This document shows, piece after piece, positions 1 through 64,000 of a stretch of 64,000 nt of DNA (position 1 is the stretch's first letter; every line of letters begins with the position of its first letter). The stretch is taken from assembly GCA_964343575.1 (NCBI GenBank), contig CAYFJV010000001.1, positions 534,705 to 598,704 on the forward strand, given 5' to 3'. The DNA comes from an uncultured Methanosarcinales archaeon (GTDB taxonomy: Archaea; Nanobdellota; Nanobdellia; Woesearchaeales; GW2011-AR9). A model generated the notes under the pieces. The model saw only the letters and a program-made list of their open reading frames with translations. It had not been told where the DNA came from and ran no database searches. A program made the position numbers and the translations under genes.

Positions 1-82
1 TCTTGGCTTTGGTTAACCCTGTTAAGTTTCTTCGTCGGTAGAAAGACATATAAAGCTGCTTAATTCTTGCAAATTGTTTCTC

Positions 83-1072
83 ATGGCCAATGCAATAACT
101 ATAAAAAATTTGACGAAGACTTACGCCGGAAGTGAAGGTAACTTTCAAGCGCTTTCTGGGATTGATTTAGAGATTAAAGAAGGAGAGTTCTTTGCCTTAC
201 TTGGTCCAAACGGGGCAGGAAAGAGCACCACCATTCACGTTCTGACAAGTTTAGCAGTCAAAACAAGTGGTGAAGTTAAAATTTTTAGTTATGATATTGA
301 AAAAGATCACATTAAAGCTCGAGAACAAATTGGCTTGGTTCCTCAAGAATTTAATATGGATATTTTTGAGCAAGTTGAAAAGTTGCTTTGGTTTAATGCA
401 GGTTATTATGGTATTCCTCGATCAAAAAGGATGAAAAGAATTGATGAGGTTTTGAAACTTACTGGTTTAACTGAGAAGCGAAAAAACAAGGTTATTACGC
501 TTAGTGGTGGAATGAAGCGTAAACTCATGATTGCAAGGGCCCTGCTCCATAAACCAAAGATTTTGATTTTAGACGAGCCAACAGCAGGTGTTGATGTAGA
601 GACTCGCCAACAGATGTGGGATTTCTTGAAGAAGCTAAACAAAGAGAGTAAAATTACCTTCTTACTTACTACACATTATATTGAAGAGGCGGAACAGCTC
701 TGTGAGCGTATCGCCATCATTCAAAAAGGAAAAATTGTTGCTTGTGATGCTAAAGAGAAAATTATGAAAGAGTTTGGTCGTGATGAAGTGCGTGTAGAAC
801 TAAGTAAGAAAGTAAGTGAAAAAGAACTTGCCAAGGTCTTGAAAGATTACGAATATGAGAATGGTGGAAGATCTGTGAGTATTAGCATTCCTTCTGAAAA
901 TTTTGATTATAATAAACTCGTTGAAAAATTGACTAAGCTGCCATTAGAAAAAATTACAACAAAGGAGAAAAGTCTTGAGGAGATCTTTGTTGATTTGACC
1001 CACAAGTATGGTGACGAACATAAAGCTGGAGCTGAAAAGAAAAAGAACAAGGAAAAAGGTGAGGAAAAATGA
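83..1072 (+). CDS. ABC-2 type transporter ATP-binding protein (YadG-like)
   Basis: Walker A GPNGAGKS, signature LSGGMKRK, Walker B LILDEPT; ATG at 83 follows a TATA-like element at about 47-54. Confidence 0.92.
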   Translation: MANAITIKNLTKTYAGSEGNFQALSGIDLEIKEGEFFALLGPNGAGKSTTIHVLTSLAVKTSGEVKIFSYDIEKDHIKAREQIGLVPQEFNMDIFEQVEKLLWFNAGYYGIPRSKRMKRIDEVLKLTGLTEKRKNKVITLSGGMKRKLMIARALLHKPKILILDEPTAGVDVETRQQMWDFLKKLNKESKITFLLTTHYIEEAEQLCERIAIIQKGKIVACDAKEKIMKEFGRDEVRVELSKKVSEKELAKVLKDYEYENGGRSVSISIPSENFDYNKLVEKLTKLPLEKITTKEKSLEEIFVDLTHKYGDEHKAGAEKKKNKEKGEEK

Positions 1073-1833
1073 ATCAGTTGGTTGCACTTCTTACCTTAGT
1101 TGAGAGAGAGCTGAGCAGGATCTTTAGAATCTGGAGACAGACCATTGTACCACCAGTAATGACTGCAGCATTGTACATTCTTATCTTTGGTTATTCTTTA
1201 GGGAGCAGAATTGATCTTGGCACAGGAGTAGATTATCTTACCTTTATCTTTCCAGGTCTTGTTATCATGGGAGTAATTACTAGCTCTTATTCACAAAGTT
1301 CTTTCTCTTTATTTATCAACAAGTTTCACAGGAGCATTCAAGAACTCCTTGCATCCCCCATGTCTTATCTAAGCATTAATGCAGGTTATACCTTAGGAGG
1401 AATTGTTCGATCTTCTCTTGTAGGGGTCTCTACCTACCTAGTTGGCTTTCTCTTAGCAGGAGTTACTATTGCGTACCCACTTTTGGCTTTGTATATCGTA
1501 CTGATCACAGGAATTATCTTTGCACAGTTTGGGATTATAACAGCAATGTGGGCGCAAGATTTTGATCAAGTGAATGTGTTTGTAGTCTTTTTGATCACGC
1601 CGTTGATTTATCTTGGAGGAGTTTTCTATTCAGTGGAGATGCTTCCACCATTTTGGAGATCAATTTCACAGTTTAACCCAATTTTTTATCTAGTGGATAG
1701 TTTTCGCTTTGCTTTTATCGGCAGCTCAGATACCAATGTCTTTTTGAGTGTGGCAGTAGCTACCTTAATTGCGATTGTTTTGGTTTCAGCTGCTATGTAT
1801 CTGATGAGAAAAGGATATAAGATAAAGAGTTAA
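1069..1833 (+). CDS. ABC-2 type transporter permease (YadH-like)
   Basis: About 6 hydrophobic helices, IFPGL and NPIFYLVD motifs; ATGA overlap with the ATPase gene. Confidence 0.9.
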   Translation: MNQLVALLTLVERELSRIFRIWRQTIVPPVMTAALYILIFGYSLGSRIDLGTGVDYLTFIFPGLVIMGVITSSYSQSSFSLFINKFHRSIQELLASPMSYLSINAGYTLGGIVRSSLVGVSTYLVGFLLAGVTIAYPLLALYIVLITGIIFAQFGIITAMWAQDFDQVNVFVVFLITPLIYLGGVFYSVEMLPPFWRSISQFNPIFYLVDSFRFAFIGSSDTNVFLSVAVATLIAIVLVSAAMYLMRKGYKIKS

Positions 1834-1924
1834 TTTTGTCTATCTTTCTTCTTTTGGTTAGTTTTTCTGGAAAATTTTATAAAAAATGTTCTTTTTAGGA
1901 TATTTCTGGTGTTTGGAGAATGAG

Positions 1925-2659
1925 ATGGACCATAAAAATAGAAGGAGAAGCAGATGTATTTTTGGGACAAGCCTAGTTGCTTCTCTATTAGTTGGTTCTG
2001 CTTTTCTTCCAGGATCTATTTTTCTAGATAAATATCTTAGCGGTCCTATTCGCTTAGTCCCAAATAAACAAGTTGCAGTAAGCTATCATAAGGGCGAAGA
2101 ATTACCTGTAGTAGAGTGTAGCGATTTTGGTCCCGGGAGTCTTGCTCAATCTCCTCTTGCTAACTTGGATTCTGGAGAAGAAGTAACTAATTATGTTACT
2201 GCAAGACTCATAGGAGACAGACATAAGACTCCTGCAGAGTGGACATACCATGTTATGGAAAATCTTTTGGAAGATAATCCAACTCCTCCAGAATGGGTAT
2301 GTGAAGTAAGTTTAGTTTTAGAAGATGATAGACGAGCATATTATTACGGAGAACTCACCCCAACTGCTTGGTTTCATGTGCTTCTTGAGAATGGTGATGA
2401 AGTTTTTCATAGAGAAGGGTCTGAAGTTTACAGATCTTCCTTGTTTGATAACCCGCGGCTAGTAGATAGGAAGCTAAGAAGGGTTTGCGACCTAGCAAGA
2501 ACTAAATTTTCTTGTGATACTGATGTGGGAGAACCCTCCTCCTTAACACTTTCTACTCTTGAAAACGATCTTAATCTTCTTGGAAGGAATTATCTTCGTC
2601 AAGAAAGGCTAGAAGAACAAGAAAGAGCCCGACTTAGAGAACAAAAAGAAATTTACTGA
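1925..2659 (+). CDS. Hypothetical protein with N-terminal membrane anchor
   Basis: Long ORF; basic N-terminus then a hydrophobic stretch; no recognised family; start uncertain. Confidence 0.6.
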   Translation: MDHKNRRRSRCIFGTSLVASLLVGSAFLPGSIFLDKYLSGPIRLVPNKQVAVSYHKGEELPVVECSDFGPGSLAQSPLANLDSGEEVTNYVTARLIGDRHKTPAEWTYHVMENLLEDNPTPPEWVCEVSLVLEDDRRAYYYGELTPTAWFHVLLENGDEVFHREGSEVYRSSLFDNPRLVDRKLRRVCDLARTKFSCDTDVGEPSSLTLSTLENDLNLLGRNYLRQERLEEQERARLREQKEIY

Positions 2660-2730
2660 AGAAGACCCCAGCAGATCTTCATTATTCAGGAAGGCAAAAG
2701 TATTTAAACGAGGGGATCGTCTTTTTTCTT

Positions 2731-3540
2731 ATGAGTTCTTGGAAAGTTGAGTTTCACGATGACCCTACACTTAACAACCCAGTGTTTATTGAAGGGCTCC
2801 CAGGTATTGCTAACGTTGGGAAAATTGCAGTTGATTTTCTTGTTGAAGAATTGAAGGCTAAAAAGTTGGCTTCTTTTCACTCACACAGCTTTCCTCATTC
2901 TGTTTTTGTGAATGAGAAAAATCTTGTTGAGCTTCCTAAGATCGAGCTTTATTATAAGAAATTTAGAAATGGAAAAGGGAGCAAAAAGCGTGATCTTCTT
3001 CTTTTGACAGGAGATGTGCAACCTATTGATGAAGCAAGCTGCTACAGCTTCTGTGAAGAAGTACTGAGGATCTGTAAAGAGTATAAGTGTAAAGAGCTCA
3101 TTACTACAGGAGGTATTGGCTTGCAAGAAGTTCCTGAAAAACCAAAAGTCTATTGCGCTGCAAATAGTAGTGCTTTCTTAAAGCAGTTTGGGAAGAAAGG
3201 ACTTGGTGTGAATACTAGTATCTTTGGAGTAGTTGGTCCTATCATGGGAGCTTCTGGAGTGCTTGTTGGGTTAAGTGCTCGTTATAAAATCAAATCTGCG
3301 GCGCTTCTTGCTGAGACTTTTGGTCATCAAATGTATCTTGGTATTAAAGGTTCTAAAGAAATTTTGCGCGTGCTTGATAAGAAATATGCGCTTAAAATCA
3401 ACTTGAAGAAGATGGGTAAGGAAATCGTTGCCATTGAGAAAGAGGTTTTGAAGAAAACCAAGGAATGGTTTGATGAAATGACTCATTCTCAACAAGCAGG
3501 AGCTAAACTCATTAGTAAAGAGCAGAATTATATTGGGTGA
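2731..3540 (+). CDS. PAC2-family proteasome assembly chaperone-like protein
   Basis: FIEGLPGIANVGKIA, GDVQP, TTGG and GASGVLVG motifs; adjacent to nop10 as is usual in archaea. Confidence 0.88.
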   Translation: MSSWKVEFHDDPTLNNPVFIEGLPGIANVGKIAVDFLVEELKAKKLASFHSHSFPHSVFVNEKNLVELPKIELYYKKFRNGKGSKKRDLLLLTGDVQPIDEASCYSFCEEVLRICKEYKCKELITTGGIGLQEVPEKPKVYCAANSSAFLKQFGKKGLGVNTSIFGVVGPIMGASGVLVGLSARYKIKSAALLAETFGHQMYLGIKGSKEILRVLDKKYALKINLKKMGKEIVAIEKEVLKKTKEWFDEMTHSQQAGAKLISKEQNYIG

Positions 3541-3543
3541 GGC

Positions 3544-3732
3544 CTAGTTAGCAGTTGTGTACCAGCCCTTCTTTTGAAATCCTTTCTTTCTTTCTTCTCT
3601 TCGATAGCTTGCGTATTTGTCATCTAGAGAAAACTTTGGTGGCTTTGGAAGAATGCTTAGTTTTTTGCACTTTGGGCAAGAATTCTTAAGAGTGTAGACT
3701 TTGCACTCTTTGCAGAAGTGAATTTGTTTCAT
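3544..3732 (-). CDS. nop10: H/ACA RNP protein Nop10
   Basis: CKECKVYTLK..CPKC..P.PPKFSLDDKYASYRR; lies downstream of aIF2-alpha. Confidence 0.93.
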   Translation of the reverse strand: MKQIHFCKECKVYTLKNSCPKCKKLSILPKPPKFSLDDKYASYRREERKKGFQKKGWYTTAN

Positions 3733-3769
3733 TTTAGTTTTTAATTTGGTGGCACTGGAGATTGTCTTT

Positions 3770-4558
3770 CTAATCGGCGACTTCAGCTTTTCTTCTACTA
3801 AAGCTAGAACTTGAAAGGCCATCGTTAAACTTTTCTAAAACGCTTTGGATTTCTTTGAGCTGATCTTCAGCTTTCTTGTAATCTCGCTCTTCTAAAGTAA
3901 ACTTATATCTTCCTGCTCCGAGATAAACCACTTTTAGCTTTTCTGAGATTGCTTCTACTTCCTTAAGGGTGCTCTTTACCTTTTCAAGGCCTTCCGTTGC
4001 ATAGGTTCTCAAAGAGATTTCTCCTTGGAAGAGGATCTTTGGCTCTTTGAATTTCTCCTTAGCCGCAGTAGCAAGCTCCTCTGCAAGAGATTTATCAAGT
4101 CCAAGTTTTACGAAATCTACCTCTCCTTTAGCAAGATCACGAAAGGCTAAGTGAAGATGAGAATATTCCTTGAAAACACTCTTGGTAACAATCTTGTAAA
4201 GTGCTTCAGGTTTCTTATTGAGCTTTTTAGCAAGATTTTTGATCACTTGCTCTGCTTTGATCTCTTGTTTGATTTGATCAAGTTTCTCTCTTCGGGTTGT
4301 AGAGTTTACCCGCCGTAGGGAAAGGTCAATGTGTCCTTTCTCTCTATTGATTCGAAGCACCTTACAAACAATCTGTCTTCCAACACTTACATAGTTTCGA
4401 ATGTTTCGAATCCTTCCAGGAGAGATCTCAGAAATATGAATCATACCAGAATCATTATACTCAACAAGATCAGCAAAAACAGAATTGGGAAATATCTTGG
4501 TTACTTTACAGAGAACTATTTCGTTTTCTTCCGGGAGCCCTTGACGTTTGTAATACAT
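3770..4558 (-). CDS. eif2a: Translation initiation factor aIF2 alpha subunit
   Basis: S1 domain GMIHISEI...KGHIDLSLRRV; YLGAGRY motif; conserved gene order. Confidence 0.95.
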   Translation of the reverse strand: MYYKRQGLPEENEIVLCKVTKIFPNSVFADLVEYNDSGMIHISEISPGRIRNIRNYVSVGRQIVCKVLRINREKGHIDLSLRRVNSTTRREKLDQIKQEIKAEQVIKNLAKKLNKKPEALYKIVTKSVFKEYSHLHLAFRDLAKGEVDFVKLGLDKSLAEELATAAKEKFKEPKILFQGEISLRTYATEGLEKVKSTLKEVEAISEKLKVVYLGAGRYKFTLEERDYKKAEDQLKEIQSVLEKFNDGLSSSSFSRRKAEVAD

Positions 4559-4633
4559 TTTTTGTCTTGCCTCTTTTCTCAAGAAGAGAAAAAATAATTA
4601 ATGCCAATGAAGGCTGCTGTGTGTTACAAGAAC

Positions 4634-4813
4634 TTAAGAAAGTACTTCTAAAACTCTTGCAGAGATCTTTGATTTCCCACCCGTAGGATAAACTACTTCT
4701 TTATCACAAACTAGGCAGTTCACTACAGTGCTTGCAGTGCCAAAGACAATCTGCTCATTCTTACAACCAGAGCATCGAACTTTAATGAATTTGCTTTTTG
4801 GTTCACTTGCCAT
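4634..4813 (-). CDS. rps27e: 30S ribosomal protein S27e (59 aa; absent from the ORF track)
   Basis: Manual translation MASEPKSKFIKVRCSGCKNEQIVFGTASTVVNCLVCDKEVVYPTGGKSKISARVLEVLS; between rpl44e and aIF2-alpha. Confidence 0.95.
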   Translation of the reverse strand: MASEPKSKFIKVRCSGCKNEQIVFGTASTVVNCLVCDKEVVYPTGGKSKISARVLEVLS

Positions 4814-4814
4814 C

Positions 4815-5123
4815 TTAAATTAACTCCACCCGTTTAGCTCTTATCCCAGATGCCTGAGCACTTGCCTTTTTACATACTTGGCAGGTAAAACGAAGATCAG
4901 TTTTCTTGGTGTTCTTTGCACCAGATCGTTTAAATTTGGTTACTGCTGGCTTGGAATATTTTCCATGTCCACCATTTCCTCGAGCTAAGCCCCGCTTTCG
5001 TGCCCTATATTTTGAACCTAAACTTAATGAACTTGCAGTTCTTCTTTTGTTTTGTGCCACTTTATGTTCAGTGTGCTTTTTACAGCTTCTACACAATCGC
5101 TTTCTTAACTTTGGTAATTTCAT
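4815..5123 (-). CDS. rpl44e: 50S ribosomal protein L44e
   Basis: MKLPK..CRSCKKHTEHKV...KKTDLRFTCQVCKK. Confidence 0.95.
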   Translation of the reverse strand: MKLPKLRKRLCRSCKKHTEHKVAQNKRRTASSLSLGSKYRARKRGLARGNGGHGKYSKPAVTKFKRSGAKNTKKTDLRFTCQVCKKASAQASGIRAKRVELI

Positions 5124-5250
5124 TGTAATAGACCTTATTTATACTCTCTAATGTACTTGCTGAGTGGACTTAAGAAAGGGGTTTATTTATAAAGTTTTTG
5201 ACTGGCAAGAAGAGGCTGCTTTATAAAGAAAATCTGGCCCTGCTTCGGAT

Positions 5251-5607
5251 TCAAAGAAGGGAAAGTTCTCTGGTAAGTTGATCAATTTCCTCCTCATCTG
5301 CAGGTCCAATTGCAGCGCAGGTTTTTGTCCCAGGCGCCACTACAGTATGCCCCGCATCAGTGATAAGTGATGTAGGGAGACCTTGCTCTTTTGCCATCTG
5401 AAAGTACTTGATCAATTCTTTCTCATCTTTAACTTTAAGCGCGATTTTAGCCATACCCTCTTTACGCCAGCTTTTGACCTCAGTTGAGTCTACTCCTGCC
5501 TTAAAGACAGCCTCTACGCTTGCATGTGCTGCTTGCGCTGCAGTTTTGCCCTTTGGCATCTTCAGGTCTTGGCGTACGAGTATAACTTGTTTCATTTTGT
5601 ATTGCAT
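5251..5607 (-). CDS. pth2: Peptidyl-tRNA hydrolase Pth2
   Basis: KQVILVRQDLKMPKGKTAAQAAHA, DAGHT and IGPA motifs. Confidence 0.95.
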   Translation of the reverse strand: MQYKMKQVILVRQDLKMPKGKTAAQAAHASVEAVFKAGVDSTEVKSWRKEGMAKIALKVKDEKELIKYFQMAKEQGLPTSLITDAGHTVVAPGTKTCAAIGPADEEEIDQLTRELSLL

Positions 5608-5716
5608 TTCTTAATCCCGAAAATTTCTTTTGTTATAAAAACCTGTTTATCTCCCACCTAGGTAAGTTGTTAGGAAAAATGTAGTAGAATGCAGAAGAAA
5701 AAATAATAATAAAGGT

Positions 5717-6487
5717 TTACAATAAAGAGTCGAAGTAACTCACAAAATGAGGTGCTTCAAGCCAAACTGCAGAGTCGTAATTTTGGTGCGTTTTCTTATC
5801 GTCGGTTAAGAAGACAAGGACACTCTTACCGTCTACAAGACAGAACCTTGCATCACTTTTTGCATCAGAAGCATGCACAGTAGCTACTTTCTCAAAGTTC
5901 TTGAGCACTTCTTTTTTAGCAGAGCTTGGAACAGTGATGTTTACATTTACTCCTCGAGCGGAAGCTTTTTTGATCTGATTGTACAAAACATCGTGCTTTC
6001 TCTCAAGACCTTCTTTAGTGGTCTTTAAGTGCACACTCTTTTTTGCTCCTTTGATAAGATAGTTCAAATGATCATATACTTTCTCTCTTCCTCTAAAAGA
6101 AGCAGATTTTTCACTTGGGTCCACAAGCTTAATACCATCGCTATGAAGTACGTTAAGCTCTTCTAAAAGAGGGGATTCTTTGATCTTGCTCAGAATATCT
6201 GTTTTCTCTTTTGCTTCTTCAGCAATCTTCTTTTTCACACGTTCAATTACTTCTTGAGGGTGCACAGCAAGGTACTTGATTGGTTTTCCAACCTTTACTA
6301 CAATAAATCCTTTCTTCTCAAGACTCTCAAGAACATCGTAAGCACGAGATCGAGGTACATTGGAGATATCAGAAAGCTCTCCTGCAGTAGAAATTCCTCG
6401 AGAAAGTAAAGCAATCCATAATTTGGACTCGTAAGAGTTCAGACCAAAGTCTTTGAGTTTGTTAAGTAATTCTTTTTGAACGATCAT
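5717..6487 (-). CDS. TrmB-family transcriptional regulator / chromatin protein
   Basis: GLNSYESK, VPRSRAYDVLESLEKKGF, KPIKY winged helix plus a PLD-like C-terminal domain. Confidence 0.9.
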   Translation of the reverse strand: MIVQKELLNKLKDFGLNSYESKLWIALLSRGISTAGELSDISNVPRSRAYDVLESLEKKGFIVVKVGKPIKYLAVHPQEVIERVKKKIAEEAKEKTDILSKIKESPLLEELNVLHSDGIKLVDPSEKSASFRGREKVYDHLNYLIKGAKKSVHLKTTKEGLERKHDVLYNQIKKASARGVNVNITVPSSAKKEVLKNFEKVATVHASDAKSDARFCLVDGKSVLVFLTDDKKTHQNYDSAVWLEAPHFVSYFDSLL

Positions 6488-6638
6488 TGTGACTCTTCCT
6501 CCGTCTGACAGATGAACTGTCCTTCTCAAAACCGGAGCAGACTGTGTGTTTTTACTACTGGATAGAAGAAAAAACGTTGCTTTATAAATCTTTTGGTATT
6601 TTATTCACCGAACAGTGGTATCTATGGGGCAGAGGGAT

Positions 6639-6953
6639 TTATTCTCTACTGGAAGAATCGTCATCCACAGTGAAAAGTCGGCTATCATTGACGAGAAAAA
6701 GGTGAATTCTAGCCCCAGCATCAAGCCAACCGTGAGCGTAATTGAGGGCAGCGAAGGCTAAAACTGCGTCTTGTCTTTTCTCGAGGAAGAATTGGGCATC
6801 TTGATAGTAACTTTGGGCCATATTGAAGAAATCTTTAGCTTGTTCTAGGCGCTTTGGATCAAAGGCTTGCTCTGCCTTATCCAGAGCTTCTTTAGTGATT
6901 TTGAAGTACTGGGTGAGTTTTTCTTGGGTGATGGCGTTTTTTATTGCTTGCAT
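6639..6953 (-). CDS. DUF357-family protein
   Basis: MAQSYYQDA..F....AFAALNYAHGWLDAGARI motif. Confidence 0.88.
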   Translation of the reverse strand: MQAIKNAITQEKLTQYFKITKEALDKAEQAFDPKRLEQAKDFFNMAQSYYQDAQFFLEKRQDAVLAFAALNYAHGWLDAGARIHLFLVNDSRLFTVDDDSSSRE

Positions 6954-6994
6954 CTTGGCTTAAGAATAAGAGCCCAGTTATATATCTTCTTCAT

Positions 6995-7008
6995 AAAGGT
7001 TTAAAAAA
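6995..7008 (+). promoter_or_regulatory. Archaeal BRE/TATA promoter of the ECF sigma-factor gene
   Basis: AAAGG-TTTAAAAA, TATA starting 30 nt upstream of the ATG at 7030; same geometry as promoters of core genes in the window. Confidence 0.6.
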
Positions 7009-7029
7009 GAGTGGCAGGGAGAGAAACTG

Positions 7030-7647
7030 ATGACCCTTCCAGTTAGTGGATTGGAGCCGCCAGATAGAGATTGCGTAGGATTGGCTCTTTGTGGAAACCC
7101 CGTTGGTATTGAAGTTCTCTACACTCGTTATGCTCCTGCACTTGTTCGTTATGCAACAAGGTTTTTGAAAGACCCAGCAGAGGCAGAAGATGTTGCACAG
7201 GTTGCTTTCTCTAAACTCATGAATGAGAGAAACCTTAGGAAGTTACATGGGAGCCAAGCCTGCAATGTAAAAGCTTGGCTTTACAGAACAACAAGGAACT
7301 ATTCTTTAAACCAGATAAGGGATAGAAAACGAAGAGAAAACCTTCTAGATGGCCACCATAAAAACCTCCCAGAAGCACACCACAGCCTGCCTGGTCAAGA
7401 AGGTCCAATCTCTAGAGAAGAACTGCGTGCTCACCTTGATATTGCACTTTCAGGACTTACAGCAGACCATAGAGAAATAATAGAAGCCAGATTTTATGAA
7501 GAGCTGACTTACCGAGGGGTTGCAGAGATCCTAGAACTAAAATTAGGAACAGTCATGTCTCGTCTAAGCAGAGCAAAAGACGCGTTAAGAGAAATACTGA
7601 AAACAGAAGAACCTTACCTTAGAGAAAGTCTAGAAACTTTTTTGTAA
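7030..7647 (+). CDS. Bacterial-type ECF (group 4) sigma-70 factor
   Basis: Region 2 LYTRY..LVRYA..AEDVAQVAF..KAWLYRTTRN; region 4 LTADHREII..R..EELTY..VAEILELKLGTVMSRLSRAK. Confidence 0.92.
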   Translation: MTLPVSGLEPPDRDCVGLALCGNPVGIEVLYTRYAPALVRYATRFLKDPAEAEDVAQVAFSKLMNERNLRKLHGSQACNVKAWLYRTTRNYSLNQIRDRKRRENLLDGHHKNLPEAHHSLPGQEGPISREELRAHLDIALSGLTADHREIIEARFYEELTYRGVAEILELKLGTVMSRLSRAKDALREILKTEEPYLRESLETFL

Positions 7648-7691
7648 TCTGTATAGAAAAAATTGACAAGATAAAAAAAGTAGAATGTAAA

Positions 7692-7922
7692 TTACTCTGC
7701 CCTAGGAGCAGGTCGTTTTACAGTAATTGGAATTACGCCCTCTTTGAACTCACGAAGAGCAATTCTAATTGGGTTATACTGCAGCTTTAGAAGTTCTTTC
7801 TCACTAAGCTTAAGCAAGAAAGGTGCGCCCATAGCAAGCTGCAGAGCTCTACTTCCAATCATCCGAGCAGTTTCATACTTTGTGTAAGTGATTTCTTGAG
7901 TTTTATCAGTTTTCTTTGCCAT
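7692..7922 (-). CDS. rpoK: DNA-directed RNA polymerase subunit Rpo6 (K)
   Basis: YTKYETARMIGSRALQLAMGAP...PIRIALREF..GVIPITVKR. Confidence 0.96.
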   Translation of the reverse strand: MAKKTDKTQEITYTKYETARMIGSRALQLAMGAPFLLKLSEKELLKLQYNPIRIALREFKEGVIPITVKRPAPRAE

Positions 7923-7965
7923 TGTAAATGTACCTGAATAAATTAAAGTAATAAAAAAACAAAAA

Positions 7966-8763
7966 TTAGTTCGCCTTATTTAAAGCTTCTCGTAAAAACT
8001 TTGCTTTTTCAAGCGCAATGTCCACGATCTGACCTACTTCTTCCACAGTCAAAGTTGCTTCTCCGCCTTTTTGCATAGCAGAGATAACACCATCGCCATC
8101 AGAAGCTACAGTCAGCCTTGCCTCGTAAGCTTTCTCTTCTTGAGCAATTGGATCTACAAGCAATTTACCACCCACTTTAAGGACAGTAATGGAAAGAGGT
8201 TCCTTTAAGATAGGCATCTTCTCATCACTAAATTTCTTGTAGTCAACAACGCCAGTTTCTGGATCGAATACTCTGAACTTGCTGTCTCTTAGTGCAGCAA
8301 TTGCAGCTAAGGATGCAGCATCGAAAAGGTTTCCATCATCGTTAATAGTAACAATGTCAACGCTCACGAACCAAGCAAGTTCTCCTTTCTTGATGCAGAG
8401 TTTTTTGAAGTCAATTGCCTTTGCTTCACGAATACCACGATCAGTTACTCTTGCAACTTCAACTGCTTTCATTCCAGGAGGCCCCGGTTCATACTCTGGG
8501 CTGGAAAGTGGAAGTAGTTCTACGTTGATCATGATTCCACCTTGATCAGGAGTATCGTTGTAAGGCTTTTCAAGGCTCATTTTTACCCCGGCCATTACTA
8601 CAGTATTTCCGATCTGCACACGAGCTGATCCTTCAGCTGATTTTGCAATACCAATTTCTACAGTAATTGGTCCACGGTAATCAAGTAAGCCGCGTCCATC
8701 AAGACGTTTATCCTGAGCAATGATGCGCTTTACTACTTCGCCATTTTTGATGAGTCGTTTCAT
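7966..8763 (-). CDS. rrp42: Exosome subunit Rrp42
   Basis: RLDGRGLLDYR, AEGSARV, PGPP and DDGNLFDA motifs; RNase PH fold; operon context. Confidence 0.95.
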   Translation of the reverse strand: MKRLIKNGEVVKRIIAQDKRLDGRGLLDYRGPITVEIGIAKSAEGSARVQIGNTVVMAGVKMSLEKPYNDTPDQGGIMINVELLPLSSPEYEPGPPGMKAVEVARVTDRGIREAKAIDFKKLCIKKGELAWFVSVDIVTINDDGNLFDAASLAAIAALRDSKFRVFDPETGVVDYKKFSDEKMPILKEPLSITVLKVGGKLLVDPIAQEEKAYEARLTVASDGDGVISAMQKGGEATLTVEEVGQIVDIALEKAKFLREALNKAN

Positions 8764-9497
8764 TCTTGCGCACCTCCTTTCTCTGCACTAGGCTGTCCTG
8801 TGCTTGCGTACTTCTCCTGAAGTGCCTTCATCTGTACTTCATAGATCTGATCAACTGCATCTTTAGCAAGCTCTAAAGCTTCCATAAGTGCTTCCTTGCT
8901 GATCTCACCATCCATTTGCAGTAAGCTTACTTCTTTGGAGTTGTGTAGCATTGCAACTGGGATGTCGGATACCGGAGCATCGTAAGCTTCCTCAGCGTAA
9001 GTTAAGTCTGAAACTACAGTTCCATCAACTTCACCAACAGCTACAGCACCAACCATATCTTTCATAGGGATTCCAGCTTCAGCAAGAGCCATGGATGCTG
9101 CAGAGATTGCAGCACAACGGGTTCCCGCATCAGTTTGAGGAAATTCTACAAAGACTTCAACCATTGCATTTGGAAAGGCTTCTAAGTCAATAACTGGCTC
9201 AAGCGCCTTTTTCATAACCATAGAAATTTCTTGAGATCTTCTTTTGTTTCCTGGCCTGATACGCTCACCAGTCCCTGAGAAAGGAAGCATGTTGTAATGA
9301 CACTTCAAGATCCCTTTTTTAGGGTCTGCTAAGAATCTGGGGTATACTTCCCGAGGTCCGTAGACTGCAGCATAAGCAACAGTGTTCCCAACTTTAAAGT
9401 AAGCTGATCCAATTGCGTTTGGAATAACACCAACCTTAGCTTCCATAGGGCGTAGTTCGCCCTTTTTTCTTCCGTCTAATCGTTTTGTATAGGCCAT
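8760..9497 (-). CDS. rrp41: Exosome phosphorolytic subunit Rrp41
   Basis: RLDGRK..ELRP, VYGPRE, RRSQEIS, DAGTR and LLQMDG motifs. Confidence 0.95.
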   Translation of the reverse strand: MAYTKRLDGRKKGELRPMEAKVGVIPNAIGSAYFKVGNTVAYAAVYGPREVYPRFLADPKKGILKCHYNMLPFSGTGERIRPGNKRRSQEISMVMKKALEPVIDLEAFPNAMVEVFVEFPQTDAGTRCAAISAASMALAEAGIPMKDMVGAVAVGEVDGTVVSDLTYAEEAYDAPVSDIPVAMLHNSKEVSLLQMDGEISKEALMEALELAKDAVDQIYEVQMKALQEKYASTGQPSAEKGGAQE

Positions 9498-9498
9498 T

Positions 9499-10353
9499 TT
9501 ATTCGCTAGCCCCCTTGTTCTCTGCCGGTGCAGCTTCTTCTGCTTTTGGAGCAGAGGTTTCTGCATCATCGTTTCTTGACTTTCGCTCAAAACGAGGAGC
9601 TGGTTCGTCCTTTCTTTCACGCCGAGGTGCTCGTTGTCGGTTCATTTCTTCTGCACTAGGTTCAGGAGCTCTTTCCTTTAGGAAAGCTTCTACCTGTTCA
9701 GTAAGGCCACTGGTGTGCGCCTTTTGAGCAACAAGTTTTACAGCTTGCTCTGCAAGAAGTTCATTGTCAACTTCTCTTCCTCGAACAAGGATTACTCCGT
9801 TTTGTCCAACAGTAATATCACATCGAGTATATCGCTTAATTAAGCCAACCATACTTCCTTGCTTTCCGATTACTCGAGGAACTTTTTGAGAGTTGATTCG
9901 GATAACTCTTCCCCCGTTTACCTTGAAAAGTTCAGGATCACGCATGGTTAAATCAATGAGGTTTTGAGAGGTTACCTTGGTAATTTTAGCAACTACAAAA
10001 TCTCCAATTGCAAAAATCTTACTGAGGTCCTCATCTCTTCGAATAAACCTGTTAGTAGCATCTTTTACATTCAGCATTGCTGAGTATGCGGTGTTGGTCC
10101 AAATTCTCCAACCAGACATAGTAATATCAGTTACTTGTCCAATGATCTTATCACCAACTTTTGGCTGGTAAGGTCCAGCTAATGGTGTTACTTTGATCAC
10201 ACGACCTGCAACATTTGCAAGTCCAAGAATTTTGGCAAAAATCTTATCACCTTCTCGGTAAGTATGCTCACCGGGAAGATAATCCATTCCGTTAGCAAGT
10301 TCTTGCCCCGGAATGACAACAGCTCTGTTTTCAACTCGTACTTCGCTTGTCAT
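9499..10353 (-). CDS. rrp4: Exosome RNA-binding subunit Rrp4
   Basis: S1 plus KH domains (KVPRVIGKQGSM, VGQNG), AHTSGLT; charged C-terminal extension. Confidence 0.95.
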   Translation of the reverse strand: MTSEVRVENRAVVIPGQELANGMDYLPGEHTYREGDKIFAKILGLANVAGRVIKVTPLAGPYQPKVGDKIIGQVTDITMSGWRIWTNTAYSAMLNVKDATNRFIRRDEDLSKIFAIGDFVVAKITKVTSQNLIDLTMRDPELFKVNGGRVIRINSQKVPRVIGKQGSMVGLIKRYTRCDITVGQNGVILVRGREVDNELLAEQAVKLVAQKAHTSGLTEQVEAFLKERAPEPSAEEMNRQRAPRRERKDEPAPRFERKSRNDDAETSAPKAEEAAPAENKGASE

Positions 10354-11044
10354 TTTCAATATCAATTTGTATGTTCCCCTGCGTCAACTTATTCAGCAAA
10401 TCAATCAACTCTTGCTGCATGCCAGCGGGGATTTCTACTTTTATCCTCCAATTGCCTTGTGAATCCCAGTCCTCTTTTAAAATCTTGCTGTTTTTACGGA
10501 TGGGATTATTGAGCTTGCCAATTTGGCTCGCCTGAACAGTGATGTTTAGGACCCTTTTCTCTATTTTGAGTGGAATGATGGGTCTAAGTTTATGGAGAGC
10601 TTCCTCAAAGAGTTCATCAACTGATTTATGCTCAGTTATGTGAAATTTGGCCTGTTCTAGAGCTGCTTCAATCCTTGTGATTGGGTGAGGGAGGTTGTTT
10701 GTTGGATTAATGGCCAATTGGTGAATCTTGGTGATGAGTTGGCGCTTTTTTTGTTCACGCTCTTTATTTCTGTGCTCAGCAGTTACTTGCACCTCACCTT
10801 TTTTGATGATTTCTTCTGCAACCTTGAGTGGATCGCTTGTTTGAAAGGCTTTTTGCAGATCATCGCTTGATGCAAGCATCCCTTTTTTTACATCTGAGAA
10901 AATATTTTCAGATTTGAGTACTTCCGAGATGGAAAGGTTTGGGTTTTTTCCTTCTTTGAAATCGATCGCCAGATCAGCATCAACACTAATCTCAAAATTA
11001 GTTCCTGCTTTTTTGAGTCTTGCTAGAATTACTTTGTCAGTCAT
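10331..11044 (-). CDS. Ribosome maturation factor SBDS/Sdo1
   Basis: ARLKK.G.NFEI, IFSDVKKG and NPTNNLPHPITRIE motifs; between psmA and rrp4. Confidence 0.95.
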   Translation of the reverse strand: MTDKVILARLKKAGTNFEISVDADLAIDFKEGKNPNLSISEVLKSENIFSDVKKGMLASSDDLQKAFQTSDPLKVAEEIIKKGEVQVTAEHRNKEREQKKRQLITKIHQLAINPTNNLPHPITRIEAALEQAKFHITEHKSVDELFEEALHKLRPIIPLKIEKRVLNITVQASQIGKLNNPIRKNSKILKEDWDSQGNWRIKVEIPAGMQQELIDLLNKLTQGNIQIDIENDKRSTS

Positions 11045-11108
11045 GATAATCACCAGTTGAGGTTTTTGGTTTGAAATTAAAAAATAAAGTTAGAAGAAAA
11101 AAAGAAAC

Positions 11109-11834
11109 TTACTTCGCAATCTTCCTAATCTCTGCTGGAGAGAGTTTAGTGTAACGCTTGGTCTTGTTATCGACGTAAACTACATCTAAACGATCAACAG
11201 AAAAATTACTTCCAAGCGCTGCTTTAAGTGCTCCGAGTGCGAGAGAGAGTCCATCTTGCACAGACATTCCTGGCTTGTATTTCTTTTGCAGCACAGGTTC
11301 GATCTCTGCTTCACCTTCACCGATAACAGCTGCTTGATATTGAAAGTATAGTCCGTAAGGTTCAGTCAAGTAGAGCTTTGCAGTTCCATCTTCTTCTACT
11401 CCTGCAATAAGCATAGATACACCAAATGGTCGAAGGCCCGCACTTTGCGTACAAATTTGTTTAAGATCACAAATATCCTTTACTACAGTTAAAATGTCAA
11501 TCTTACTGTTGTAGGTTACGGTGTGTTGCTGCGCTTTAAGCTGCGCCCGATCTACAAGTACCCTTGCATCCGGGATGATTCCTGAAGCAGTAACCGCAAT
11601 GTGATCATCAATTCTAAAAGTCTTTTCAACAGAACTTGGAACAATAAGTTTTGAGTTTACTCGTTTGTCTGCTACAATTACCACACCATCTTTACAAGTA
11701 ATTCCAATTGCAGTAGATCCTTGCTTTACAGTTTTCTTTGCATACTCAACTTGAAGAAGTCTTCCATCAGGGGAAAACATAGTAATGCTACGATCGTAGC
11801 CCATCTTATCCATCATATTTTTCATATAACTCAC
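11109..11834 (-). CDS. psmA: 20S proteasome alpha subunit
   Basis: GYDRSITMFSPDGRLLQVEYA and RPFGVS motifs; exact start uncertain. Confidence 0.96.
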   Translation of the reverse strand: MSYMKNMMDKMGYDRSITMFSPDGRLLQVEYAKKTVKQGSTAIGITCKDGVVIVADKRVNSKLIVPSSVEKTFRIDDHIAVTASGIIPDARVLVDRAQLKAQQHTVTYNSKIDILTVVKDICDLKQICTQSAGLRPFGVSMLIAGVEEDGTAKLYLTEPYGLYFQYQAAVIGEGEAEIEPVLQKKYKPGMSVQDGLSLALGALKAALGSNFSVDRLDVVYVDNKTKRYTKLSPAEIRKIAK

Positions 11835-11951
11835 CTACAAAACCAGTTAAAAAGTATGCTTTTTCAGAATTCTTCCTTGCTTATAAAGGCTTCTCTTCTT
11901 CAAGCCGTAAGTGAATGAATTTCGGGGAGACCAATAAAAAGAGTGAGAGAG

Positions 11952-12404
11952 CTACTCCCCGTCTAATCTTGCCAGCAATTCTAAGACATTACCAATGATC
12001 TTGTTTCTTACATCAACAACATCTGTGCCTTCATTTGCTGGATCTGCTAGTGCCCAATCTTGAATCTCTTTTGTAGTTATTTGCATTCCAGAAGGAAGCT
12101 CACACCCATTTGCCATACAACCCATAGTGTAAGCTCCTACAACCCGTGCAAGCTTTCCTTGGAGAGAAGGATGATCTACATTTTTTGGGAAGTAACTTCC
12201 ATCAGTTACATCCACCCCAATACTTTTCATTGGATCTACTATTTTTGGATTTACGCTTTTCCCTTCTCCAATTCCTGTTCCCCAACTCACTGCCTCGTAG
12301 GCAGAATCTACTTTTGGAAAAATTTTCTTAAGATGATTAAAAGCTGCCTGAGCCATCTGGCTTCTCCCAGAATTATGTCCACAAATCATTGCAATGTATT
12401 TCAT
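11952..12404 (-). CDS. Low-molecular-weight phosphatase / ArsC-like arsenate reductase
   Basis: P-loop CGHNSGRSQMA, TMGC..GC and W.L.DP motifs. Confidence 0.8.
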   Translation of the reverse strand: MKYIAMICGHNSGRSQMAQAAFNHLKKIFPKVDSAYEAVSWGTGIGEGKSVNPKIVDPMKSIGVDVTDGSYFPKNVDHPSLQGKLARVVGAYTMGCMANGCELPSGMQITTKEIQDWALADPANEGTDVVDVRNKIIGNVLELLARLDGE

Positions 12405-12435
12405 GAGAAAGGAGGAAATAAAGGGACTTATAAAC

Positions 12436-12783
12436 TTATTTCTTATTTACCTTCTTCACAGTTCCAGAAGTAGTTAGAGAACGAACAATCACTGAACTTC
12501 CCTTGACCTTCTTCACCAAAGCGAGTGCAGCTTTGAGCTCATCTACATGCTTATGCGCAACCTTGATTGGAAGGGTTTGCTCTTCTTTGTCAAACTTTCT
12601 TCCCAAAAGTTTGATTGCTGCTCGTGAAAGACCCAAAGTACCAAAGAATTCTTGAAAAGTAGATTCAAGTGCTTGCTTTATCTCTGGATAGGTGAAGAGT
12701 ATTTTGTTGGTTTTGCTCTCCTTACTGATTACCTTGACAAGTACATAGCGTTTTCTTTCTTTAAGAGAAGGGAGCGGTTTCAT
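12436..12783 (-). CDS. rnp2: Ribonuclease P protein component 2 (Pop5/Rpp14)
   Basis: LPSLKERKRY...TSGTVKK; heads the exosome-proteasome superoperon. Confidence 0.92.
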   Translation of the reverse strand: MKPLPSLKERKRYVLVKVISKESKTNKILFTYPEIKQALESTFQEFFGTLGLSRAAIKLLGRKFDKEEQTLPIKVAHKHVDELKAALALVKKVKGSSVIVRSLTTSGTVKKVNKK

Positions 12784-12827
12784 TATTGTAGGGAAAAAGA
12801 GAAAGAAGTTTATAAAAATTTAGATCT

Positions 12828-13475
12828 CTAAAGGCCAAGCACGGGTCGAATCCTTTGAATGGTCCCCGTATTTCTTTCTTGACTAACCCCTAGTTCAAAA
12901 CGATTTTTTTGTTGTCCCCAACGAACTGCATCAGCAATTGTTCTGGTAAACCGATCGATCCTGCTAGAGGGAACTCTCCCAACTCCAGATTTAAGAGTAT
13001 AAGTTATTTGGATCTCTCCACCTTGAAGGAGATAGCTTACTGCGACCCCCCTTACCCTTTCATCACCAGGGTTACTTCCGATATCTAATTGTAACTCCTT
13101 CATTGAGGGAGACAAAAGGCTTGTAAGAAGCCCCGACTGCAGCCGCCTTGGGTCATGTTTTCCATTAAACTCGTATGAACCAACAATCGGGTCTTTCTCA
13201 CCAGGCCTCAGAGTAATTAACCCTCCTGAGTTCTCAACAACATAACCTAACTCTTCACCCCCATATTCAAGAGCTTCAATAAATCCATTTGGGTCTCTTC
13301 CAGCCATACTACAAGGAATTTGAGGAGTAAAACCATCTAAGAAACCGTACACTAAGACTTCTGCCAACCCAACCTTTTCATCTGGACAAAGTACTAGAAC
13401 ATCTCCTGCAGTCGCATTCCCAATTTTCGTGTGGGAATCAGTATATTCTCCTAAACTTCTTGCTAAAATTACCAT
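12828..13475 (-). CDS. Hypothetical protein
   Basis: 215-aa ORF with its own TATA-like element at about 13496-13510; no recognised motif. Confidence 0.6.
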   Translation of the reverse strand: MVILARSLGEYTDSHTKIGNATAGDVLVLCPDEKVGLAEVLVYGFLDGFTPQIPCSMAGRDPNGFIEALEYGGEELGYVVENSGGLITLRPGEKDPIVGSYEFNGKHDPRRLQSGLLTSLLSPSMKELQLDIGSNPGDERVRGVAVSYLLQGGEIQITYTLKSGVGRVPSSRIDRFTRTIADAVRWGQQKNRFELGVSQERNTGTIQRIRPVLGL

Positions 13476-13520
13476 TCAAATCTAGCAAGGCCGGTCCTTT
13501 TTAACTTTTTAGGAAGAAGA

Positions 13521-13684
13521 GGCTCTGTCCTAAGAGACAAAAAGCACGCGCCAGGCGACGCCTTAGGAACTCTCTTCCGTCACTCTCTTTTCTCCTTGCA
13601 GTCGAAAAGGACTCCCGAGAGGATCACTCCTTAGTTTTGCTGTGGTCGCGAAGGGGCGCAGGTGCATTCTCTTAGGACAGGGCC
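13521..13684. mobile_element. Non-autonomous MITE, 164 bp
   Basis: 17-bp terminal inverted repeats GGCTCTGTCCTAAGAGA (13521-13537) and TCTCTTAGGACAGGGCC (13668-13684), one mismatch; exact 9-bp flanking direct repeat GGAAGAAGA (13512-13520, 13685-13693); GC-richer than flanks; no transposase. Confidence 0.85.
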
Positions 13685-13733
13685 GGAAGAAGATTCTATT
13701 ACCTTGAAGGCTGATTGAGAGAAGAGAAGAAGA

Positions 13734-14312
13734 TTATATTTTTTTAAGCTTCTTGCGCAAGCTCTTAAGATGGGGATGATATTGCTCTTGCATCACTTCA
13801 TTGAGCTTTTGAAAGATATTATGGGCAACCTTAAGATGCTGATGAGCTTCTTTTTTCTTTGCCTTGTGACCTTGCTTGAGAGCATGTTCAATCTCATTTG
13901 TTTGCAATAGACGCTTCTCAACCACTTTTCTGATGCGTTCCAGATCCTCATGAAAATGGTGCTGCTCCACTTTTGTGAGGCGATGATAAAGTGAAGAGAG
14001 TTGATTATAGGCAATCTTGAGTTCTTCAAGGGGTTTTTCTTCTAGTTTGGAAGAAAACTTTTCTAGCTTCCATTCCATACGGTGTGCGGGGATACCATAC
14101 TCCCAGTAGAAAAAAGCTATGACAAAAAAGAAGATGAGCACTACTAAAAAAAGCATGAGCACAGTAATTGGCGCATAGCTTGCCTCAAAAGAGATTGCCT
14201 GGCCACTGATATTTTGGCCCGCCATAAAGAAGTTTAATCCTATAAGAGAGAGACTGGTAAGAAAAATGATCGCAAGAATCAACACCCTTACATTCTTTTT
14301 TGTTTGCCTCAT
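13734..14312 (-). CDS. Hypothetical membrane protein (2 TM plus helical C-terminal domain)
   Basis: Two hydrophobic segments separated by an ISGQAI motif. Confidence 0.7.
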   Translation of the reverse strand: MRQTKKNVRVLILAIIFLTSLSLIGLNFFMAGQNISGQAISFEASYAPITVLMLFLVVLIFFFVIAFFYWEYGIPAHRMEWKLEKFSSKLEEKPLEELKIAYNQLSSLYHRLTKVEQHHFHEDLERIRKVVEKRLLQTNEIEHALKQGHKAKKKEAHQHLKVAHNIFQKLNEVMQEQYHPHLKSLRKKLKKI

Positions 14313-14374
14313 CCTAACACCTGAAACACTCTTTTTGTATTCTTGGAAAATTACTGGGGAAATAAAACAATTAA

Positions 14375-15865
14375 TTATTTGTTGTACAACTCAAAAATCT
14401 TTGCTGAGAGCTCACTGATTTTCACTCGTTCCTGCTTGGTTGAGTCCCTATGACGAATAGTTACCATTTCGTCATCCAAACTTTCAAAATCAATAGTGAT
14501 ACAAAATGGAATGCCAATCTCATCAGCTCGTGCATACCTTCTTCCCACACTTCCAGAGATATCAAAGAAGGTTGGAAATTGTTTTTTGAGGCCATTGTAT
14601 ACTTCCTTTGCTTTATTGAGCACAGGCTCTTTGTTTTTAACAAGTGGGAAAACAGCTACTGCATAGGGTGCGAGTTTTGGCGGAAGTTTAAGCACCAGGT
14701 TTCCACGCTCTCTATCATCATTGTAAACTTCGAAAAGAAGCGCCAAAAAAAGACGATCAAGTCCCTGACTTGGCTCAATAACTGTAGGGATTACTTTTTC
14801 TTTGGTCTCTTCATCAAAAATTTCTAGTTTAGATTTTGCATGAGTTTGGTGTTGGGTCAGATCATACTGCCCCCTATCTGCAAGACCAAATATCTCTTTG
14901 AAACCAAAAGGAAATTTGTAATCAATATCAAAAGTTGCGCTGGAGTAGTGAGAGAGTTCGGTTTTCACATGCTCTCTTACTCTCAAATTCTTTGCTTTGA
15001 AGTTAAGTTCTTTTGTGTACCAAAGATAGAACTCTGCAAGCCAGTAAGCATGCCATTCACCGAGAAGTTTTTGTTTGAGCAGATCTGCTATGCTTACTTT
15101 TTGCATTCCTTTCTTTTTTGCATCTTGTTGTTTTGCTGAGAGAAACTGAAAGGAGACTTGCTTATGCTCTTTAGTAAGCTCAGGGCATTTTTTTTGTTTT
15201 GGATGTGTAAAAAACTCTAGTTCCATCTGTTCGAATTCTCTTTGTCGGAAAAGAAATTCTCTTGGAGAAATTTCATTACGAAAGGCTTTCCCGATCTGCG
15301 CAATTCCAAAGGGAAGTTTTTGCCTTGTAGTCTCCACAATCAGTTTAAAATTAGGGAAAATGCTTTGACAAGTCTCAGGCCTCAAATAGGAAGTGCTCGC
15401 CTTCTCTTCAGAAGGGCCAACTTGGGTGTGAAACATGAGATTGAAATCTTTAATCTCTTGAAATTCCTCGCCCTTGTAGGTAATTTTATGCTTGTTAATA
15501 AGTGCTTGGATCTCCTTTGCACTGAGCCCATCCGCAGGAATTTTAAGCTCGTCTTCAATGAAGTGATCTGCTCTAATCTTGGTCTTGCTTTTTTTAGTAG
15601 TGAGAAGAAGATCAGCAAAAGTGTCTACATGTCCTGAAGCCTTCCAAACCTTCGGGTTGGTAATGATAGACCCATCCTGAGCAACAACATTTTGTCTATC
15701 TTGCACAATGAATTTGTACCAACTCTGCTTGAGTTTGTTCTTTACCTCAACTCCCAGAGGACCATAATCAAAGAAACCTGCTAAACCACCATAAATTTCC
15801 GCACTCCTGTAGACAAATCCTTTCTTTTTACAGAAAGTTGCCATCTCCTCAATACTCAGTGTCAT
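14375..15865 (-). CDS. glyS: Glycyl-tRNA synthetase (alpha2 type)
   Basis: IYGG..GFFDYGPLG, WKASGH, YLRPET, FRNEISPR, REFEQME and RRYARADEIG motifs. Confidence 0.97.
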   Translation of the reverse strand: MTLSIEEMATFCKKKGFVYRSAEIYGGLAGFFDYGPLGVEVKNKLKQSWYKFIVQDRQNVVAQDGSIITNPKVWKASGHVDTFADLLLTTKKSKTKIRADHFIEDELKIPADGLSAKEIQALINKHKITYKGEEFQEIKDFNLMFHTQVGPSEEKASTSYLRPETCQSIFPNFKLIVETTRQKLPFGIAQIGKAFRNEISPREFLFRQREFEQMELEFFTHPKQKKCPELTKEHKQVSFQFLSAKQQDAKKKGMQKVSIADLLKQKLLGEWHAYWLAEFYLWYTKELNFKAKNLRVREHVKTELSHYSSATFDIDYKFPFGFKEIFGLADRGQYDLTQHQTHAKSKLEIFDEETKEKVIPTVIEPSQGLDRLFLALLFEVYNDDRERGNLVLKLPPKLAPYAVAVFPLVKNKEPVLNKAKEVYNGLKKQFPTFFDISGSVGRRYARADEIGIPFCITIDFESLDDEMVTIRHRDSTKQERVKISELSAKIFELYNK

Positions 15866-15930
15866 GGTAGAGAGGGAAGGTAAGGAGTTTATTAAGCTTT
15901 TTCTAGAAAATAGGAGCCTTACTCTAAAGA

Positions 15931-17196
15931 TTAGCGTTTGAGCCAGTCAAGCTCTTCGGAGCTGAGTTCAAATTCTTCTGCAAATTGTTCTTGCGTTTCT
16001 TTGTCGCTATTTTTTACGATTTGCTGTATATAGGGCATCTGAGCAAAGGCTACTTTACTTGAGACGTGCGTCGTTGTTGCAAACTTTTTGGCGATCTCCT
16101 TCTTCTTAGCAAGCTTCATTTTTGCCTGCCAGATCTTGAGGAGCCTCATCGGTTGTCTGTAGTTAAGGAAATCTGGGTTTCGTTGATCCTTACTTGTTGA
16201 AATACCTGCACTGAGAAGGTTGTAGACATACACAAGGTAACGCCAATGCTGCCTTCGCATAATTCTTCTCTTGAAAATGTCTGCTCGTGCCAGTTTTTCA
16301 TAAGCTCGTGAGAGGTCTGCTGGGTTTTGGTACTCTTTTGGTAAGTTTTCATCAAGCCAAAGCATGATTTTATCAGGGTCAATGTCCACATTATCAAAAG
16401 CCCGTAGTGCATTTTCTGCTGAAGAAGACTTGAAGACAAGTGTGAGTGCTTGGATGATGGTTTCAGTACGTTTCCTATCAGAGAGATTGAGCACATCTTT
16501 GAAAGTTACTTCTTTGAGAGGCGTGAGTGTTTGAAGATCAAGTAAGGCTGCGCGTAGATCTCCGTCTGCTTGACGGGCAAGGCTTTGCAGCGCCTTTTCT
16601 TCGTAGCTTGTGTTCTCTTTTTGACAAATTGTTTCAAGAAAAGCTGCCATTACCTTGTGATCTATTTTAGGAAACTCAATTTTCATTGACTTTTTCTTGA
16701 GTACCTTGATCTTTTTGTTTTCAATGTCATTAACTGTAATAATCACGGGAAAGGAAGCCTTCTCAATTGCCTTAGCAAGCTCTTGAGCTCCTCCACGATC
16801 TTTTCTCCCCGAAAGGTTGTCAAGCTCATCAATAAGAATGACTTTTTGTTTGAAGAAAAGTGATTGCTGACCCATAGCTGAAGAGAGGAACTTTCCAATA
16901 GCATCTTTGTTTCTCAAATCAGAAGAGTTGATCTCCAAGAGGTCTAGATCCAGTTCCTTTGCAAGTGCATAGACAGAGCTTGTTTTTCCTGTTCCGATTG
17001 GTCCATGAAGAAGTGCTGCGGGGTTTTTTGCTTTGATTGCTTTGTAATTTGTTATGAAATGTTTAAGTTGGTGTGCTGCCTTCTCTTGTCCAATGATTTC
17101 CTGACTTGATTGGGGAGCATACTTTATTGTGAAGAGAGCAGGTCTTTTTTGAGCTGTGTTTTGAGAAATCTTTTCTAACATCCCTTCTTGGCTCAT
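15931..17196 (-). CDS. rfcL: Replication factor C large subunit
   Basis: KYAP, HGPIGTGKT, EINSSD.R, LIDELD, GDLRAAL, WLDEN and ADIFKRRI motifs. Confidence 0.93.
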   Translation of the reverse strand: MSQEGMLEKISQNTAQKRPALFTIKYAPQSSQEIIGQEKAAHQLKHFITNYKAIKAKNPAALLHGPIGTGKTSSVYALAKELDLDLLEINSSDLRNKDAIGKFLSSAMGQQSLFFKQKVILIDELDNLSGRKDRGGAQELAKAIEKASFPVIITVNDIENKKIKVLKKKSMKIEFPKIDHKVMAAFLETICQKENTSYEEKALQSLARQADGDLRAALLDLQTLTPLKEVTFKDVLNLSDRKRTETIIQALTLVFKSSSAENALRAFDNVDIDPDKIMLWLDENLPKEYQNPADLSRAYEKLARADIFKRRIMRRQHWRYLVYVYNLLSAGISTSKDQRNPDFLNYRQPMRLLKIWQAKMKLAKKKEIAKKFATTTHVSSKVAFAQMPYIQQIVKNSDKETQEQFAEEFELSSEELDWLKR

Positions 17197-17289
17197 TTTT
17201 AAGTTTTAAAATATTTGGGTTGATGAAAACTAGTATCTTCTCTATGCTCATAATCTATTTAAAGCTTGGAAAGGGTTCTTTCTCAACGT

Positions 17290-18717
17290 ATGGCAACAAT
17301 GCGTTTAGGATTAACTTATGCTGATGTTCTTCTTGTTCCAAAGAGAACTCCTCTTAACTCACGAAGAGAGGCGGATGTGAAAAGTAAGTGGACCAAAAAT
17401 ATTTCTTTGAATACTCCACTTGTCAGTGCAAACATGGCCACAGTTACTGAACATAAACTGGCAATAGCTATGTCAAGGGAAGGGGGGCTAGGAATAATTC
17501 ATCAATTTAACACCATAGAAGAACAGGTTGAAGAAGTAAAAAAGGTGAAACGAAGCACTAGTTACGTTATTGAAGATCCCATCTCCATTAGCCCCCATGT
17601 AAGTGTACAAGAGGCGGTTGATAAAATGGAAGAGACCAGCGTTACCAGCCTTCTAGTTATTGAGAATGGAGTTCTAGTTGGTATTTTCACTTCCAAAGAT
17701 TATCTTTTTGAAAGCAATTTTGATCGGCGAGTGAGTGAAGTGATGACTCCAAAAGAAAAGTTAGTGACTGCTGCGCCAGGAATTAGCTTGGAAGACGCCA
17801 AGAGAATTTTTCAAGAATATAAAATCGAGAAACTCCCTCTTGTAGAAGATGGTCGTGTTAAGGGGCTCATTACTACCAAAGACATTAAGAGACTAGAATT
17901 TTGGCCTAACGCAAGTCGTGATGCAAAAGGTCGCCTCCTTGCAAGCGCAGCAGTTGGTGTGAAAGATACGCTTGAGCGGGCACGCGCACTAATCGATGCT
18001 GGCGTTGATGTTTTAGTACTTGACATTGCGCATGCTCATTCAGATCTTGCAATTCAGCGTGTTCGAGAGCTCAAAGCAGCATTTGATATTGATGTGATGG
18101 TGGGAAACATTGCAACAGCCAATGCTGCACGTGATTTGATTGAAGCAGGAGCAGATGGTTTGAAGGTAGGTATTGGCCCGAGCCCCGTGTGTACAACACG
18201 TATCAAGTCAGGAGCGGGGGTTCCACAATTCACTGCTGTGATGGATGTCTGCAGCGTTGCAAAACAGTATGGCGTTCCCGTTACCGCAGATGGTGGTATG
18301 AGAACTCCTGGAGATGTTGCTAAGGCGATTGCTGCTGGAGCAAGTACTGCTTTTAGTGGAACTTTGTTTGCGGGGACCAAGGAAGCTGCAGCGCGCATTG
18401 TCTACAAAGATGGAAAACGCTACAAGAAATACATGGGAAGTGCTTCGTATGTGAGTAATCACGAGAGAAAAGAGCACCTTGGTGGGAAAAAGATCAAGAA
18501 AAACCTTGATGTCTACGTTGAAGGAGTAAGTAGTCTTGTTGATTACAAAGGAGAGGTAAGAGGAGTCATTGACAAATTGGTCAAAGGACTTCAAAGCGGC
18601 ATTAGCTATTGTGGCGCACGTAACATTTTGGAAATGCAAGCAAACGCAGAGTTTATTCGCATTACTTCTGCGGGCTGGACCGAGAGTAAGAGTCGAGGAA
18701 TGAAGTTGAGTGAGTAG
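17290..18717 (+). CDS. IMP dehydrogenase/GMP reductase family protein with CBS pair (GMP reductase-like motifs)
   Basis: LTYADVLLVP, SANM, DIAHAH, GIGPSPVCTTR, ADGG and SGISYCGA motifs; CBS pair. Confidence 0.9.
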   Translation: MATMRLGLTYADVLLVPKRTPLNSRREADVKSKWTKNISLNTPLVSANMATVTEHKLAIAMSREGGLGIIHQFNTIEEQVEEVKKVKRSTSYVIEDPISISPHVSVQEAVDKMEETSVTSLLVIENGVLVGIFTSKDYLFESNFDRRVSEVMTPKEKLVTAAPGISLEDAKRIFQEYKIEKLPLVEDGRVKGLITTKDIKRLEFWPNASRDAKGRLLASAAVGVKDTLERARALIDAGVDVLVLDIAHAHSDLAIQRVRELKAAFDIDVMVGNIATANAARDLIEAGADGLKVGIGPSPVCTTRIKSGAGVPQFTAVMDVCSVAKQYGVPVTADGGMRTPGDVAKAIAAGASTAFSGTLFAGTKEAAARIVYKDGKRYKKYMGSASYVSNHERKEHLGGKKIKKNLDVYVEGVSSLVDYKGEVRGVIDKLVKGLQSGISYCGARNILEMQANAEFIRITSAGWTESKSRGMKLSE

Positions 18718-18804
18718 TCTTTTACCTGACCTTTTCTTTCTCTTTTCTTATTTTTATCTTTTATTCTCATTAACTTTTTAAAGAAGAGCTGGCTCCCATT
18801 GGGG

Positions 18805-21321
18805 ATGGCAGCAGAATTACCTAAACGTTATGATTCTAAAGAAGCAGAACCCCGTATCCAGAAATTCTGGGAAGATGAGGGAGTGAACAAGTTTGATGAA
18901 AAGACCAACAAAGAAATTTACTCAATTGATACCCCCCCACCGACTGTTAGCGGGAAGATGCATTTGGGCCATGCTTTTAGTTTCTCTCAACAAGATTTTG
19001 TTGCTCGTTACAAACGAATGAGTGGTTTTGAAGTCTACTACCCTTTCGGAACCGATGATAATGGTCTGGCAACTGAAAAATTAGTTCAAAAGAAGAAAAA
19101 AGTAAATCTGCGTAATGTTTCCCGGCCAGATGCAATTAAGATCTGTGTTGACTTTCTCAATGAAGAGAGACCAAAATTTATCCAGGATTGGAAGAACATC
19201 GGTATGAGCTGTGATTTCTCTTTATGTTATTCCACCATTGATGATTACAGTCGAAAAATTTCACAAAAAAGTTTTTTGGATCTTGCTAAAAAAGGACTTG
19301 TGTACAGAAAAGAAGCACCAGTTATTTGGGACACTCAATTCCAGACAGCGATCTCTCAGGCAGAACTGGAGAGTGTTGATAAAAAGACCTTCTTTAATGA
19401 TATCATCTTTAAGAGCGAGAAAGGAGAAGAGTTAATCATTGCAACTACTCGTCCAGAAATGCTCAGTGCTTGTGTTGCAGTCTTTGCACACCCAGATGAT
19501 GAGCGCTACAAAAAGCTGTTTGGAAAGTTTGCACTCTCTCCTCTTTACGAGGAAAAGGTTCCAATCTTAGCTGATGAGAAAGCAGACCCCGAAAAAGGAA
19601 CTGGCCTTGTTATGTGTTGTACCTTTGGAGATCAAACAGATATTGAATGGTATAAGAAACACAATCTTCCCTTGAAATCTGCAGTGAATAAGTTTGGAAA
19701 AATGACTGAACTGGGTGGTAAGTATGCTGGGATGAAAGTTGAGGAAGCTCGAGCTGCTATTATCGAGGATCTTCGTGAAGCGGGCTTGTTGAATGGACAA
19801 AAAGAAATAAGTCACACCGTGAGCGTTGGTGAGCGTTCTGGAAAGCCAATTGAGATTATTAATTCTAAGCAGTGGTATGTAAAATATCTTGATCGCAAAG
19901 AGGATTTTCTAAAAAAAGGAGCAGAGCTTAACTGGTTCCCAGAACACATGAAACACCGCCTTGATAACTGGATCAAGGGTCTTAATTGGGACTGGTGTAT
20001 TGCTCGGCAACGTCACTTTGGAGTTCCCATTCCAGTTTGGTACGGAGAGGACGGAAAAGTGTACTACGCAGATGAGAGTCAATTGCCGGTTGATCCTACT
20101 AAAGATCGTCCACTTGGCATAAGCGATGATGTAAAACTTATTGGTGAAGTGGATGTTTTTGATACTTGGTTTACCAGCTCAAGCAGCCCATTTTTAGCAG
20201 TTAACTTGATTGAAGATGAGAAAGTTCGCAAAAGGCTCTTTCCTATGAACTTGCGTCCACAAGCGCATGACATCATTAACTTTTGGCTCTTCTCTACCAT
20301 GGCAAAAACAAACCTGCTTTATGATGGCACCAATCCTTGGGAAGATGCAACCATAAGTGGTTTCGTACTTGATCCTAAGGGAAATAAGATGTCTAAATCA
20401 AAAGGGAACGTGGTAGCTCCACAAGATGTTATTGCAAAGTTTAGCGCCGATGCTATTCGTTTTTGGGCAGCAACTTCCAAATTAGGAGAAGATCTTCCCT
20501 ACCAGGAAAAAGATGTACTTACTGGTCAAAAGTTTGTTAACAAGATGTGGAATGCATCTAAATTTGCACTGATGAACTTGGGTGATGGTTTTGGGAAAGA
20601 CGATGCAGAGAATGTAGAACTGGTTACCGAAGTTTTTGATAAGTGGCTCTTAGCTCGTTTACAAAAAGTAATTGCTGCAGCAACCAGCAGCTTTGAAGCC
20701 TATGAATATGCAAGAGCAAAGGCTGAAGCAGAATACTTCTTTAGAAGTATCTTTTGTGATAATTATCTTGAGATCGTAAAAGATAGGCTTTACAACCCAG
20801 ACAAACGTGGAGAAGATGCTCGTAGGAGTTCACAAGTAGCGCTCTATCACGCCGTGCTTGGAAGTTTAAAGATGTTAGCACCAATTATGCCGTACATCAC
20901 TGATGAGATTTATAGTCATTACTTTGCCAAACAGGAAGGCCTAAAAAGCATCCATAGAAGTTCCTGGCCAGAGCTTGCCGAGCAGTGGTCTTTTGCTGAT
21001 GAGCAGGAGCAGGCAGAGCTTGTTGGAGATATTGGTCTTGATATCATTGCTGCTGTGCGTAAATTCAAGTCAGAACAGCAACTTTCTTTGAAAGCTGAGC
21101 TTTCCGAATTAGTTTTAGTTGCTCCGCAGGGAGAAGAGGTCCAGAAAATTGAAGGACTTGAGAAGCTTGGCGGCTTTGAAGCAGCGGTAAAAAGTATGGA
21201 AGCTGATCTTAAAGCAGTTCTTAAGGTTGAGAAGATTAGTTTTTCAGGCAAGGCGGGTTCTGTAAGTGAGAAGTTTGCTCTTGGTATTGGAGTGAGTGTT
21301 AAAGAAGCAAAAGAATCCTAA
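18805..21321 (+). CDS. valS: Valyl-tRNA synthetase (archaeal type)
   Basis: IDTPPPTVSG..HLGH, ATTRPE, DVFDTW and KMSKS motifs. Confidence 0.97.
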   Translation: MAAELPKRYDSKEAEPRIQKFWEDEGVNKFDEKTNKEIYSIDTPPPTVSGKMHLGHAFSFSQQDFVARYKRMSGFEVYYPFGTDDNGLATEKLVQKKKKVNLRNVSRPDAIKICVDFLNEERPKFIQDWKNIGMSCDFSLCYSTIDDYSRKISQKSFLDLAKKGLVYRKEAPVIWDTQFQTAISQAELESVDKKTFFNDIIFKSEKGEELIIATTRPEMLSACVAVFAHPDDERYKKLFGKFALSPLYEEKVPILADEKADPEKGTGLVMCCTFGDQTDIEWYKKHNLPLKSAVNKFGKMTELGGKYAGMKVEEARAAIIEDLREAGLLNGQKEISHTVSVGERSGKPIEIINSKQWYVKYLDRKEDFLKKGAELNWFPEHMKHRLDNWIKGLNWDWCIARQRHFGVPIPVWYGEDGKVYYADESQLPVDPTKDRPLGISDDVKLIGEVDVFDTWFTSSSSPFLAVNLIEDEKVRKRLFPMNLRPQAHDIINFWLFSTMAKTNLLYDGTNPWEDATISGFVLDPKGNKMSKSKGNVVAPQDVIAKFSADAIRFWAATSKLGEDLPYQEKDVLTGQKFVNKMWNASKFALMNLGDGFGKDDAENVELVTEVFDKWLLARLQKVIAAATSSFEAYEYARAKAEAEYFFRSIFCDNYLEIVKDRLYNPDKRGEDARRSSQVALYHAVLGSLKMLAPIMPYITDEIYSHYFAKQEGLKSIHRSSWPELAEQWSFADEQEQAELVGDIGLDIIAAVRKFKSEQQLSLKAELSELVLVAPQGEEVQKIEGLEKLGGFEAAVKSMEADLKAVLKVEKISFSGKAGSVSEKFALGIGVSVKEAKES

Positions 21322-21391
21322 AACAGAGAAAGGAAAATTTGAGAGATAGTGAGAAGAAAAGAGAAAAAGAAAGAAAACTAAATTACTTCTT

Positions 21392-21587
21392 ATACAAAGA
21401 AACTCAGGAAACCTCACACTTTAGTGTTGGGGACGCAAGGTAATTGAAAATTACTTGCACAAGAAAGCAGAGCTTTCTTTGTGAATGAGTTCAGTTTTCC
21501 TGAGTTTCTTGTATCATAAAAATTTCAGAAAGCGGCGGTTCAAACCCCATCATTTATGGTTGGGGTAGCCGCTTTCCTAAAATTTTT
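21392..21587. repeat. Structured intergenic element (nested inverted repeats; twin-hairpin unit; IS200/IS605-end-like palindromes)
   Basis: 19-bp stem 21392-21411/21496-21514 enclosing three hairpins; second long hairpin 21518-21587. Confidence 0.7.
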
Positions 21588-21594
21588 CTTGATT

Positions 21595-22383
21595 TTATCC
21601 TTTGATTTCCAAAGCAAGACCATCTCCAGAAAGAACCAAACTGTCCATTCCTCCTTGAAGATGTGAGCTTATTTCTTCACCAGTTGTAAAGGTTGCATCC
21701 CCTACAAAGCCGGCAACTGTTGCGTCTTCTCCTGCAAAGGTGTAATCTAGCTTGTTCTCAAGATGAGCTTCCCCATGAGCAGAGGTAAAACTGATATCAA
21801 AAGAAGTTCCATCAAGAGCAACGCTATCAAAGTCAAGGTTTGTTAAAGTGATTGCAAAACTTTTCTCAGTGGAAAGCACAACACCATTTACTTCTAATCT
21901 TTCGGCATCCCCCACCAAGGTAAGACTTCCTTCCAAAGATAAGTCTCCTAAGAAGTTGTGAATACTTAGGGTTACTTCATCAAGGTTCCTTAAGTTAAGC
22001 TCTTCCTCTTTATCTATTTTGATAACTGCAGAAGGGTCACTAAAGGTAACTATAATCTCATCAGCAAAAAGCTCTTCTTGTTCTAAATCAGGAATTTGTT
22101 GCATGGTTAGATCTAAGGAATGTTCTATATCGGCCACCGCGGCTGCCTTCTTTACTGCCACTGCACTTTCAGCTGTAGCTCCAAGACCTTCTCCAGGTTC
22201 AAGTTCTTCAACTGCAGCTTCTCCTGCCTTTTCAATACTTGGAAAACCTGCGACCGAACCAGTAAGGCCTTCAGTATCTTCATTAAGAAGCAAAAGTGCA
22301 AAGATCCCACCTACAAGAATGGTACCAAGCACAAGATAATAACGAACTGTGTGATGAGCATTGTGCGCCGGAGCATGAGCCAT
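21595..22383 (-). CDS. Hypothetical acidic membrane-anchored surface protein
   Basis: N-terminal TM, LTGSVA motif, acidic beta-rich body; GAGGTG SD-like sequence upstream. Confidence 0.7.
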   Translation of the reverse strand: MAHAPAHNAHHTVRYYLVLGTILVGGIFALLLLNEDTEGLTGSVAGFPSIEKAGEAAVEELEPGEGLGATAESAVAVKKAAAVADIEHSLDLTMQQIPDLEQEELFADEIIVTFSDPSAVIKIDKEEELNLRNLDEVTLSIHNFLGDLSLEGSLTLVGDAERLEVNGVVLSTEKSFAITLTNLDFDSVALDGTSFDISFTSAHGEAHLENKLDYTFAGEDATVAGFVGDATFTTGEEISSHLQGGMDSLVLSGDGLALEIKG

Positions 22384-22568
22384 GATAAAAACACCTCTTT
22401 TGTAACTACACCTTTTTTTCCTTTTTGGAAAATAAGAGTATTTTATGGTAGAAAAAGAGTCTTCTAACTTTTATAGTTTTCTGTATTTTAAAGGTGGTGC
22501 CGGGCAAAATGCCTTGTTGAGAAGGTTGTGTGAAGTGTTAAGAGCTGTCAAGAAAACTATTGTTTTGA

Positions 22569-23048
22569 CTATTCTTTCTGAAGATTGTCGCTCTTATTCT
22601 CCCGAATACGATGCTCAATCTTTTCCATGACCGCATGAGGATTTTCTATGTCTTTGATCTCAAAAGATTCTACTGAGCCTTTCATGGAAATTGTTCCATA
22701 ACCCAAGATTCTTTGTAGCCAATCTTGATGTACATTGATATCAGGAACAAAACCAAGAGGGTGAAAGTAGACATGTTTTCTATGTTGACGAATAATACCA
22801 TCGATAATGGTCATCTTAGAAGGGTGGATAAGGTAACGCCTCATCACCCTTGAAATTTCTGCATAACACACTGCAAAGACAGCTAAGCTAAGAAGTAAAA
22901 TGTCAAAAGCATCATAATCAAGACCCCGTGATGCTCCAAAAACAAAGATGAAAAAAAGTATTCCTGCACAGAGATACTCAATAAAGTAGGCTTTCCTGCT
23001 TCTTCGTAGCTCGAAAAGTACTCGTTCTGTATCTTTTGCATGAGACAT
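22569..23048 (-). CDS. Membrane protein with bacterial PH (bPH_2/DUF304-like) domain
   Basis: 2 TM then GII...INVHQDWLQRILGYGTI...I.DIENP motif. Confidence 0.8.
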   Translation of the reverse strand: MSHAKDTERVLFELRRSRKAYFIEYLCAGILFFIFVFGASRGLDYDAFDILLLSLAVFAVCYAEISRVMRRYLIHPSKMTIIDGIIRQHRKHVYFHPLGFVPDINVHQDWLQRILGYGTISMKGSVESFEIKDIENPHAVMEKIEHRIRENKSDNLQKE

Positions 23049-23102
23049 GAGCCTAGGTTAAGTTCAATAACTTTATATAGATTTTGACTCCATTCCTTTC
23101 CT

Positions 23103-23924
23103 ATGCCAGAGCTTCCAGAGGTAGAAACTGTACGCCGAGGCTTGGAAAAAGAAATTCTTGGAAAAAAGATTGCTTCAATCAAAGTAGAAGATTATGCTCA
23201 AAACATTGCTGGCCCTTTAGATGAACAGCTAGGAGCAAGTGTTAGCTCGGTTGGTAGGAGGGCGAAATATTTGTTGTTGCATTTAGATAATTCTAATTCT
23301 TTGATTGTACATCTCAAGATGACCGGCCAATTTATCCCAGGACATATTGCTGAGAAAAACAAGAAACTCTCTTTTGCAACGAAGGTGCTTTTTAGTTTCA
23401 CTGATGGATCCACTCTTCATTTTAATGATTGGAGAAAATTTGGAGAGATCAATGTGCTGCCAAGTGATGCAATTGAGCAATTTTTCCATGAGAAGGCTTT
23501 GGGCCCAGAGGCTCTTGATGAGAAGTTTAGCTTTCAAGAATTTAGTGAAATTTTGCATCGAAAGAGAAGGTCTCGTTTGAAAACGACGCTTATGGATCAG
23601 AAAGTTATTTCTGGGCTTGGAAACATTTATGCGCAGGAAGCCTGCTTTCTTTCAAGGATTGATCCTCGCCGTAAAATTGAAAGTCTCACTTTAGAAGAAG
23701 GAAAGAATTTGTATGATGCCATTCGAGCTGTTTTATCCCAAGCGATTACTTTTAATGGCACTTCTTTCGATACCGCATATGTTACAGTGAATGGACAAGG
23801 AGGAAATTTTTCTCAGTTCTTACATGTCTATAAACAAAAGAAGTGTAAGGTTTGCCAGGAAGAAATCTCTTTGGTTTCTATGAGTTCTCGAAGCACCTAT
23901 TTTTGTGCTAGCTGTCAGAGATAA
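23103..23924 (+). CDS. mutM: Formamidopyrimidine-DNA glycosylase Fpg
   Basis: MPELPEVET, RRAKYL, HLKMTG, D.RKFG, LGPEAL and GLGNIY motifs; C-terminal CxxC..CxxCQ zinc finger. Confidence 0.95.
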   Translation: MPELPEVETVRRGLEKEILGKKIASIKVEDYAQNIAGPLDEQLGASVSSVGRRAKYLLLHLDNSNSLIVHLKMTGQFIPGHIAEKNKKLSFATKVLFSFTDGSTLHFNDWRKFGEINVLPSDAIEQFFHEKALGPEALDEKFSFQEFSEILHRKRRSRLKTTLMDQKVISGLGNIYAQEACFLSRIDPRRKIESLTLEEGKNLYDAIRAVLSQAITFNGTSFDTAYVTVNGQGGNFSQFLHVYKQKKCKVCQEEISLVSMSSRSTYFCASCQR

Positions 23925-24033
23925 TTAGTATAGCGGTAGTAGAATGTTATAAGAATGAATGTATGGGCAAGGAGCTTGCTTTTCAGAGGTTTTAAAAAAT
24001 CAGTTTATTTTCTTTCTGCTTAGGTGGTTAGCT

Positions 24034-24360
24034 GTGTTAAAAAAATTCTTGAGCAAAGTTAAGAAGGAAGTAAAAAAAAGAAAGCCAAGATCTGTTTCCT
24101 TAAGAAGGAGGAGTTCTCGATCTTTAGATAAAGAGGAATTTGAGAACCGTTTTCAAAAATTCTACCATCTTAATAAAAGAAGGTTAAACAAAGAGCGACG
24201 TGGAAATTACAAAAGAAAAGCAAAGAGCGGTATTTGCGTTCGTTGCAGTAAAAAAATTGTTCCTGGCATCGTGTTCTGTAGCTACCATCAAGCAAAACAA
24301 AAAGAGTATAATGCCAAAGCACGAAAGAGAAGAAAACTTGCTGCCAAAAAGAAATCTTGA
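24034..24360 (+). CDS. Small very basic protein with CxxC...CxxH zinc-finger-like motif
   Basis: GICVRCSKK....FCSYH; Lys/Arg-rich; GTG start after AGGTGG (start uncertain). Confidence 0.65.
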   Translation: MLKKFLSKVKKEVKKRKPRSVSLRRRSSRSLDKEEFENRFQKFYHLNKRRLNKERRGNYKRKAKSGICVRCSKKIVPGIVFCSYHQAKQKEYNAKARKRRKLAAKKKS

Positions 24361-24416
24361 ATTGAATCAGAAAGAAATAAGAAAGTAAAAAAAGAAATAA
24401 GAAGACAAAGAGATAA

Positions 24417-24608
24417 TTACATCTTGTTGTTCTTATACTTCTCAGCATCGGCTTTGGAAAGAACTCTCCAACACTCATAATCTCCAGAAGGAGACTTAGT
24501 TACTGCGAAAAAACGAGTTACTCCCTTAGCCTCTTTCTTACGTACTTCAAATTTGTCTGTCTTAAATTTCTTTTTGGACTTAACGTCGTAAAATTCAACT
24601 TCTGCCAT
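24417..24608 (-). CDS. CC1-like small basic chromatin protein (63 aa)
   Basis: FYDVKSKKKFKTDKFEV...FAVTKSP...WRVL matches the recalled Thermoproteales CC1 pattern (FYDIKAKQ.FETD.YEV...FAVAKSP...YRLL); GAGGTG SD upstream. Confidence 0.75.
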   Translation of the reverse strand: MAEVEFYDVKSKKKFKTDKFEVRKKEAKGVTRFFAVTKSPSGDYECWRVLSKADAEKYKNNKM

Positions 24609-24876
24609 GTTATAAAACACCTCTATTTTATTGTTAGTAGTATGCTGTTTTCCAGCCTTAGAGAAAAAAACCAACTTGCTACCTTAGCTGCTTTAGTTTA
24701 TCCCTCAAACCCCGTGGGTGAGTAAGAACGGGGCGGGACCTCTTTATAAAGTTTGTTGCTAGGCATGCAAGAAATGTATATAAAAGGGAGAGAGGGAAGC
24801 AGAGGTATCTAGAAAAATTCTTTTTATTTACCAAAAGAGAGTCTAAAAGGAGTTCTTTCTTCTTATGAGAATAAAA

Positions 24877-26388
24877 TTATCTAATGAGGTAGGGATGCTT
24901 TTCTTTAAGAAGTTCAAGTGCCAACTCTTGTTTGGCTTTACTTTGTGCATAGAGTGTGAACAAAAGATCCCCTCTCTTTACTTGCTGCCCCACTTTTTTG
25001 TGCAAGTATAAACCTGCGCCCTTATCTTTTGGAGCGCCAGCAATTCTAGCAAGTTTTGCAATTATACCATTACTTAGTTCTTTGACAGTTCCAGATTTGC
25101 TTGCTCGCACTTGATACTTATACCTGCCAAGGGTGGGAAGTGTTTGCTTTCCTTGCGCTTTGATGATCTCTTGCATCTTCTTCCAAGCTTTTCCAGAAAA
25201 GAGGATTTCTTCTGCGGTTTTGAATCCTTTTCCTTTCTTTACCTTTTTTGACATTTCAAGAAGTGTGGCTGCCATATTGAGTGCCTTTTTTCTGAGATCT
25301 TCTGGAGCATGCTGCTCATTTTTGAGAATTGCAAGCACATCTTGTGCTTCAAGAAGCGGGCCAACACCATTTCCAATTGGTTCAGAGCCATCAGTGACAA
25401 TCACTTTCACGTCCATCTTCAGTGCTTTTCCTACTTTCTCAAACTTTTTTCGTAACTTCCTTGCTTGAGTGGGATTTTTTACTTTCACTTCTTCACCCAT
25501 GGGAATGTCAATGAGTACATGATTTGCAGTAACTGAATATTTCTTTGCCATCACCGAAGCTATAAGCTGCCCCTCTGCGTCAATAGAGAGAGGGTGTTCT
25601 ACTTGAATGATTTTATCATCAGCAGGAGCAAGGTTCATTGAACCACCATGCACAATGCAAGCGCCAGTTTTTTTGATTACTTGATGAATCTTTTTTTGAC
25701 TCAATTCTACCTTTGCTAAACATTCCATTGTGTCTGCTGTTCCTGCCGGACTAGTAATTGCTCGCGAACTAGTCTTTGGCATGGTAAGTCCTGCTGCTGC
25801 AATAATGGGAGTTACAATCATGGTTGTTCTATTGTTTGGCACTCCACCGATACAATGTTTATCAAGAGTAATCCCTCTGAACTTGAGCTTGTCTCCAGTC
25901 TCTACCATTGCCCTAGTCATATCTACAATTTCTTTATCTGACCAGCCATGTGTAAAACCTGCCGCCACAAAATAAGTTTTTTCAACATCTGTTAAGCGAT
26001 CGTTAGTAATATCATCAATGATATGAAGAATTTCAGTGTAGCAAAGTTTTTTCCCATGCATCTTTGCTCTAATGTGCTGCACAGATTCAGGTTTTCCGGA
26101 AAACTTTACTTTAATTGCAGGACAGCTTTTGTTCTTACTTCTGCCCCTACTCTTTCCTTGAAGACAAAGCCGTTTGAGTACTTCTTCAAAAACACCGATT
26201 TGGCCAGGAGCGACCACTTTTTTGTTCTCAGCAATATCAAGGATAACATTTACTTTGTTTCTTCCCGCAGAGAGTAAAAGACGGTCTCCAACATGAAGGT
26301 CTAGCTCTTGCGCATCTTTTTCATTGAGAATGGCAACCAGAATTCCTCCGGTTGCAATATCCATATCTTTTATCTGAAAAGTCTTCAT
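24877..26388 (-). CDS. AMP phosphorylase (thymidine phosphorylase family)
   Basis: DKHCIGGVP.NRTT, PKTSSRAITSPAGTADTME and LAPADD motifs; N-terminal extra domain typical of AMPpase. Confidence 0.92.
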   Translation of the reverse strand: MKTFQIKDMDIATGGILVAILNEKDAQELDLHVGDRLLLSAGRNKVNVILDIAENKKVVAPGQIGVFEEVLKRLCLQGKSRGRSKNKSCPAIKVKFSGKPESVQHIRAKMHGKKLCYTEILHIIDDITNDRLTDVEKTYFVAAGFTHGWSDKEIVDMTRAMVETGDKLKFRGITLDKHCIGGVPNNRTTMIVTPIIAAAGLTMPKTSSRAITSPAGTADTMECLAKVELSQKKIHQVIKKTGACIVHGGSMNLAPADDKIIQVEHPLSIDAEGQLIASVMAKKYSVTANHVLIDIPMGEEVKVKNPTQARKLRKKFEKVGKALKMDVKVIVTDGSEPIGNGVGPLLEAQDVLAILKNEQHAPEDLRKKALNMAATLLEMSKKVKKGKGFKTAEEILFSGKAWKKMQEIIKAQGKQTLPTLGRYKYQVRASKSGTVKELSNGIIAKLARIAGAPKDKGAGLYLHKKVGQQVKRGDLLFTLYAQSKAKQELALELLKEKHPYLIR

Positions 26389-26497
26389 CTCTCTTCCCCT
26401 TACTCTAGAAGAAAGAATTTTTGTTTATATATGTTACGAAGTGACTTGTAAAGAAACTTGTAGAGAATGTTCTTTTGGCCTTTGGTAGAATGCGGTT

Positions 26498-27658
26498 TTA
26501 TTGGTCTTGTTGATCTTCTTGCACACAATCTCCAGGTTCAAGTGCCTTTTTTACTTTGCTTTTGTCTCCAACAAAAGCACCTAATTTTTCTCTTCCAGAA
26601 TCAAATGTTTTTTTGGCAGAGCGCACTTTGACTGTTCCATTGTTATTCTTTCCTTTATTTTCAATACGTACTCCTGGACTGAGCTCAACGTGCTCTCCAA
26701 GCACAGAATCTTTAATCATGCAACGTTTTCCCAACTTACTATTGCTTGCAATAACTGAGTTTTCTATTCCACAACTTGCTTCAATAATACAATTTTTTCC
26801 AATTGCAGTAGAACCAGTAATAATACAGTTTGGACCAATGACGGTGTTTTCACCAATAACAATATTTCCCTTGAGAAGGGTTCCACTCTTGACAATCGCC
26901 CCTTTGGCAATATCAACGCTCCCTTCAATCATCACGCCCTCTTCTAGTTTTCCTTTGATGGAACAAAGCTCTTCATCAGCTAACATTTGCTCGTTTGCCT
27001 CTAAGATGTGCCAAGGATAGCCCACAGGAATCCAAAAACCTTGTACTTCTTGATAATGCAATTTTCCTTGTTTTGCTAATTCTTGCATAGCATCCGTAAG
27101 TTCATACTCTCCTCTTGGAGAAAGTTTAAGTGATCTGAGAATGGGAAAAATTTCAGGAGTAAAACAAAACATTCCTGCGTTTACTAAATTTGAAGGTGGA
27201 GGACCTTGGGGCTTTTCAATCACCTCTTTTACTAAGCCGTTTTCAACAACAACCGCTCCAAACTTACTCACATCATCTTTATGTTGAAGAAGTACTGCGT
27301 TATCAAATTTAGCCAGATTTTTCATATCCTTTCTTGAATAAAGATCGTCACCATAGAAAGCAAAGAACTTGCCCGTTACTTTACCTTCTGCCATGAGCAG
27401 AGCGTGGCCTGTTCCAAGCATTTCTTCTTGCACGATGTAAGTTATTTTGATACTATGATAATGCTCGCCAAGCGCTTGCATAATTTGATCTTTTTTGTAG
27501 CCAACAATAATGATTGCTTCATCGACAATACCAAGCATTTGATCTAGGTTGTGCATGAGCACTGGTTTGTTTGCTACTTCGATAAGCGGCTTTGCTTTGC
27601 TTGTTGAGAAAGGAAAAATCCTTGTTCCTTTTCCTGCGGCTAAAATTACTGCTTGCAT
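26498..27658 (-). CDS. Sugar-phosphate nucleotidyltransferase with hexapeptide repeats (archaeal GlmU-like)
   Basis: AVILAAGKGTR, EKP and SPRGEYELTD motifs; left-handed beta-helix repeats. Confidence 0.9.
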   Translation of the reverse strand: MQAVILAAGKGTRIFPFSTSKAKPLIEVANKPVLMHNLDQMLGIVDEAIIIVGYKKDQIMQALGEHYHSIKITYIVQEEMLGTGHALLMAEGKVTGKFFAFYGDDLYSRKDMKNLAKFDNAVLLQHKDDVSKFGAVVVENGLVKEVIEKPQGPPPSNLVNAGMFCFTPEIFPILRSLKLSPRGEYELTDAMQELAKQGKLHYQEVQGFWIPVGYPWHILEANEQMLADEELCSIKGKLEEGVMIEGSVDIAKGAIVKSGTLLKGNIVIGENTVIGPNCIITGSTAIGKNCIIEASCGIENSVIASNSKLGKRCMIKDSVLGEHVELSPGVRIENKGKNNNGTVKVRSAKKTFDSGREKLGAFVGDKSKVKKALEPGDCVQEDQQDQ

Positions 27659-27687
27659 TTTTCTTGGGTTTTGCTCACTTGTTGTAC

Positions 27688-28374
27688 TTATTCTTTTCCT
27701 TGTATTTTTTTAATGATTTCTGGTATTTCTGATAAGGATTCAACCACATAATTGATCTCTTTTCCAATCATTTCTTGGGGTGTTGGATCAGCAATTCCCC
27801 TCCCATACTTGAAATGGATCGTGGTAATGCCGAGTTTGTGTGCTGGGAGTAGGTCTGTTTTGTACTTATCACCTATTGATACGGTATCTTTTGGCTGGAA
27901 ACCAGTATTGTTTAGAATCTTCTTATAACTCTCTTCCTTGTTAAGATTAAAAGTTATTTGTACATCAGCAAAGCGAGTAAGATCGAGACCTATTTTTTTC
28001 ATCTTAGCAAACTGCATCTCTTCTCGCCCAGCTGAGAGCAGAGCCAGGGTGTGTCCTTGTTGCTCTAAGGTGTTAAGAAGTTCTTGGGCCCAGTTTACAT
28101 AGCTTATTGTGAATGATTTTCTAAATGGAGTAGTGTACTCTTCTACCGCAACTTCGTAAAGATCTTCACGACCAACTTGTTTTAGAAATTTTTGAAAAGT
28201 TTCTCTTGCCGCAAAGGAACTTTTGTCCAGTTGAAGGAATATTTTATGAATCTCTTCTCTGTCTCCTTTCAATCCCGCTGCGAGGAGCACATCTATGACG
28301 TCGTAAAACTTGAGAGGGATCGTACATTTAGAAGTGTCCGCAAGGGTGTCATCAAAATCTAGAATTATTAGCAT
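27688..28374 (-). CDS. HAD-superfamily hydrolase
   Basis: DFDDTL motif I; IGD...DL motif IV. Confidence 0.88.
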   Translation of the reverse strand: MLIILDFDDTLADTSKCTIPLKFYDVIDVLLAAGLKGDREEIHKIFLQLDKSSFAARETFQKFLKQVGREDLYEVAVEEYTTPFRKSFTISYVNWAQELLNTLEQQGHTLALLSAGREEMQFAKMKKIGLDLTRFADVQITFNLNKEESYKKILNNTGFQPKDTVSIGDKYKTDLLPAHKLGITTIHFKYGRGIADPTPQEMIGKEINYVVESLSEIPEIIKKIQGKE

Positions 28375-29303
28375 AGTCTGATCAGCTCTCTTGCAAGTTT
28401 TTTTGAATCATAACGGATAAGTAAAGGATTGTTTTCCTCATTCAGATTGGCAAGCACTGCTCTTGGGTCTTGAAGCATATCAAAGACCACGGGAAACTGC
28501 TGCTCTTGCCGATAGCGTTGGAGTAAGGAGGAGTTTATATGCCCTTCGTTAAAAAGAACAAAGTCAATTCTTCTTTGGATGTACTTTTCGACCTCAGTTA
28601 CAAACTTAGAACAAGTGTAACCATCAGTCTCGCCTTTTTTGGTCATAGCATTACAAACATGAATTATTTTGGCTGAACTGTTTTGCAAGGCTTGGGGGAT
28701 TCCTTCTACAAGAAGATTAGGAATTAAGCTCGTATAAAGATCTCCGGGAGCTAAAACAATAAGATCAGCTTCGCTTATTGCAAGGAGTGCTTCCGGGTTT
28801 GCCTTAGCTTTTGGAGAGAGATACACCTTTTGAATCGCTGCACGGTTCTCTGTTTTAGGCACACAGATATTGTCTTCTTCTTCTATTGTTGTTCCATCAA
28901 TCAACTCAGCATAAAGGTGTGCATCATCTGTTGATACAGGGATTACTTTTCCTTGAAGGTTAAGTAATTGTGAGAGTTTTTGAATTCCAATAACAAGAGA
29001 ACCATAATTTTGCTGCGCTGCAGTAATGAGAAGATTACCCAAAGAGTGGTTGTCCGCTGCGCCGTTAAAGCGAAAGGCAAAAAGATCACTAAGAGCGTTC
29101 TCTTGATCTTCATCGGCTAGGGCAAGAAGGCATCTTCGTATATCTCCTGGAGGGAGAACGCCAAGATCAGTTCTCAGTTTTCCAGTGCTTCCCCCAGAAT
29201 CAAACATACTTACTATGGAAGAAATTTGCAGGGGATAGGCCTTGAGTCCCTTAAGTACAGTGTATGAACCCGCTCCACCGCCGATGACCACAACCTTCCT
29301 CAT
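28368..29303 (-). CDS. YvcK/GlmR (UPF0052, CofD-like) protein
   Basis: VVIGGGAG, DSGGSTG.LR, PPGDIR, HSLGNL, PGDLYTSLIPNL and TKKGET motifs. Confidence 0.9.
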   Translation of the reverse strand: MRKVVVIGGGAGSYTVLKGLKAYPLQISSIVSMFDSGGSTGKLRTDLGVLPPGDIRRCLLALADEDQENALSDLFAFRFNGAADNHSLGNLLITAAQQNYGSLVIGIQKLSQLLNLQGKVIPVSTDDAHLYAELIDGTTIEEEDNICVPKTENRAAIQKVYLSPKAKANPEALLAISEADLIVLAPGDLYTSLIPNLLVEGIPQALQNSSAKIIHVCNAMTKKGETDGYTCSKFVTEVEKYIQRRIDFVLFNEGHINSSLLQRYRQEQQFPVVFDMLQDPRAVLANLNEENNPLLIRYDSKKLARELIRLC

Positions 29304-29475
29304 GGCTTGGGAGGGAGAAATGCGCTTTTTAAGGCTTGTGAAAGCTCTTTTGCTCATTTTTGACCTTTTTTTATGAGATAGAGGTAAGGCAAGAGGCAAT
29401 AAGAGGTATTTTCTTGGAAATAAAGGAGATTCCCAATCAAAATATTTATAAATGAACCATTGTCTTGGCCCTGTT

Positions 29476-29919
29476 ATGACTCATATTAACTTGGTGAACC
29501 CAAACGAGCTTGTAAAACGTTCTGCAGATGAACTTAAGAAGGGAACTTTAGTTCAACCTTTGGAGTGGAGCAAGTTTGTAAAGACTGGGCACCACAAAGA
29601 AAGGCTTCCAGACAGTGATGATTGGTGGTACTCTCGAAGCGCAGCAATTTTGCGAACCGTTGCTTTGAAAGGGCCCATCGGAACTGAGAAGATGCGTACC
29701 AAATTTGGTGGTAAGAAAAACCGTGGCCACAAGCCAGAGCGATTCTATAAGGCATCAGGAAACATCATCCGAAAAATCTTACAGCAGCTTGAGCAGTCAG
29801 GTCTTGTTCAGCAAGCTGAGAAAGGTGTGCACAAAGGACGTGTGCTTACTCCAAAAGGAGTTTCTTTCTTAGATAAGATTGCGGTGCAGATTGCAAAAGA
29901 AGCAAGTGCTAAGAAATGA
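29476..29919 (+). CDS. rps19e: 30S ribosomal protein S19e
   Basis: WSKFVKTG.HKERLP..DWWY.R; GNIIRKILQQLE. Confidence 0.96.
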   Translation: MTHINLVNPNELVKRSADELKKGTLVQPLEWSKFVKTGHHKERLPDSDDWWYSRSAAILRTVALKGPIGTEKMRTKFGGKKNRGHKPERFYKASGNIIRKILQQLEQSGLVQQAEKGVHKGRVLTPKGVSFLDKIAVQIAKEASAKK

Positions 29920-29947
29920 GTTGGAATGAGTATAACAGGTTATAATT

Positions 29948-30121
29948 ATGGCGAGACACAAACATCCTTCCAAAAAAAAGCGGTTAATTAAGTTAGGAAG
30001 ACAAACAAAATGGGCTCCTTTCTGGACAGCTTTGAAGGCTTATGGGAAAGGAAAACGTGTACACCCTTCAAGACTCACCAAAGTCAAAAGAAACTGGAGG
30101 AGAACCAGTACCAAGGCATAG
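29948..30121 (+). CDS. rpl39e: 50S ribosomal protein L39e (57 aa; absent from the ORF track)
   Basis: Manual translation MARHKHPSKKKRLIKLGRQTKWAPFW...KRNWRRTSTKA; between rps19e and rpl31e. Confidence 0.9.
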   Translation: MARHKHPSKKKRLIKLGRQTKWAPFWTALKAYGKGKRVHPSRLTKVKRNWRRTSTKA

Positions 30122-30153
30122 TCTTTGGTAAACTTTTAATTCAAACTTTTAAA

Positions 30154-30576
30154 ATGGCAAAAAAAGCAGCTGCACAGGAAATTGAGCGAACCTATACTAT
30201 TCCTTTACGTAAGGAATTTCGTAAGGTGCCTAACTGGAGACAAACCAAGAAGGCAGTGAAAGCTGTTCGTGAGTACTTACAAAAGCATATGAAATCTGAG
30301 AAGGTGCTTTTAGGTAAGGCGCTTAATGAAAAACTCTGGCAGCATGGTATTCGTAACCCACCTCACAAAGTAAAAGTGAGTGTTTCTAAAGATAAAGAAG
30401 GCGTAGTGAAAGCTGATTTGTTTGGTGTGAAGGAAGCAGTTCCTGCTAAAAAGAAAGCAAAGCCAGTGAAGAAAGAGGCTAAAGCTCCTGCGAAAAAAGT
30501 AGAAGCTACCGAGAGTAAAAAAGAAACTCCAGCCGTAGTTGAAAGTACACCTGCTTCTGAAGTAAAGAAGGAATAA
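30154..30576 (+). CDS. rpl31e: 50S ribosomal protein L31e with Lys/Ala/Glu-rich tail
   Basis: ERTYTIPLR...KAVK.VR..L.KHMK...LNE.LW.HGI.NPP. Confidence 0.95.
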   Translation: MAKKAAAQEIERTYTIPLRKEFRKVPNWRQTKKAVKAVREYLQKHMKSEKVLLGKALNEKLWQHGIRNPPHKVKVSVSKDKEGVVKADLFGVKEAVPAKKKAKPVKKEAKAPAKKVEATESKKETPAVVESTPASEVKKE

Positions 30577-30618
30577 TTCTTTTAGTGTGTTTGATCTTTT
30601 GTTAATAATCTTGCTTGT

Positions 30619-31656
30619 TTAGTGATGTCTTTCTTGTCTTGCAGCTTCAACATTTAGAACTTTTCGATACAAAGATTCTACGCTGGGATCGTCTCGTAGC
30701 AAGCCTAAGGAGTTGACAAGACCCCTTTCTAAAACCGCTTCAACTTCTCGGTTTATTCGATCTAATTCGTAGTCCACGCCCATTGCTGCATAGGCTAAAA
30801 AGACATTTGCAAGATCGATTATGGTAAAGTTTGGCATTCCTGACCCTCCTGGATGTCTTCGCATTTGTGCAATGCTCAGTGATCTTTGGATGTCTGTCCT
30901 CATTCTATGATATGCAGGAACCCTCTCTGCAAGATGCAATGCAGTTTCAAGATGTCTTTCTGCATAACAAAGACCACCGGATCCCAAATCCTCCATAGCA
31001 ATCCTTGCTTCACCCCGTTCTAAAGAGATAAGTGGGTCCCTTTTTCCTCTTTGAAATTGTAATTTCTGAAGGCGTGATCCTAAATCATAGGCAGATTCTG
31101 GATCTCCCCCTCTTCGAAGCAGGACCATTCTTCGAATATTTGCAAAATCTAAACCGTCTTGTCTTCTCAACTCTTGGTACATTTTTGCACTTGCATTAAG
31201 GTGGCTTTCTGCTCCCCTCAAATCATCTTTTCCATCTGTTCTAAGAGTATAAAGAGAAGCTAAGTTGCTTGCCACGCTTGCTTTGCGAGATTTAACTCCC
31301 CTCTCTAACTTTTCATTGTCTGGATCAACTTCGGCTAGAAGGTCAAGAGCAAAAAAGTAAAGCTCACTTGCTCTTTCCCACTTTCCCCAATCACAAAAAG
31401 CACGTCCTTGAGCATCTATGGCTGCTGCCATTGCCAGGTTTTCCTGATCTGTTCTTTGGGGAAGTTTTCTATAGAAGCCAGCTGATCGCTCTGCTATTAA
31501 AACCGCAGGATGATAATCTCCTTGAAGACGAGCTTGCCTACTAGCAAGGATAAGCATCCAATCATACCTCACAAGGGTTGAAGTAAGGCGGATAAGATCA
31601 GGATGATGGTCAGCACATTCTCTAATTCTCTGTCTTGAGAAGAGTTTTTCAAGCAT
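30619..31656 (-). CDS. Hypothetical TPR-like helical repeat protein
   Basis: Repeated A/G-x-A..G..E.A..Y..AL helix patterns; orphan with its own TATA-like element. Confidence 0.6.
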   Translation of the reverse strand: MLEKLFSRQRIRECADHHPDLIRLTSTLVRYDWMLILASRQARLQGDYHPAVLIAERSAGFYRKLPQRTDQENLAMAAAIDAQGRAFCDWGKWERASELYFFALDLLAEVDPDNEKLERGVKSRKASVASNLASLYTLRTDGKDDLRGAESHLNASAKMYQELRRQDGLDFANIRRMVLLRRGGDPESAYDLGSRLQKLQFQRGKRDPLISLERGEARIAMEDLGSGGLCYAERHLETALHLAERVPAYHRMRTDIQRSLSIAQMRRHPGGSGMPNFTIIDLANVFLAYAAMGVDYELDRINREVEAVLERGLVNSLGLLRDDPSVESLYRKVLNVEAARQERHH

Positions 31657-31758
31657 AATCTCTTATTTTTCTCTTTTTTTATAAAAATTTACAACCCAGA
31701 GAAGAGATTGGGAAAAATTAGTAAGATTCTTAAAAAGAGTAAAGATCTGGGAGAAATA

Positions 31759-32592
31759 ATGGTAAATCCACTCACGCATGCTTATTTTTCCTTACGATTA
31801 ATGGAAGAGGAAGGCCTCAGTCAAGAAGAAGAAGATCACCTTATTGTTGGTAGCTTACTTCCTGATATTCATCTTTCTGGAATGATTGAATACCACAAAA
31901 CACACACCAGAAGTAAAGAGTTCTTTGAATACGTTGCTGAGCATCTACACAAAATTTCAGCACTTGGAATTGTTATGCATGCTGAAAAACCATTTGGTAT
32001 TGATCATTACACTCACAAATATGATGGCTTTATTCAGCAAAATAGTAAGGATGTTGAAGCACTTGCTAAAAAGTATAGAGATAGTATTGGTAAAATCGAT
32101 ATGCTTACGGTGCATTTTCTCATTGAGTACACTGTTGATCATATTTTGGCAAGGAAAAATCCGCAACTGATCGAGAAAGTAACTCGCGCAGTAAGAAATC
32201 CTCGCATGGTACGAGTGGTCACTGCCTTTGCTTCTTTTCATGAGATGAGTGAGAAAAAAAACAAGAGACTTATTGCTTTGCTTGGAAAAAAACAACTACT
32301 CAAATTCTTCGAGAATTTTGCAAGCCCAGAAGGAACTTCTCAAAACTGGCTCAGTGTAAAGTTTTACCGAGAACTTAAAGATGAAAAAGCGCTTCCTTTA
32401 CGTGAGAAGATGAAACGTTTAGCAAAGTTTTCTTACTACAATATTAAACGAAAGATCAATGATGAAAAGATAAGTCAGTTTTTTACTGAGCTTGCTGAGC
32501 TTCTTGAGCCGCGGGCAGTAGAGTTTTTGGCTGAAGTTGAAGAAAAAGTGAGGCCACTCAAAAATGAGTACTGGGCAAAGATTCATCATTAA
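31759..32592 (+). CDS. Zinc-dependent phospholipase C/nuclease P1-like fold protein
   Basis: N-terminal THAYF, GSLLPD, H..TH, DHYTH and H..EY.VD metal-ligand pattern. Confidence 0.6.
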   Translation: MVNPLTHAYFSLRLMEEEGLSQEEEDHLIVGSLLPDIHLSGMIEYHKTHTRSKEFFEYVAEHLHKISALGIVMHAEKPFGIDHYTHKYDGFIQQNSKDVEALAKKYRDSIGKIDMLTVHFLIEYTVDHILARKNPQLIEKVTRAVRNPRMVRVVTAFASFHEMSEKKNKRLIALLGKKQLLKFFENFASPEGTSQNWLSVKFYRELKDEKALPLREKMKRLAKFSYYNIKRKINDEKISQFFTELAELLEPRAVEFLAEVEEKVRPLKNEYWAKIHH

Positions 32593-33505
32593 GGAAGAAG
32601 TTGGGGAGATTGGCCAAGATCCCTTCAAACGCAGTACTGAGCAGCTTGTTTCTTTTGGCATTGTAAACATTGATAAACCAAAGGGACCTACAAGCCACCA
32701 GACTTCTGATTTTGTCAAAAAAATTCTTGGTGTGAAGAAGGCAGGACATAGTGGGACGCTTGATCCTGCAGTTACGGGAGTACAACCAGTTGCACTTGGC
32801 AATGCAACACGTATTACACAGTTCTTTTTGACCGCTCCGAAAGAATATGTAGGAGTTATGCATCTGCACAAAGAAGTTTCTGAAGAAAAAATTCGTTTGA
32901 TGGTTGAGGAGTTTTTGGGAAAAATTCGTCAATTGCCTCCGATAAAAAGTGCCGTAAAGCGTCAGGAAAGAACACGCGAGATCTACTCCTTTGATCTGCT
33001 TGAAATTGATGGACAAGATGTTTTGTTTAAGGTGCGTTGTCAAGCAGGAACCTACATTCGAAAACTCTGCCATGATTTTGGAAAAAAGTTAGGTGTTGGT
33101 GCGCACATGGCGCAACTTCGTCGCACTGGGGCTGGTCCGCTTAATGAAGAAGATCACCTAGTAACGCTTAATGACTTAGCGGATGCCTATCACTTTTGGA
33201 AAGAGGAAGGAAATGATTCTTTACTTCGTTATTGTATCCAACCGATAGAAGTTGGTGTACGCCACTTGAGAAAGGTTTGGATCTTTGATTCTGCAATTGA
33301 GAGTTTAAGTCATGGTCGTGATCTTGGAGCCCCTGGTGTGAGTATGCTTAATAATTTTAAGAAAGGTGAATTGGTTGCCGTGATGAGCTTGAAAGGAGAA
33401 CTTGTTGCTGTTGGGCAAGCACTGATGTCAGCAGTTGCGATTAATACTGAGCGCAAAGGGCTTGCTGTTGCGGTGAAGAAGGTGTTTTGGCAAGGAGCAC
33501 AATGA
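32564..33505 (+). CDS. cbf5: H/ACA-guided pseudouridine synthase Cbf5
   Basis: DKPKGPTSH, GHSGTLDP, KEYV, Q.PP..SAVKR and GTYIRKL motifs; PUA domain. Confidence 0.96.
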   Translation: MSTGQRFIIKEEVGEIGQDPFKRSTEQLVSFGIVNIDKPKGPTSHQTSDFVKKILGVKKAGHSGTLDPAVTGVQPVALGNATRITQFFLTAPKEYVGVMHLHKEVSEEKIRLMVEEFLGKIRQLPPIKSAVKRQERTREIYSFDLLEIDGQDVLFKVRCQAGTYIRKLCHDFGKKLGVGAHMAQLRRTGAGPLNEEDHLVTLNDLADAYHFWKEEGNDSLLRYCIQPIEVGVRHLRKVWIFDSAIESLSHGRDLGAPGVSMLNNFKKGELVAVMSLKGELVAVGQALMSAVAINTERKGLAVAVKKVFWQGAQ

Positions 33506-34023
33506 CCCAATCACAAACAAGTAGAAGACATCATTATTTTGATTTAGTTAGAGAGGAACAAGGTAGCTCTTGGTTAGAGCGACTTCTTTCTTTTCTTAGA
33601 ACTGAAGAAGCCAGGTCTGAAAGTGCTGAAAACAGGATTGTATACCTAGAAAGAGAGATTATCGTTGATATGCCCGCAATTCCTTTTATGGATCGTAGAG
33701 GAAGGGAAGCACACGAAATTTTTTTTGAGTATTTTGAAGCCCTGTTAGATGTTTGTTTTACAGAAGGGAGAAGATTTTATCTTTGCTTTAGTCCTAGAAG
33801 TTATGATAACACAGTTGCCTGTTTAATGGGCGAAGGTGTTTTGAGAGGAGAGATTTTGTTCTCAGAAGCAGAAGTTTTCTTAAGAAGATTTAGGGAGAGG
33901 GTTTCTCCTCGAGGTTATATTGTTGGAGAAGTGGAACTTAGTCCGGCAGGAAACTATATTAGAATTGATTTAGACACCTTAGCTGAGTTCTATAACCATG
34001 CCCTCCCAACAAGGGTTCACTAA
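33502..34023 (+). CDS. Hypothetical protein
   Basis: ATGA overlap with cbf5; no recognised motif; 45-bp convergent overlap with the next gene. Confidence 0.5.
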   Translation: MTQSQTSRRHHYFDLVREEQGSSWLERLLSFLRTEEARSESAENRIVYLEREIIVDMPAIPFMDRRGREAHEIFFEYFEALLDVCFTEGRRFYLCFSPRSYDNTVACLMGEGVLRGEILFSEAEVFLRRFRERVSPRGYIVGEVELSPAGNYIRIDLDTLAEFYNHALPTRVH

Positions 34024-34575
34024 CTTTATGCTTTCTAATTCATCAATCTCACCAGCAGATTCATGAATGTGCCCAGAGATGACTAATTTTGGCTTAATTC
34101 TTTTGGCAAACTTTCTATAATCAATACTTCCCACATGTTTCTTAGCAACAATGTCAAGCTTAGTGTTGTAAAGAGGCATATGAGTTACTAAAACAATCTT
34201 CTTCTCTTTGTACTTGCCGTACCATTGTCTTGCAAGAGCCCTGAACTCAGGATCTTTTTGTGCAAAACCTCCGCCACCGTAGAAGAGAAAAACATAATCC
34301 TCAATTTCTAAGACTTGTTTGTGCATGTCATGACAATATTCGTAATCTTTAATCGCTTCTGCGTAACCTTCATCTTCCTCATGATTTCCAGGAATGATAT
34401 AAATCGGTTTTTTGAGTTCGTTGACTTTTTTTAGTGTAGGTTTTAACCCACTTCCAAAGTTGCTGAAATCTCCTGCAATGATGACAAAATCAATATCATC
34501 TTCCTTAGCTCTTGCTACTAGTTTTTTGAGCTGATCAAAGTCCTCATGTATATCTGAAAAGGTAAGAAACTTCAT
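33979..34575 (-). CDS. Calcineurin-like metallophosphoesterase
   Basis: SDIH, AGD, PGNHE, THMP and GHIHE motifs. Confidence 0.92.
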   Translation of the reverse strand: MKFLTFSDIHEDFDQLKKLVARAKEDDIDFVIIAGDFSNFGSGLKPTLKKVNELKKPIYIIPGNHEEDEGYAEAIKDYEYCHDMHKQVLEIEDYVFLFYGGGGFAQKDPEFRALARQWYGKYKEKKIVLVTHMPLYNTKLDIVAKKHVGSIDYRKFAKRIKPKLVISGHIHESAGEIDELESIKLVNPCWEGMVIELS

Positions 34576-34623
34576 TTTGCTTTGGTTTTAGATTCTGGGA
34601 AAGGAAAAGAGAGAAAAAGAAAA

Positions 34624-35382
34624 TTATTCAGAAGCGGGTACTTCTTCTTGTTTTTCTTCGCTTTCTTCAATAGTTTCTTCTCCTTGCTCAGCATCTTGCT
34701 GCTCTTCAAGTTCAGGAGCAGCTTGCTCTTCTTGAGCTGCCTGTTCTTCTTGTTCTTGAACTGGCTGCTCTTGCTCTGTTGCATCAATAACAGTAGTTTT
34801 TCCTTCATCAAGAAGTCTTAGAGAACGTACTGCAAACTCTTTTACAGGATAAATCGGATTAAGTTTCTTCTTGATTCCTGGCTGAATCCTTTTCGTAGTA
34901 AGCTGGCTTACCAAATCTGCAAAAGCTCTTTGGCTAATTTCTTTTCCAAGAAGTTCTTTTGCCGCATTTTGTAACATAACTCCAGTAGATCTTTTGTTCC
35001 TGTAAAGCGCAAGGATAAGTGTTTTTACCTGTACCTTCTGCCCATCTTTAGTAGTGAAATACCAAACATTATCAATTCTTGAAGAACGTTTTCGCACCAT
35101 CCTTTTTACAGAAGCAGCAACAAGGTTGTAACCCACTACTTTTGTTTCAAGAACAGATGCTTTCAAATTGTGAATTTTAAGGGTGATTTCTACCTTTTGA
35201 TCTCGAATGGATCCAGTAAGGTCCCTTAAGTTGATGGTCATTACTCTCCCAAGTGCCAATTCAGCTTTAGTAAGGTAAGTTTCTCCCACTTCTTTTTTTC
35301 CAAAGATGCTTGGTGCTTGAATTTTGAACCAGGTTTTTTTCTTAACTTTAATTTTTGCTTGTTTTTTTGGTTTTTTTGCCAT
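34624..35382 (-). CDS. rps3ae: 30S ribosomal protein S3Ae (eS1) with acidic Glu/Gln-rich tail
   Basis: KKTWFKIQAP.IFG...GET, GR, R.VRKR.SRID and IYPV motifs. Confidence 0.9.
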   Translation of the reverse strand: MAKKPKKQAKIKVKKKTWFKIQAPSIFGKKEVGETYLTKAELALGRVMTINLRDLTGSIRDQKVEITLKIHNLKASVLETKVVGYNLVAASVKRMVRKRSSRIDNVWYFTTKDGQKVQVKTLILALYRNKRSTGVMLQNAAKELLGKEISQRAFADLVSQLTTKRIQPGIKKKLNPIYPVKEFAVRSLRLLDEGKTTVIDATEQEQPVQEQEEQAAQEEQAAPELEEQQDAEQGEETIEESEEKQEEVPASE

Positions 35383-35611
35383 TTTCTTTTTCGCAAAGCT
35401 CTTTTTCGTGAGGGTCGCTGGCTTTTGGCCTAGCCCCAGAGTTTGATGACTTTACGCCTCATCGTTTTTGGAGGGCGATCTGGCATTTTCTTCTTTGATG
35501 CCAGTTGAGCTGTTTTGGGTAGGGGTGTTTTATAAAGGTTTCTGAGCCCAGAATAGGTTTTGAACTTCAAGAAGCTCCTTGTTTTTGAAAGTTTTGAGGC
35601 AGAGTGAAGGC

Positions 35612-36664
35612 CTAGTTCTTAAAGAGATTTTTGAACTGGCCAGAGGTCTCTCTTAAAAGGTCGTCCTGTTCTCCGATACCAAAGGGTAAAATAGCTATAA
35701 TTTCCACATTTTCTGGAAACCCAAGAGTTAGTTCATTAAGCTGGCTTTTAAGGTGGTTGGCGCTGGTTGCCAAAAAATTGAGCTTATAATCAAACTCTCC
35801 AAGAAGGTAACGATTGAGAAAGATAATGTATCTACTTTGATGGCTAAGGAATTCTTCGAACCTCTCTTTGCTGTTCCTTTCATCTTCGCTAAAGTTGAGA
35901 AGAACTTCAAAGACATTGAGATTATTGTAGTTAAGTGCTCCAATTCTTGCATAAATATGAAAACCGGTGATGATATCCCTTTCTTGAAGAGACTTGAAAA
36001 AAGATTTTGTTCTTTTGTAACTGAATTTTGTTTTTCTTGAGAGTTCTAAGATACTTGCATCTGGTTTTTGATAGAGTATTCTTAAGAAGTGTTTTTCTTC
36101 GTCAGTGAGTTGATAAAGCTTGTTATCTTTCTTTTTTTGTTTAGTGTTTATCCTTCCTAAGGACTTTATCTCTTGGTCGGTAAGAATTGCTTTGTAGGGA
36201 AGAGTTTTTTGGTAGAGCATTCTTTGATAACTGGTCTTAGAGACCTTGTTTCTTATTACCTTCCTGATTTTGGATACTATCTCCTCAATCTCTTTCACTG
36301 ATTTCCCATAAAAGTAGACCATGGTGTCATAAGATCCGAAAAAGTAGCCAGTTCTAAGAACCCCCTTGACCTTCCTTAACTTCAACACAAGCTTATTAGC
36401 TTCGTCAGATGAGCACTTGAATTTAATGAAAACAGAGTAGTACTCATAACCTACTTTGTCGAAATCTACGAACAGGTTTATTTTTCTGATTGCCTTTTTC
36501 TTGTGTAGTCTATTGAGGGCATACTGCACCATCTCCCGACTGCAGCCAACCCTTTTAGCAACTTCAGTTACAGACATACGGGCATCTAAACGCAGTAAGT
36601 AGAGAATCTTTCTTTCTCTAAGGCTCAGCTTGAGATTCTTTCGTTCTTTTCCTTTTTCTTCCAT
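35612..36664 (-). CDS. Tandem (double) Lrp/AsnC-family regulator
   Basis: Two wHTH+RAM units (ILYLL..DARMS.TEVAK.VG.S; IL...PDAS..ELSRK). Confidence 0.85.
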   Translation of the reverse strand: MEEKGKERKNLKLSLRERKILYLLRLDARMSVTEVAKRVGCSREMVQYALNRLHKKKAIRKINLFVDFDKVGYEYYSVFIKFKCSSDEANKLVLKLRKVKGVLRTGYFFGSYDTMVYFYGKSVKEIEEIVSKIRKVIRNKVSKTSYQRMLYQKTLPYKAILTDQEIKSLGRINTKQKKKDNKLYQLTDEEKHFLRILYQKPDASILELSRKTKFSYKRTKSFFKSLQERDIITGFHIYARIGALNYNNLNVFEVLLNFSEDERNSKERFEEFLSHQSRYIIFLNRYLLGEFDYKLNFLATSANHLKSQLNELTLGFPENVEIIAILPFGIGEQDDLLRETSGQFKNLFKN

Positions 36665-36742
36665 TTATAGCATGAAAAAGAGAAATAAGTAAAGAATTTT
36701 ATGAAAATATTTTATATATTTGTATTTGTTTCCTACTTTAAA

Positions 36743-37183
36743 ATGAAGGCCACAGAAAAAGATTTACTTATCATCTCTCGACTTCGAGAACATTCAAGAG
36801 AGAGTTTAACTTCAATGAGTAAAAAGACAGGTATTCCCATCTCCACCTTGTTTGATAGGTTGAGAAGTCTCAAACCAGTAAAGAGATATACAGTTTTACT
36901 TGACTTTGAACAATTAGGCTATTCTGTGCATGCCTTTGTCCTCTTAAAAGTTAACTTTGAGAAGAATAGTGATGTGAAGAAGCACCTCTGTTCTCACAGC
37001 CAGATAAATTCTTTGTACAAAACTAACAACGGCTTTACCTTCTTGGTTGAGGGAGTGTTTGAATCTGTTAGCAATCTTGATGAGTTTATAGAACACCTTC
37101 AGCAAAAGTTTGGAATTGAGAAGTATTCTATCCAATACTCTGTTGAAGAAGTGAAGAGAGAAGGGTTTAGAATAAATCACTAA
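36743..37183 (+). CDS. Lrp/AsnC-family regulator
   Basis: LR..SRESLT.MSKKTGIPISTLFDRL, LLDFEQLGY and INSLYKTNNG motifs. Confidence 0.88.
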   Translation: MKATEKDLLIISRLREHSRESLTSMSKKTGIPISTLFDRLRSLKPVKRYTVLLDFEQLGYSVHAFVLLKVNFEKNSDVKKHLCSHSQINSLYKTNNGFTFLVEGVFESVSNLDEFIEHLQQKFGIEKYSIQYSVEEVKREGFRINH

Positions 37184-37379
37184 AATTTTACTTCTCCTTT
37201 TCTTGTAAATAGATGCCTTTTTTACACACGAAGACAAATTTTTCTTCCTTTTTTCCAATAAATAGCTAATTTGCCCCCAAAATTTGGCTTTAAGATAAAT
37301 TATCTTTTCTAAAAACCATAGAAAAGTATTTATATATGTTTATTTGATGAAAAAGGCAATTAAAAATATTTTTTCTAAA

Positions 37380-38885
37380 ATGGCAGGAAATATAGGATAC
37401 CACAAAAAAATATTTACCCCAAAGAGATACTCAAGTGATGACCTTTTAGACCTTGGAGTAGATGGTTCTTATGGTTTAAATATGGCTCCAGAAGTTCTTG
37501 CTTTTCTTGACACCCCTAACACAGAGATTGCTCGTATCTATAGCGCTGCGACCGGTGCAGATTATAGAGAAACACTAGCTCTTCTGAAAACTTCAACGAA
37601 GTATCTTCGATGGTCTGGAGCAGATGAGTTTCTTGCTGTGGACAGAGATGGAGAAAAAAGGGCAGTTTTGATTGAAACTAATAGTTGTCCAGGTGGAGCA
37701 CGATCTATGCCTTCTGCTAGCATTACAAGAGTAGAAGATTCAGCATTTGCAAGAACTCTTAGCTCTGCACTTCTTCCACATGTTGTTGAAGAAGGCCCAT
37801 TGGCAGTGATGTATGATCAAAATCCAAGTGGAAATCAAAGAATGGCCCAAGTGCTCGCAACACTTAGTGGCAGAGAGGTTTATGGAGTTTATGTTCCAAC
37901 ACCGGAAGTTGCTGCAAGGCATATTGACCCACATACCCTCATGGTAGATGGAATCCCAATTGCAGGTGCACATCGTTTTGTAACACAAGATCCTTGGAGG
38001 AAATTAGCAATTCTTAATCAACGAGATGGTGTGGAAATTCCTGTTTCAAACCCAGTTATTGCCTGCCTTGGAGGAGCAAGAAACAAGGCAGTTGCAACTG
38101 CTGCTTACACTGCATTTAACCAAACTAGTAGAATCAAACTTTCCGTGCCAGTTACAACTGCCGCTGTCCCAAGAAGAGAAGCCTTTGATATGGTGAGACG
38201 AGATTTTGGAGGAGTTGCAGTTGTTAAGGATCCCTACTCTAACTCAGGCATCGGAGTTTGGACAATAACAAACAAAGAGGAACTCGAAAGGGCAGAAGCA
38301 GAAACTGATGACGGAAGATTCTACTTAGTTCAGCAACTTGTTGGAAGTGAAGAAGTCACTTCTAATGGAAGTATCCCCCAGCTCCACCATTCTGGTTGTA
38401 TTGTTGATGGAGAGAGCTTTGCTACAGACTATAGGGTTATTGTAGTTAGCCACCCAACAGAAGGATTTAGACTCGCCGGACTTTACTCCCGGAGAGGAAG
38501 AGCCCCACTTAACCAACTTGGTAGAAGGGAAGTAGACTCATGGGATGTTCTAGGAACCAACCTCTCAGTACTTGAGAGAGTATTAGCAGATGGGGAAAAG
38601 GTTTGGAAGACAGAAGCAGATAGAAGAATCATACCAACTGCAGAAGACTATGCATCAATGAATATAACAAGAGACGACCTTGCTAAAATGTATGTAACTG
38701 CTGTTGCAGCTACAGTTGCAATAGACAGAGTTGCTCAAAATCTCGTAAGAAAGGATGGTAGTTTTGATAGAGAATTATTTTTAAGATTAAATGGAGGAGA
38801 ACAAAGACTTTTGGAAGAGATTATATTTCCAAGGGGAGCGTCTCTTCACGCACAGCAACGCGAAGCAGTGGCTGCCCTTGGTTAA
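37380..38885 (+). CDS. Uncharacterised ATP-grasp / glutathione-synthetase-like ligase
   Basis: D(EF)...VLIETNSCPGG (ExN metal ligands), RNK, VVKDPYSNSGIGV, YLVQQ and DYR motifs; start uncertain. Confidence 0.7.
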   Translation: MAGNIGYHKKIFTPKRYSSDDLLDLGVDGSYGLNMAPEVLAFLDTPNTEIARIYSAATGADYRETLALLKTSTKYLRWSGADEFLAVDRDGEKRAVLIETNSCPGGARSMPSASITRVEDSAFARTLSSALLPHVVEEGPLAVMYDQNPSGNQRMAQVLATLSGREVYGVYVPTPEVAARHIDPHTLMVDGIPIAGAHRFVTQDPWRKLAILNQRDGVEIPVSNPVIACLGGARNKAVATAAYTAFNQTSRIKLSVPVTTAAVPRREAFDMVRRDFGGVAVVKDPYSNSGIGVWTITNKEELERAEAETDDGRFYLVQQLVGSEEVTSNGSIPQLHHSGCIVDGESFATDYRVIVVSHPTEGFRLAGLYSRRGRAPLNQLGRREVDSWDVLGTNLSVLERVLADGEKVWKTEADRRIIPTAEDYASMNITRDDLAKMYVTAVAATVAIDRVAQNLVRKDGSFDRELFLRLNGGEQRLLEEIIFPRGASLHAQQREAVAALG

Positions 38886-39849
38886 AGAAGGCACCCTCAT
38901 AAAGGTAGAGCACTTTCCCTTTTACAGTACTTAAAATCTTCCCGCCACAGATCTCTTCTCCAAAAATATTTCTTAGTTCTGCAACAGGGGTTCCAACTTC
39001 AATCTCTTCACCAACAGTTACAAGAAACTTAACAACACCGCTCTTAGGCATTAAAGGTTTTAGAACAGCACTACCAATAAAATTTTTTCTCGAGGGAAGA
39101 GCAACATTTCTTCTTATAAGGCCTAAAGAAGCTATCACATTTTTTACTCCGCTTAACCCAGAAGCAACTTTTCTGTTATCTACCACTAATCGGGAACCAA
39201 GCTCAACTGTGAAAGAAGGAATCTTTTTGAAATAAACTAAAGAGCCCACTAGAGTGCTAGCATACCTCATTTTTTTCCCGGGAGTTTGTTCGTTGTAGAG
39301 GACAGGGAACCCAAATGTGTTTGCGTGATGAAAGCTTTCTCGACAAACATCCCGGTCTTCTTCCCGATGAGCTTTTCTTACATAGATAAAAGAATCAGAA
39401 CAAATTTTTGAACAATGCAAATCAATGTGAAAACTGGTATGCCTGCTTAGCTCTGAAACAAAATTTTCTGTTATTTGTTCTATCTCTTTTTTCTTTTCAT
39501 GTTCTTTTCCCTCTGGGAAAAAACCATTTATATCATAATCAAATATTGAAAAAGTTCTCTTGGCCCGCAAAGCCCCCAAGGGATTCAAGCTAGGGAACAA
39601 GATCACTGTTCCCTCCAAATGCTGAAGAAAGTCAGTTGTTCTTGCTTCCTTTATCAAATCAAGAATAACAAGAGAGCCAATTTGCTCGTCCCCATGCATA
39701 TTTGCCCCAACTGATATGGTCTTTCCTTCTTTTGCTCCGCCAAGGATGACTACTGGAATTCTCTCACAGACCCCTGTTGCATAGGTGAACAGATCAAAGA
39801 AACCCTGAGAAATTTCTCCCCCTTTAACATCTAACCCAAAAACTTTCAT
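38821..39849 (-). CDS. M14-family succinylglutamate desuccinylase/aspartoacylase-like zinc carboxypeptidase
   Basis: HGDE (Zn), NP.G....R, IDLH and TVELG motifs; C-terminal biotinyl-like domain. Confidence 0.88.
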   Translation of the reverse strand: MKVFGLDVKGGEISQGFFDLFTYATGVCERIPVVILGGAKEGKTISVGANMHGDEQIGSLVILDLIKEARTTDFLQHLEGTVILFPSLNPLGALRAKRTFSIFDYDINGFFPEGKEHEKKKEIEQITENFVSELSRHTSFHIDLHCSKICSDSFIYVRKAHREEDRDVCRESFHHANTFGFPVLYNEQTPGKKMRYASTLVGSLVYFKKIPSFTVELGSRLVVDNRKVASGLSGVKNVIASLGLIRRNVALPSRKNFIGSAVLKPLMPKSGVVKFLVTVGEEIEVGTPVAELRNIFGEEICGGKILSTVKGKVLYLYEGAFFNQGQPLLRVAVREETLPLEI

Positions 39850-39996
39850 GAATTTTGCTTAAGATAAGAAATATATATATTTTTTTGTCTACAATTGCTA
39901 AAGGAGAAAAATTCTTTCCAAGGGAATGATAAAGGTTTAAAAAAACATAACCGAATTGAATAAAAGTATTAGAAATTACCCAAGATACCATTGAAA

Positions 39997-41301
39997 ATGT
40001 CGCTGATTCTTCCAACACACCCAAACTTTGAAAATTATGTTAGAGAACACGATGCAGTCTTAGATATGTTAGGCACGAGAGTTGCAAAAATTCCGCTTTC
40101 CCCTTTCTTTTATCAGAGAACACTTGTAGATGAGACTAGGCCGACAGTAGAAGCATACTCAAGGCTTCTTGAACATATTGCAGGAGATTATGGTACTTTT
40201 AGAGAACACCTTGGCTACGAGCCTGAATTGGACCAATTACTTGCTGGAGCTCCAAGCTATCCCCACAACGTTCCAATTGGAAGAATAGATCTTTTCTTAA
40301 CGGAAGATGGTCCAAGGATCGTTGAGGTGAACACAGAATCTGCAGGAGGTATCGAAGAAAATTCTTACCTTGAAGAACTTTTCTTGAGACACTTCCCTGA
40401 AGCAGTTTCAGGATACAAGGCCCACGCAAGATTAAGTCAAGGAATTAACGCCTTAGTGAGTTCTTACCAAGAGCAAAAAAGAGCAAAAGGCAGAGAAGGA
40501 GAGATTGTTGAAAAACCAAGAATTGTGCTCTTCAAAGCTGCAAAAGAGATCAAAAGAATTAGAGGAGAAGTAGAAGTTTTTAGAATTGCAGCTCAACAAT
40601 TAGGCTATGATTGTGAAATTCTTCCTCTTGAATCAGCTACTTTTAGAGATGGCCACCTCTATGCTCAAGGAAGAGTTGTTGATCTGGTTTATAGGAGATT
40701 TATTCTAGATAGGCTTCCGGAAGAGCATCCAGAAGGGTTTGATTTTGCTCGAAGGCTAAACGATAGTTCCGTTGCGCTTGTAAACCCAGTTGCTTCTAAA
40801 AGAGTAAGCTCTAAAAGAGTTCAAGTTCTTCTTTCCGACCCAGCATATGAACGCCTTTTCCCACCAAGACTTCTACAAGACTTAAAAAGGGTAAGGAAAA
40901 ATATTCCACGCACGAGAGACCTTTCAAGACCAGACTCGACAGAGAGGCTTTTAAGGGAGATGTTAAAAGATAGGGAAAGGTTAGTGATAAAGGCAGCAAA
41001 TTCATTTGCTAGTAAAGCGGTTTTCATTGGGAGTGACATAAGTCCCGAAGAGTGGGAAAGAGTGGCAAAAGAAGCAGTCGGAGCAGATTTTATACTTCAG
41101 GAGAGGATAAATTTACCAAGAGTTCAAGTTGCTGTTCTTGAAGAGGGATCTAGACTAGAGCAAGAGATGATCTTCAATGTTTGTCCTTACATGTTCAGAG
41201 GAGAGTTTGGAGGATTCTATGTAAGAGCTTCCGATGATAACCTAACTTCTTTCAAAGAGGGTTCTTTAGCCACAGTTCTTCCTTGTTTTGAGAGGTTATA
41301 G
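39997..41301 (+). CDS. Circularly permuted ATP-grasp ligase (glutathionylspermidine synthase-like)
   Basis: RIDLF...IVEVNTESAGG, DLVYRR, VNP...SSK, LVIKAA..FASKAVFIG and ILQERI motifs. Confidence 0.82.
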   Translation: MSLILPTHPNFENYVREHDAVLDMLGTRVAKIPLSPFFYQRTLVDETRPTVEAYSRLLEHIAGDYGTFREHLGYEPELDQLLAGAPSYPHNVPIGRIDLFLTEDGPRIVEVNTESAGGIEENSYLEELFLRHFPEAVSGYKAHARLSQGINALVSSYQEQKRAKGREGEIVEKPRIVLFKAAKEIKRIRGEVEVFRIAAQQLGYDCEILPLESATFRDGHLYAQGRVVDLVYRRFILDRLPEEHPEGFDFARRLNDSSVALVNPVASKRVSSKRVQVLLSDPAYERLFPPRLLQDLKRVRKNIPRTRDLSRPDSTERLLREMLKDRERLVIKAANSFASKAVFIGSDISPEEWERVAKEAVGADFILQERINLPRVQVAVLEEGSRLEQEMIFNVCPYMFRGEFGGFYVRASDDNLTSFKEGSLATVLPCFERL

Positions 41302-41359
41302 AAAAAGAAAGGCCTGAGAACAAGTAAGGTTTATAATATCCTCCTACTCATTCTCTTTA

Positions 41360-41956
41360 ATGAAACCATACCTCCAAAGCACACCCTTCACCACCGCTGC
41401 TAGCGCGCTCCTTAGTATTCTTCACCATCAAAAAACAGAAATCGAACTTTCTCAAGATAATGAATTCTCTATATGGAGAGCTAGCGCACTGCTCCCCACA
41501 AGAGCTAGCTGTATCTACGCACTCGCATCCTACGCCAAAAAAAAAGGAGTAGGGGGAAAAGTTGTTGTAGAAAAAAAAGACTACGATTTCCCAGATTATC
41601 GCTTTTATCGCTACACCAAAGAAGACATTGGTCACGCTGCAACTAACGCAGCACACTACCTCAAAACAGCGCAAGAAGAAGGTGTAGAGATTGAAGAGAG
41701 AAAAATTACTTTAGAAGAGATTAAGGAGCTTCTTAAAGAAGGAAAGATTCTTTTGCTTCGACTCAATGTTAAACCCCTACGTGATGAAAAAAGGAACACT
41801 TCCAATTATGTTGTTGTCTTCGGATATTCCAACGGAAACTATGCGGTTGTCGATCCCCAGATTGGAGAAATTAAAGTCTCTGAAGAGCTTATGCAGACAT
41901 CCTTTGAAACTTTAGAGACCAAGAAGCATAGGGACCATAGGATGATCATATTCTAA
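41360..41956 (+). CDS. Peptidase C39-like (DUF3335-type) protein, catalytic residues degenerate
   Basis: YLQSTPFTTAASALL (Cys position is Thr), E..IWR, NYVVVFGY (His position is Asn), VDP. Confidence 0.7.
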   Translation: MKPYLQSTPFTTAASALLSILHHQKTEIELSQDNEFSIWRASALLPTRASCIYALASYAKKKGVGGKVVVEKKDYDFPDYRFYRYTKEDIGHAATNAAHYLKTAQEEGVEIEERKITLEEIKELLKEGKILLLRLNVKPLRDEKRNTSNYVVVFGYSNGNYAVVDPQIGEIKVSEELMQTSFETLETKKHRDHRMIIF

Positions 41957-42088
41957 GATATGCTCGCTTTTTCTTACATAAAACATATGCAGATGTTTTT
42001 TCTACTGCGCCGGTTAAGCCAAGTTATGTTCACAAAAGCAGAAGTTTGGCAGGGAAATTTTAAAAATAAAACTGCTTTTAACTCTAAA

Positions 42089-42361
42089 ATGGAATTTGCC
42101 ATCACTAAAATGTCTGAGAATGGACAAGTCGTTATACCCAAAGAAATTAGAAAAGAAGCCAAACTAAAGCCAGCAACTAAGTTTCTTGTTTTCAGCGAAA
42201 AAGGGAATATCTATCTTAAAGTTATTAAAAATTCTTTACCAAAAGATCTTCAACTTTTAGAGGACATCAGGGAGAGTGAAGAAGAGATTAAGAAGGGACG
42301 GTTTGTTAAAGCAGACACTTCTATGAGCCCAGAAGAGATTGATAGACTTCTCATGAGCTAA
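42089..42361 (+). CDS. AbrB/MazE-type antitoxin
   Basis: TKMSENGQVVIPKEIRK; directly upstream of a RelE-like gene. Confidence 0.85.
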   Translation: MEFAITKMSENGQVVIPKEIRKEAKLKPATKFLVFSEKGNIYLKVIKNSLPKDLQLLEDIRESEEEIKKGRFVKADTSMSPEEIDRLLMS

Positions 42362-42364
42362 AAA

Positions 42365-42622
42365 ATGAAGATCATTTTCTCTGAAAAGATCAAAAAACAG
42401 TACAAGAAGATTAAAGATAAGAAAACACGCTTGAAGATTATTAAACAATTAAGTAAGCTTTCAGAAAAACCAGTCTCTGGAAAGCCTCTCAAAAACAATC
42501 TCAAGAACCACAGAAGCTTAAGAATTCCCCCGCACAGAATAATTTACAAGATTGAAAACAAAACAATCATCGTTAATTGTTTCGAACACCGCAAAAAGAT
42601 TTATGAAAATGTTAAAGAATAA
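42365..42622 (+). CDS. RelE/ParE-family toxin
   Basis: 85 aa, basic; GKPLK..L...RSLRI..HRIIY.I......V..F.HRK.IY. Confidence 0.88.
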   Translation: MKIIFSEKIKKQYKKIKDKKTRLKIIKQLSKLSEKPVSGKPLKNNLKNHRSLRIPPHRIIYKIENKTIIVNCFEHRKKIYENVKE

Positions 42623-42712
42623 AATGGGAGAAGAGAACTGTTGCTTTTTGCTCTCAAGAGAAGTTCTTTTCAAAGATTGGAACAACAAAGCTGATGAAAG
42701 ATGGGATGAAGC

Positions 42713-43846
42713 CTAACTCACAACTTCCAACCCTTTCGCTTCTAGAATTTTAGTAACTGAGGCGTCAATTTGTGCTTCATCTATAATGCCTTCTTCAACT
42801 GCCCCAGCAATCACAGTGATCATTCGATAAATCTCGTTAGGATCTTCGTTGAAGTTAAGGATGATATCATTTCCCGCTAAAACAACATCAATGTACAAAC
42901 TGTCTAAGTCTCCTTGGTAAAAATTTTGCAAACCAAGCATACTTAGCTCGTCTGAGACAATGAGCCCAGAAAATTCATCTTTGATTGAGCCAATTAATTC
43001 GGGAGACACTGTTCCTGGAACTCCTTGCGAACTTGCAGCCCCTTCAACGATTAAATGACTAATCATCACTGAAGCCACTGCATCTTCTTCTACTAAGATA
43101 TCATAAGGATACAGGTCTTCTTCTTCTACCGCTGCACTTACTAAATTCTGATGGGGATCACTTACTTCTAAAGTTCTTCCAGGATAATGCTTAGCAGTTG
43201 CAAGCACACCTTCGCTTTGCAGGCCATCAATATAAGCTTGCGCAAGCTGTGTTATTTCCTGCTCGTCTCCAGGGAAAGAACGGCAAAGCCAAATGGTATC
43301 TTCTAAATCAACTACGGGAGCAAAGTTAAAGTTAAACCCAAGTGAAGCAAGATAAGCCCCTTCTTCTTGCCCCTTAGCAAAGGCATCTTCGACTGTGGTA
43401 ATGCTACTTGTGAGCGGGAAGTCTTTAAAGTTTGCAAAAAGGTTAAGACAACCTTCTAAATCAGCAGTGACAAAAAAAGGAATTTGCATACCTTCTTGAA
43501 ACTCTCCAATGATATCCAAGAAAAGTTGCTCGGTTTGCATAGCAAAAAAGTGTATTCCACCCAGTTGCAACTTCTTCCAAGCCTCCATATTATGTGTTCC
43601 TCCGTGGGTGACCACCATTTGGGCAATCTTTTCTTCAAGAGTCATGGCATTAAGATTGATGGTATTTTCATCAACTACCACTTCAGCAATCCCTGGTACA
43701 AAATACCCACGTGCTTGAGCTACATTAATGATAAGCAGAGAGACCGTGACTGCGAGGAGGATGTAAAAGAGTGTTATCTGACCTTTACTGGCCTGCTTTG
43801 CTGTTGAAACATTTGCTTTGTTTACCATTTTTGACTTTGTGCACAA
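42713..43846 (-). CDS. Exported GH3 glycoside hydrolase (NagZ-like beta-N-acetylhexosaminidase)
   Basis: MTLEEKIAQM, ADLEG, NFAPVVD, RSF, KHYPG..(D-P-H), SDELSM and AGND motifs; N-terminal KGQ plus hydrophobic helix. Confidence 0.88.
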   Translation of the reverse strand: MCTKSKMVNKANVSTAKQASKGQITLFYILLAVTVSLLIINVAQARGYFVPGIAEVVVDENTINLNAMTLEEKIAQMVVTHGGTHNMEAWKKLQLGGIHFFAMQTEQLFLDIIGEFQEGMQIPFFVTADLEGCLNLFANFKDFPLTSSITTVEDAFAKGQEEGAYLASLGFNFNFAPVVDLEDTIWLCRSFPGDEQEITQLAQAYIDGLQSEGVLATAKHYPGRTLEVSDPHQNLVSAAVEEEDLYPYDILVEEDAVASVMISHLIVEGAASSQGVPGTVSPELIGSIKDEFSGLIVSDELSMLGLQNFYQGDLDSLYIDVVLAGNDIILNFNEDPNEIYRMITVIAGAVEEGIIDEAQIDASVTKILEAKGLEVVS

Positions 43847-44175
43847 CTTCGATAGGCTTTATTTGTTAAGTAATATTCTGGAGTATTCTCTGAGTCCCCC
43901 GTTTTACAAAGAACATTTGTGTTTACTTCTTGGATGTTGTTTGTTTTTTGCTCACAGCTTAGTTGCTGGCGTACATGCTGACAACATTGCGCTAAGGAAA
44001 GTTCTTGGCTTTCTTCTCCTACCTCGAGAAAGCAGTGCTCTTCACCAGCATCAAGAGCATTGAAAATCCCGTAGCCCACATTTGGAAGAGTCAAACCAAA
44101 GAGCGAAACAATAAGCAAGAGGGAAAGAAAGCCCAAAGAAATGTTGATGATAGTAAGCGTTCTTGCCTCAACCAT
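43822..44175 (-). CDS. Hypothetical membrane-anchored Cys-rich protein
   Basis: N-terminal TM, 6 Cys; overlaps the GH3 start (probable operon). Confidence 0.65.
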   Translation of the reverse strand: MVEARTLTIINISLGFLSLLLIVSLFGLTLPNVGYGIFNALDAGEEHCFLEVGEESQELSLAQCCQHVRQQLSCEQKTNNIQEVNTNVLCKTGDSENTPEYYLTNKAYRSCAQSQKW

Positions 44176-44301
44176 AAGCTAAGTGAAGAAAAATATGTAT
44201 TTAAAGGTATGTGCTGGTTGATTTAGTTGAGAAGCTAGCAGAAAAAGTCTTAACTTCTGCCAGAAGCTTATCCCCGGAGCACTCTTGTCCAGCCCCAAAT
44301 T

Positions 44302-44354
44302 CCCAAAGAAATCAAGGATTTCTTGGGCACAAATAAAACTTGTTTTATTTTGTG
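44302..44354. repeat. Twin-hairpin intergenic element, second copy
   Basis: CCCAA(A)GAAATC-AAG-GATTTCTTGGG followed by CACAAATAAAAC-TT-GTTTTAT(T)TTGTG; same architecture as 21435-21483. Confidence 0.65.
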
Positions 44355-44493
44355 TTCTCCTAGCGTAGAAAATGCTTCCCAAGAGAGTTGCTGCTTTGAT
44401 CCGCTTGCCAGCGAAAAGGCAGAGAAGTTGACTTTTTCTGTGTTGCTATAAAGGAAGAAAAGTATTTAAAGGCACCTTGATTTGGAAAGGAAG

Positions 44494-44748
44494 ATGAAGG
44501 TTACCATTTACACATCACCACACTGTCCTTTCTCTAAAAAAGCAAAGGAATTCTTACGTAGAAAAAGAATCACCTTTGTGGAGAAGGATATCGTTGATGA
44601 TGAAGAGAGAAATCACAATAAGTATAGAGAAGAGATGATTGATCTTACTGGCCAACTTTCTACGCCAACTCTTCATATTGGAAAAGAAGTTCTTATTGGT
44701 TTTGATAAAGAAGAAGTAGATGCTGCTTTGAAAAAGGCAAAAGCATGA
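44494..44748 (+). CDS. Glutaredoxin-like protein (NrdH/YruB-like, CPFS monothiol)
   Basis: VTIYTSPHCPFS.KAKEFL, TGQ..TP and IGFD motifs. Confidence 0.88.
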   Translation: MKVTIYTSPHCPFSKKAKEFLRRKRITFVEKDIVDDEERNHNKYREEMIDLTGQLSTPTLHIGKEVLIGFDKEEVDAALKKAKA

Positions 44749-44853
44749 TTCTTGGCCCAGCTTGCTTTCTTTTAACTGTGTTAATGATCTTTAACGAGAA
44801 AAACATTTATATACCTGCCTTGCTGCTTTTTTGAGAAGAGAGGCTTGGTTTTA

Positions 44854-46092
44854 ATGAAGAGAAAAACGCATCTATTCTTATTTGTACTTTTAACTGTTCT
44901 TTTATCCTTTAGTTTGGTGAGTGCTGCAGATAGTAGTGTTACTGTAAACCTACAATCACAATCTCCAGATCCGGTCGAGCCAGGACAAATAGTTACTGTA
45001 AAATTTAAGATAGAAACGGGCCTTTTAGATACTCAAAGTGATGTTGTTGCGACTCTTCTTCCAAAGCATCCTTTCTCTCTTTACGGCGATGTTGCTGAAA
45101 AAAACTTAGGAGTATTGCCTGCAGGGGCCAGTGGCTCAGATGCTATAGAGGTTGAGTATAAACTGAAAGTTGATGAGGATGCTGCTGAAGGAGATACAGA
45201 GTTAGAATTTAGTCTGGTCTTTGGAGATGGCGGCTCTATTGACTATGTTAACGATGAGTTTATGATTGATATCCAAACCCACGATGCAGTTTTAGAGATC
45301 TCCTCTATCACCACGAGTAGTGAGAGTGTTGCTCCAGGAGAAAGTGCAACTGTGGAAGTTTTGGTGAAGAACACTGCAGATTCTCTTCTTAAAGATATTA
45401 TTTTTAGCCTTGACTTTGATGATGATGATCTACCTTTTGCTCCTTACCAAGGATCTTCCGAGAGTAGAATTGCTCAACTAGAATCTGGCTTTCAACAAAG
45501 CTTACAGTTCAACGTTATTGCGCTCCCAGATGCCGCAGGAGGACTTTACAAAATCCCACTTAGTGTGACCTATAACGATGAAAAAGGAAATGCTTACGAG
45601 TTCAACGACCTTCTTGCTCTTCAAGTTGGTAAGCAACCTGTTCTTCGAGCTTACGTAAAAAAGACAGATATTGTAAGTGCAGGACAAGAGGGAAAGGTAA
45701 CAATTGGTCTTGCAAACAGTGATACAAGCAACATTAACTATCTAGAATTAGAAGTCTTAGACTCAACAGATTTTGTTCTGCTTTCTCCAAGTAATTATTT
45801 TTACATTGGAGACCTTGACTCTGATGATACAGAAAGTGAAGAAATTAGTATTTATGCTGAGAAGGGGCTAGACGAACTTGTGATTCCGGTGAAGGTAAGC
45901 TATAGTGATGATAGCAATAAAGCTTATCAGCAAAATTTTGATCTGCAACTTACTCTTTACGATAGCGGAGAACTAAGTAAGTATGGGCTAGTAGAAAGTG
46001 GAAAAGGAGGAGTCTTCTTCTTTGTAGTACTTCTTCTTGCTGGGGCTGGCGGGTACTATTATTATCGTAAGAAGAAAAAGAAAAAACGATGA
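44854..46092 (+). CDS. COG1361 S-layer-domain surface protein
   Basis: Signal peptide, PDPVEPG and APGE Ig-like repeats, YIGDLDSDD, C-terminal TM plus poly-Lys tail. Confidence 0.85.
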   Translation: MKRKTHLFLFVLLTVLLSFSLVSAADSSVTVNLQSQSPDPVEPGQIVTVKFKIETGLLDTQSDVVATLLPKHPFSLYGDVAEKNLGVLPAGASGSDAIEVEYKLKVDEDAAEGDTELEFSLVFGDGGSIDYVNDEFMIDIQTHDAVLEISSITTSSESVAPGESATVEVLVKNTADSLLKDIIFSLDFDDDDLPFAPYQGSSESRIAQLESGFQQSLQFNVIALPDAAGGLYKIPLSVTYNDEKGNAYEFNDLLALQVGKQPVLRAYVKKTDIVSAGQEGKVTIGLANSDTSNINYLELEVLDSTDFVLLSPSNYFYIGDLDSDDTESEEISIYAEKGLDELVIPVKVSYSDDSNKAYQQNFDLQLTLYDSGELSKYGLVESGKGGVFFFVVLLLAGAGGYYYYRKKKKKKR

Positions 46093-47303
46093 TCAAAGAT
46101 TATGTCAAGCTTGCTTATTCAAGTGCTAGAAAGCGAAAAATACGTTCTTGGCTCACCATGATTGGTATTTTCATCGGTATCGCTGCAGTGGTTGCCATTC
46201 TCTCTTTATCTCAGGGCCTAGAGGATGCTGTGCTTGCCCAGTTCTCAGGTCTTGGTTCTGATACTCTTTTTGTGCAGGCAGCGGGTTCTGGTTTTGGTCC
46301 TCCTGGAACAGCAACAGCCGAACCACTAACGGAGAAGAATAAGGATGATTTAGCTGATGTAAAAGGTGTTGATCAAACCATGGGTAGGCTCATTCGAACC
46401 GCACAGTTAGAATTTGAAGATGAGGTGAAATTTAATTATCTTCTTTCCATGCCAAAAGAGAGTGATGAGCGCGCCTTTATTGATGATGTCTATGATTATG
46501 AAATTGTTCAAGGAGACATGTTTGATCCCGGGGCTCAACGAGAAGTGGTTATCCCAGAAGGTCTTGCTGAAAACTTTTTTGAAGAAACCATGGAACTTCG
46601 TGATCGCCTCCTGATTCAAGGAGAAGAGTTCAAGATTGTGGGCATTGTAAAAAAGACAGGAGATCCCAGAGTAGATAACAGTTTTGTGATCCCTGAGAAA
46701 ACAATGCGAGAAATTTTAAGCATTGAAGATGAGATTGATTTTATCGCTCTTCGTGTCGAAGCAGGAGAAGAAGTTGCGGCAGTGGGAGAACGTGTGGAAG
46801 AAGAGTTGCGTGATTCTCGTGGCGTTGAAGAAGGGAAAGAAAACTTTGAAGTGCAGGTTCCGCAAGATCTCATTGAGACCCTAAATAGTATTTTAGGAGT
46901 TATTCAAGGGGCATTAGTTGGTATTGCAGGAATTTCTTTATTGGTTGGAGGAATTGGGATTATGAACACCATGTACACCTCCGTTTATGAGAGAACCAAA
47001 GAGATTGCTATTATGAAAGCTATCGGAGCGAAGCCTAGAGAAGTTCTTCTCTTATTTGTTTTAGAATCTGGCATGCTCGGAGCCGTTGGAGGAATCATTG
47101 GTATTGCAATAGGTTTTTCCATTAGTTTTTTAGTGGAATTGATTGCACGACAAGCGTTGGGAGAGAACTTGTTGCAAGCAAACTTTGGTGTAGAAATTTT
47201 TATTGGAGCCTTAGCCTTCTCCTTTCTTGTAGGGGCAATCTCCGGAGCGCTTCCGGCGTATCAAGCATCACGGATGGCAATAGTTGATGGCTTTAGAAGA
47301 TAA
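46089..47303 (+). CDS. MacB/FtsX-family ABC permease
   Basis: RSWLTMIGIFIGIAAVV; SLLVGGIGIMNTMYTSVYERTKEI. Confidence 0.92.
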   Translation: MIKDYVKLAYSSARKRKIRSWLTMIGIFIGIAAVVAILSLSQGLEDAVLAQFSGLGSDTLFVQAAGSGFGPPGTATAEPLTEKNKDDLADVKGVDQTMGRLIRTAQLEFEDEVKFNYLLSMPKESDERAFIDDVYDYEIVQGDMFDPGAQREVVIPEGLAENFFEETMELRDRLLIQGEEFKIVGIVKKTGDPRVDNSFVIPEKTMREILSIEDEIDFIALRVEAGEEVAAVGERVEEELRDSRGVEEGKENFEVQVPQDLIETLNSILGVIQGALVGIAGISLLVGGIGIMNTMYTSVYERTKEIAIMKAIGAKPREVLLLFVLESGMLGAVGGIIGIAIGFSISFLVELIARQALGENLLQANFGVEIFIGALAFSFLVGAISGALPAYQASRMAIVDGFRR

Positions 47304-47361
47304 GGAAAGAGAGGAAAAGATCTGAGAGATAGTGAGAAATGAGTTGGTGGAGTGAAAGAAG

Positions 47362-48579
47362 ATGAAAGAATATGTACGCATTGCTTGGAGAGAAATTCGG
47401 CGGCGTAAGCTTCGTTCTTTTTTGACACTTATTGGAATCATTATTGCTATTGCTGCGATTGTTTCTTTGGTGAGCTTAGGGCAAGGTTTGGAAAATGAGA
47501 TTGAAGATCAACTCAACGCACTTGGAAATGATAAACTCTTCATCAGTCCAAAAGGAAGTGCCCTCACTGCAGGATTGAGCATTGATGCAGTTAAAATTAC
47601 TCAAGATGATCGTGATGTGGTAGCTGATGTCGCAGGAGTTGAGAGAACGGCGGGCTTCATTTTTAGTACTGCCCCGGTCGAATTTAATGATGTTGTTCGT
47701 TACCATTTTATTTACGGAAACCCAAGTGATCCTGAGGAGAGAAAACTGATTGGGGAGAGCCAAAATTATAAAATTGGAGAAGGGCGTTCTTTCGAGAAAG
47801 GAGAAAAGTTCAAAGGAGTACTTGGAATTAATTATAAGGATGAAAACTTGTTTGGGAGAGAAGCAGAACTTGGGGACAAAATTTTCATTAATGGCTATGA
47901 GTTTAAGACCATCGGGATTTGGCAACGTATTGGTAACCCCCCCGATGATAAGTCCATTAGTATACCTCTTGAAACCTTTTGGGAAATTTTTGCTTATGAT
48001 GAAGAAGAGTTTGGTCTTATTGTAGCGCAGGTTGGAGTTGGTGAAGATATAGAAAAAGTTGCTGAAGATATTGAAGAAGAGTTGCGTGACTCTCGCGGAT
48101 TGGAAGAAGGAAAAGAAGACTTTCAAGTTGAGACGCCACTTGAGCTTGTTGCTTCCTTTAACACTATTTTGAACATTGTGCAGATGGTTATCGTAGGTAT
48201 CGCAAGCATCTCTTTGCTTGTTGGGGGGGTGGGAATTATGAACACCATGTACACTTCTGTTTTGCAGCGCACTAAAGAAATTGGGATCATGAAAGCGATT
48301 GGTGCTCGTAACCGTGACATCCTTATTTTGTTTATTGTTGAATCTGGTTTTTATGGGCTTATTGGAGGAATACTTGGAGGCGCGATCGGACTTGCCATTG
48401 CAAAAGGCGTTGAATTGCTTTTGGTTGCTTCAGGCACAGCGTTGATTTCTGTTCGTATAAGTTGGGGCTTGATTGTCTTTACCTTATTGTTTTCTTTTAT
48501 TGTAGGTATGCTCTCGGGCATTGCTCCTGCACGAAAAGCAGCAAGTTTAAATCCAGTGGAGAGTTTACGATATGAGTGA
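47362..48579 (+). CDS. MacB/FtsX-family ABC permease (paralog)
   Basis: RSFLTLIGI; VGGVGIMNTMYTSVLQRTKEIG; PA.KAA.LNPVESLRYE. Confidence 0.92.
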   Translation: MKEYVRIAWREIRRRKLRSFLTLIGIIIAIAAIVSLVSLGQGLENEIEDQLNALGNDKLFISPKGSALTAGLSIDAVKITQDDRDVVADVAGVERTAGFIFSTAPVEFNDVVRYHFIYGNPSDPEERKLIGESQNYKIGEGRSFEKGEKFKGVLGINYKDENLFGREAELGDKIFINGYEFKTIGIWQRIGNPPDDKSISIPLETFWEIFAYDEEEFGLIVAQVGVGEDIEKVAEDIEEELRDSRGLEEGKEDFQVETPLELVASFNTILNIVQMVIVGIASISLLVGGVGIMNTMYTSVLQRTKEIGIMKAIGARNRDILILFIVESGFYGLIGGILGGAIGLAIAKGVELLLVASGTALISVRISWGLIVFTLLFSFIVGMLSGIAPARKAASLNPVESLRYE

Positions 48580-48602
48580 AACGGACGAGTAAAAATTAGA
48601 AA

Positions 48603-49292
48603 ATGACTAAGAAGAAAACAGTTATCGAACTTCGAGAAGTATGGAAAACTTATTTTCTTGGTGAGAACCGCCTTGATGTACTCAAAGGAATCAATCTTGA
48701 AATCAAAAAAGGAGAATTTATTGCTATCATTGGTCCTTCTGGATCTGGTAAAAGCACTATGATGAATCAGGTTGGCGTTCTTGATACCCCTAGCAAAGGA
48801 ACTGTCTTTTTAGATGGAAAAGATATTAGTAAATATAGTGAGTCAGATCTAGCACAAATTCGAGGACGCAAGATTGGTTTTATTTTCCAACAATTTAATC
48901 TGATTCCCACACTCACCGCACTTGAAAACGTAGTTCTTCCTACCATTTTTCAAAACATGGCCGAAGATAAACGTTTGAAGCGAGGAAAACACCTACTTGG
49001 CCTCGTTGAGTTAGCAGATAGGATAGATCACCTCCCAAAAGAACTTAGTGGGGGGCAACAACAACGAGTAGCTATTGCTCGCGCTTTAGTTAATGATCCT
49101 GACATCATCCTTGCTGATGAGCCAACAGGAAATTTGGACTCTCGTTCTGGTAAGCAAATTATGGATATGATTCGTCGCTTGCATAAAAAGGAAGGAAAAA
49201 CAATCATTTTGATTACTCACGATACAAGTTTGATTAAATTTGCAGATAGAGTTGTGCACCTCAAAGATGGAGAGGTTCAAAAAATCTCCTGA
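48603..49292 (+). CDS. LolD/MacB-type ABC ATP-binding protein
   Basis: [33 protein letters not shown] and ADEPTGNLD motifs. Confidence 0.95.
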
Positions 49293-49415
49293 GCCGCCAA
49301 GTGTTAGTTAGATTACAAAAAGTTCTCTTTTTCCTCCTATAGTGGTCAATTTATCTATTTTAGGAGCTAAATTTTTATAAACGATTTTTTGAGGATAAAG
49401 CCCAGGGAGGGTGTA

Positions 49416-51218
49416 ATGATGGAACAAAAGAAAATTGATCAAATTGATGAATCTTTCTTTGGTGAAGCAATTCTTGATGAAGAAGTCGTGATGGGCAAAA
49501 AGAAGGTTGCTAAGCTTAAGAAAGTATCCGAAGAAAGAACTGACAAGGAAGTTGAGAAAAAAGTAAGCAAAAGAAAAATCAGCACTTCTAAGGCAGCATC
49601 TAAACGTAAAAGCACAAAAGCTAGTACAAGTTTGAAAAAAGCGGAGAAGAATACTGGACCTGAAGTCTCCAGCAAAGAGACTGTCAAAATAGAGCCAGTG
49701 GTCGTTTCTGGAAAAAAAGAAGATTCTATTCGTATTGAGCCAGCTACCAAAACAGGTACAAGCGCCGGTAGCATGAAGCAGGCAGAACCAGCAAAGAAAG
49801 AAAAAAGTCTTTCTCTAAAATCTGAAGGGGAGAAAAGCCAGAGTAAGTCTCACTCAAGCACCCAGGATTCAGATGGAGATGAGGAAGAAGGACTCTTTAG
49901 CAGCACTGGGGTTTGGAAACTTATCGCGGGAGTTGCAGTAGTATTACTTCTTTTCTCTTTGTTTAGTGGAGGCGGTTTCTCTGGAAGTGGAGAAGCGGGA
50001 GAGATTAGTCTTCGTGAAGCTGAGGAGCTAGGAATTGCTTTTGTAAACAGTGAATTACTTGTTGCTCCATTCTCAGCAGAGCTTGTTGATTCTAAAAGAG
50101 AAGGTGATTTGTACCGTTTAACCTTCTCCTTTGCTGATGAAGAAATTGACTCTTACATGACCAAAGATGGAGAATTTTTCTTTCCCCAAGGTTTTGAGTT
50201 AGAAGAGGGCCTTCTTGCTGGTGGAGAAGATGAAACAGTAGGGACTGACGAGGAAGTTTTTGATGTTGGTGATCCAAACGCAGTCTCCATTGATGATGAT
50301 CCTATGTTAGGAAACATCGATGCTCCAATTACCATTGTAGAGTTTAGTGACTTTCAGTGTTCTTTTTGTAAAAGTGCTACAAGTACAGTGAAAGAAATCG
50401 AGGACAAATATGTTGCTAGTGGCGATGTAAAAATAGTGTATAGAGACTTTCCATTAGAGAATATTCATCCTCAGGCAAAACCAGCAGCAATGGCTGCAGA
50501 ATGTGCTCACGAGCAAGGAGAGAGTTTCTTCTGGGAATATCATGACTTACTCTTTGAGCAGCAATCTGAATTGAGTGCAGAGAATTATCTTCTCTGGGCA
50601 GAAGAAATTGGACTTGATTCTGGGGCTTTTGTTGAATGTGTAGAAGATGAGCGTTACGCACAAGAAGTTGAGGCAGACTTTGCTGCCGGTCAAGCGCTTG
50701 GTGTGAGTGGCACTCCCGCATTCTTCATTAATGGAAAAATGTTTGAAGGGGCGCAACCCTACAGTGTTTTTGAAGCCGAGATTGAAGGTATTCTTGCTGC
50801 GCTTGCTGCTGAGGAACAGGCAGAACTAGATCCAGTTGAGGATGATTCAGATTCACTCACTGAAGCGGATGATGAAGTTATGGGAATTGGCGATGAAAGC
50901 ATAGAAGAAATAGTGACTGAGGAAGAGGAAGTTATCGAGGAGATCTCGGCTGCTCCTTCTGTTTCTTTAGAAATGGAAGCAAAACGTTGGCTCTTCAGTC
51001 CAAGAGTGCTTAGCGTAGAACAAGGGAGTGAAGTTATGCTTACCATTGTTCCTGAAGACCTTGACTTTACTTTTGCTATTCCAGGACTCGGAATTGAAGA
51101 AGAAGTTAGCGGTGAAACTGTTGTGCATTTTATTGCAGATAGCGCAGGAGAGTTTGCTTTTACTTGCTCTTCATGCGAAGAGTGGCGAGGTATGAGTGGA
51201 ACTCTTGTTGTGAGTTGA
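49416..51218 (+). CDS. Membrane-anchored DsbA-family oxidoreductase fused to a C-terminal cupredoxin-like domain
   Basis: EFSDFQCSFC, RDFPL..IH, GVSGTP.FFING and GAQP motifs; C-terminal FSP..L.V..G..V...GEF.F.CSSC...M.G.L.V. Confidence 0.85.
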   Translation: MMEQKKIDQIDESFFGEAILDEEVVMGKKKVAKLKKVSEERTDKEVEKKVSKRKISTSKAASKRKSTKASTSLKKAEKNTGPEVSSKETVKIEPVVVSGKKEDSIRIEPATKTGTSAGSMKQAEPAKKEKSLSLKSEGEKSQSKSHSSTQDSDGDEEEGLFSSTGVWKLIAGVAVVLLLFSLFSGGGFSGSGEAGEISLREAEELGIAFVNSELLVAPFSAELVDSKREGDLYRLTFSFADEEIDSYMTKDGEFFFPQGFELEEGLLAGGEDETVGTDEEVFDVGDPNAVSIDDDPMLGNIDAPITIVEFSDFQCSFCKSATSTVKEIEDKYVASGDVKIVYRDFPLENIHPQAKPAAMAAECAHEQGESFFWEYHDLLFEQQSELSAENYLLWAEEIGLDSGAFVECVEDERYAQEVEADFAAGQALGVSGTPAFFINGKMFEGAQPYSVFEAEIEGILAALAAEEQAELDPVEDDSDSLTEADDEVMGIGDESIEEIVTEEEEVIEEISAAPSVSLEMEAKRWLFSPRVLSVEQGSEVMLTIVPEDLDFTFAIPGLGIEEEVSGETVVHFIADSAGEFAFTCSSCEEWRGMSGTLVVS

Positions 51219-51422
51219 TGTGAGGTAAGGTTTTGCTCTTCTAAACTTTCTTTTTTTTCTTTTCTCATTATTTTTTGTGCACTTCTTGTTATTTTGAATA
51301 ATAAATTCTCTTTGAACCGATTAAACAAAAGTTAAATAGGACGAGCTTATCCTCTTAAGTAAATTGCCCGGTGCTGTTTGTTAGCTGAGTCTTGGACAGA
51401 GAGGCATTGGAGGAGAATTAAG

Positions 51423-52634
51423 ATGGAATTTAGTCAAGTAAGATCGTTTGTTGGTAAGGTTGGAAAGATTGCAGGACTTAGCAAAAAGGAATTGGAAGTG
51501 CTTGAGAGACCAGAAAAAGTACACAAGGCAAAACTGAAGGTTTCTGGAAAGAGTTATCCTGCATATCGGGTGCAGTTTAATATGGCTCGCGGACCAGGGA
51601 AGGGAGGTATTCGCTATCATCCAGAAGTCAGTGAAGGTGAAGTAAAGGCACTTGCTTTTTGGATGGCACTCAAGTGTGCAACTGTGGACATCCCCCTTGG
51701 GGGAGCAAAAGGTGGAATTACTGTTGATCCAAAAAAATTGAGCGAAGCAGAGCTGCAAGAACTAAGTAGAGCCTATGTGCGCGCCTTCCATAAAGTTCTT
51801 GGGCCAGACAAAGATATTCCTGCTCCTGATGTTTACACGAACTCACAGATCATGGCTTGGATGCTCGATGAATTTGAAAAAATAAAAGGAGTACACGCCC
51901 CGGGAATGATCACAGGAAAACCGCTTGAGCTTGGAGGATCACAGGTGCGCAGTATTGCAACTGCACTTGGAGGACTTTATGTGCTTGAAGAAGCTTTGAA
52001 AAAGTTGAAGATCAAGAAGAAGACGGTCATTATTCAAGGATTTGGTAACGCAGGAATGATTGCTGCGCAGCTGCTTGATGAACTGGGCTTTAAGGTACTT
52101 GGTGTCTCTGATTCTCGTGGAGCAATCTACAATAAGAAAGGTTTGGATGTTTCTAAAGTTATTGCCGTAAAGAAAAAAACTCGAAGCGTACAAAAGTATA
52201 GTTCTGCGGTTTCTATGAGCAATGATGAATTGCTTGAGCAAGAAGCAGCCATCCTCATCCCTGCAGCCTTAGAGAACAGTATTCATAAGAAAAATGCTGC
52301 TAAGGTAAGAGCAAAGGTTGTGCTTGAGCTTGCTAATGGGCCGACAACTCCAGAAGCAGATGAAATTTTGCATCGTAGAGGAGTAGTTGTTATCCCTGAT
52401 ATTCTTGCTAATGCAGGGGGAGTTACGGTAAGTTATTTCGAGTGGGTGCAGAACAATACTGGTTATTATTGGGAAGCAAAGGAGGTGAAGCAGAAGTTAA
52501 AGAAAAAAATGCTTGCTGCCTTTACCAGCATTTGGAAAAAGTATAAGGGAAATGATTATGACTTTAGAACTAACACTTATCTGATTGCAATTGATCGTGT
52601 CTTGGCTGCCGAGAAGTTGCGAGGGAGAGTTTGA
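51423..52634 (+). CDS. gdhA: Glutamate dehydrogenase (Glu/Leu/Phe/Val DH family)
   Basis: GPGKGGIRYHP, GGAKGG, DIPAPDV, TGKP, QGFGNAG, ANGPT and NAGGVTVSYFEW motifs. Confidence 0.93.
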   Translation: MEFSQVRSFVGKVGKIAGLSKKELEVLERPEKVHKAKLKVSGKSYPAYRVQFNMARGPGKGGIRYHPEVSEGEVKALAFWMALKCATVDIPLGGAKGGITVDPKKLSEAELQELSRAYVRAFHKVLGPDKDIPAPDVYTNSQIMAWMLDEFEKIKGVHAPGMITGKPLELGGSQVRSIATALGGLYVLEEALKKLKIKKKTVIIQGFGNAGMIAAQLLDELGFKVLGVSDSRGAIYNKKGLDVSKVIAVKKKTRSVQKYSSAVSMSNDELLEQEAAILIPAALENSIHKKNAAKVRAKVVLELANGPTTPEADEILHRRGVVVIPDILANAGGVTVSYFEWVQNNTGYYWEAKEVKQKLKKKMLAAFTSIWKKYKGNDYDFRTNTYLIAIDRVLAAEKLRGRV

Positions 52635-52689
52635 TCTCTTCTTTTCTTGTTTACTTTTTCATTTATCCCTTTTCTCACTTGTTCTTTTC

Positions 52690-53838
52690 TTACAAAGAAA
52701 CTCCACAAGTATCATAGAGAGACTCTATTTCTAGAGCAGACAGTTCTCCGCCAGAGATGATGGCAGAAGCATATCTTTGGTTGCCAACATACTCCTTGGG
52801 GTTTTTTCCTTCACAAGCATCCTCTAACCAATCCCCAGCAGTATCAAAATTTTCTGGACAAGGCATTGGGTTATACCACTCCAAAGCTTTTCTATCATCA
52901 AGATAAAGGGTGTTGTGTCTGATAATGTTAATGAGCCCTAGGTACTCTAAAGCACTTATAGTGGTTTCTTCAATAGTGTCAGGATTTAACTCATAGCGAT
53001 CCCAGTGCTTCTCTGCTTTCCTTACTTTGTGAGGGTTTACTTCTTCTTCCCAAAAATTGTCAACTAAATTGAGAAGGTGTTGGTTTGCTTCGGTTTGCTC
53101 TGTTCTTAACTCTCCTTTTCTTTCCTTTGTTGTTCCCTCTTGATTGTATTCAGCAATACGCTCTTGAGTCTCTTCATAGAATTTCTTGACACCAAAAATC
53201 TCTCCAGATTTGAGTTTTATTTTTGGGAGTAGAACATCCAAGTCTAGGTAAACTGCATGTTCTTGAGTTTCATAAGCTGCAAGGGTTCGAGCATGGTTTC
53301 TAAAATAGCGCATTTCTTCTAGGGGTCCCGTATGTAGGGTTGTGACTCTTCTTGCTGTCCTTCGATCACTCTCAAACTCTCCGGGAAACTTTACAGCAGT
53401 AAGAATATTCTCTAAAGCAGTAACGGGAATCACTTGAAAGGTTCCACAAGCGCCAACCAATGAGCAGACGTGGCTGTTGTATCTTGATTCTTTATCTATC
53501 TGAGCAGCAAGTACAAAAGGATCTAGCAAAGTTCTTGGCTTTCCTTCTTCATCAAAATTTACCGCTTCATGGTATCTTCTAATATCTTCTTCATGAGCTG
53601 CAATTCTTTGATGTGCGGAGCTTCTTAGTATTGGAGATTCATCAAGGCAATCTTGAAGTGTTCTTTTCTTAACAGCAAATCTATCAAATTCTCCCCCTGC
53701 ACCATCTGCCCCCCAAAAAGTAGTTTGCAGCACTCTCTCTATAGCTGTATCTTTTATCACCGAAGGACAGGTTGATACCGTAGCTAATGCGCCCACAAGG
53801 GTTCCAATTAAGACGTATCGGAGAGAGGTTGCTTCCAT
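52690..53838 (-). CDS. Exported protein with lytic transglycosylase (SLT, GH23-like) motifs
   Basis: N-terminal hydrophobic signal; LDPFVLAAQIDKESRYN...S.VGACGTFQVIPVTA (motifs I/II); distal ALEWYN and NQRYASAI (motifs III/IV-like). Confidence 0.72.
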   Translation of the reverse strand: MEATSLRYVLIGTLVGALATVSTCPSVIKDTAIERVLQTTFWGADGAGGEFDRFAVKKRTLQDCLDESPILRSSAHQRIAAHEEDIRRYHEAVNFDEEGKPRTLLDPFVLAAQIDKESRYNSHVCSLVGACGTFQVIPVTALENILTAVKFPGEFESDRRTARRVTTLHTGPLEEMRYFRNHARTLAAYETQEHAVYLDLDVLLPKIKLKSGEIFGVKKFYEETQERIAEYNQEGTTKERKGELRTEQTEANQHLLNLVDNFWEEEVNPHKVRKAEKHWDRYELNPDTIEETTISALEYLGLINIIRHNTLYLDDRKALEWYNPMPCPENFDTAGDWLEDACEGKNPKEYVGNQRYASAIISGGELSALEIESLYDTCGVSL

Positions 53839-53858
53839 GTTGTCTCTTTCAAGTGGTG

Positions 53859-53873
53859 ATTTATAAAGCTTTT
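53859..53873 (-). promoter_or_regulatory. Archaeal BRE/TATA promoter of the SLT-like gene
   Basis: AAAAGCTTTATAAAT on the minus strand, about 21-35 nt upstream of the ATG at 53838. Confidence 0.6.
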
Positions 53874-53936
53874 GTCACTTTTTTGAGAGTTTTTCTCGAG
53901 CAAAAGCTTATATAGGTAATATCGTTGGAAAGTGCC

Positions 53937-55301
53937 ATGTTACGAAGTCATACATGTGGTGAATTATCTAAGGAAAATGCTGGTGAAGAGGTTACTCTTG
54001 CTGGTTGGGTTGATGCAGTGCGAATCGGTGGAAAAATTGGTTTCTTAGATCTTCGTGACAGGTATGGAAAAACCCAAGTATTTCTCAACGCTGAACTGGC
54101 AAAGGAATTTAGAAATTTACATCGTGAAGATGTGCTTCAAATTAAAGGAACAGTCAAAGCGAGGCCAGAGCACCAGGTAAAGGAAAAGGGGACCGGAGAG
54201 ATTGAACTCACAGCAAGCAGTATTGTCGTTCTCAAAGAGGTGCCTTCACTTCCAATCGAAATTGATGAGTCGATTTCGACAAGTGAAGAAAATCGTCTTG
54301 CTTATCGTTACATTGATCTGCGAAAAGGACGTATGCAAAAAAATCTAATGCTTCGCCACAAAGTTGTCAAAGCTATTCGTGACTTTTTAGATAAAGAATT
54401 GTTCTTGGAAATCGAAACTCCGATCTTAAGTAAATCTACTCCCGAAGGAGCTCGTGATTATTTGGTCCCTGCACGGAACTTTGCAGGAAAGGTGTTTGCT
54501 CTTCCACAATCTCCACAGATCTACAAACAGCTTCTTATGATTTCTGGGCTTGATAAATACTTTCAGATTGCTCGTTGTTTTAGAGATGAAGACCTTCGAG
54601 CAGACCGTCAACCAGAATTTACGCAATTAGACATGGAGCTTTCCTTCATTGAAGAAGGAGATATCTATGCACTTGTTGAAAGATTGGTGCAGTACGTGTG
54701 GAAAGAAGTACTTGACATCGATATTAAAATTCCTTTTAAACGAATTACTTACGCTGAATGTATGGAGAAGTATGATTCAGACAAACCTGATCTTCGTGGA
54801 GAAACTGGTGAAGAATTTAGCTTCTTATGGGTGGTTGAGTTTCCTATGTTTGAGTTTAGTGAGGAAGAGAACAGGTTCTTGAGTATGCATCATCCTTTTA
54901 CTTCTCCTCGAAAAGAAGATATGGAGTTTTTGCACACCGATAAGGCAAAGGTGCGCTCTGTAGCTTATGACCTGGTACTCAATGGTTTTGAAATAGGTGG
55001 CGGATCAATTCGGATCTCTGATGAAGAGACCCAAAAAGAAGTCTTCAAAGCGCTTGGTATTGGTGAGAAAGAAGCACAAGAGAAGTTTGGTTTTTTGCTT
55101 GAAGCCCTTCGCTTTGCGCCACCACATGGAGGGCTTGCTTTTGGACTTGATCGTTGGGTCATGCTTATGGCAAAGGAGGAATCTATTCGTGAAGTAATTG
55201 CATTTCCTAAGAATAAAGAAGCAAAAGATTTGATGATGAACTCTCCTAGTGATGTTGATGATAAACAGCTCGCCGAAGTGCATATGCAAAAGAAGAAATG
55301 A
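53937..55301 (+). CDS. aspS: Aspartyl-tRNA synthetase, bacterial type, lacking the GAD insertion
   Basis: MLRSHTCGEL, STPEGARDYLVP, LPQSPQ, CFRDEDLRADRQPEFTQLD, HHPFT, PPHGG.A.GLDR and IAFPK motifs. Confidence 0.95.
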   Translation: MLRSHTCGELSKENAGEEVTLAGWVDAVRIGGKIGFLDLRDRYGKTQVFLNAELAKEFRNLHREDVLQIKGTVKARPEHQVKEKGTGEIELTASSIVVLKEVPSLPIEIDESISTSEENRLAYRYIDLRKGRMQKNLMLRHKVVKAIRDFLDKELFLEIETPILSKSTPEGARDYLVPARNFAGKVFALPQSPQIYKQLLMISGLDKYFQIARCFRDEDLRADRQPEFTQLDMELSFIEEGDIYALVERLVQYVWKEVLDIDIKIPFKRITYAECMEKYDSDKPDLRGETGEEFSFLWVVEFPMFEFSEEENRFLSMHHPFTSPRKEDMEFLHTDKAKVRSVAYDLVLNGFEIGGGSIRISDEETQKEVFKALGIGEKEAQEKFGFLLEALRFAPPHGGLAFGLDRWVMLMAKEESIREVIAFPKNKEAKDLMMNSPSDVDDKQLAEVHMQKKK

Positions 55302-55374
55302 TTATTAAGGAGAGTTCGTTTTAGTCTTTATTATTTTTAGTTTATTTTGGTTATTTTAAGAGGGGTGGGTATTA

Positions 55375-55908
55375 ATGGCAAAACAGGTATTGATGATCGT
55401 CGCTAATGAGGGCTATCAAGATTTCGAATACGAACGTCCAAAAGGAATTCTAGAAGCAGCGGGTTTTGAAGTGGTGACTGCCGCTAAGGAAGATGGAGAA
55501 GCAACCGGAAAGCTGGGAGGTACTTGCTCGGTTGACATCATCTTTGAAGATGTTGATGTTTTTGAATATGAAGCAGTTCTCTTTGTTGGTGGTCCGGGGG
55601 CAGTTGAGTACATTGAAGATGTACAAGCCCATATGATTGCAAGAGACGCTGATGCAGAAGGAAAGGTGCTGGGAGCTATTTGCATTGCACCACTTATCTT
55701 AGCTCATGCAGAAGTTCTCAAAGATAAGGATGCTACTGTCTGGGACGATGATGGTGAAAATGGTCAGCGCCTAGATAAGTTAGGGGCACACTTTGTTGAT
55801 GAAGATGTGGTTGTTGATGGAAACTTGGTTACCGCCAATGGACCAGATGCTGCCGAAGAGTTTGGCGCTAAGATTGTTGAACTTTTGCAAGGAGAAAGTA
55901 AGGAGTAG
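55375..55908 (+). CDS. DJ-1/PfpI family protein
   Basis: QDFE, FVGGPG, AICIAP and VTANGP motifs. Confidence 0.92.
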   Translation: MAKQVLMIVANEGYQDFEYERPKGILEAAGFEVVTAAKEDGEATGKLGGTCSVDIIFEDVDVFEYEAVLFVGGPGAVEYIEDVQAHMIARDADAEGKVLGAICIAPLILAHAEVLKDKDATVWDDDGENGQRLDKLGAHFVDEDVVVDGNLVTANGPDAAEEFGAKIVELLQGESKE

Positions 55909-56036
55909 AATCTGAAGGTCTTACTTCTTTCATTTTATTTTTATCGGGCGTTACATCAATTGTTAAAAGAAAAATTGACTCTACAAGGAAGATTCTTTAA
56001 GGAAAAGGATCTGAAGGGAGTTGGGAGGGTTCTCAA

Positions 56037-57428
56037 ATGAGTATTACGACAATTAATCCAGCAACTGGAGAAACATTACAAAGCTATGAGCGCATGAGCA
56101 AAGATCAAGCTTTTGCTATTGCATCATCTGTGCAGGTGGCACAGAAGTCATGGGCGAAGTTGGGTTTAGCTGAGAGGAAGCCCTACTTCTTAAAGTTGGC
56201 TGCTGTGCTTCGCGAGCATAAACAGCGTTTTGCAGAGAGCATGACTCGTGAGATGGGGAAGGTTATTTCTGAGTCTCTTGGCGAAGTTGAAAAATGTGCT
56301 TGGCTTTGCGAAATGGTAGCTGAACATGGTGAAAGTTGGCTGCGCGAGGAGGAGATTGCTGCCGGAGGGAAAAAACATGTGGTTACCTTCGATCCAATTG
56401 GTACGGTGCTTTTAGTTATGCCTTGGAATTATCCTTTCTGGCAACCCTTTAAAGTTGCGATCCCCCCACTTTTTGCAGGAGATGCAATTATTTTGAAACA
56501 TGCAAGTAATGTTACTGGAAGCGCTTTGCTCGTTGAAGAAGCATTCAAGCTTGCTGGATTCCCACAAGATTTGTTTCGCACCATCGTTACTGGACACAAT
56601 GTGATTGGAGAATTAATTGATAGTGATTATGTGCAAGCAGTATCTCTTACTGGAAGTACTGGTGCTGGTGCACGTATTGCTGAAAGAGCAGGAAAGAATG
56701 TGAAAAAAGTTGTTTTGGAACTTGGAGGTTCTGATCCTTTAATTGTACTTGATGATGCTGATTTAGATAAGGCAGCAGCTGGTGCGACGCTTGGTCGGTT
56801 GAGCAACGCAGGACAAGTCTGTATAAGTTCTAAGCGGATTATCGTTTTGCGCAGTGTTGCAGAAGAGTTTAGCAAGAAATATGCCGAACACTTTGCTGCA
56901 GTTCGGGTTGGTGACCCTATGAATCCAGAAGTAAAAATGGGACCATTGGTCGATGCCCGTGCTATTGAAGAAATGGAAACTTTTGTGCGAGATGCCCTTG
57001 AGAAAGGAGCCCGCGTATTGTTTGGTGGTAAGCGACTTTCCTCCGAGGATGGTGAAGGGATTGCCGATAGAGGGCATTTTTTTGCGCCAACACTTCTTGC
57101 TGGAACTAGTTCAGAGATGGAAGCTGTACGTGAAGAAGTATTTGGACCTATTGCGCCGATCATCATTGTTGATAGCGAAGAAGAGGCTGTGCGTGTTGCA
57201 AATGATTCTCCTTATGGTTTAAGCGCAAGTGTTTGGACAAAAGATCATGCCCGAGGAGAACGTGTTGCTCGGCAAATTGAATCTGGTGGCGTATTTGTGA
57301 ATAGTATCTCTCGAACACATGCATTAATTCCTGTCGGGGGAATTAAGAAGAGTGGATTTGGAAGAGAACTCTCTCATTACGGGATCAAAGAGTTTGTAAA
57401 TATTAAGACCATTAGTATTTATGATTGA
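56037..57428 (+). CDS. NAD(P)-dependent aldehyde dehydrogenase (succinate-semialdehyde dehydrogenase-like)
   Basis: TINPATGE, MPWNYPFWQ, LKHASNV, TGS, LELGGSDP, NAGQVC, EEVFGP and SGFGRELS motifs. Confidence 0.92.
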   Translation: MSITTINPATGETLQSYERMSKDQAFAIASSVQVAQKSWAKLGLAERKPYFLKLAAVLREHKQRFAESMTREMGKVISESLGEVEKCAWLCEMVAEHGESWLREEEIAAGGKKHVVTFDPIGTVLLVMPWNYPFWQPFKVAIPPLFAGDAIILKHASNVTGSALLVEEAFKLAGFPQDLFRTIVTGHNVIGELIDSDYVQAVSLTGSTGAGARIAERAGKNVKKVVLELGGSDPLIVLDDADLDKAAAGATLGRLSNAGQVCISSKRIIVLRSVAEEFSKKYAEHFAAVRVGDPMNPEVKMGPLVDARAIEEMETFVRDALEKGARVLFGGKRLSSEDGEGIADRGHFFAPTLLAGTSSEMEAVREEVFGPIAPIIIVDSEEEAVRVANDSPYGLSASVWTKDHARGERVARQIESGGVFVNSISRTHALIPVGGIKKSGFGRELSHYGIKEFVNIKTISIYD

Positions 57429-57555
57429 GTGGAGAAGATAGGAAAGAAAAGAGCAGCAGAGAGGAAATTAGAAGTTTGATTGGAGGAAAAGAAAATGCGA
57501 AAAAATAATGGAATTATTTTTTGTATACAAAAAATCACTGAGGTGATTTTTTAGT

Positions 57556-59226
57556 ATGGCACAAAAGGCATCAGATTTATTTGTCAAATGTTTAGAAGAA
57601 GAGGGTGTTGAATATGTTTTTGCTGTCCCTGGGGAGGAAAATTTGGACTTGCTTGAGAGCTTGCGCACTTCATCTGTTAAAGTAATAGTTAACCGCCATG
57701 AGCAGAGTGCAGCGTTTATGGCGGCAACCTATGGAAGACTGACTGGGAAAGTAGGAGTATGTATGTCTACACTCGGACCAGGGGCAACAAACCTTGTCAC
57801 AGGGATTGCTCATGCTGAGCTTGGTGGTATGCCGCTTCTTGCAATCACTGGACAAAAAGGCATTCGTGAAAACTTTCAAGCAAACTTTCAGGTCCTGGAT
57901 ATTGTTGGTATGATGAAACCGCTTACGCAACATGCAGTACAGTTGAAAAGTCCGAGAAGTATTCCAAAAGAAATTAGGGCCTGTTTTAAGATTGCTACCA
58001 CTGAAAGGCAAGGCGCTTGTCACATTGAGCTTCCAGAAGATATTGCAAAGGAAACGCTTAATGATAAATTTGTCCCTCAGAAGAGTCATCGACTTCGTCG
58101 AACGATCTGCGATGCAAAAGGTGTTCGTATCGCTGCGCAAAAAATTCGTGATGCAAAAAATCCAATTGTGATTGTCAGTAGCAGAGCTCAACGTAACTCA
58201 GTAAGTCGCGCAATTAAGGAGTTTTGTGATGCAAGTAACTTGTATGTCATCCACACCCAACTTGGAAAAGGGGTACTTGGAGATGATCATAAAAACAGTT
58301 TGTTTGCTTTTGGTATTCACAAAAAAGATCATGTAAACTGTGTTGTTGAACGTGCTGATCTTATTATTACAGTGGGTTATTCTACTGTTGAGCATCCCCC
58401 GAGCGTGTGGAATCGTGAATTAGATAAAGAAATCTTGCATATTGATTTTACTCCTGCTGAACCAGATATTTACTATGACCCAAGTTGTGAGCTCATTGGA
58501 GATATTGCTACTTCACTGGACTTACTAGGTTCAGAATTAGGGGGAGCAAATGGAGATGCTTTCAAGCATAACGGAGAATATGAAGAGCGAGTTAAGGCAG
58601 AACTTGAAAAGGTTCTCTTTGTTGAAGGTGCAGATGATGCAAGTTTTCCTTTGCGTCCTCGTCGTATCATTAGTGATGTGCGTTCTGTGATGGATGATAA
58701 AGATATTGTTTGTTTAGATAATGGCATTTACAAGATGTGGTTTTCTCGTCACTATAGAACCTATGGGATTGGAACTTTCCTTCTAGATAATACACTGGCA
58801 ACTATGGGAGCAGGACTTCCTAGCGCTATGGCGGCAAAACTGGTGCATCCGGACAAAAAAGTGCTTGCTGTTTGCGGAGATGGTGGTTTTATGATGAATT
58901 CCCAAGAGTTAGAAACGGCTGTTCGCTTAGGTTTAAATGTGGTCGTCCTGATCCTAAATGATAATGCTTATGGCTTTATCAAATGGAAACAGAAGAACCA
59001 TGGTTTTGCAGACTTTGCGCTTGATTATGGAAACCCAGATTTTGTAAAGTATGCTGAAAGCTATGGAGCAACAGGGTTTAAAGTAGGAAGTGCTTCAGAG
59101 TTAGGAGAGGTGCTTGAGAAAGCTTTTGCTTGCAAGGGGCCCGTGCTTGTTGAATGTCCAATTGATTACAGTGAAAATGTAAAGGTGTGGAGCGGCGAGC
59201 TTGATCGCTTGCATTGTATTAATTGA
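57556..59226 (+). CDS. ThDP-dependent enzyme of the acetolactate-synthase-like subfamily (possible 2-oxoacid decarboxylase)
   Basis: PGEENL, RHEQ.AAFMA, TLGPGATN, LDN.LATMGAGLP and GDGGF...N motifs. Confidence 0.9.
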   Translation: MAQKASDLFVKCLEEEGVEYVFAVPGEENLDLLESLRTSSVKVIVNRHEQSAAFMAATYGRLTGKVGVCMSTLGPGATNLVTGIAHAELGGMPLLAITGQKGIRENFQANFQVLDIVGMMKPLTQHAVQLKSPRSIPKEIRACFKIATTERQGACHIELPEDIAKETLNDKFVPQKSHRLRRTICDAKGVRIAAQKIRDAKNPIVIVSSRAQRNSVSRAIKEFCDASNLYVIHTQLGKGVLGDDHKNSLFAFGIHKKDHVNCVVERADLIITVGYSTVEHPPSVWNRELDKEILHIDFTPAEPDIYYDPSCELIGDIATSLDLLGSELGGANGDAFKHNGEYEERVKAELEKVLFVEGADDASFPLRPRRIISDVRSVMDDKDIVCLDNGIYKMWFSRHYRTYGIGTFLLDNTLATMGAGLPSAMAAKLVHPDKKVLAVCGDGGFMMNSQELETAVRLGLNVVVLILNDNAYGFIKWKQKNHGFADFALDYGNPDFVKYAESYGATGFKVGSASELGEVLEKAFACKGPVLVECPIDYSENVKVWSGELDRLHCIN

Positions 59227-59274
59227 TGTTCACCAGAAAACATATAAACCAGAAGCATTCTGGTGTTTTCTCTT

Positions 59275-59895
59275 ATGAAAAAGATATTCTTTCTAATCGG
59301 GTTTTTAGTTTTAGTTTTCTTTTTGGTTGGTGCTTGCAGTTTTGGAAAAGCAGTGGATACGGGTAGTACTGTTAAGGTTGATCTCTCTGAGGAGAGCGAT
59401 ACTGGAGAAGAAGTCGAAGAGTCTACTCTTGATGAAGCAAAAACAGAGGATGAAGAGGAGATTATTGTTGAGGAAGGTCCGGTTTGTGTTACAAAAACAG
59501 ATTGTCTTTGGAACGAAGAGTGTATTAATGGAGCATGTGCAGAGATGGTTACTATTTATGATACGGCAAGTGAATGTGATTCTAAGTGTAACTTTGATGA
59601 AGTTGTGGTCTCTACAAGTGATGGAGACGAACTTTTGCTCTCTCGGGGTCAAGGAAGTTACACTGCTGCAGGAGCTGTAGAGTGGCAATTGCTTGCAGGA
59701 GCAGATTACTGTAAGGAAGAAGGAGAAGAAACAGTTGTTGCTATCAAACTTAAGAAAAAGAACTCAGGAGAAATTCTTAGCGAAGAAGTTGTAACTGTAG
59801 AAGTTGGGCAGGAAAGTGAGCTTATAACTCATCCTACGATTTCTCGAGTACAGTTTACACTTACTGTTGAAAGTATTAACGAGCAGTGCTCTTGA
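59275..59895 (+). CDS. Hypothetical exported acidic Cys-containing protein (lipoprotein-like signal)
   Basis: MKK plus hydrophobic stretch plus VGAC; C....DC...E.C..G.C motif. Confidence 0.7.
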   Translation: MKKIFFLIGFLVLVFFLVGACSFGKAVDTGSTVKVDLSEESDTGEEVEESTLDEAKTEDEEEIIVEEGPVCVTKTDCLWNEECINGACAEMVTIYDTASECDSKCNFDEVVVSTSDGDELLLSRGQGSYTAAGAVEWQLLAGADYCKEEGEETVVAIKLKKKNSGEILSEEVVTVEVGQESELITHPTISRVQFTLTVESINEQCS

Positions 59896-59923
59896 TCATT
59901 TTTTCCCTTTTTCCTTTCTCTTA

Positions 59924-61015
59924 TTAGAGTACATTAAACAAGAGAATCAAAAGAAAGGGAAGAACATAGAAAACACCAATAATATAAACTATCGGGAGCA
60001 CCTTGTGCCTAAGTCCATATTGGGCAAGTCTTCTTGAAAATTTGATTGGAAGCTTTCTAAAAGGATACATTACCACTGAACCAAAGACGTTGAAAAGAAG
60101 GTGCACCAAAGCTACAGTGATAGCTGTGGGAGAAGAACTCGCCAAAGATGCAAGCAAGGCAGTGATTGTGGTTCCCACATTTGCTCCCAAGATGAAAGGG
60201 AAAATTGTTTCTAGAGTGACGATACCTATTCCCGCCAATGGAACGATAAGAGAAGTACTTACTGAGCTACTTTGCACAAGGACAGTAAGACTAAGTCCAA
60301 GAAAAAAGGTCCTCCCAGGATAACGAAAGATATGTTCATCTAGCTTATGTTTGAACTCAGATTCTGCTAGTGGCCTCATAATCTTTACAAAGAAGCGTAG
60401 TGAGAAGAATAAGAGCACAAGGGCAATGATCAAAAGAGGAATTGGGTTGCCTGCAAAGAGCTCTTTCGCGAAGCCAGTTACAGGTTTAAGGATAAGATCA
60501 AGCGGACTAGTAAACTCGACAGCCGCAGTTGTTCCAAAAAGCATCCCAGTAAAGCTTGTTGCGATTCTCTCCAAAGGATGGAAAATGATCTCTATGGGAA
60601 AGAAAACTAACACAACGATAAAATTAAAAAAATCATGCACGGTAGCAACTTCAAAGGCCTGACGAAACTCTTTTTTTTCTTTTATATGCGCTAAAGAGAC
60701 AATGGTATTGGTGATACTGGTTCCAACATTAGCACCCATGATGATAGGAATCGCTCCAGCAACAGTAAGAGCATTACTCGCTACAAGGCCAACCACAATA
60801 GATGTGCTGAGCGAAGAGCTTTGTACAAGTGCTGTTGCCAAAATCCCTACAAAAAGTCCCACAAAAGGACTACTTGTAAAAGTGATAAGCGTCTCAGCAA
60901 AATCTGCCCCAAACATCTTAAAAGATGTTCCCATGAGCTTGATACTTAATAAGAAAATATAGAGCACAATAAGAAACAAAATTACTCTTTTTACAACTTG
61001 CTTTTTTTCCAACAA
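59924..61015 (-). CDS. Na+/phosphate cotransporter (NptA/SLC34-like)
   Basis: Duplicated QSSS and GAN(V)GT motifs; VHDFFN. Confidence 0.92.
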   Translation of the reverse strand: MLEKKQVVKRVILFLIVLYIFLLSIKLMGTSFKMFGADFAETLITFTSSPFVGLFVGILATALVQSSSLSTSIVVGLVASNALTVAGAIPIIMGANVGTSITNTIVSLAHIKEKKEFRQAFEVATVHDFFNFIVVLVFFPIEIIFHPLERIATSFTGMLFGTTAAVEFTSPLDLILKPVTGFAKELFAGNPIPLLIIALVLLFFSLRFFVKIMRPLAESEFKHKLDEHIFRYPGRTFFLGLSLTVLVQSSSVSTSLIVPLAGIGIVTLETIFPFILGANVGTTITALLASLASSSPTAITVALVHLLFNVFGSVVMYPFRKLPIKFSRRLAQYGLRHKVLPIVYIIGVFYVLPFLLILLFNVL

Positions 61016-61188
61016 TACTCACCGATATTATATCTCTTGAAGGGGAGGGAGAAGATCTTGCTTATAAAAGTTTTTGTTTAATGTTTTCCTTTTATTTTCT
61101 TGTGAGTTTCTTGGATGAAGAAGTAAAGAAAAACATTTATAGTTGAAGAGCTGTCAGTACCAGTAAAGGATAATTTTGGTGGTTTATT

Positions 61189-61956
61189 ATGGTATGGTTT
61201 ATTTCAACAAGTTTTTTTCTGTTTTTGATCATTCTTGTACTCTCTGGACTAAAGATCGTTAAAGAGTATGAGCGAGGAGTGAAGTTTACGCTTGGAAAGT
61301 ATTCTGGGATTATGAAGCCCGGCCTTCGAGTAGTTATTCCAGTGATTCAAAGTTGGGAGAGAGTAGACTTGCGTATTCGAGCAGTGGATGTTCCTGACCA
61401 AGATTGTATCACTAAAGATAATGTTTCTGTTCGTGTGAACGCTGTCCTTTACTTTAAGGTAAGTGATTCTAAAAAGGCAATTTTAGAAGTAGAACATTAC
61501 TTTTATGCGGTTTCTCAGTTGTCTCAAACTACTATGCGTGATTTGGTTGGAGAAGTTACTCTTGATGAACTTTTGAACCAGCGAGATGAGATCTCAAAAC
61601 GTATTCAAAAGATCGTGGACAAAGCAACAGACCCCTGGGGGATTATTGTTGAGTCAGTTGATCTTAAGCATATTGAACTTCCTAACGATATGAAGCGTAC
61701 CATGGCAAAAGAAGCTGAGGCTGATCGTGAAAGGCGTGCTGTTATCATTAAAGCAGAAGGAGAAGTAGTTGCTGCAAATAACATGGCAAAGGCAGCTAAA
61801 ACTCTTGCTTCTGCTCCTGGAGCTTTGCACTTGCGTACCTTGCAAAGTATTAATGATATGAGTAGTGATCAAAGTAATACGGTGATCTTTGCTGTACCAC
61901 TAGAAGTTCTGAGAGCTTTTGGTGCAGATGGTAGCTTAGTAAAGAAAAAGAAGTAA
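61189..61956 (+). CDS. Stomatin/SPFH (slipin) protein
   Basis: EYERGV.F.LG, RVDLR, ITKDNV, QTTMR, WGI.V, EAEA.RE.RA and LRTLQ motifs. Confidence 0.95.
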   Translation: MVWFISTSFFLFLIILVLSGLKIVKEYERGVKFTLGKYSGIMKPGLRVVIPVIQSWERVDLRIRAVDVPDQDCITKDNVSVRVNAVLYFKVSDSKKAILEVEHYFYAVSQLSQTTMRDLVGEVTLDELLNQRDEISKRIQKIVDKATDPWGIIVESVDLKHIELPNDMKRTMAKEAEADRERRAVIIKAEGEVVAANNMAKAAKTLASAPGALHLRTLQSINDMSSDQSNTVIFAVPLEVLRAFGADGSLVKKKK

Positions 61957-61961
61957 AAAAA

Positions 61962-62219
61962 TTACAGCCTGTAGGAAGCAGGTGTAGCTCTTCCTGCAGG
62001 GGAACGATCATAAACCCTTGAGGCAAGTAGGAGTCCTGTTGCTCTTGTTCGTTCTCCGAGGTCTCCCACTTCCCAAGCATCTCTCATGATTTCGCTAAGC
62101 GCATCTGTTCGATACCGGGGTCCTAGTGCCAAAGCACCATCCATTCTCTGATTAAGCTCAGATTTTTCTTCCCCTGGAGGATTCATCAAACTAAAAAGAT
62201 TTTTCATTTGTTGCATCAC
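61962..62219 (-). CDS. Hypothetical protein
   Basis: 85-aa ORF filling the gap; no recognised motif. Confidence 0.4.
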   Translation of the reverse strand: MMQQMKNLFSLMNPPGEEKSELNQRMDGALALGPRYRTDALSEIMRDAWEVGDLGERTRATGLLLASRVYDRSPAGRATPASYRL

Positions 62220-62378
62220 CTGTTCTCATTAATGACACCACAAAGAATAAACACACCATTTCTTGCAAAAGTTAGTTTCTATTTAAAGCTTGCTTAGAGC
62301 TTTTTTTCTTTTGGACAGGTCTGCTACACAGTTTTATCCAAAAAATTTATAAGTGGCTTCTTGAGGTTTGGCTGGGCA

Positions 62379-62636
62379 ATGGCACAAACAGCGTATATTG
62401 GAAGACGCGGGAATCGTTACACAATACATTTCAGAGCCCCAGGTAAAGAGGAACTTCAAGTTATAACTGGAAGTGATCTTGGTGCAGTTGTGGCACAAAT
62501 GGGAAAAGTATCGGGAGGAAAACCTGTTGACATGCTCCCTTTGAAAAGAGAAGGAGATTATCGCCCCCTTGGACTTTTAGAAGAGCTATCTTTACGGTTG
62601 ACTTTGTATGCTCAAAGTAGATGGGGAGAAAACTGA
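62379..62636 (+). CDS. Hypothetical protein
   Basis: ORF with a TTTATAA element about 30 nt upstream of the ATG. Confidence 0.5.
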   Translation: MAQTAYIGRRGNRYTIHFRAPGKEELQVITGSDLGAVVAQMGKVSGGKPVDMLPLKREGDYRPLGLLEELSLRLTLYAQSRWGEN

Positions 62637-62729
62637 TTTTCTCTTTACCCTACTGTCTAAAATTTCTGAAGAACAAAGTCAAGGGATATATGCTTAAAAT
62701 ATTTAAAGAAGCAAATTTGCTACGTTCTC

Positions 62730-63707
62730 ATGTTCAAAAAGGTGCAAAATATTTCTTTACTCGGAGCACATGATCCTGTAGCTGATATCTTTTTACTCAA
62801 AGAGAAGAAGGGAATTCAAGATTATGCCAGCGGAAGTAAGTGGCGCTTTGGACTTCGAGTTGGAGATGCCAGTGCAGAGCTGGATTTAAAGTATTGGGGC
62901 AATGAAAACAAAGAGGAAATTGCTGCACTTTATGATGGTCTAGAAGTCGGTGATGTGCTTTTTGTGCAAGGAAGAGTTTCTGAGTTTAATGGAGTGCGTG
63001 AGATTAGTGTGAACCATGGAAGTGGCGCTATTAAGCGGCTGAAAGTAGGAGAGTTTGCTCCAGATGCTTTTTTGAAAAAAGGGAAGAAAGATGCTGAAGC
63101 ACTCTTTGGGAGAGTATTATCTCTTATCGAAGAGATTAAGGATGAAGAATTTAGAAGGATACTTCAAGCCTTCTTTCATAACCAAGAGTTTGCTGCAGCG
63201 TTTAAACTAAGCCCTGCTTCTTTGTTTCGTCACCACAATTATTGTGGAGGTTTGCTTGAACATAGCTTGAGTGTTGCAAAAATCTGTTTAGATGTTTCCT
63301 CTCGAGAGAAACGTTTAGATAAAGAGCTTTTGATTTGTGGAGCTCTTTTGCATGACATTGGAAAAATTCCTTTCTTTAAAGTTCGTGAAAGTATCGAAAT
63401 TTCTAAGCAAGGGCAATTGCTTGGTTCAGTTGTTTTAGGTTTAGAACTCTTCTCTGAGAAAACAAAAGATCTAGGCATAAGCTCTGAGAAAGATATGAAG
63501 CTGCGGCACATTCTAGCCAGTTCTTTGGGTAGGAAAAGTTATGGTGCTGCGAAGCAGCCAGCTAGTAGCGAGGCCTTGCTTATAAGTCATGCTAAGCTCT
63601 TGGATGCGAAGGTGGGCCAGATGCTCGATGTCAAAGAATCTGCACTTGCAGAAGATGCGGAGAAATTTTTCTATCATAAAGATTTTGGGAACATCTTTTT
63701 AGAATAA
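62730..63707 (+). CDS. YhaM/Cbf1-like OB-fold plus HD-domain protein
   Basis: N-terminal OB fold; PA...HH.Y.GGLLEHSL and LLHDIGK motifs. Confidence 0.85.
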   Translation: MFKKVQNISLLGAHDPVADIFLLKEKKGIQDYASGSKWRFGLRVGDASAELDLKYWGNENKEEIAALYDGLEVGDVLFVQGRVSEFNGVREISVNHGSGAIKRLKVGEFAPDAFLKKGKKDAEALFGRVLSLIEEIKDEEFRRILQAFFHNQEFAAAFKLSPASLFRHHNYCGGLLEHSLSVAKICLDVSSREKRLDKELLICGALLHDIGKIPFFKVRESIEISKQGQLLGSVVLGLELFSEKTKDLGISSEKDMKLRHILASSLGRKSYGAAKQPASSEALLISHAKLLDAKVGQMLDVKESALAEDAEKFFYHKDFGNIFLE

Positions 63708-63723
63708 AGATTTGGCTGAAGGA

Positions 63724-63999
63724 TTAGATCCAAAGTGCAGGAGCATTTCCTTCCTTTTGTTCTACGTCCCAAAAGTATTCATTATTGTAATACATCCAGG
63801 TCTCTTCCACTGGGAAAGGAACAAACTTGAAGTACTGGTAAGGAACATCTTGAGCTTGGTGCAGTGTTCTCGTTGTTTCATCGTAATAAGCTCCGGCTGT
63901 TGCATCAATTGGAAACCAGATGCCATCTTCATAAATTTCTACCCAAGCATGGCCTCCAATTTCTCCTCCAAAGTCAACTAGGCCGAGGGTTACTCGTAC
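63724..63999 (-). CDS. Transglutaminase-like protein, C-terminal part (runs off the window; absent from the ORF track)
   Basis: Manual translation VRVTLGLVDFGGEIGGHAWVEIYEDGIWFPIDATAG... contains HAWVE...W...D catalytic His/Asp motif. Confidence 0.8.
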   Translation of the reverse strand, partial: VRVTLGLVDFGGEIGGHAWVEIYEDGIWFPIDATAGAYYDETTRTLHQAQDVPYQYFKFVPFPVEETWMYYNNEYFWDVEQKEGNAPALWI

Positions 64000-64000
64000 A

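Follow-up and report, generated by a model that had tools for sequence, protein, structure and literature searches.

Why does an archaeon that has no bacterial RNA polymerase (RNAP) carry an intact bacterial-type sigma factor gene, and on which polymerase, if any, could its product act? This question is raised by positions 7030-7647 of the DNA analyzed here, a stretch of 64,000 nucleotides (the window) from an archaeal genome. The archaeal enzyme is not known to work with sigma factors. Complete sigma factors in archaea were reportedly described by Rinke et al. as early as 2013. Sigma-70 genes in DPANN archaea, mostly in Woesearchaeota, were later documented by Castelle et al. (2021; PMC8204110), who in the passages used here excluded mis-binning and found no anti-sigma genes. 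According to the same passages the protein family concerned, fam00359, holds 221 proteins and occurs in 39% of 196 Woesearchaeota genomes, in 38% of 90 Pacearchaeota genomes and in 0–11% of non-DPANN archaeal groups; its signalP value is 0, and a role in transcription regulation was raised for these sigmas (PMC8204110). A first reading of the locus, made from the letters alone (the sequence-only reading), implied that a sigma gene in an archaeon is a surprise, but such DPANN genes were already in print, and the gene at 7030-7647 is one more example of a known oddity. Our literature search, which reached few subscription papers, returned no functional study of DPANN sigmas. The gene is a clean test object for asking what makes at least a third of these archaea retain bacterial sigmas when they have no bacterial polymerase, as it is small and intact and comes with a bacterial sister clade and a candidate promoter motif.

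An intact ECF sigma gene in an archaeal genome

The reading frame runs from ATG to TAA without internal stops, and its 205-residue product (P0001) matched Pfam Sigma70_r2 over residues 30-102 (E 8.4e-16) and Sigma70_r4 over residues 139-188 (E 9.7e-13), with r4_2 also matched. Against TIGR02937 the protein scored 105.9 bits (cut-off 42.9). With the frame intact and both Pfam matches above their cut-offs, the claim of complete regions 2 and 4 without a frameshift was borne out. An AlphaFold2 model of P0001 from a 65-row alignment (pLDDT 87.7) showed two helical domains and a low-confidence linker; a Foldseek search with this model gave ECF sigmas as top matches, and a PDB sequence search returned AlgU, SigL, SigH and sigmaE. 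By sequence, P0001 is a member of the ECF (group 4) sigma-70 family, with sigma2 and sigma4 as its only domains, a linker between them and a length of about 200 residues. Inspection revealed no signal peptide or membrane segment in P0001.

The genome (1.21 Mb in six contigs, 95% complete, 0.6% contaminated) has an archaeal gene set, and the window lies within a 665-kb contig (C1:534705-598704). Its size, its gene set and a sigma frequency that agrees with the published one suggest a DPANN archaeon, presumably Woesearchaeota-like. When searched with the bacterial rpoB model TIGR02013, this 95% complete genome yielded only the split archaeal RpoB, below cut-off. The zf-HC2 family, the sole anti-sigma family searched, had no match anywhere in the genome, and with DUF357 and rpoK as flanking genes the earlier statement that no anti-sigma gene is adjacent stands.

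Table 1. Features at and around the sigma gene (positions in the window).
Feature	Positions	Strand	Evidence
DUF357 gene, to the left of the insertion site	6639..6953	-	Pfam, loci of relatives
Insert of 738 bp separating rpoK and DUF357	6954..7691	.	comparison with same-genus genome G001
TATA-like element (−31) serving DUF357, back-to-back with the sigma promoter	6977..6991	-	promoter matrix
Promoter elements of the sigma gene: A-rich BRE-like element at 6992-6999, TATA box at 7000-7007	6992..7007	+	sequence, promoter matrix
Shine-Dalgarno-like GGAG at −12; the peak in the genome is at −14 to −11	7018..7021	+	sequence, genome motif profile
ECF-type sigma-70 gene, 205 aa (sigma2 ~30-102, linker, sigma4 ~139-188)	7030..7647	+	Pfam, TIGRFAM, AlphaFold2, Foldseek
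rpoK (Rpo6, RpoK/Rpb6) on the right flank, located downstream of rrp41-rrp42 and convergent with the sigma gene	7692..7922	-	Pfam, loci of relatives

The promoter and composition of the gene are archaeal

The TATA box of the sigma gene, TTTAAAAA, starts at −30, as the sequence-only reading had it, and this falls within the genome's own peak for TATA-like hexamers (−31 to −28 upstream of 809 ATG-start ORFs). A matrix derived from 233 other promoters ranked the site at the 66th percentile of those same 233, and 1 in 10,000 random 20-mers attained its score. No GGAAY motif, the mark of an autoregulatory ECF-type promoter, was found in the upstream region, which carries TATA/BRE. Possibly, the sigma insert made a separate DUF357 promoter necessary.

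The composition of the gene pointed in the same direction, with a GC3 of 0.30 (genome mean 0.325), a CAI that ranks at the 24th percentile among 1167 ORFs from a crude call and a 4-mer likelihood at the 14th percentile of equal windows. In favor of an assembly chimera or contamination, the sigma gene is a singleton, but its GC3 and 4-mers are host-like, contig C1 contains no Ns, the archaeal promoter is correctly spaced, the flanks are collinear with those of relatives, no bacterial DNA adjoins the gene and no near-identical bacterial protein exists among the matches; we regard this explanation as very improbable. The view of the gene as domesticated rather than contaminating is supported by GC3 and CAI, by the archaeal promoter, by a best match of 42% over most of its length and by conserved archaeal gene order on both sides.

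The gene occupies a permissive site

As described earlier, archaeal genes lie on both sides, namely a TrmB-like gene and the DUF357 gene, both on the minus strand, and RpoK/Rpb6, also on the minus strand, with the RNase PH exosome subunits. DUF357 directly follows rpoK in most relatives. We surveyed 40 of 56 DUF357 loci from relatives: rpoK was present in 35, at a distance of at most 200 bp in 24 and farther away in 11, and a sigma match was found in none of the 40. In the same-genus genome G001 the site is empty, with 17 bp from the rpoK stop to the DUF357 start. Co-oriented ORFs unrelated to sigma were found in 9 of the 11 wider gaps (>200 bp; 35 relatives). Since the G001 site is empty and the gaps of relatives hold unrelated ORFs, the sigma gene is an insert specific to its lineage, in a site that is permissive; being beside rpoK therefore carries no functional signal. 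The sequence-only reading was right that the gene is next to rpoK, with the two convergent, on opposite strands and not co-transcribed, but a functional link between them was rejected, as the surveyed relatives have no sigma match there.

Two further origins of the insert were considered and rejected. A mobile element with terminal repeats found no support, as there is no terminal repeat beyond A-runs of 7 bp. A viral origin was discarded because the flanks are housekeeping genes, with no virus or provirus context, and because phage and viral matches are only 26–39% identical.

Judged by eye, the singletons at this hotspot in relatives (L042, L045, L050, L053, L056, L057, L070, L074, L075) include a toxin-antitoxin-like pair and an ATPase/kinase-like domain; a further insert resembles a repeat protein, and three others look like membrane proteins of a methyltransferase-like kind. 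Elsewhere in the window, arginine-rich orphan ORFs without a Pfam match are found at 1886-2659, 12828-13475, 30619-31656 and 33487-34023; they sit singly between housekeeping genes, as the sigma gene does (R/(R+K) at the 91st percentile). At 37344-41301 there are two ORFs of 513 and 436 aa that by eye are ATP-grasp-ligase-like, neither of them with a Pfam match. Between them lies a succinylglutamate desuccinylase-like peptidase, and a C39-like peptidase comes next; the group is possibly a small peptide-modification cluster.

Nearest relatives and a likely bacterial donor clade

Among the 119 other proteins listed, those closest to P0001 are 33–42% identical, and a search of 1.84 billion representatives without a word index gave nothing closer except 48% on a 130-aa fragment. 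The sequence-only reading had named near-identity to a co-occurring bacterium as evidence that would count against it; the best bacterial match, at 42%, is not near-identical. The orthologue search in DPANN genomes that it proposed returned no close orthologue in 400 other genomes of the order (best 33%), and neither of the two same-genus genomes that were searched (89% and 77% complete) has the gene.

The relatives that stand out form a donor-type clade of bacterial ECFs (P0002-P0120, L139-L143). A downstream zf-HC2 ORF was present in 4/4 of its loci tested, three of them above cut-off, and GGAAY was read by eye in each of the four upstream regions examined; the one locus scanned has a urocanase gene upstream and an S41 peptidase gene downstream. 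One member is labelled Deltaproteobacteria (TVQ86529.1), and the donor taxon rests on this single label. On a profile of the clade built without it, P0001 scored 158.7 bits, as compared to 96.4 for the next archaeal ECF and 260–312 for clade members, and it shares 15 of 31 clade-signature columns (median, 4). In the −35 recognition helix (residues 173-182) it hardly differs from the clade. A first tree placed P0001 beside the donor clade with an SH-aLRT of 99; in a wider tree, which needed 11 label changes, the support was 82.

The bacterial rows of the trees were picked by similarity to P0001, the incomplete row L128 was dropped and match sets were thinned. AU tests did not reject a single clade of the 37 archaeal rows (p 0.40; p 0.53, with the constrained tree scoring higher). 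Because of these test results and the row selection, separate acquisitions are shown only at the level of classes (RpoD-like, FliA-like, ECF), and multiple origins of the archaeal ECFs, with a single clade unrejected, are not demonstrable. For P0001 itself, the profile and tree comparisons make an independent capture from the bacterial ECF clade likely.

Sigma genes turn over, with signs of constraint in other archaeal ECF pairs

Of 401 genomes in the order, 135 passed the PF04542 cut-off, as did 128 of 301 in a sample of the phylum, which agrees with the published frequency in Woesearchaeota. These tallies include seven and one genomes flagged unpublished, respectively, and the remaining claims do not rely on them. 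The sigma matches of the order span RpoD-like, FliA-like and ECF proteins, and several genomes carry tandem arrays of two or three sigma genes (L115 G213:C6; L008 G018:C48; G063:C3; G100:C31).

The genome studied here has a second sigma gene, FliA/WhiG-like (307 aa, C1:120732-121655). Its TATA box lies near −30, and two genes upstream of it a Ser/Thr kinase domain is encoded. There is also an RpoD-like remnant (C1 ~197610-197790), of which region 4.2 alone is left, without an in-frame ATG, between an SOD gene and a membrane gene. At this site G001 has an intact RpoD-like gene of 401 aa, and sigma genes therefore turn over within one genus. Taken together, we are nearly certain that the gene at 7030-7647 was captured, is fully ameliorated and stands under an archaeal promoter without an anti-sigma, as one of many sigmas that these DPANN archaea have gained and lost singly.

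Selection was assessed on other archaeal ECF genes. Three unsaturated syntenic pairs gave dN/dS values of 0.31, 0.18 and 0.28; the value for one very close pair, with few changes to count, was 0.65, and another two pairs had reached saturation. Syntenic ECF pairs of genus g44 are 44–45% identical and their neighbors 78–84%, so that sigma divergence is about twice that of the neighbors. A syntenic ECF gene is kept in five g44 genomes (L122, L125, L126, L127, L133) at 27–46% identity, next to a neighbor at 70–81%, a pattern of fast evolution with retention.

The gene might have landed singly in a permissive site and persist there, nearly neutral, until it is deleted. Its absence from the two same-genus genomes, the insertion hotspot (gaps >200 bp in 11/35 relatives), the decay of the RpoD-like gene and a glutamate-to-valine change at position 58 of P0001 (E58V, see below) would all fit such a passenger. 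Against it, frame and motifs are intact in a gene that is completely ameliorated and whose product differs by ~60% from the nearest proteins, the dN/dS of the three unsaturated pairs stays at 0.18–0.31, and 26/35 high-quality genomes of the family retain at least one sigma. We consider a passenger unlikely.

Conserved residues and the polymerase they fit

To these results we add a comparison with 36 other archaeal ECFs from 35 genomes (median pairwise identity 22%). Against a median column conservation of 36%, the best-kept positions include W83 (34/36), R181 (33/36), D54 (33/36; acidic in 36/36), N90 (32/36), R178 (30/36) and Q57 (29/36), in a set that was chosen by sigma HMMs and so favors motif-keeping proteins, whose archaeal status was not verified locus by locus and in which some of the residues may be structural. 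P0001 retains W83, N90, N94, M176, S177, R181, E53, D54 and Q57. Position 58 we take to be a core-contact position equivalent to sigma70 E407; it is V in P0001, E in 36/36 members of the donor clade and acidic in 28/36 other archaeal ECFs.

In the parts of the structural papers used here, the −10 pocket and melting residues of M. tuberculosis sigmaH are W81, I85, N88 and N92, and its −35 residues M181, S182 and R186 (PMC6411747; PMC6648896). W83, N90 and R181 correspond to W81 (−10 pocket), N88 (melting) and R186 (−35), respectively (PMC6411747). The position of I85 is T87 in P0001, as opposed to the conserved I/V of the −10 pocket. An acidic DAED motif in region 2.2 is described as binding basic residues of beta-prime (PMC8999054, in part); the corresponding motif of P0001 is EAED at 51-54, with Q57.

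The surroundings of the genes were compared between archaeal and bacterial-like loci. A TATA box was found at 26/37 archaeal ECF loci and at 0/38 bacterial-like loci, the latter mostly GC-rich and with several starts allowed, and an HxxxCxxC (anti-sigma-like) ORF lies downstream at 0/36 archaeal and 13/36 bacterial-like loci.

Could the protein serve the archaeal polymerase? As an accessory factor it would bind the clamp coiled coil through sigma2 or compete with TFE and Spt4/5. The clamp coiled coil is homologous to that of bacterial beta-prime (E ~1e-13), and the sigma2.2 motif is conserved, which would suit such a factor. The coiled coil is, however, near-invariant in 28/28 genomes aligned, with and without sigma genes, it closely matches other archaeal polymerases, and its net charge is −6 or −7; as the sigma motif is acidic too, the archaeal clamp makes a poor partner for it. 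Nor is the place beside rpoK conserved, with the sigma match missing from all 40 surveyed loci. A complex prediction of P0001 sigma2 (8-112) with the organism's own RpoA' (5-320) scored 0.19 against a mark of 0.32 and carries no weight here. We judge an accessory role at the archaeal RNAP quite improbable.

Another reading is a repurposed DNA-binding regulator in the archaeon's own cytoplasm. The sigma4 helix-turn-helix would bind GGAAY-like sites near TATA/BRE and repress or activate TBP/TFB-dependent transcription. The own cytoplasm is the default location of the protein because its gene has an archaeal promoter and no export signal, the recognition helix is nearly that of the donor clade, and the regulatory role raised by Castelle et al. 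(PMC8204110, in part) would agree with it. On the other side, the core-binding and melting residues of sigma2 are kept as well as those of sigma4, and a role of the helix-turn-helix alone needs none of them. Free ECF sigmas bind duplex DNA weakly in the absence of core, which also counts against such a regulator. GGAAC and related motifs were not enriched upstream of genes (107 vs 116 shuffled), a result that a small regulon would escape. On balance, regulation within the archaeal cell appears rather unlikely.

A bacterial polymerase in a partner cell as the possible target

Because core-binding and melting residues are kept while the genome is without a bacterial RNAP, we tentatively propose, and give somewhat less than an even chance, that the target of the sigma protein is bacterial core RNAP inside a partner or prey cell to which the archaeon is attached. 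The simplest reading of the conservation pattern would be that selection favors function with a core enzyme of bacterial type, present only in another cell. Also counted for this proposal are the dN/dS values of 0.18–0.31 in the syntenic pairs, the 0/36 archaeal loci with an anti-sigma-like ORF downstream, and ECF-type promoter motifs, which were not enriched upstream of 1164 ORFs (e.g. 14 observed, 25.9 shuffled) but were read in the four donor-clade upstream regions. Three functions had been put forward in the sequence-only reading; an effector on bacterial RNAP seems to fit the pattern best and binding of the archaeal clamp worst.

The protein would be made in the archaeon and would act inside the bacterium, like sigmas encoded by phages. 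In that cell the beta-prime clamp helices of the bacterial core would be the docking site of sigma2, and sigma4 would read a GGAAY-type −35 element; without an anti-sigma the factor would be permanently active. The outcome would be that the ECF regulon of the partner is switched on, or that its own sigmas are outcompeted for core enzyme.

Some Woesearchaeota may be episymbionts of bacteria (PMC8204110, in part), phage sigmas are described as activating host gene networks (bioRxiv 2021.11.12.468384, in part) and nanotubes between DPANN cells and hosts as wide enough for unfolded protein (PMC11329633, in part), all of which would favor an effector. So would three M23 peptidase and two SLT-like genes in the genome, although the two M23 proteins that were read (~162 aa) have no obvious signal peptide. 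Further points speak against it: P0001 appears to have no export signal and no known delivery route into a bacterium, and it has V58 and T87 at otherwise conserved positions. In the parts of the literature consulted, every cultivated DPANN host is archaeal (PMC11291902) and co-sorting found no cell-cell associations of Woesearchaeota (PMC11606122).

As to their location, the three M23 genes are short and lie at C1 303473-303763 and 326261-327086, two of them in tandem. One SLT-like protein is encoded in the window (52690-53838, minus strand; 382 aa), matches SLT (lytic transglycosylase) weakly and begins with a hydrophobic segment near its N terminus; the second (C2 ~241283-243040; 585 aa) has a likely signal peptide.

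If the protein is an effector on bacterial RNAP, it would be evidence of archaeal parasitism on bacteria and a way to predict the hosts of an uncultured group. It is conceivable, although we incline to doubt it, that captured anti-sigma-free sigmas of the RpoD-like, FliA-like and ECF classes are in general cross-domain effectors of Woesearchaeota-type parasites or predators of bacteria, so that each donor clade would point to a bacterial host, current or former; for P0001 this would probably be a deltaproteobacterial or myxococcal lineage.

Comparison with known systems

P0001 shares the sigma2-linker-sigma4 architecture and the −10/−35 contact residues with ECF sigmas of solved structure, namely P. 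aeruginosa AlgU (8z6g, 6in7), M. tuberculosis SigL (6dv9) and SigH (5zx2) and E. coli sigmaE (1or7, 6jbq). These work with a cognate core and an anti-sigma in the same cell, whereas the genome of P0001 has no bacterial core. A canonical bacterial ECF sigma/anti-sigma system has an adjacent anti-sigma, a bacterial core in the same genome and an autoregulatory ECF promoter; the gene at 7030-7647 has none of the three. Likewise, P0001 differs from its donor clade in being without anti-sigma, GGAAY promoter and bacterial RNAP, in having E58V and four inserted residues around the specificity loop, and in scoring well below true members.

Phage sigmas (Schwartz et al., bioRxiv 2021.11.12.468384, in part; ECF-like ones in crAss-like and Microcystis phages) offer a parallel, since there too the carrier genome has no matching core. 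Unlike them, the gene at 7030-7647 has no viral context and only the distant phage and viral matches given above, and a phage expresses its sigma inside the host, whereas the archaeon would have to deliver protein or mRNA. There is a further likeness to the DPANN sigmas of fam00359, which are also sigma-70 ORFs among archaeal genes, without anti-sigma and without signal peptide. The passages of that study used here (PMC8204110) are silent on sigma class, donor, promoter, selection and the conservation of residues; the copy at 7030-7647 is ECF-type, and for it both the exact empty site and a candidate donor clade can be named.
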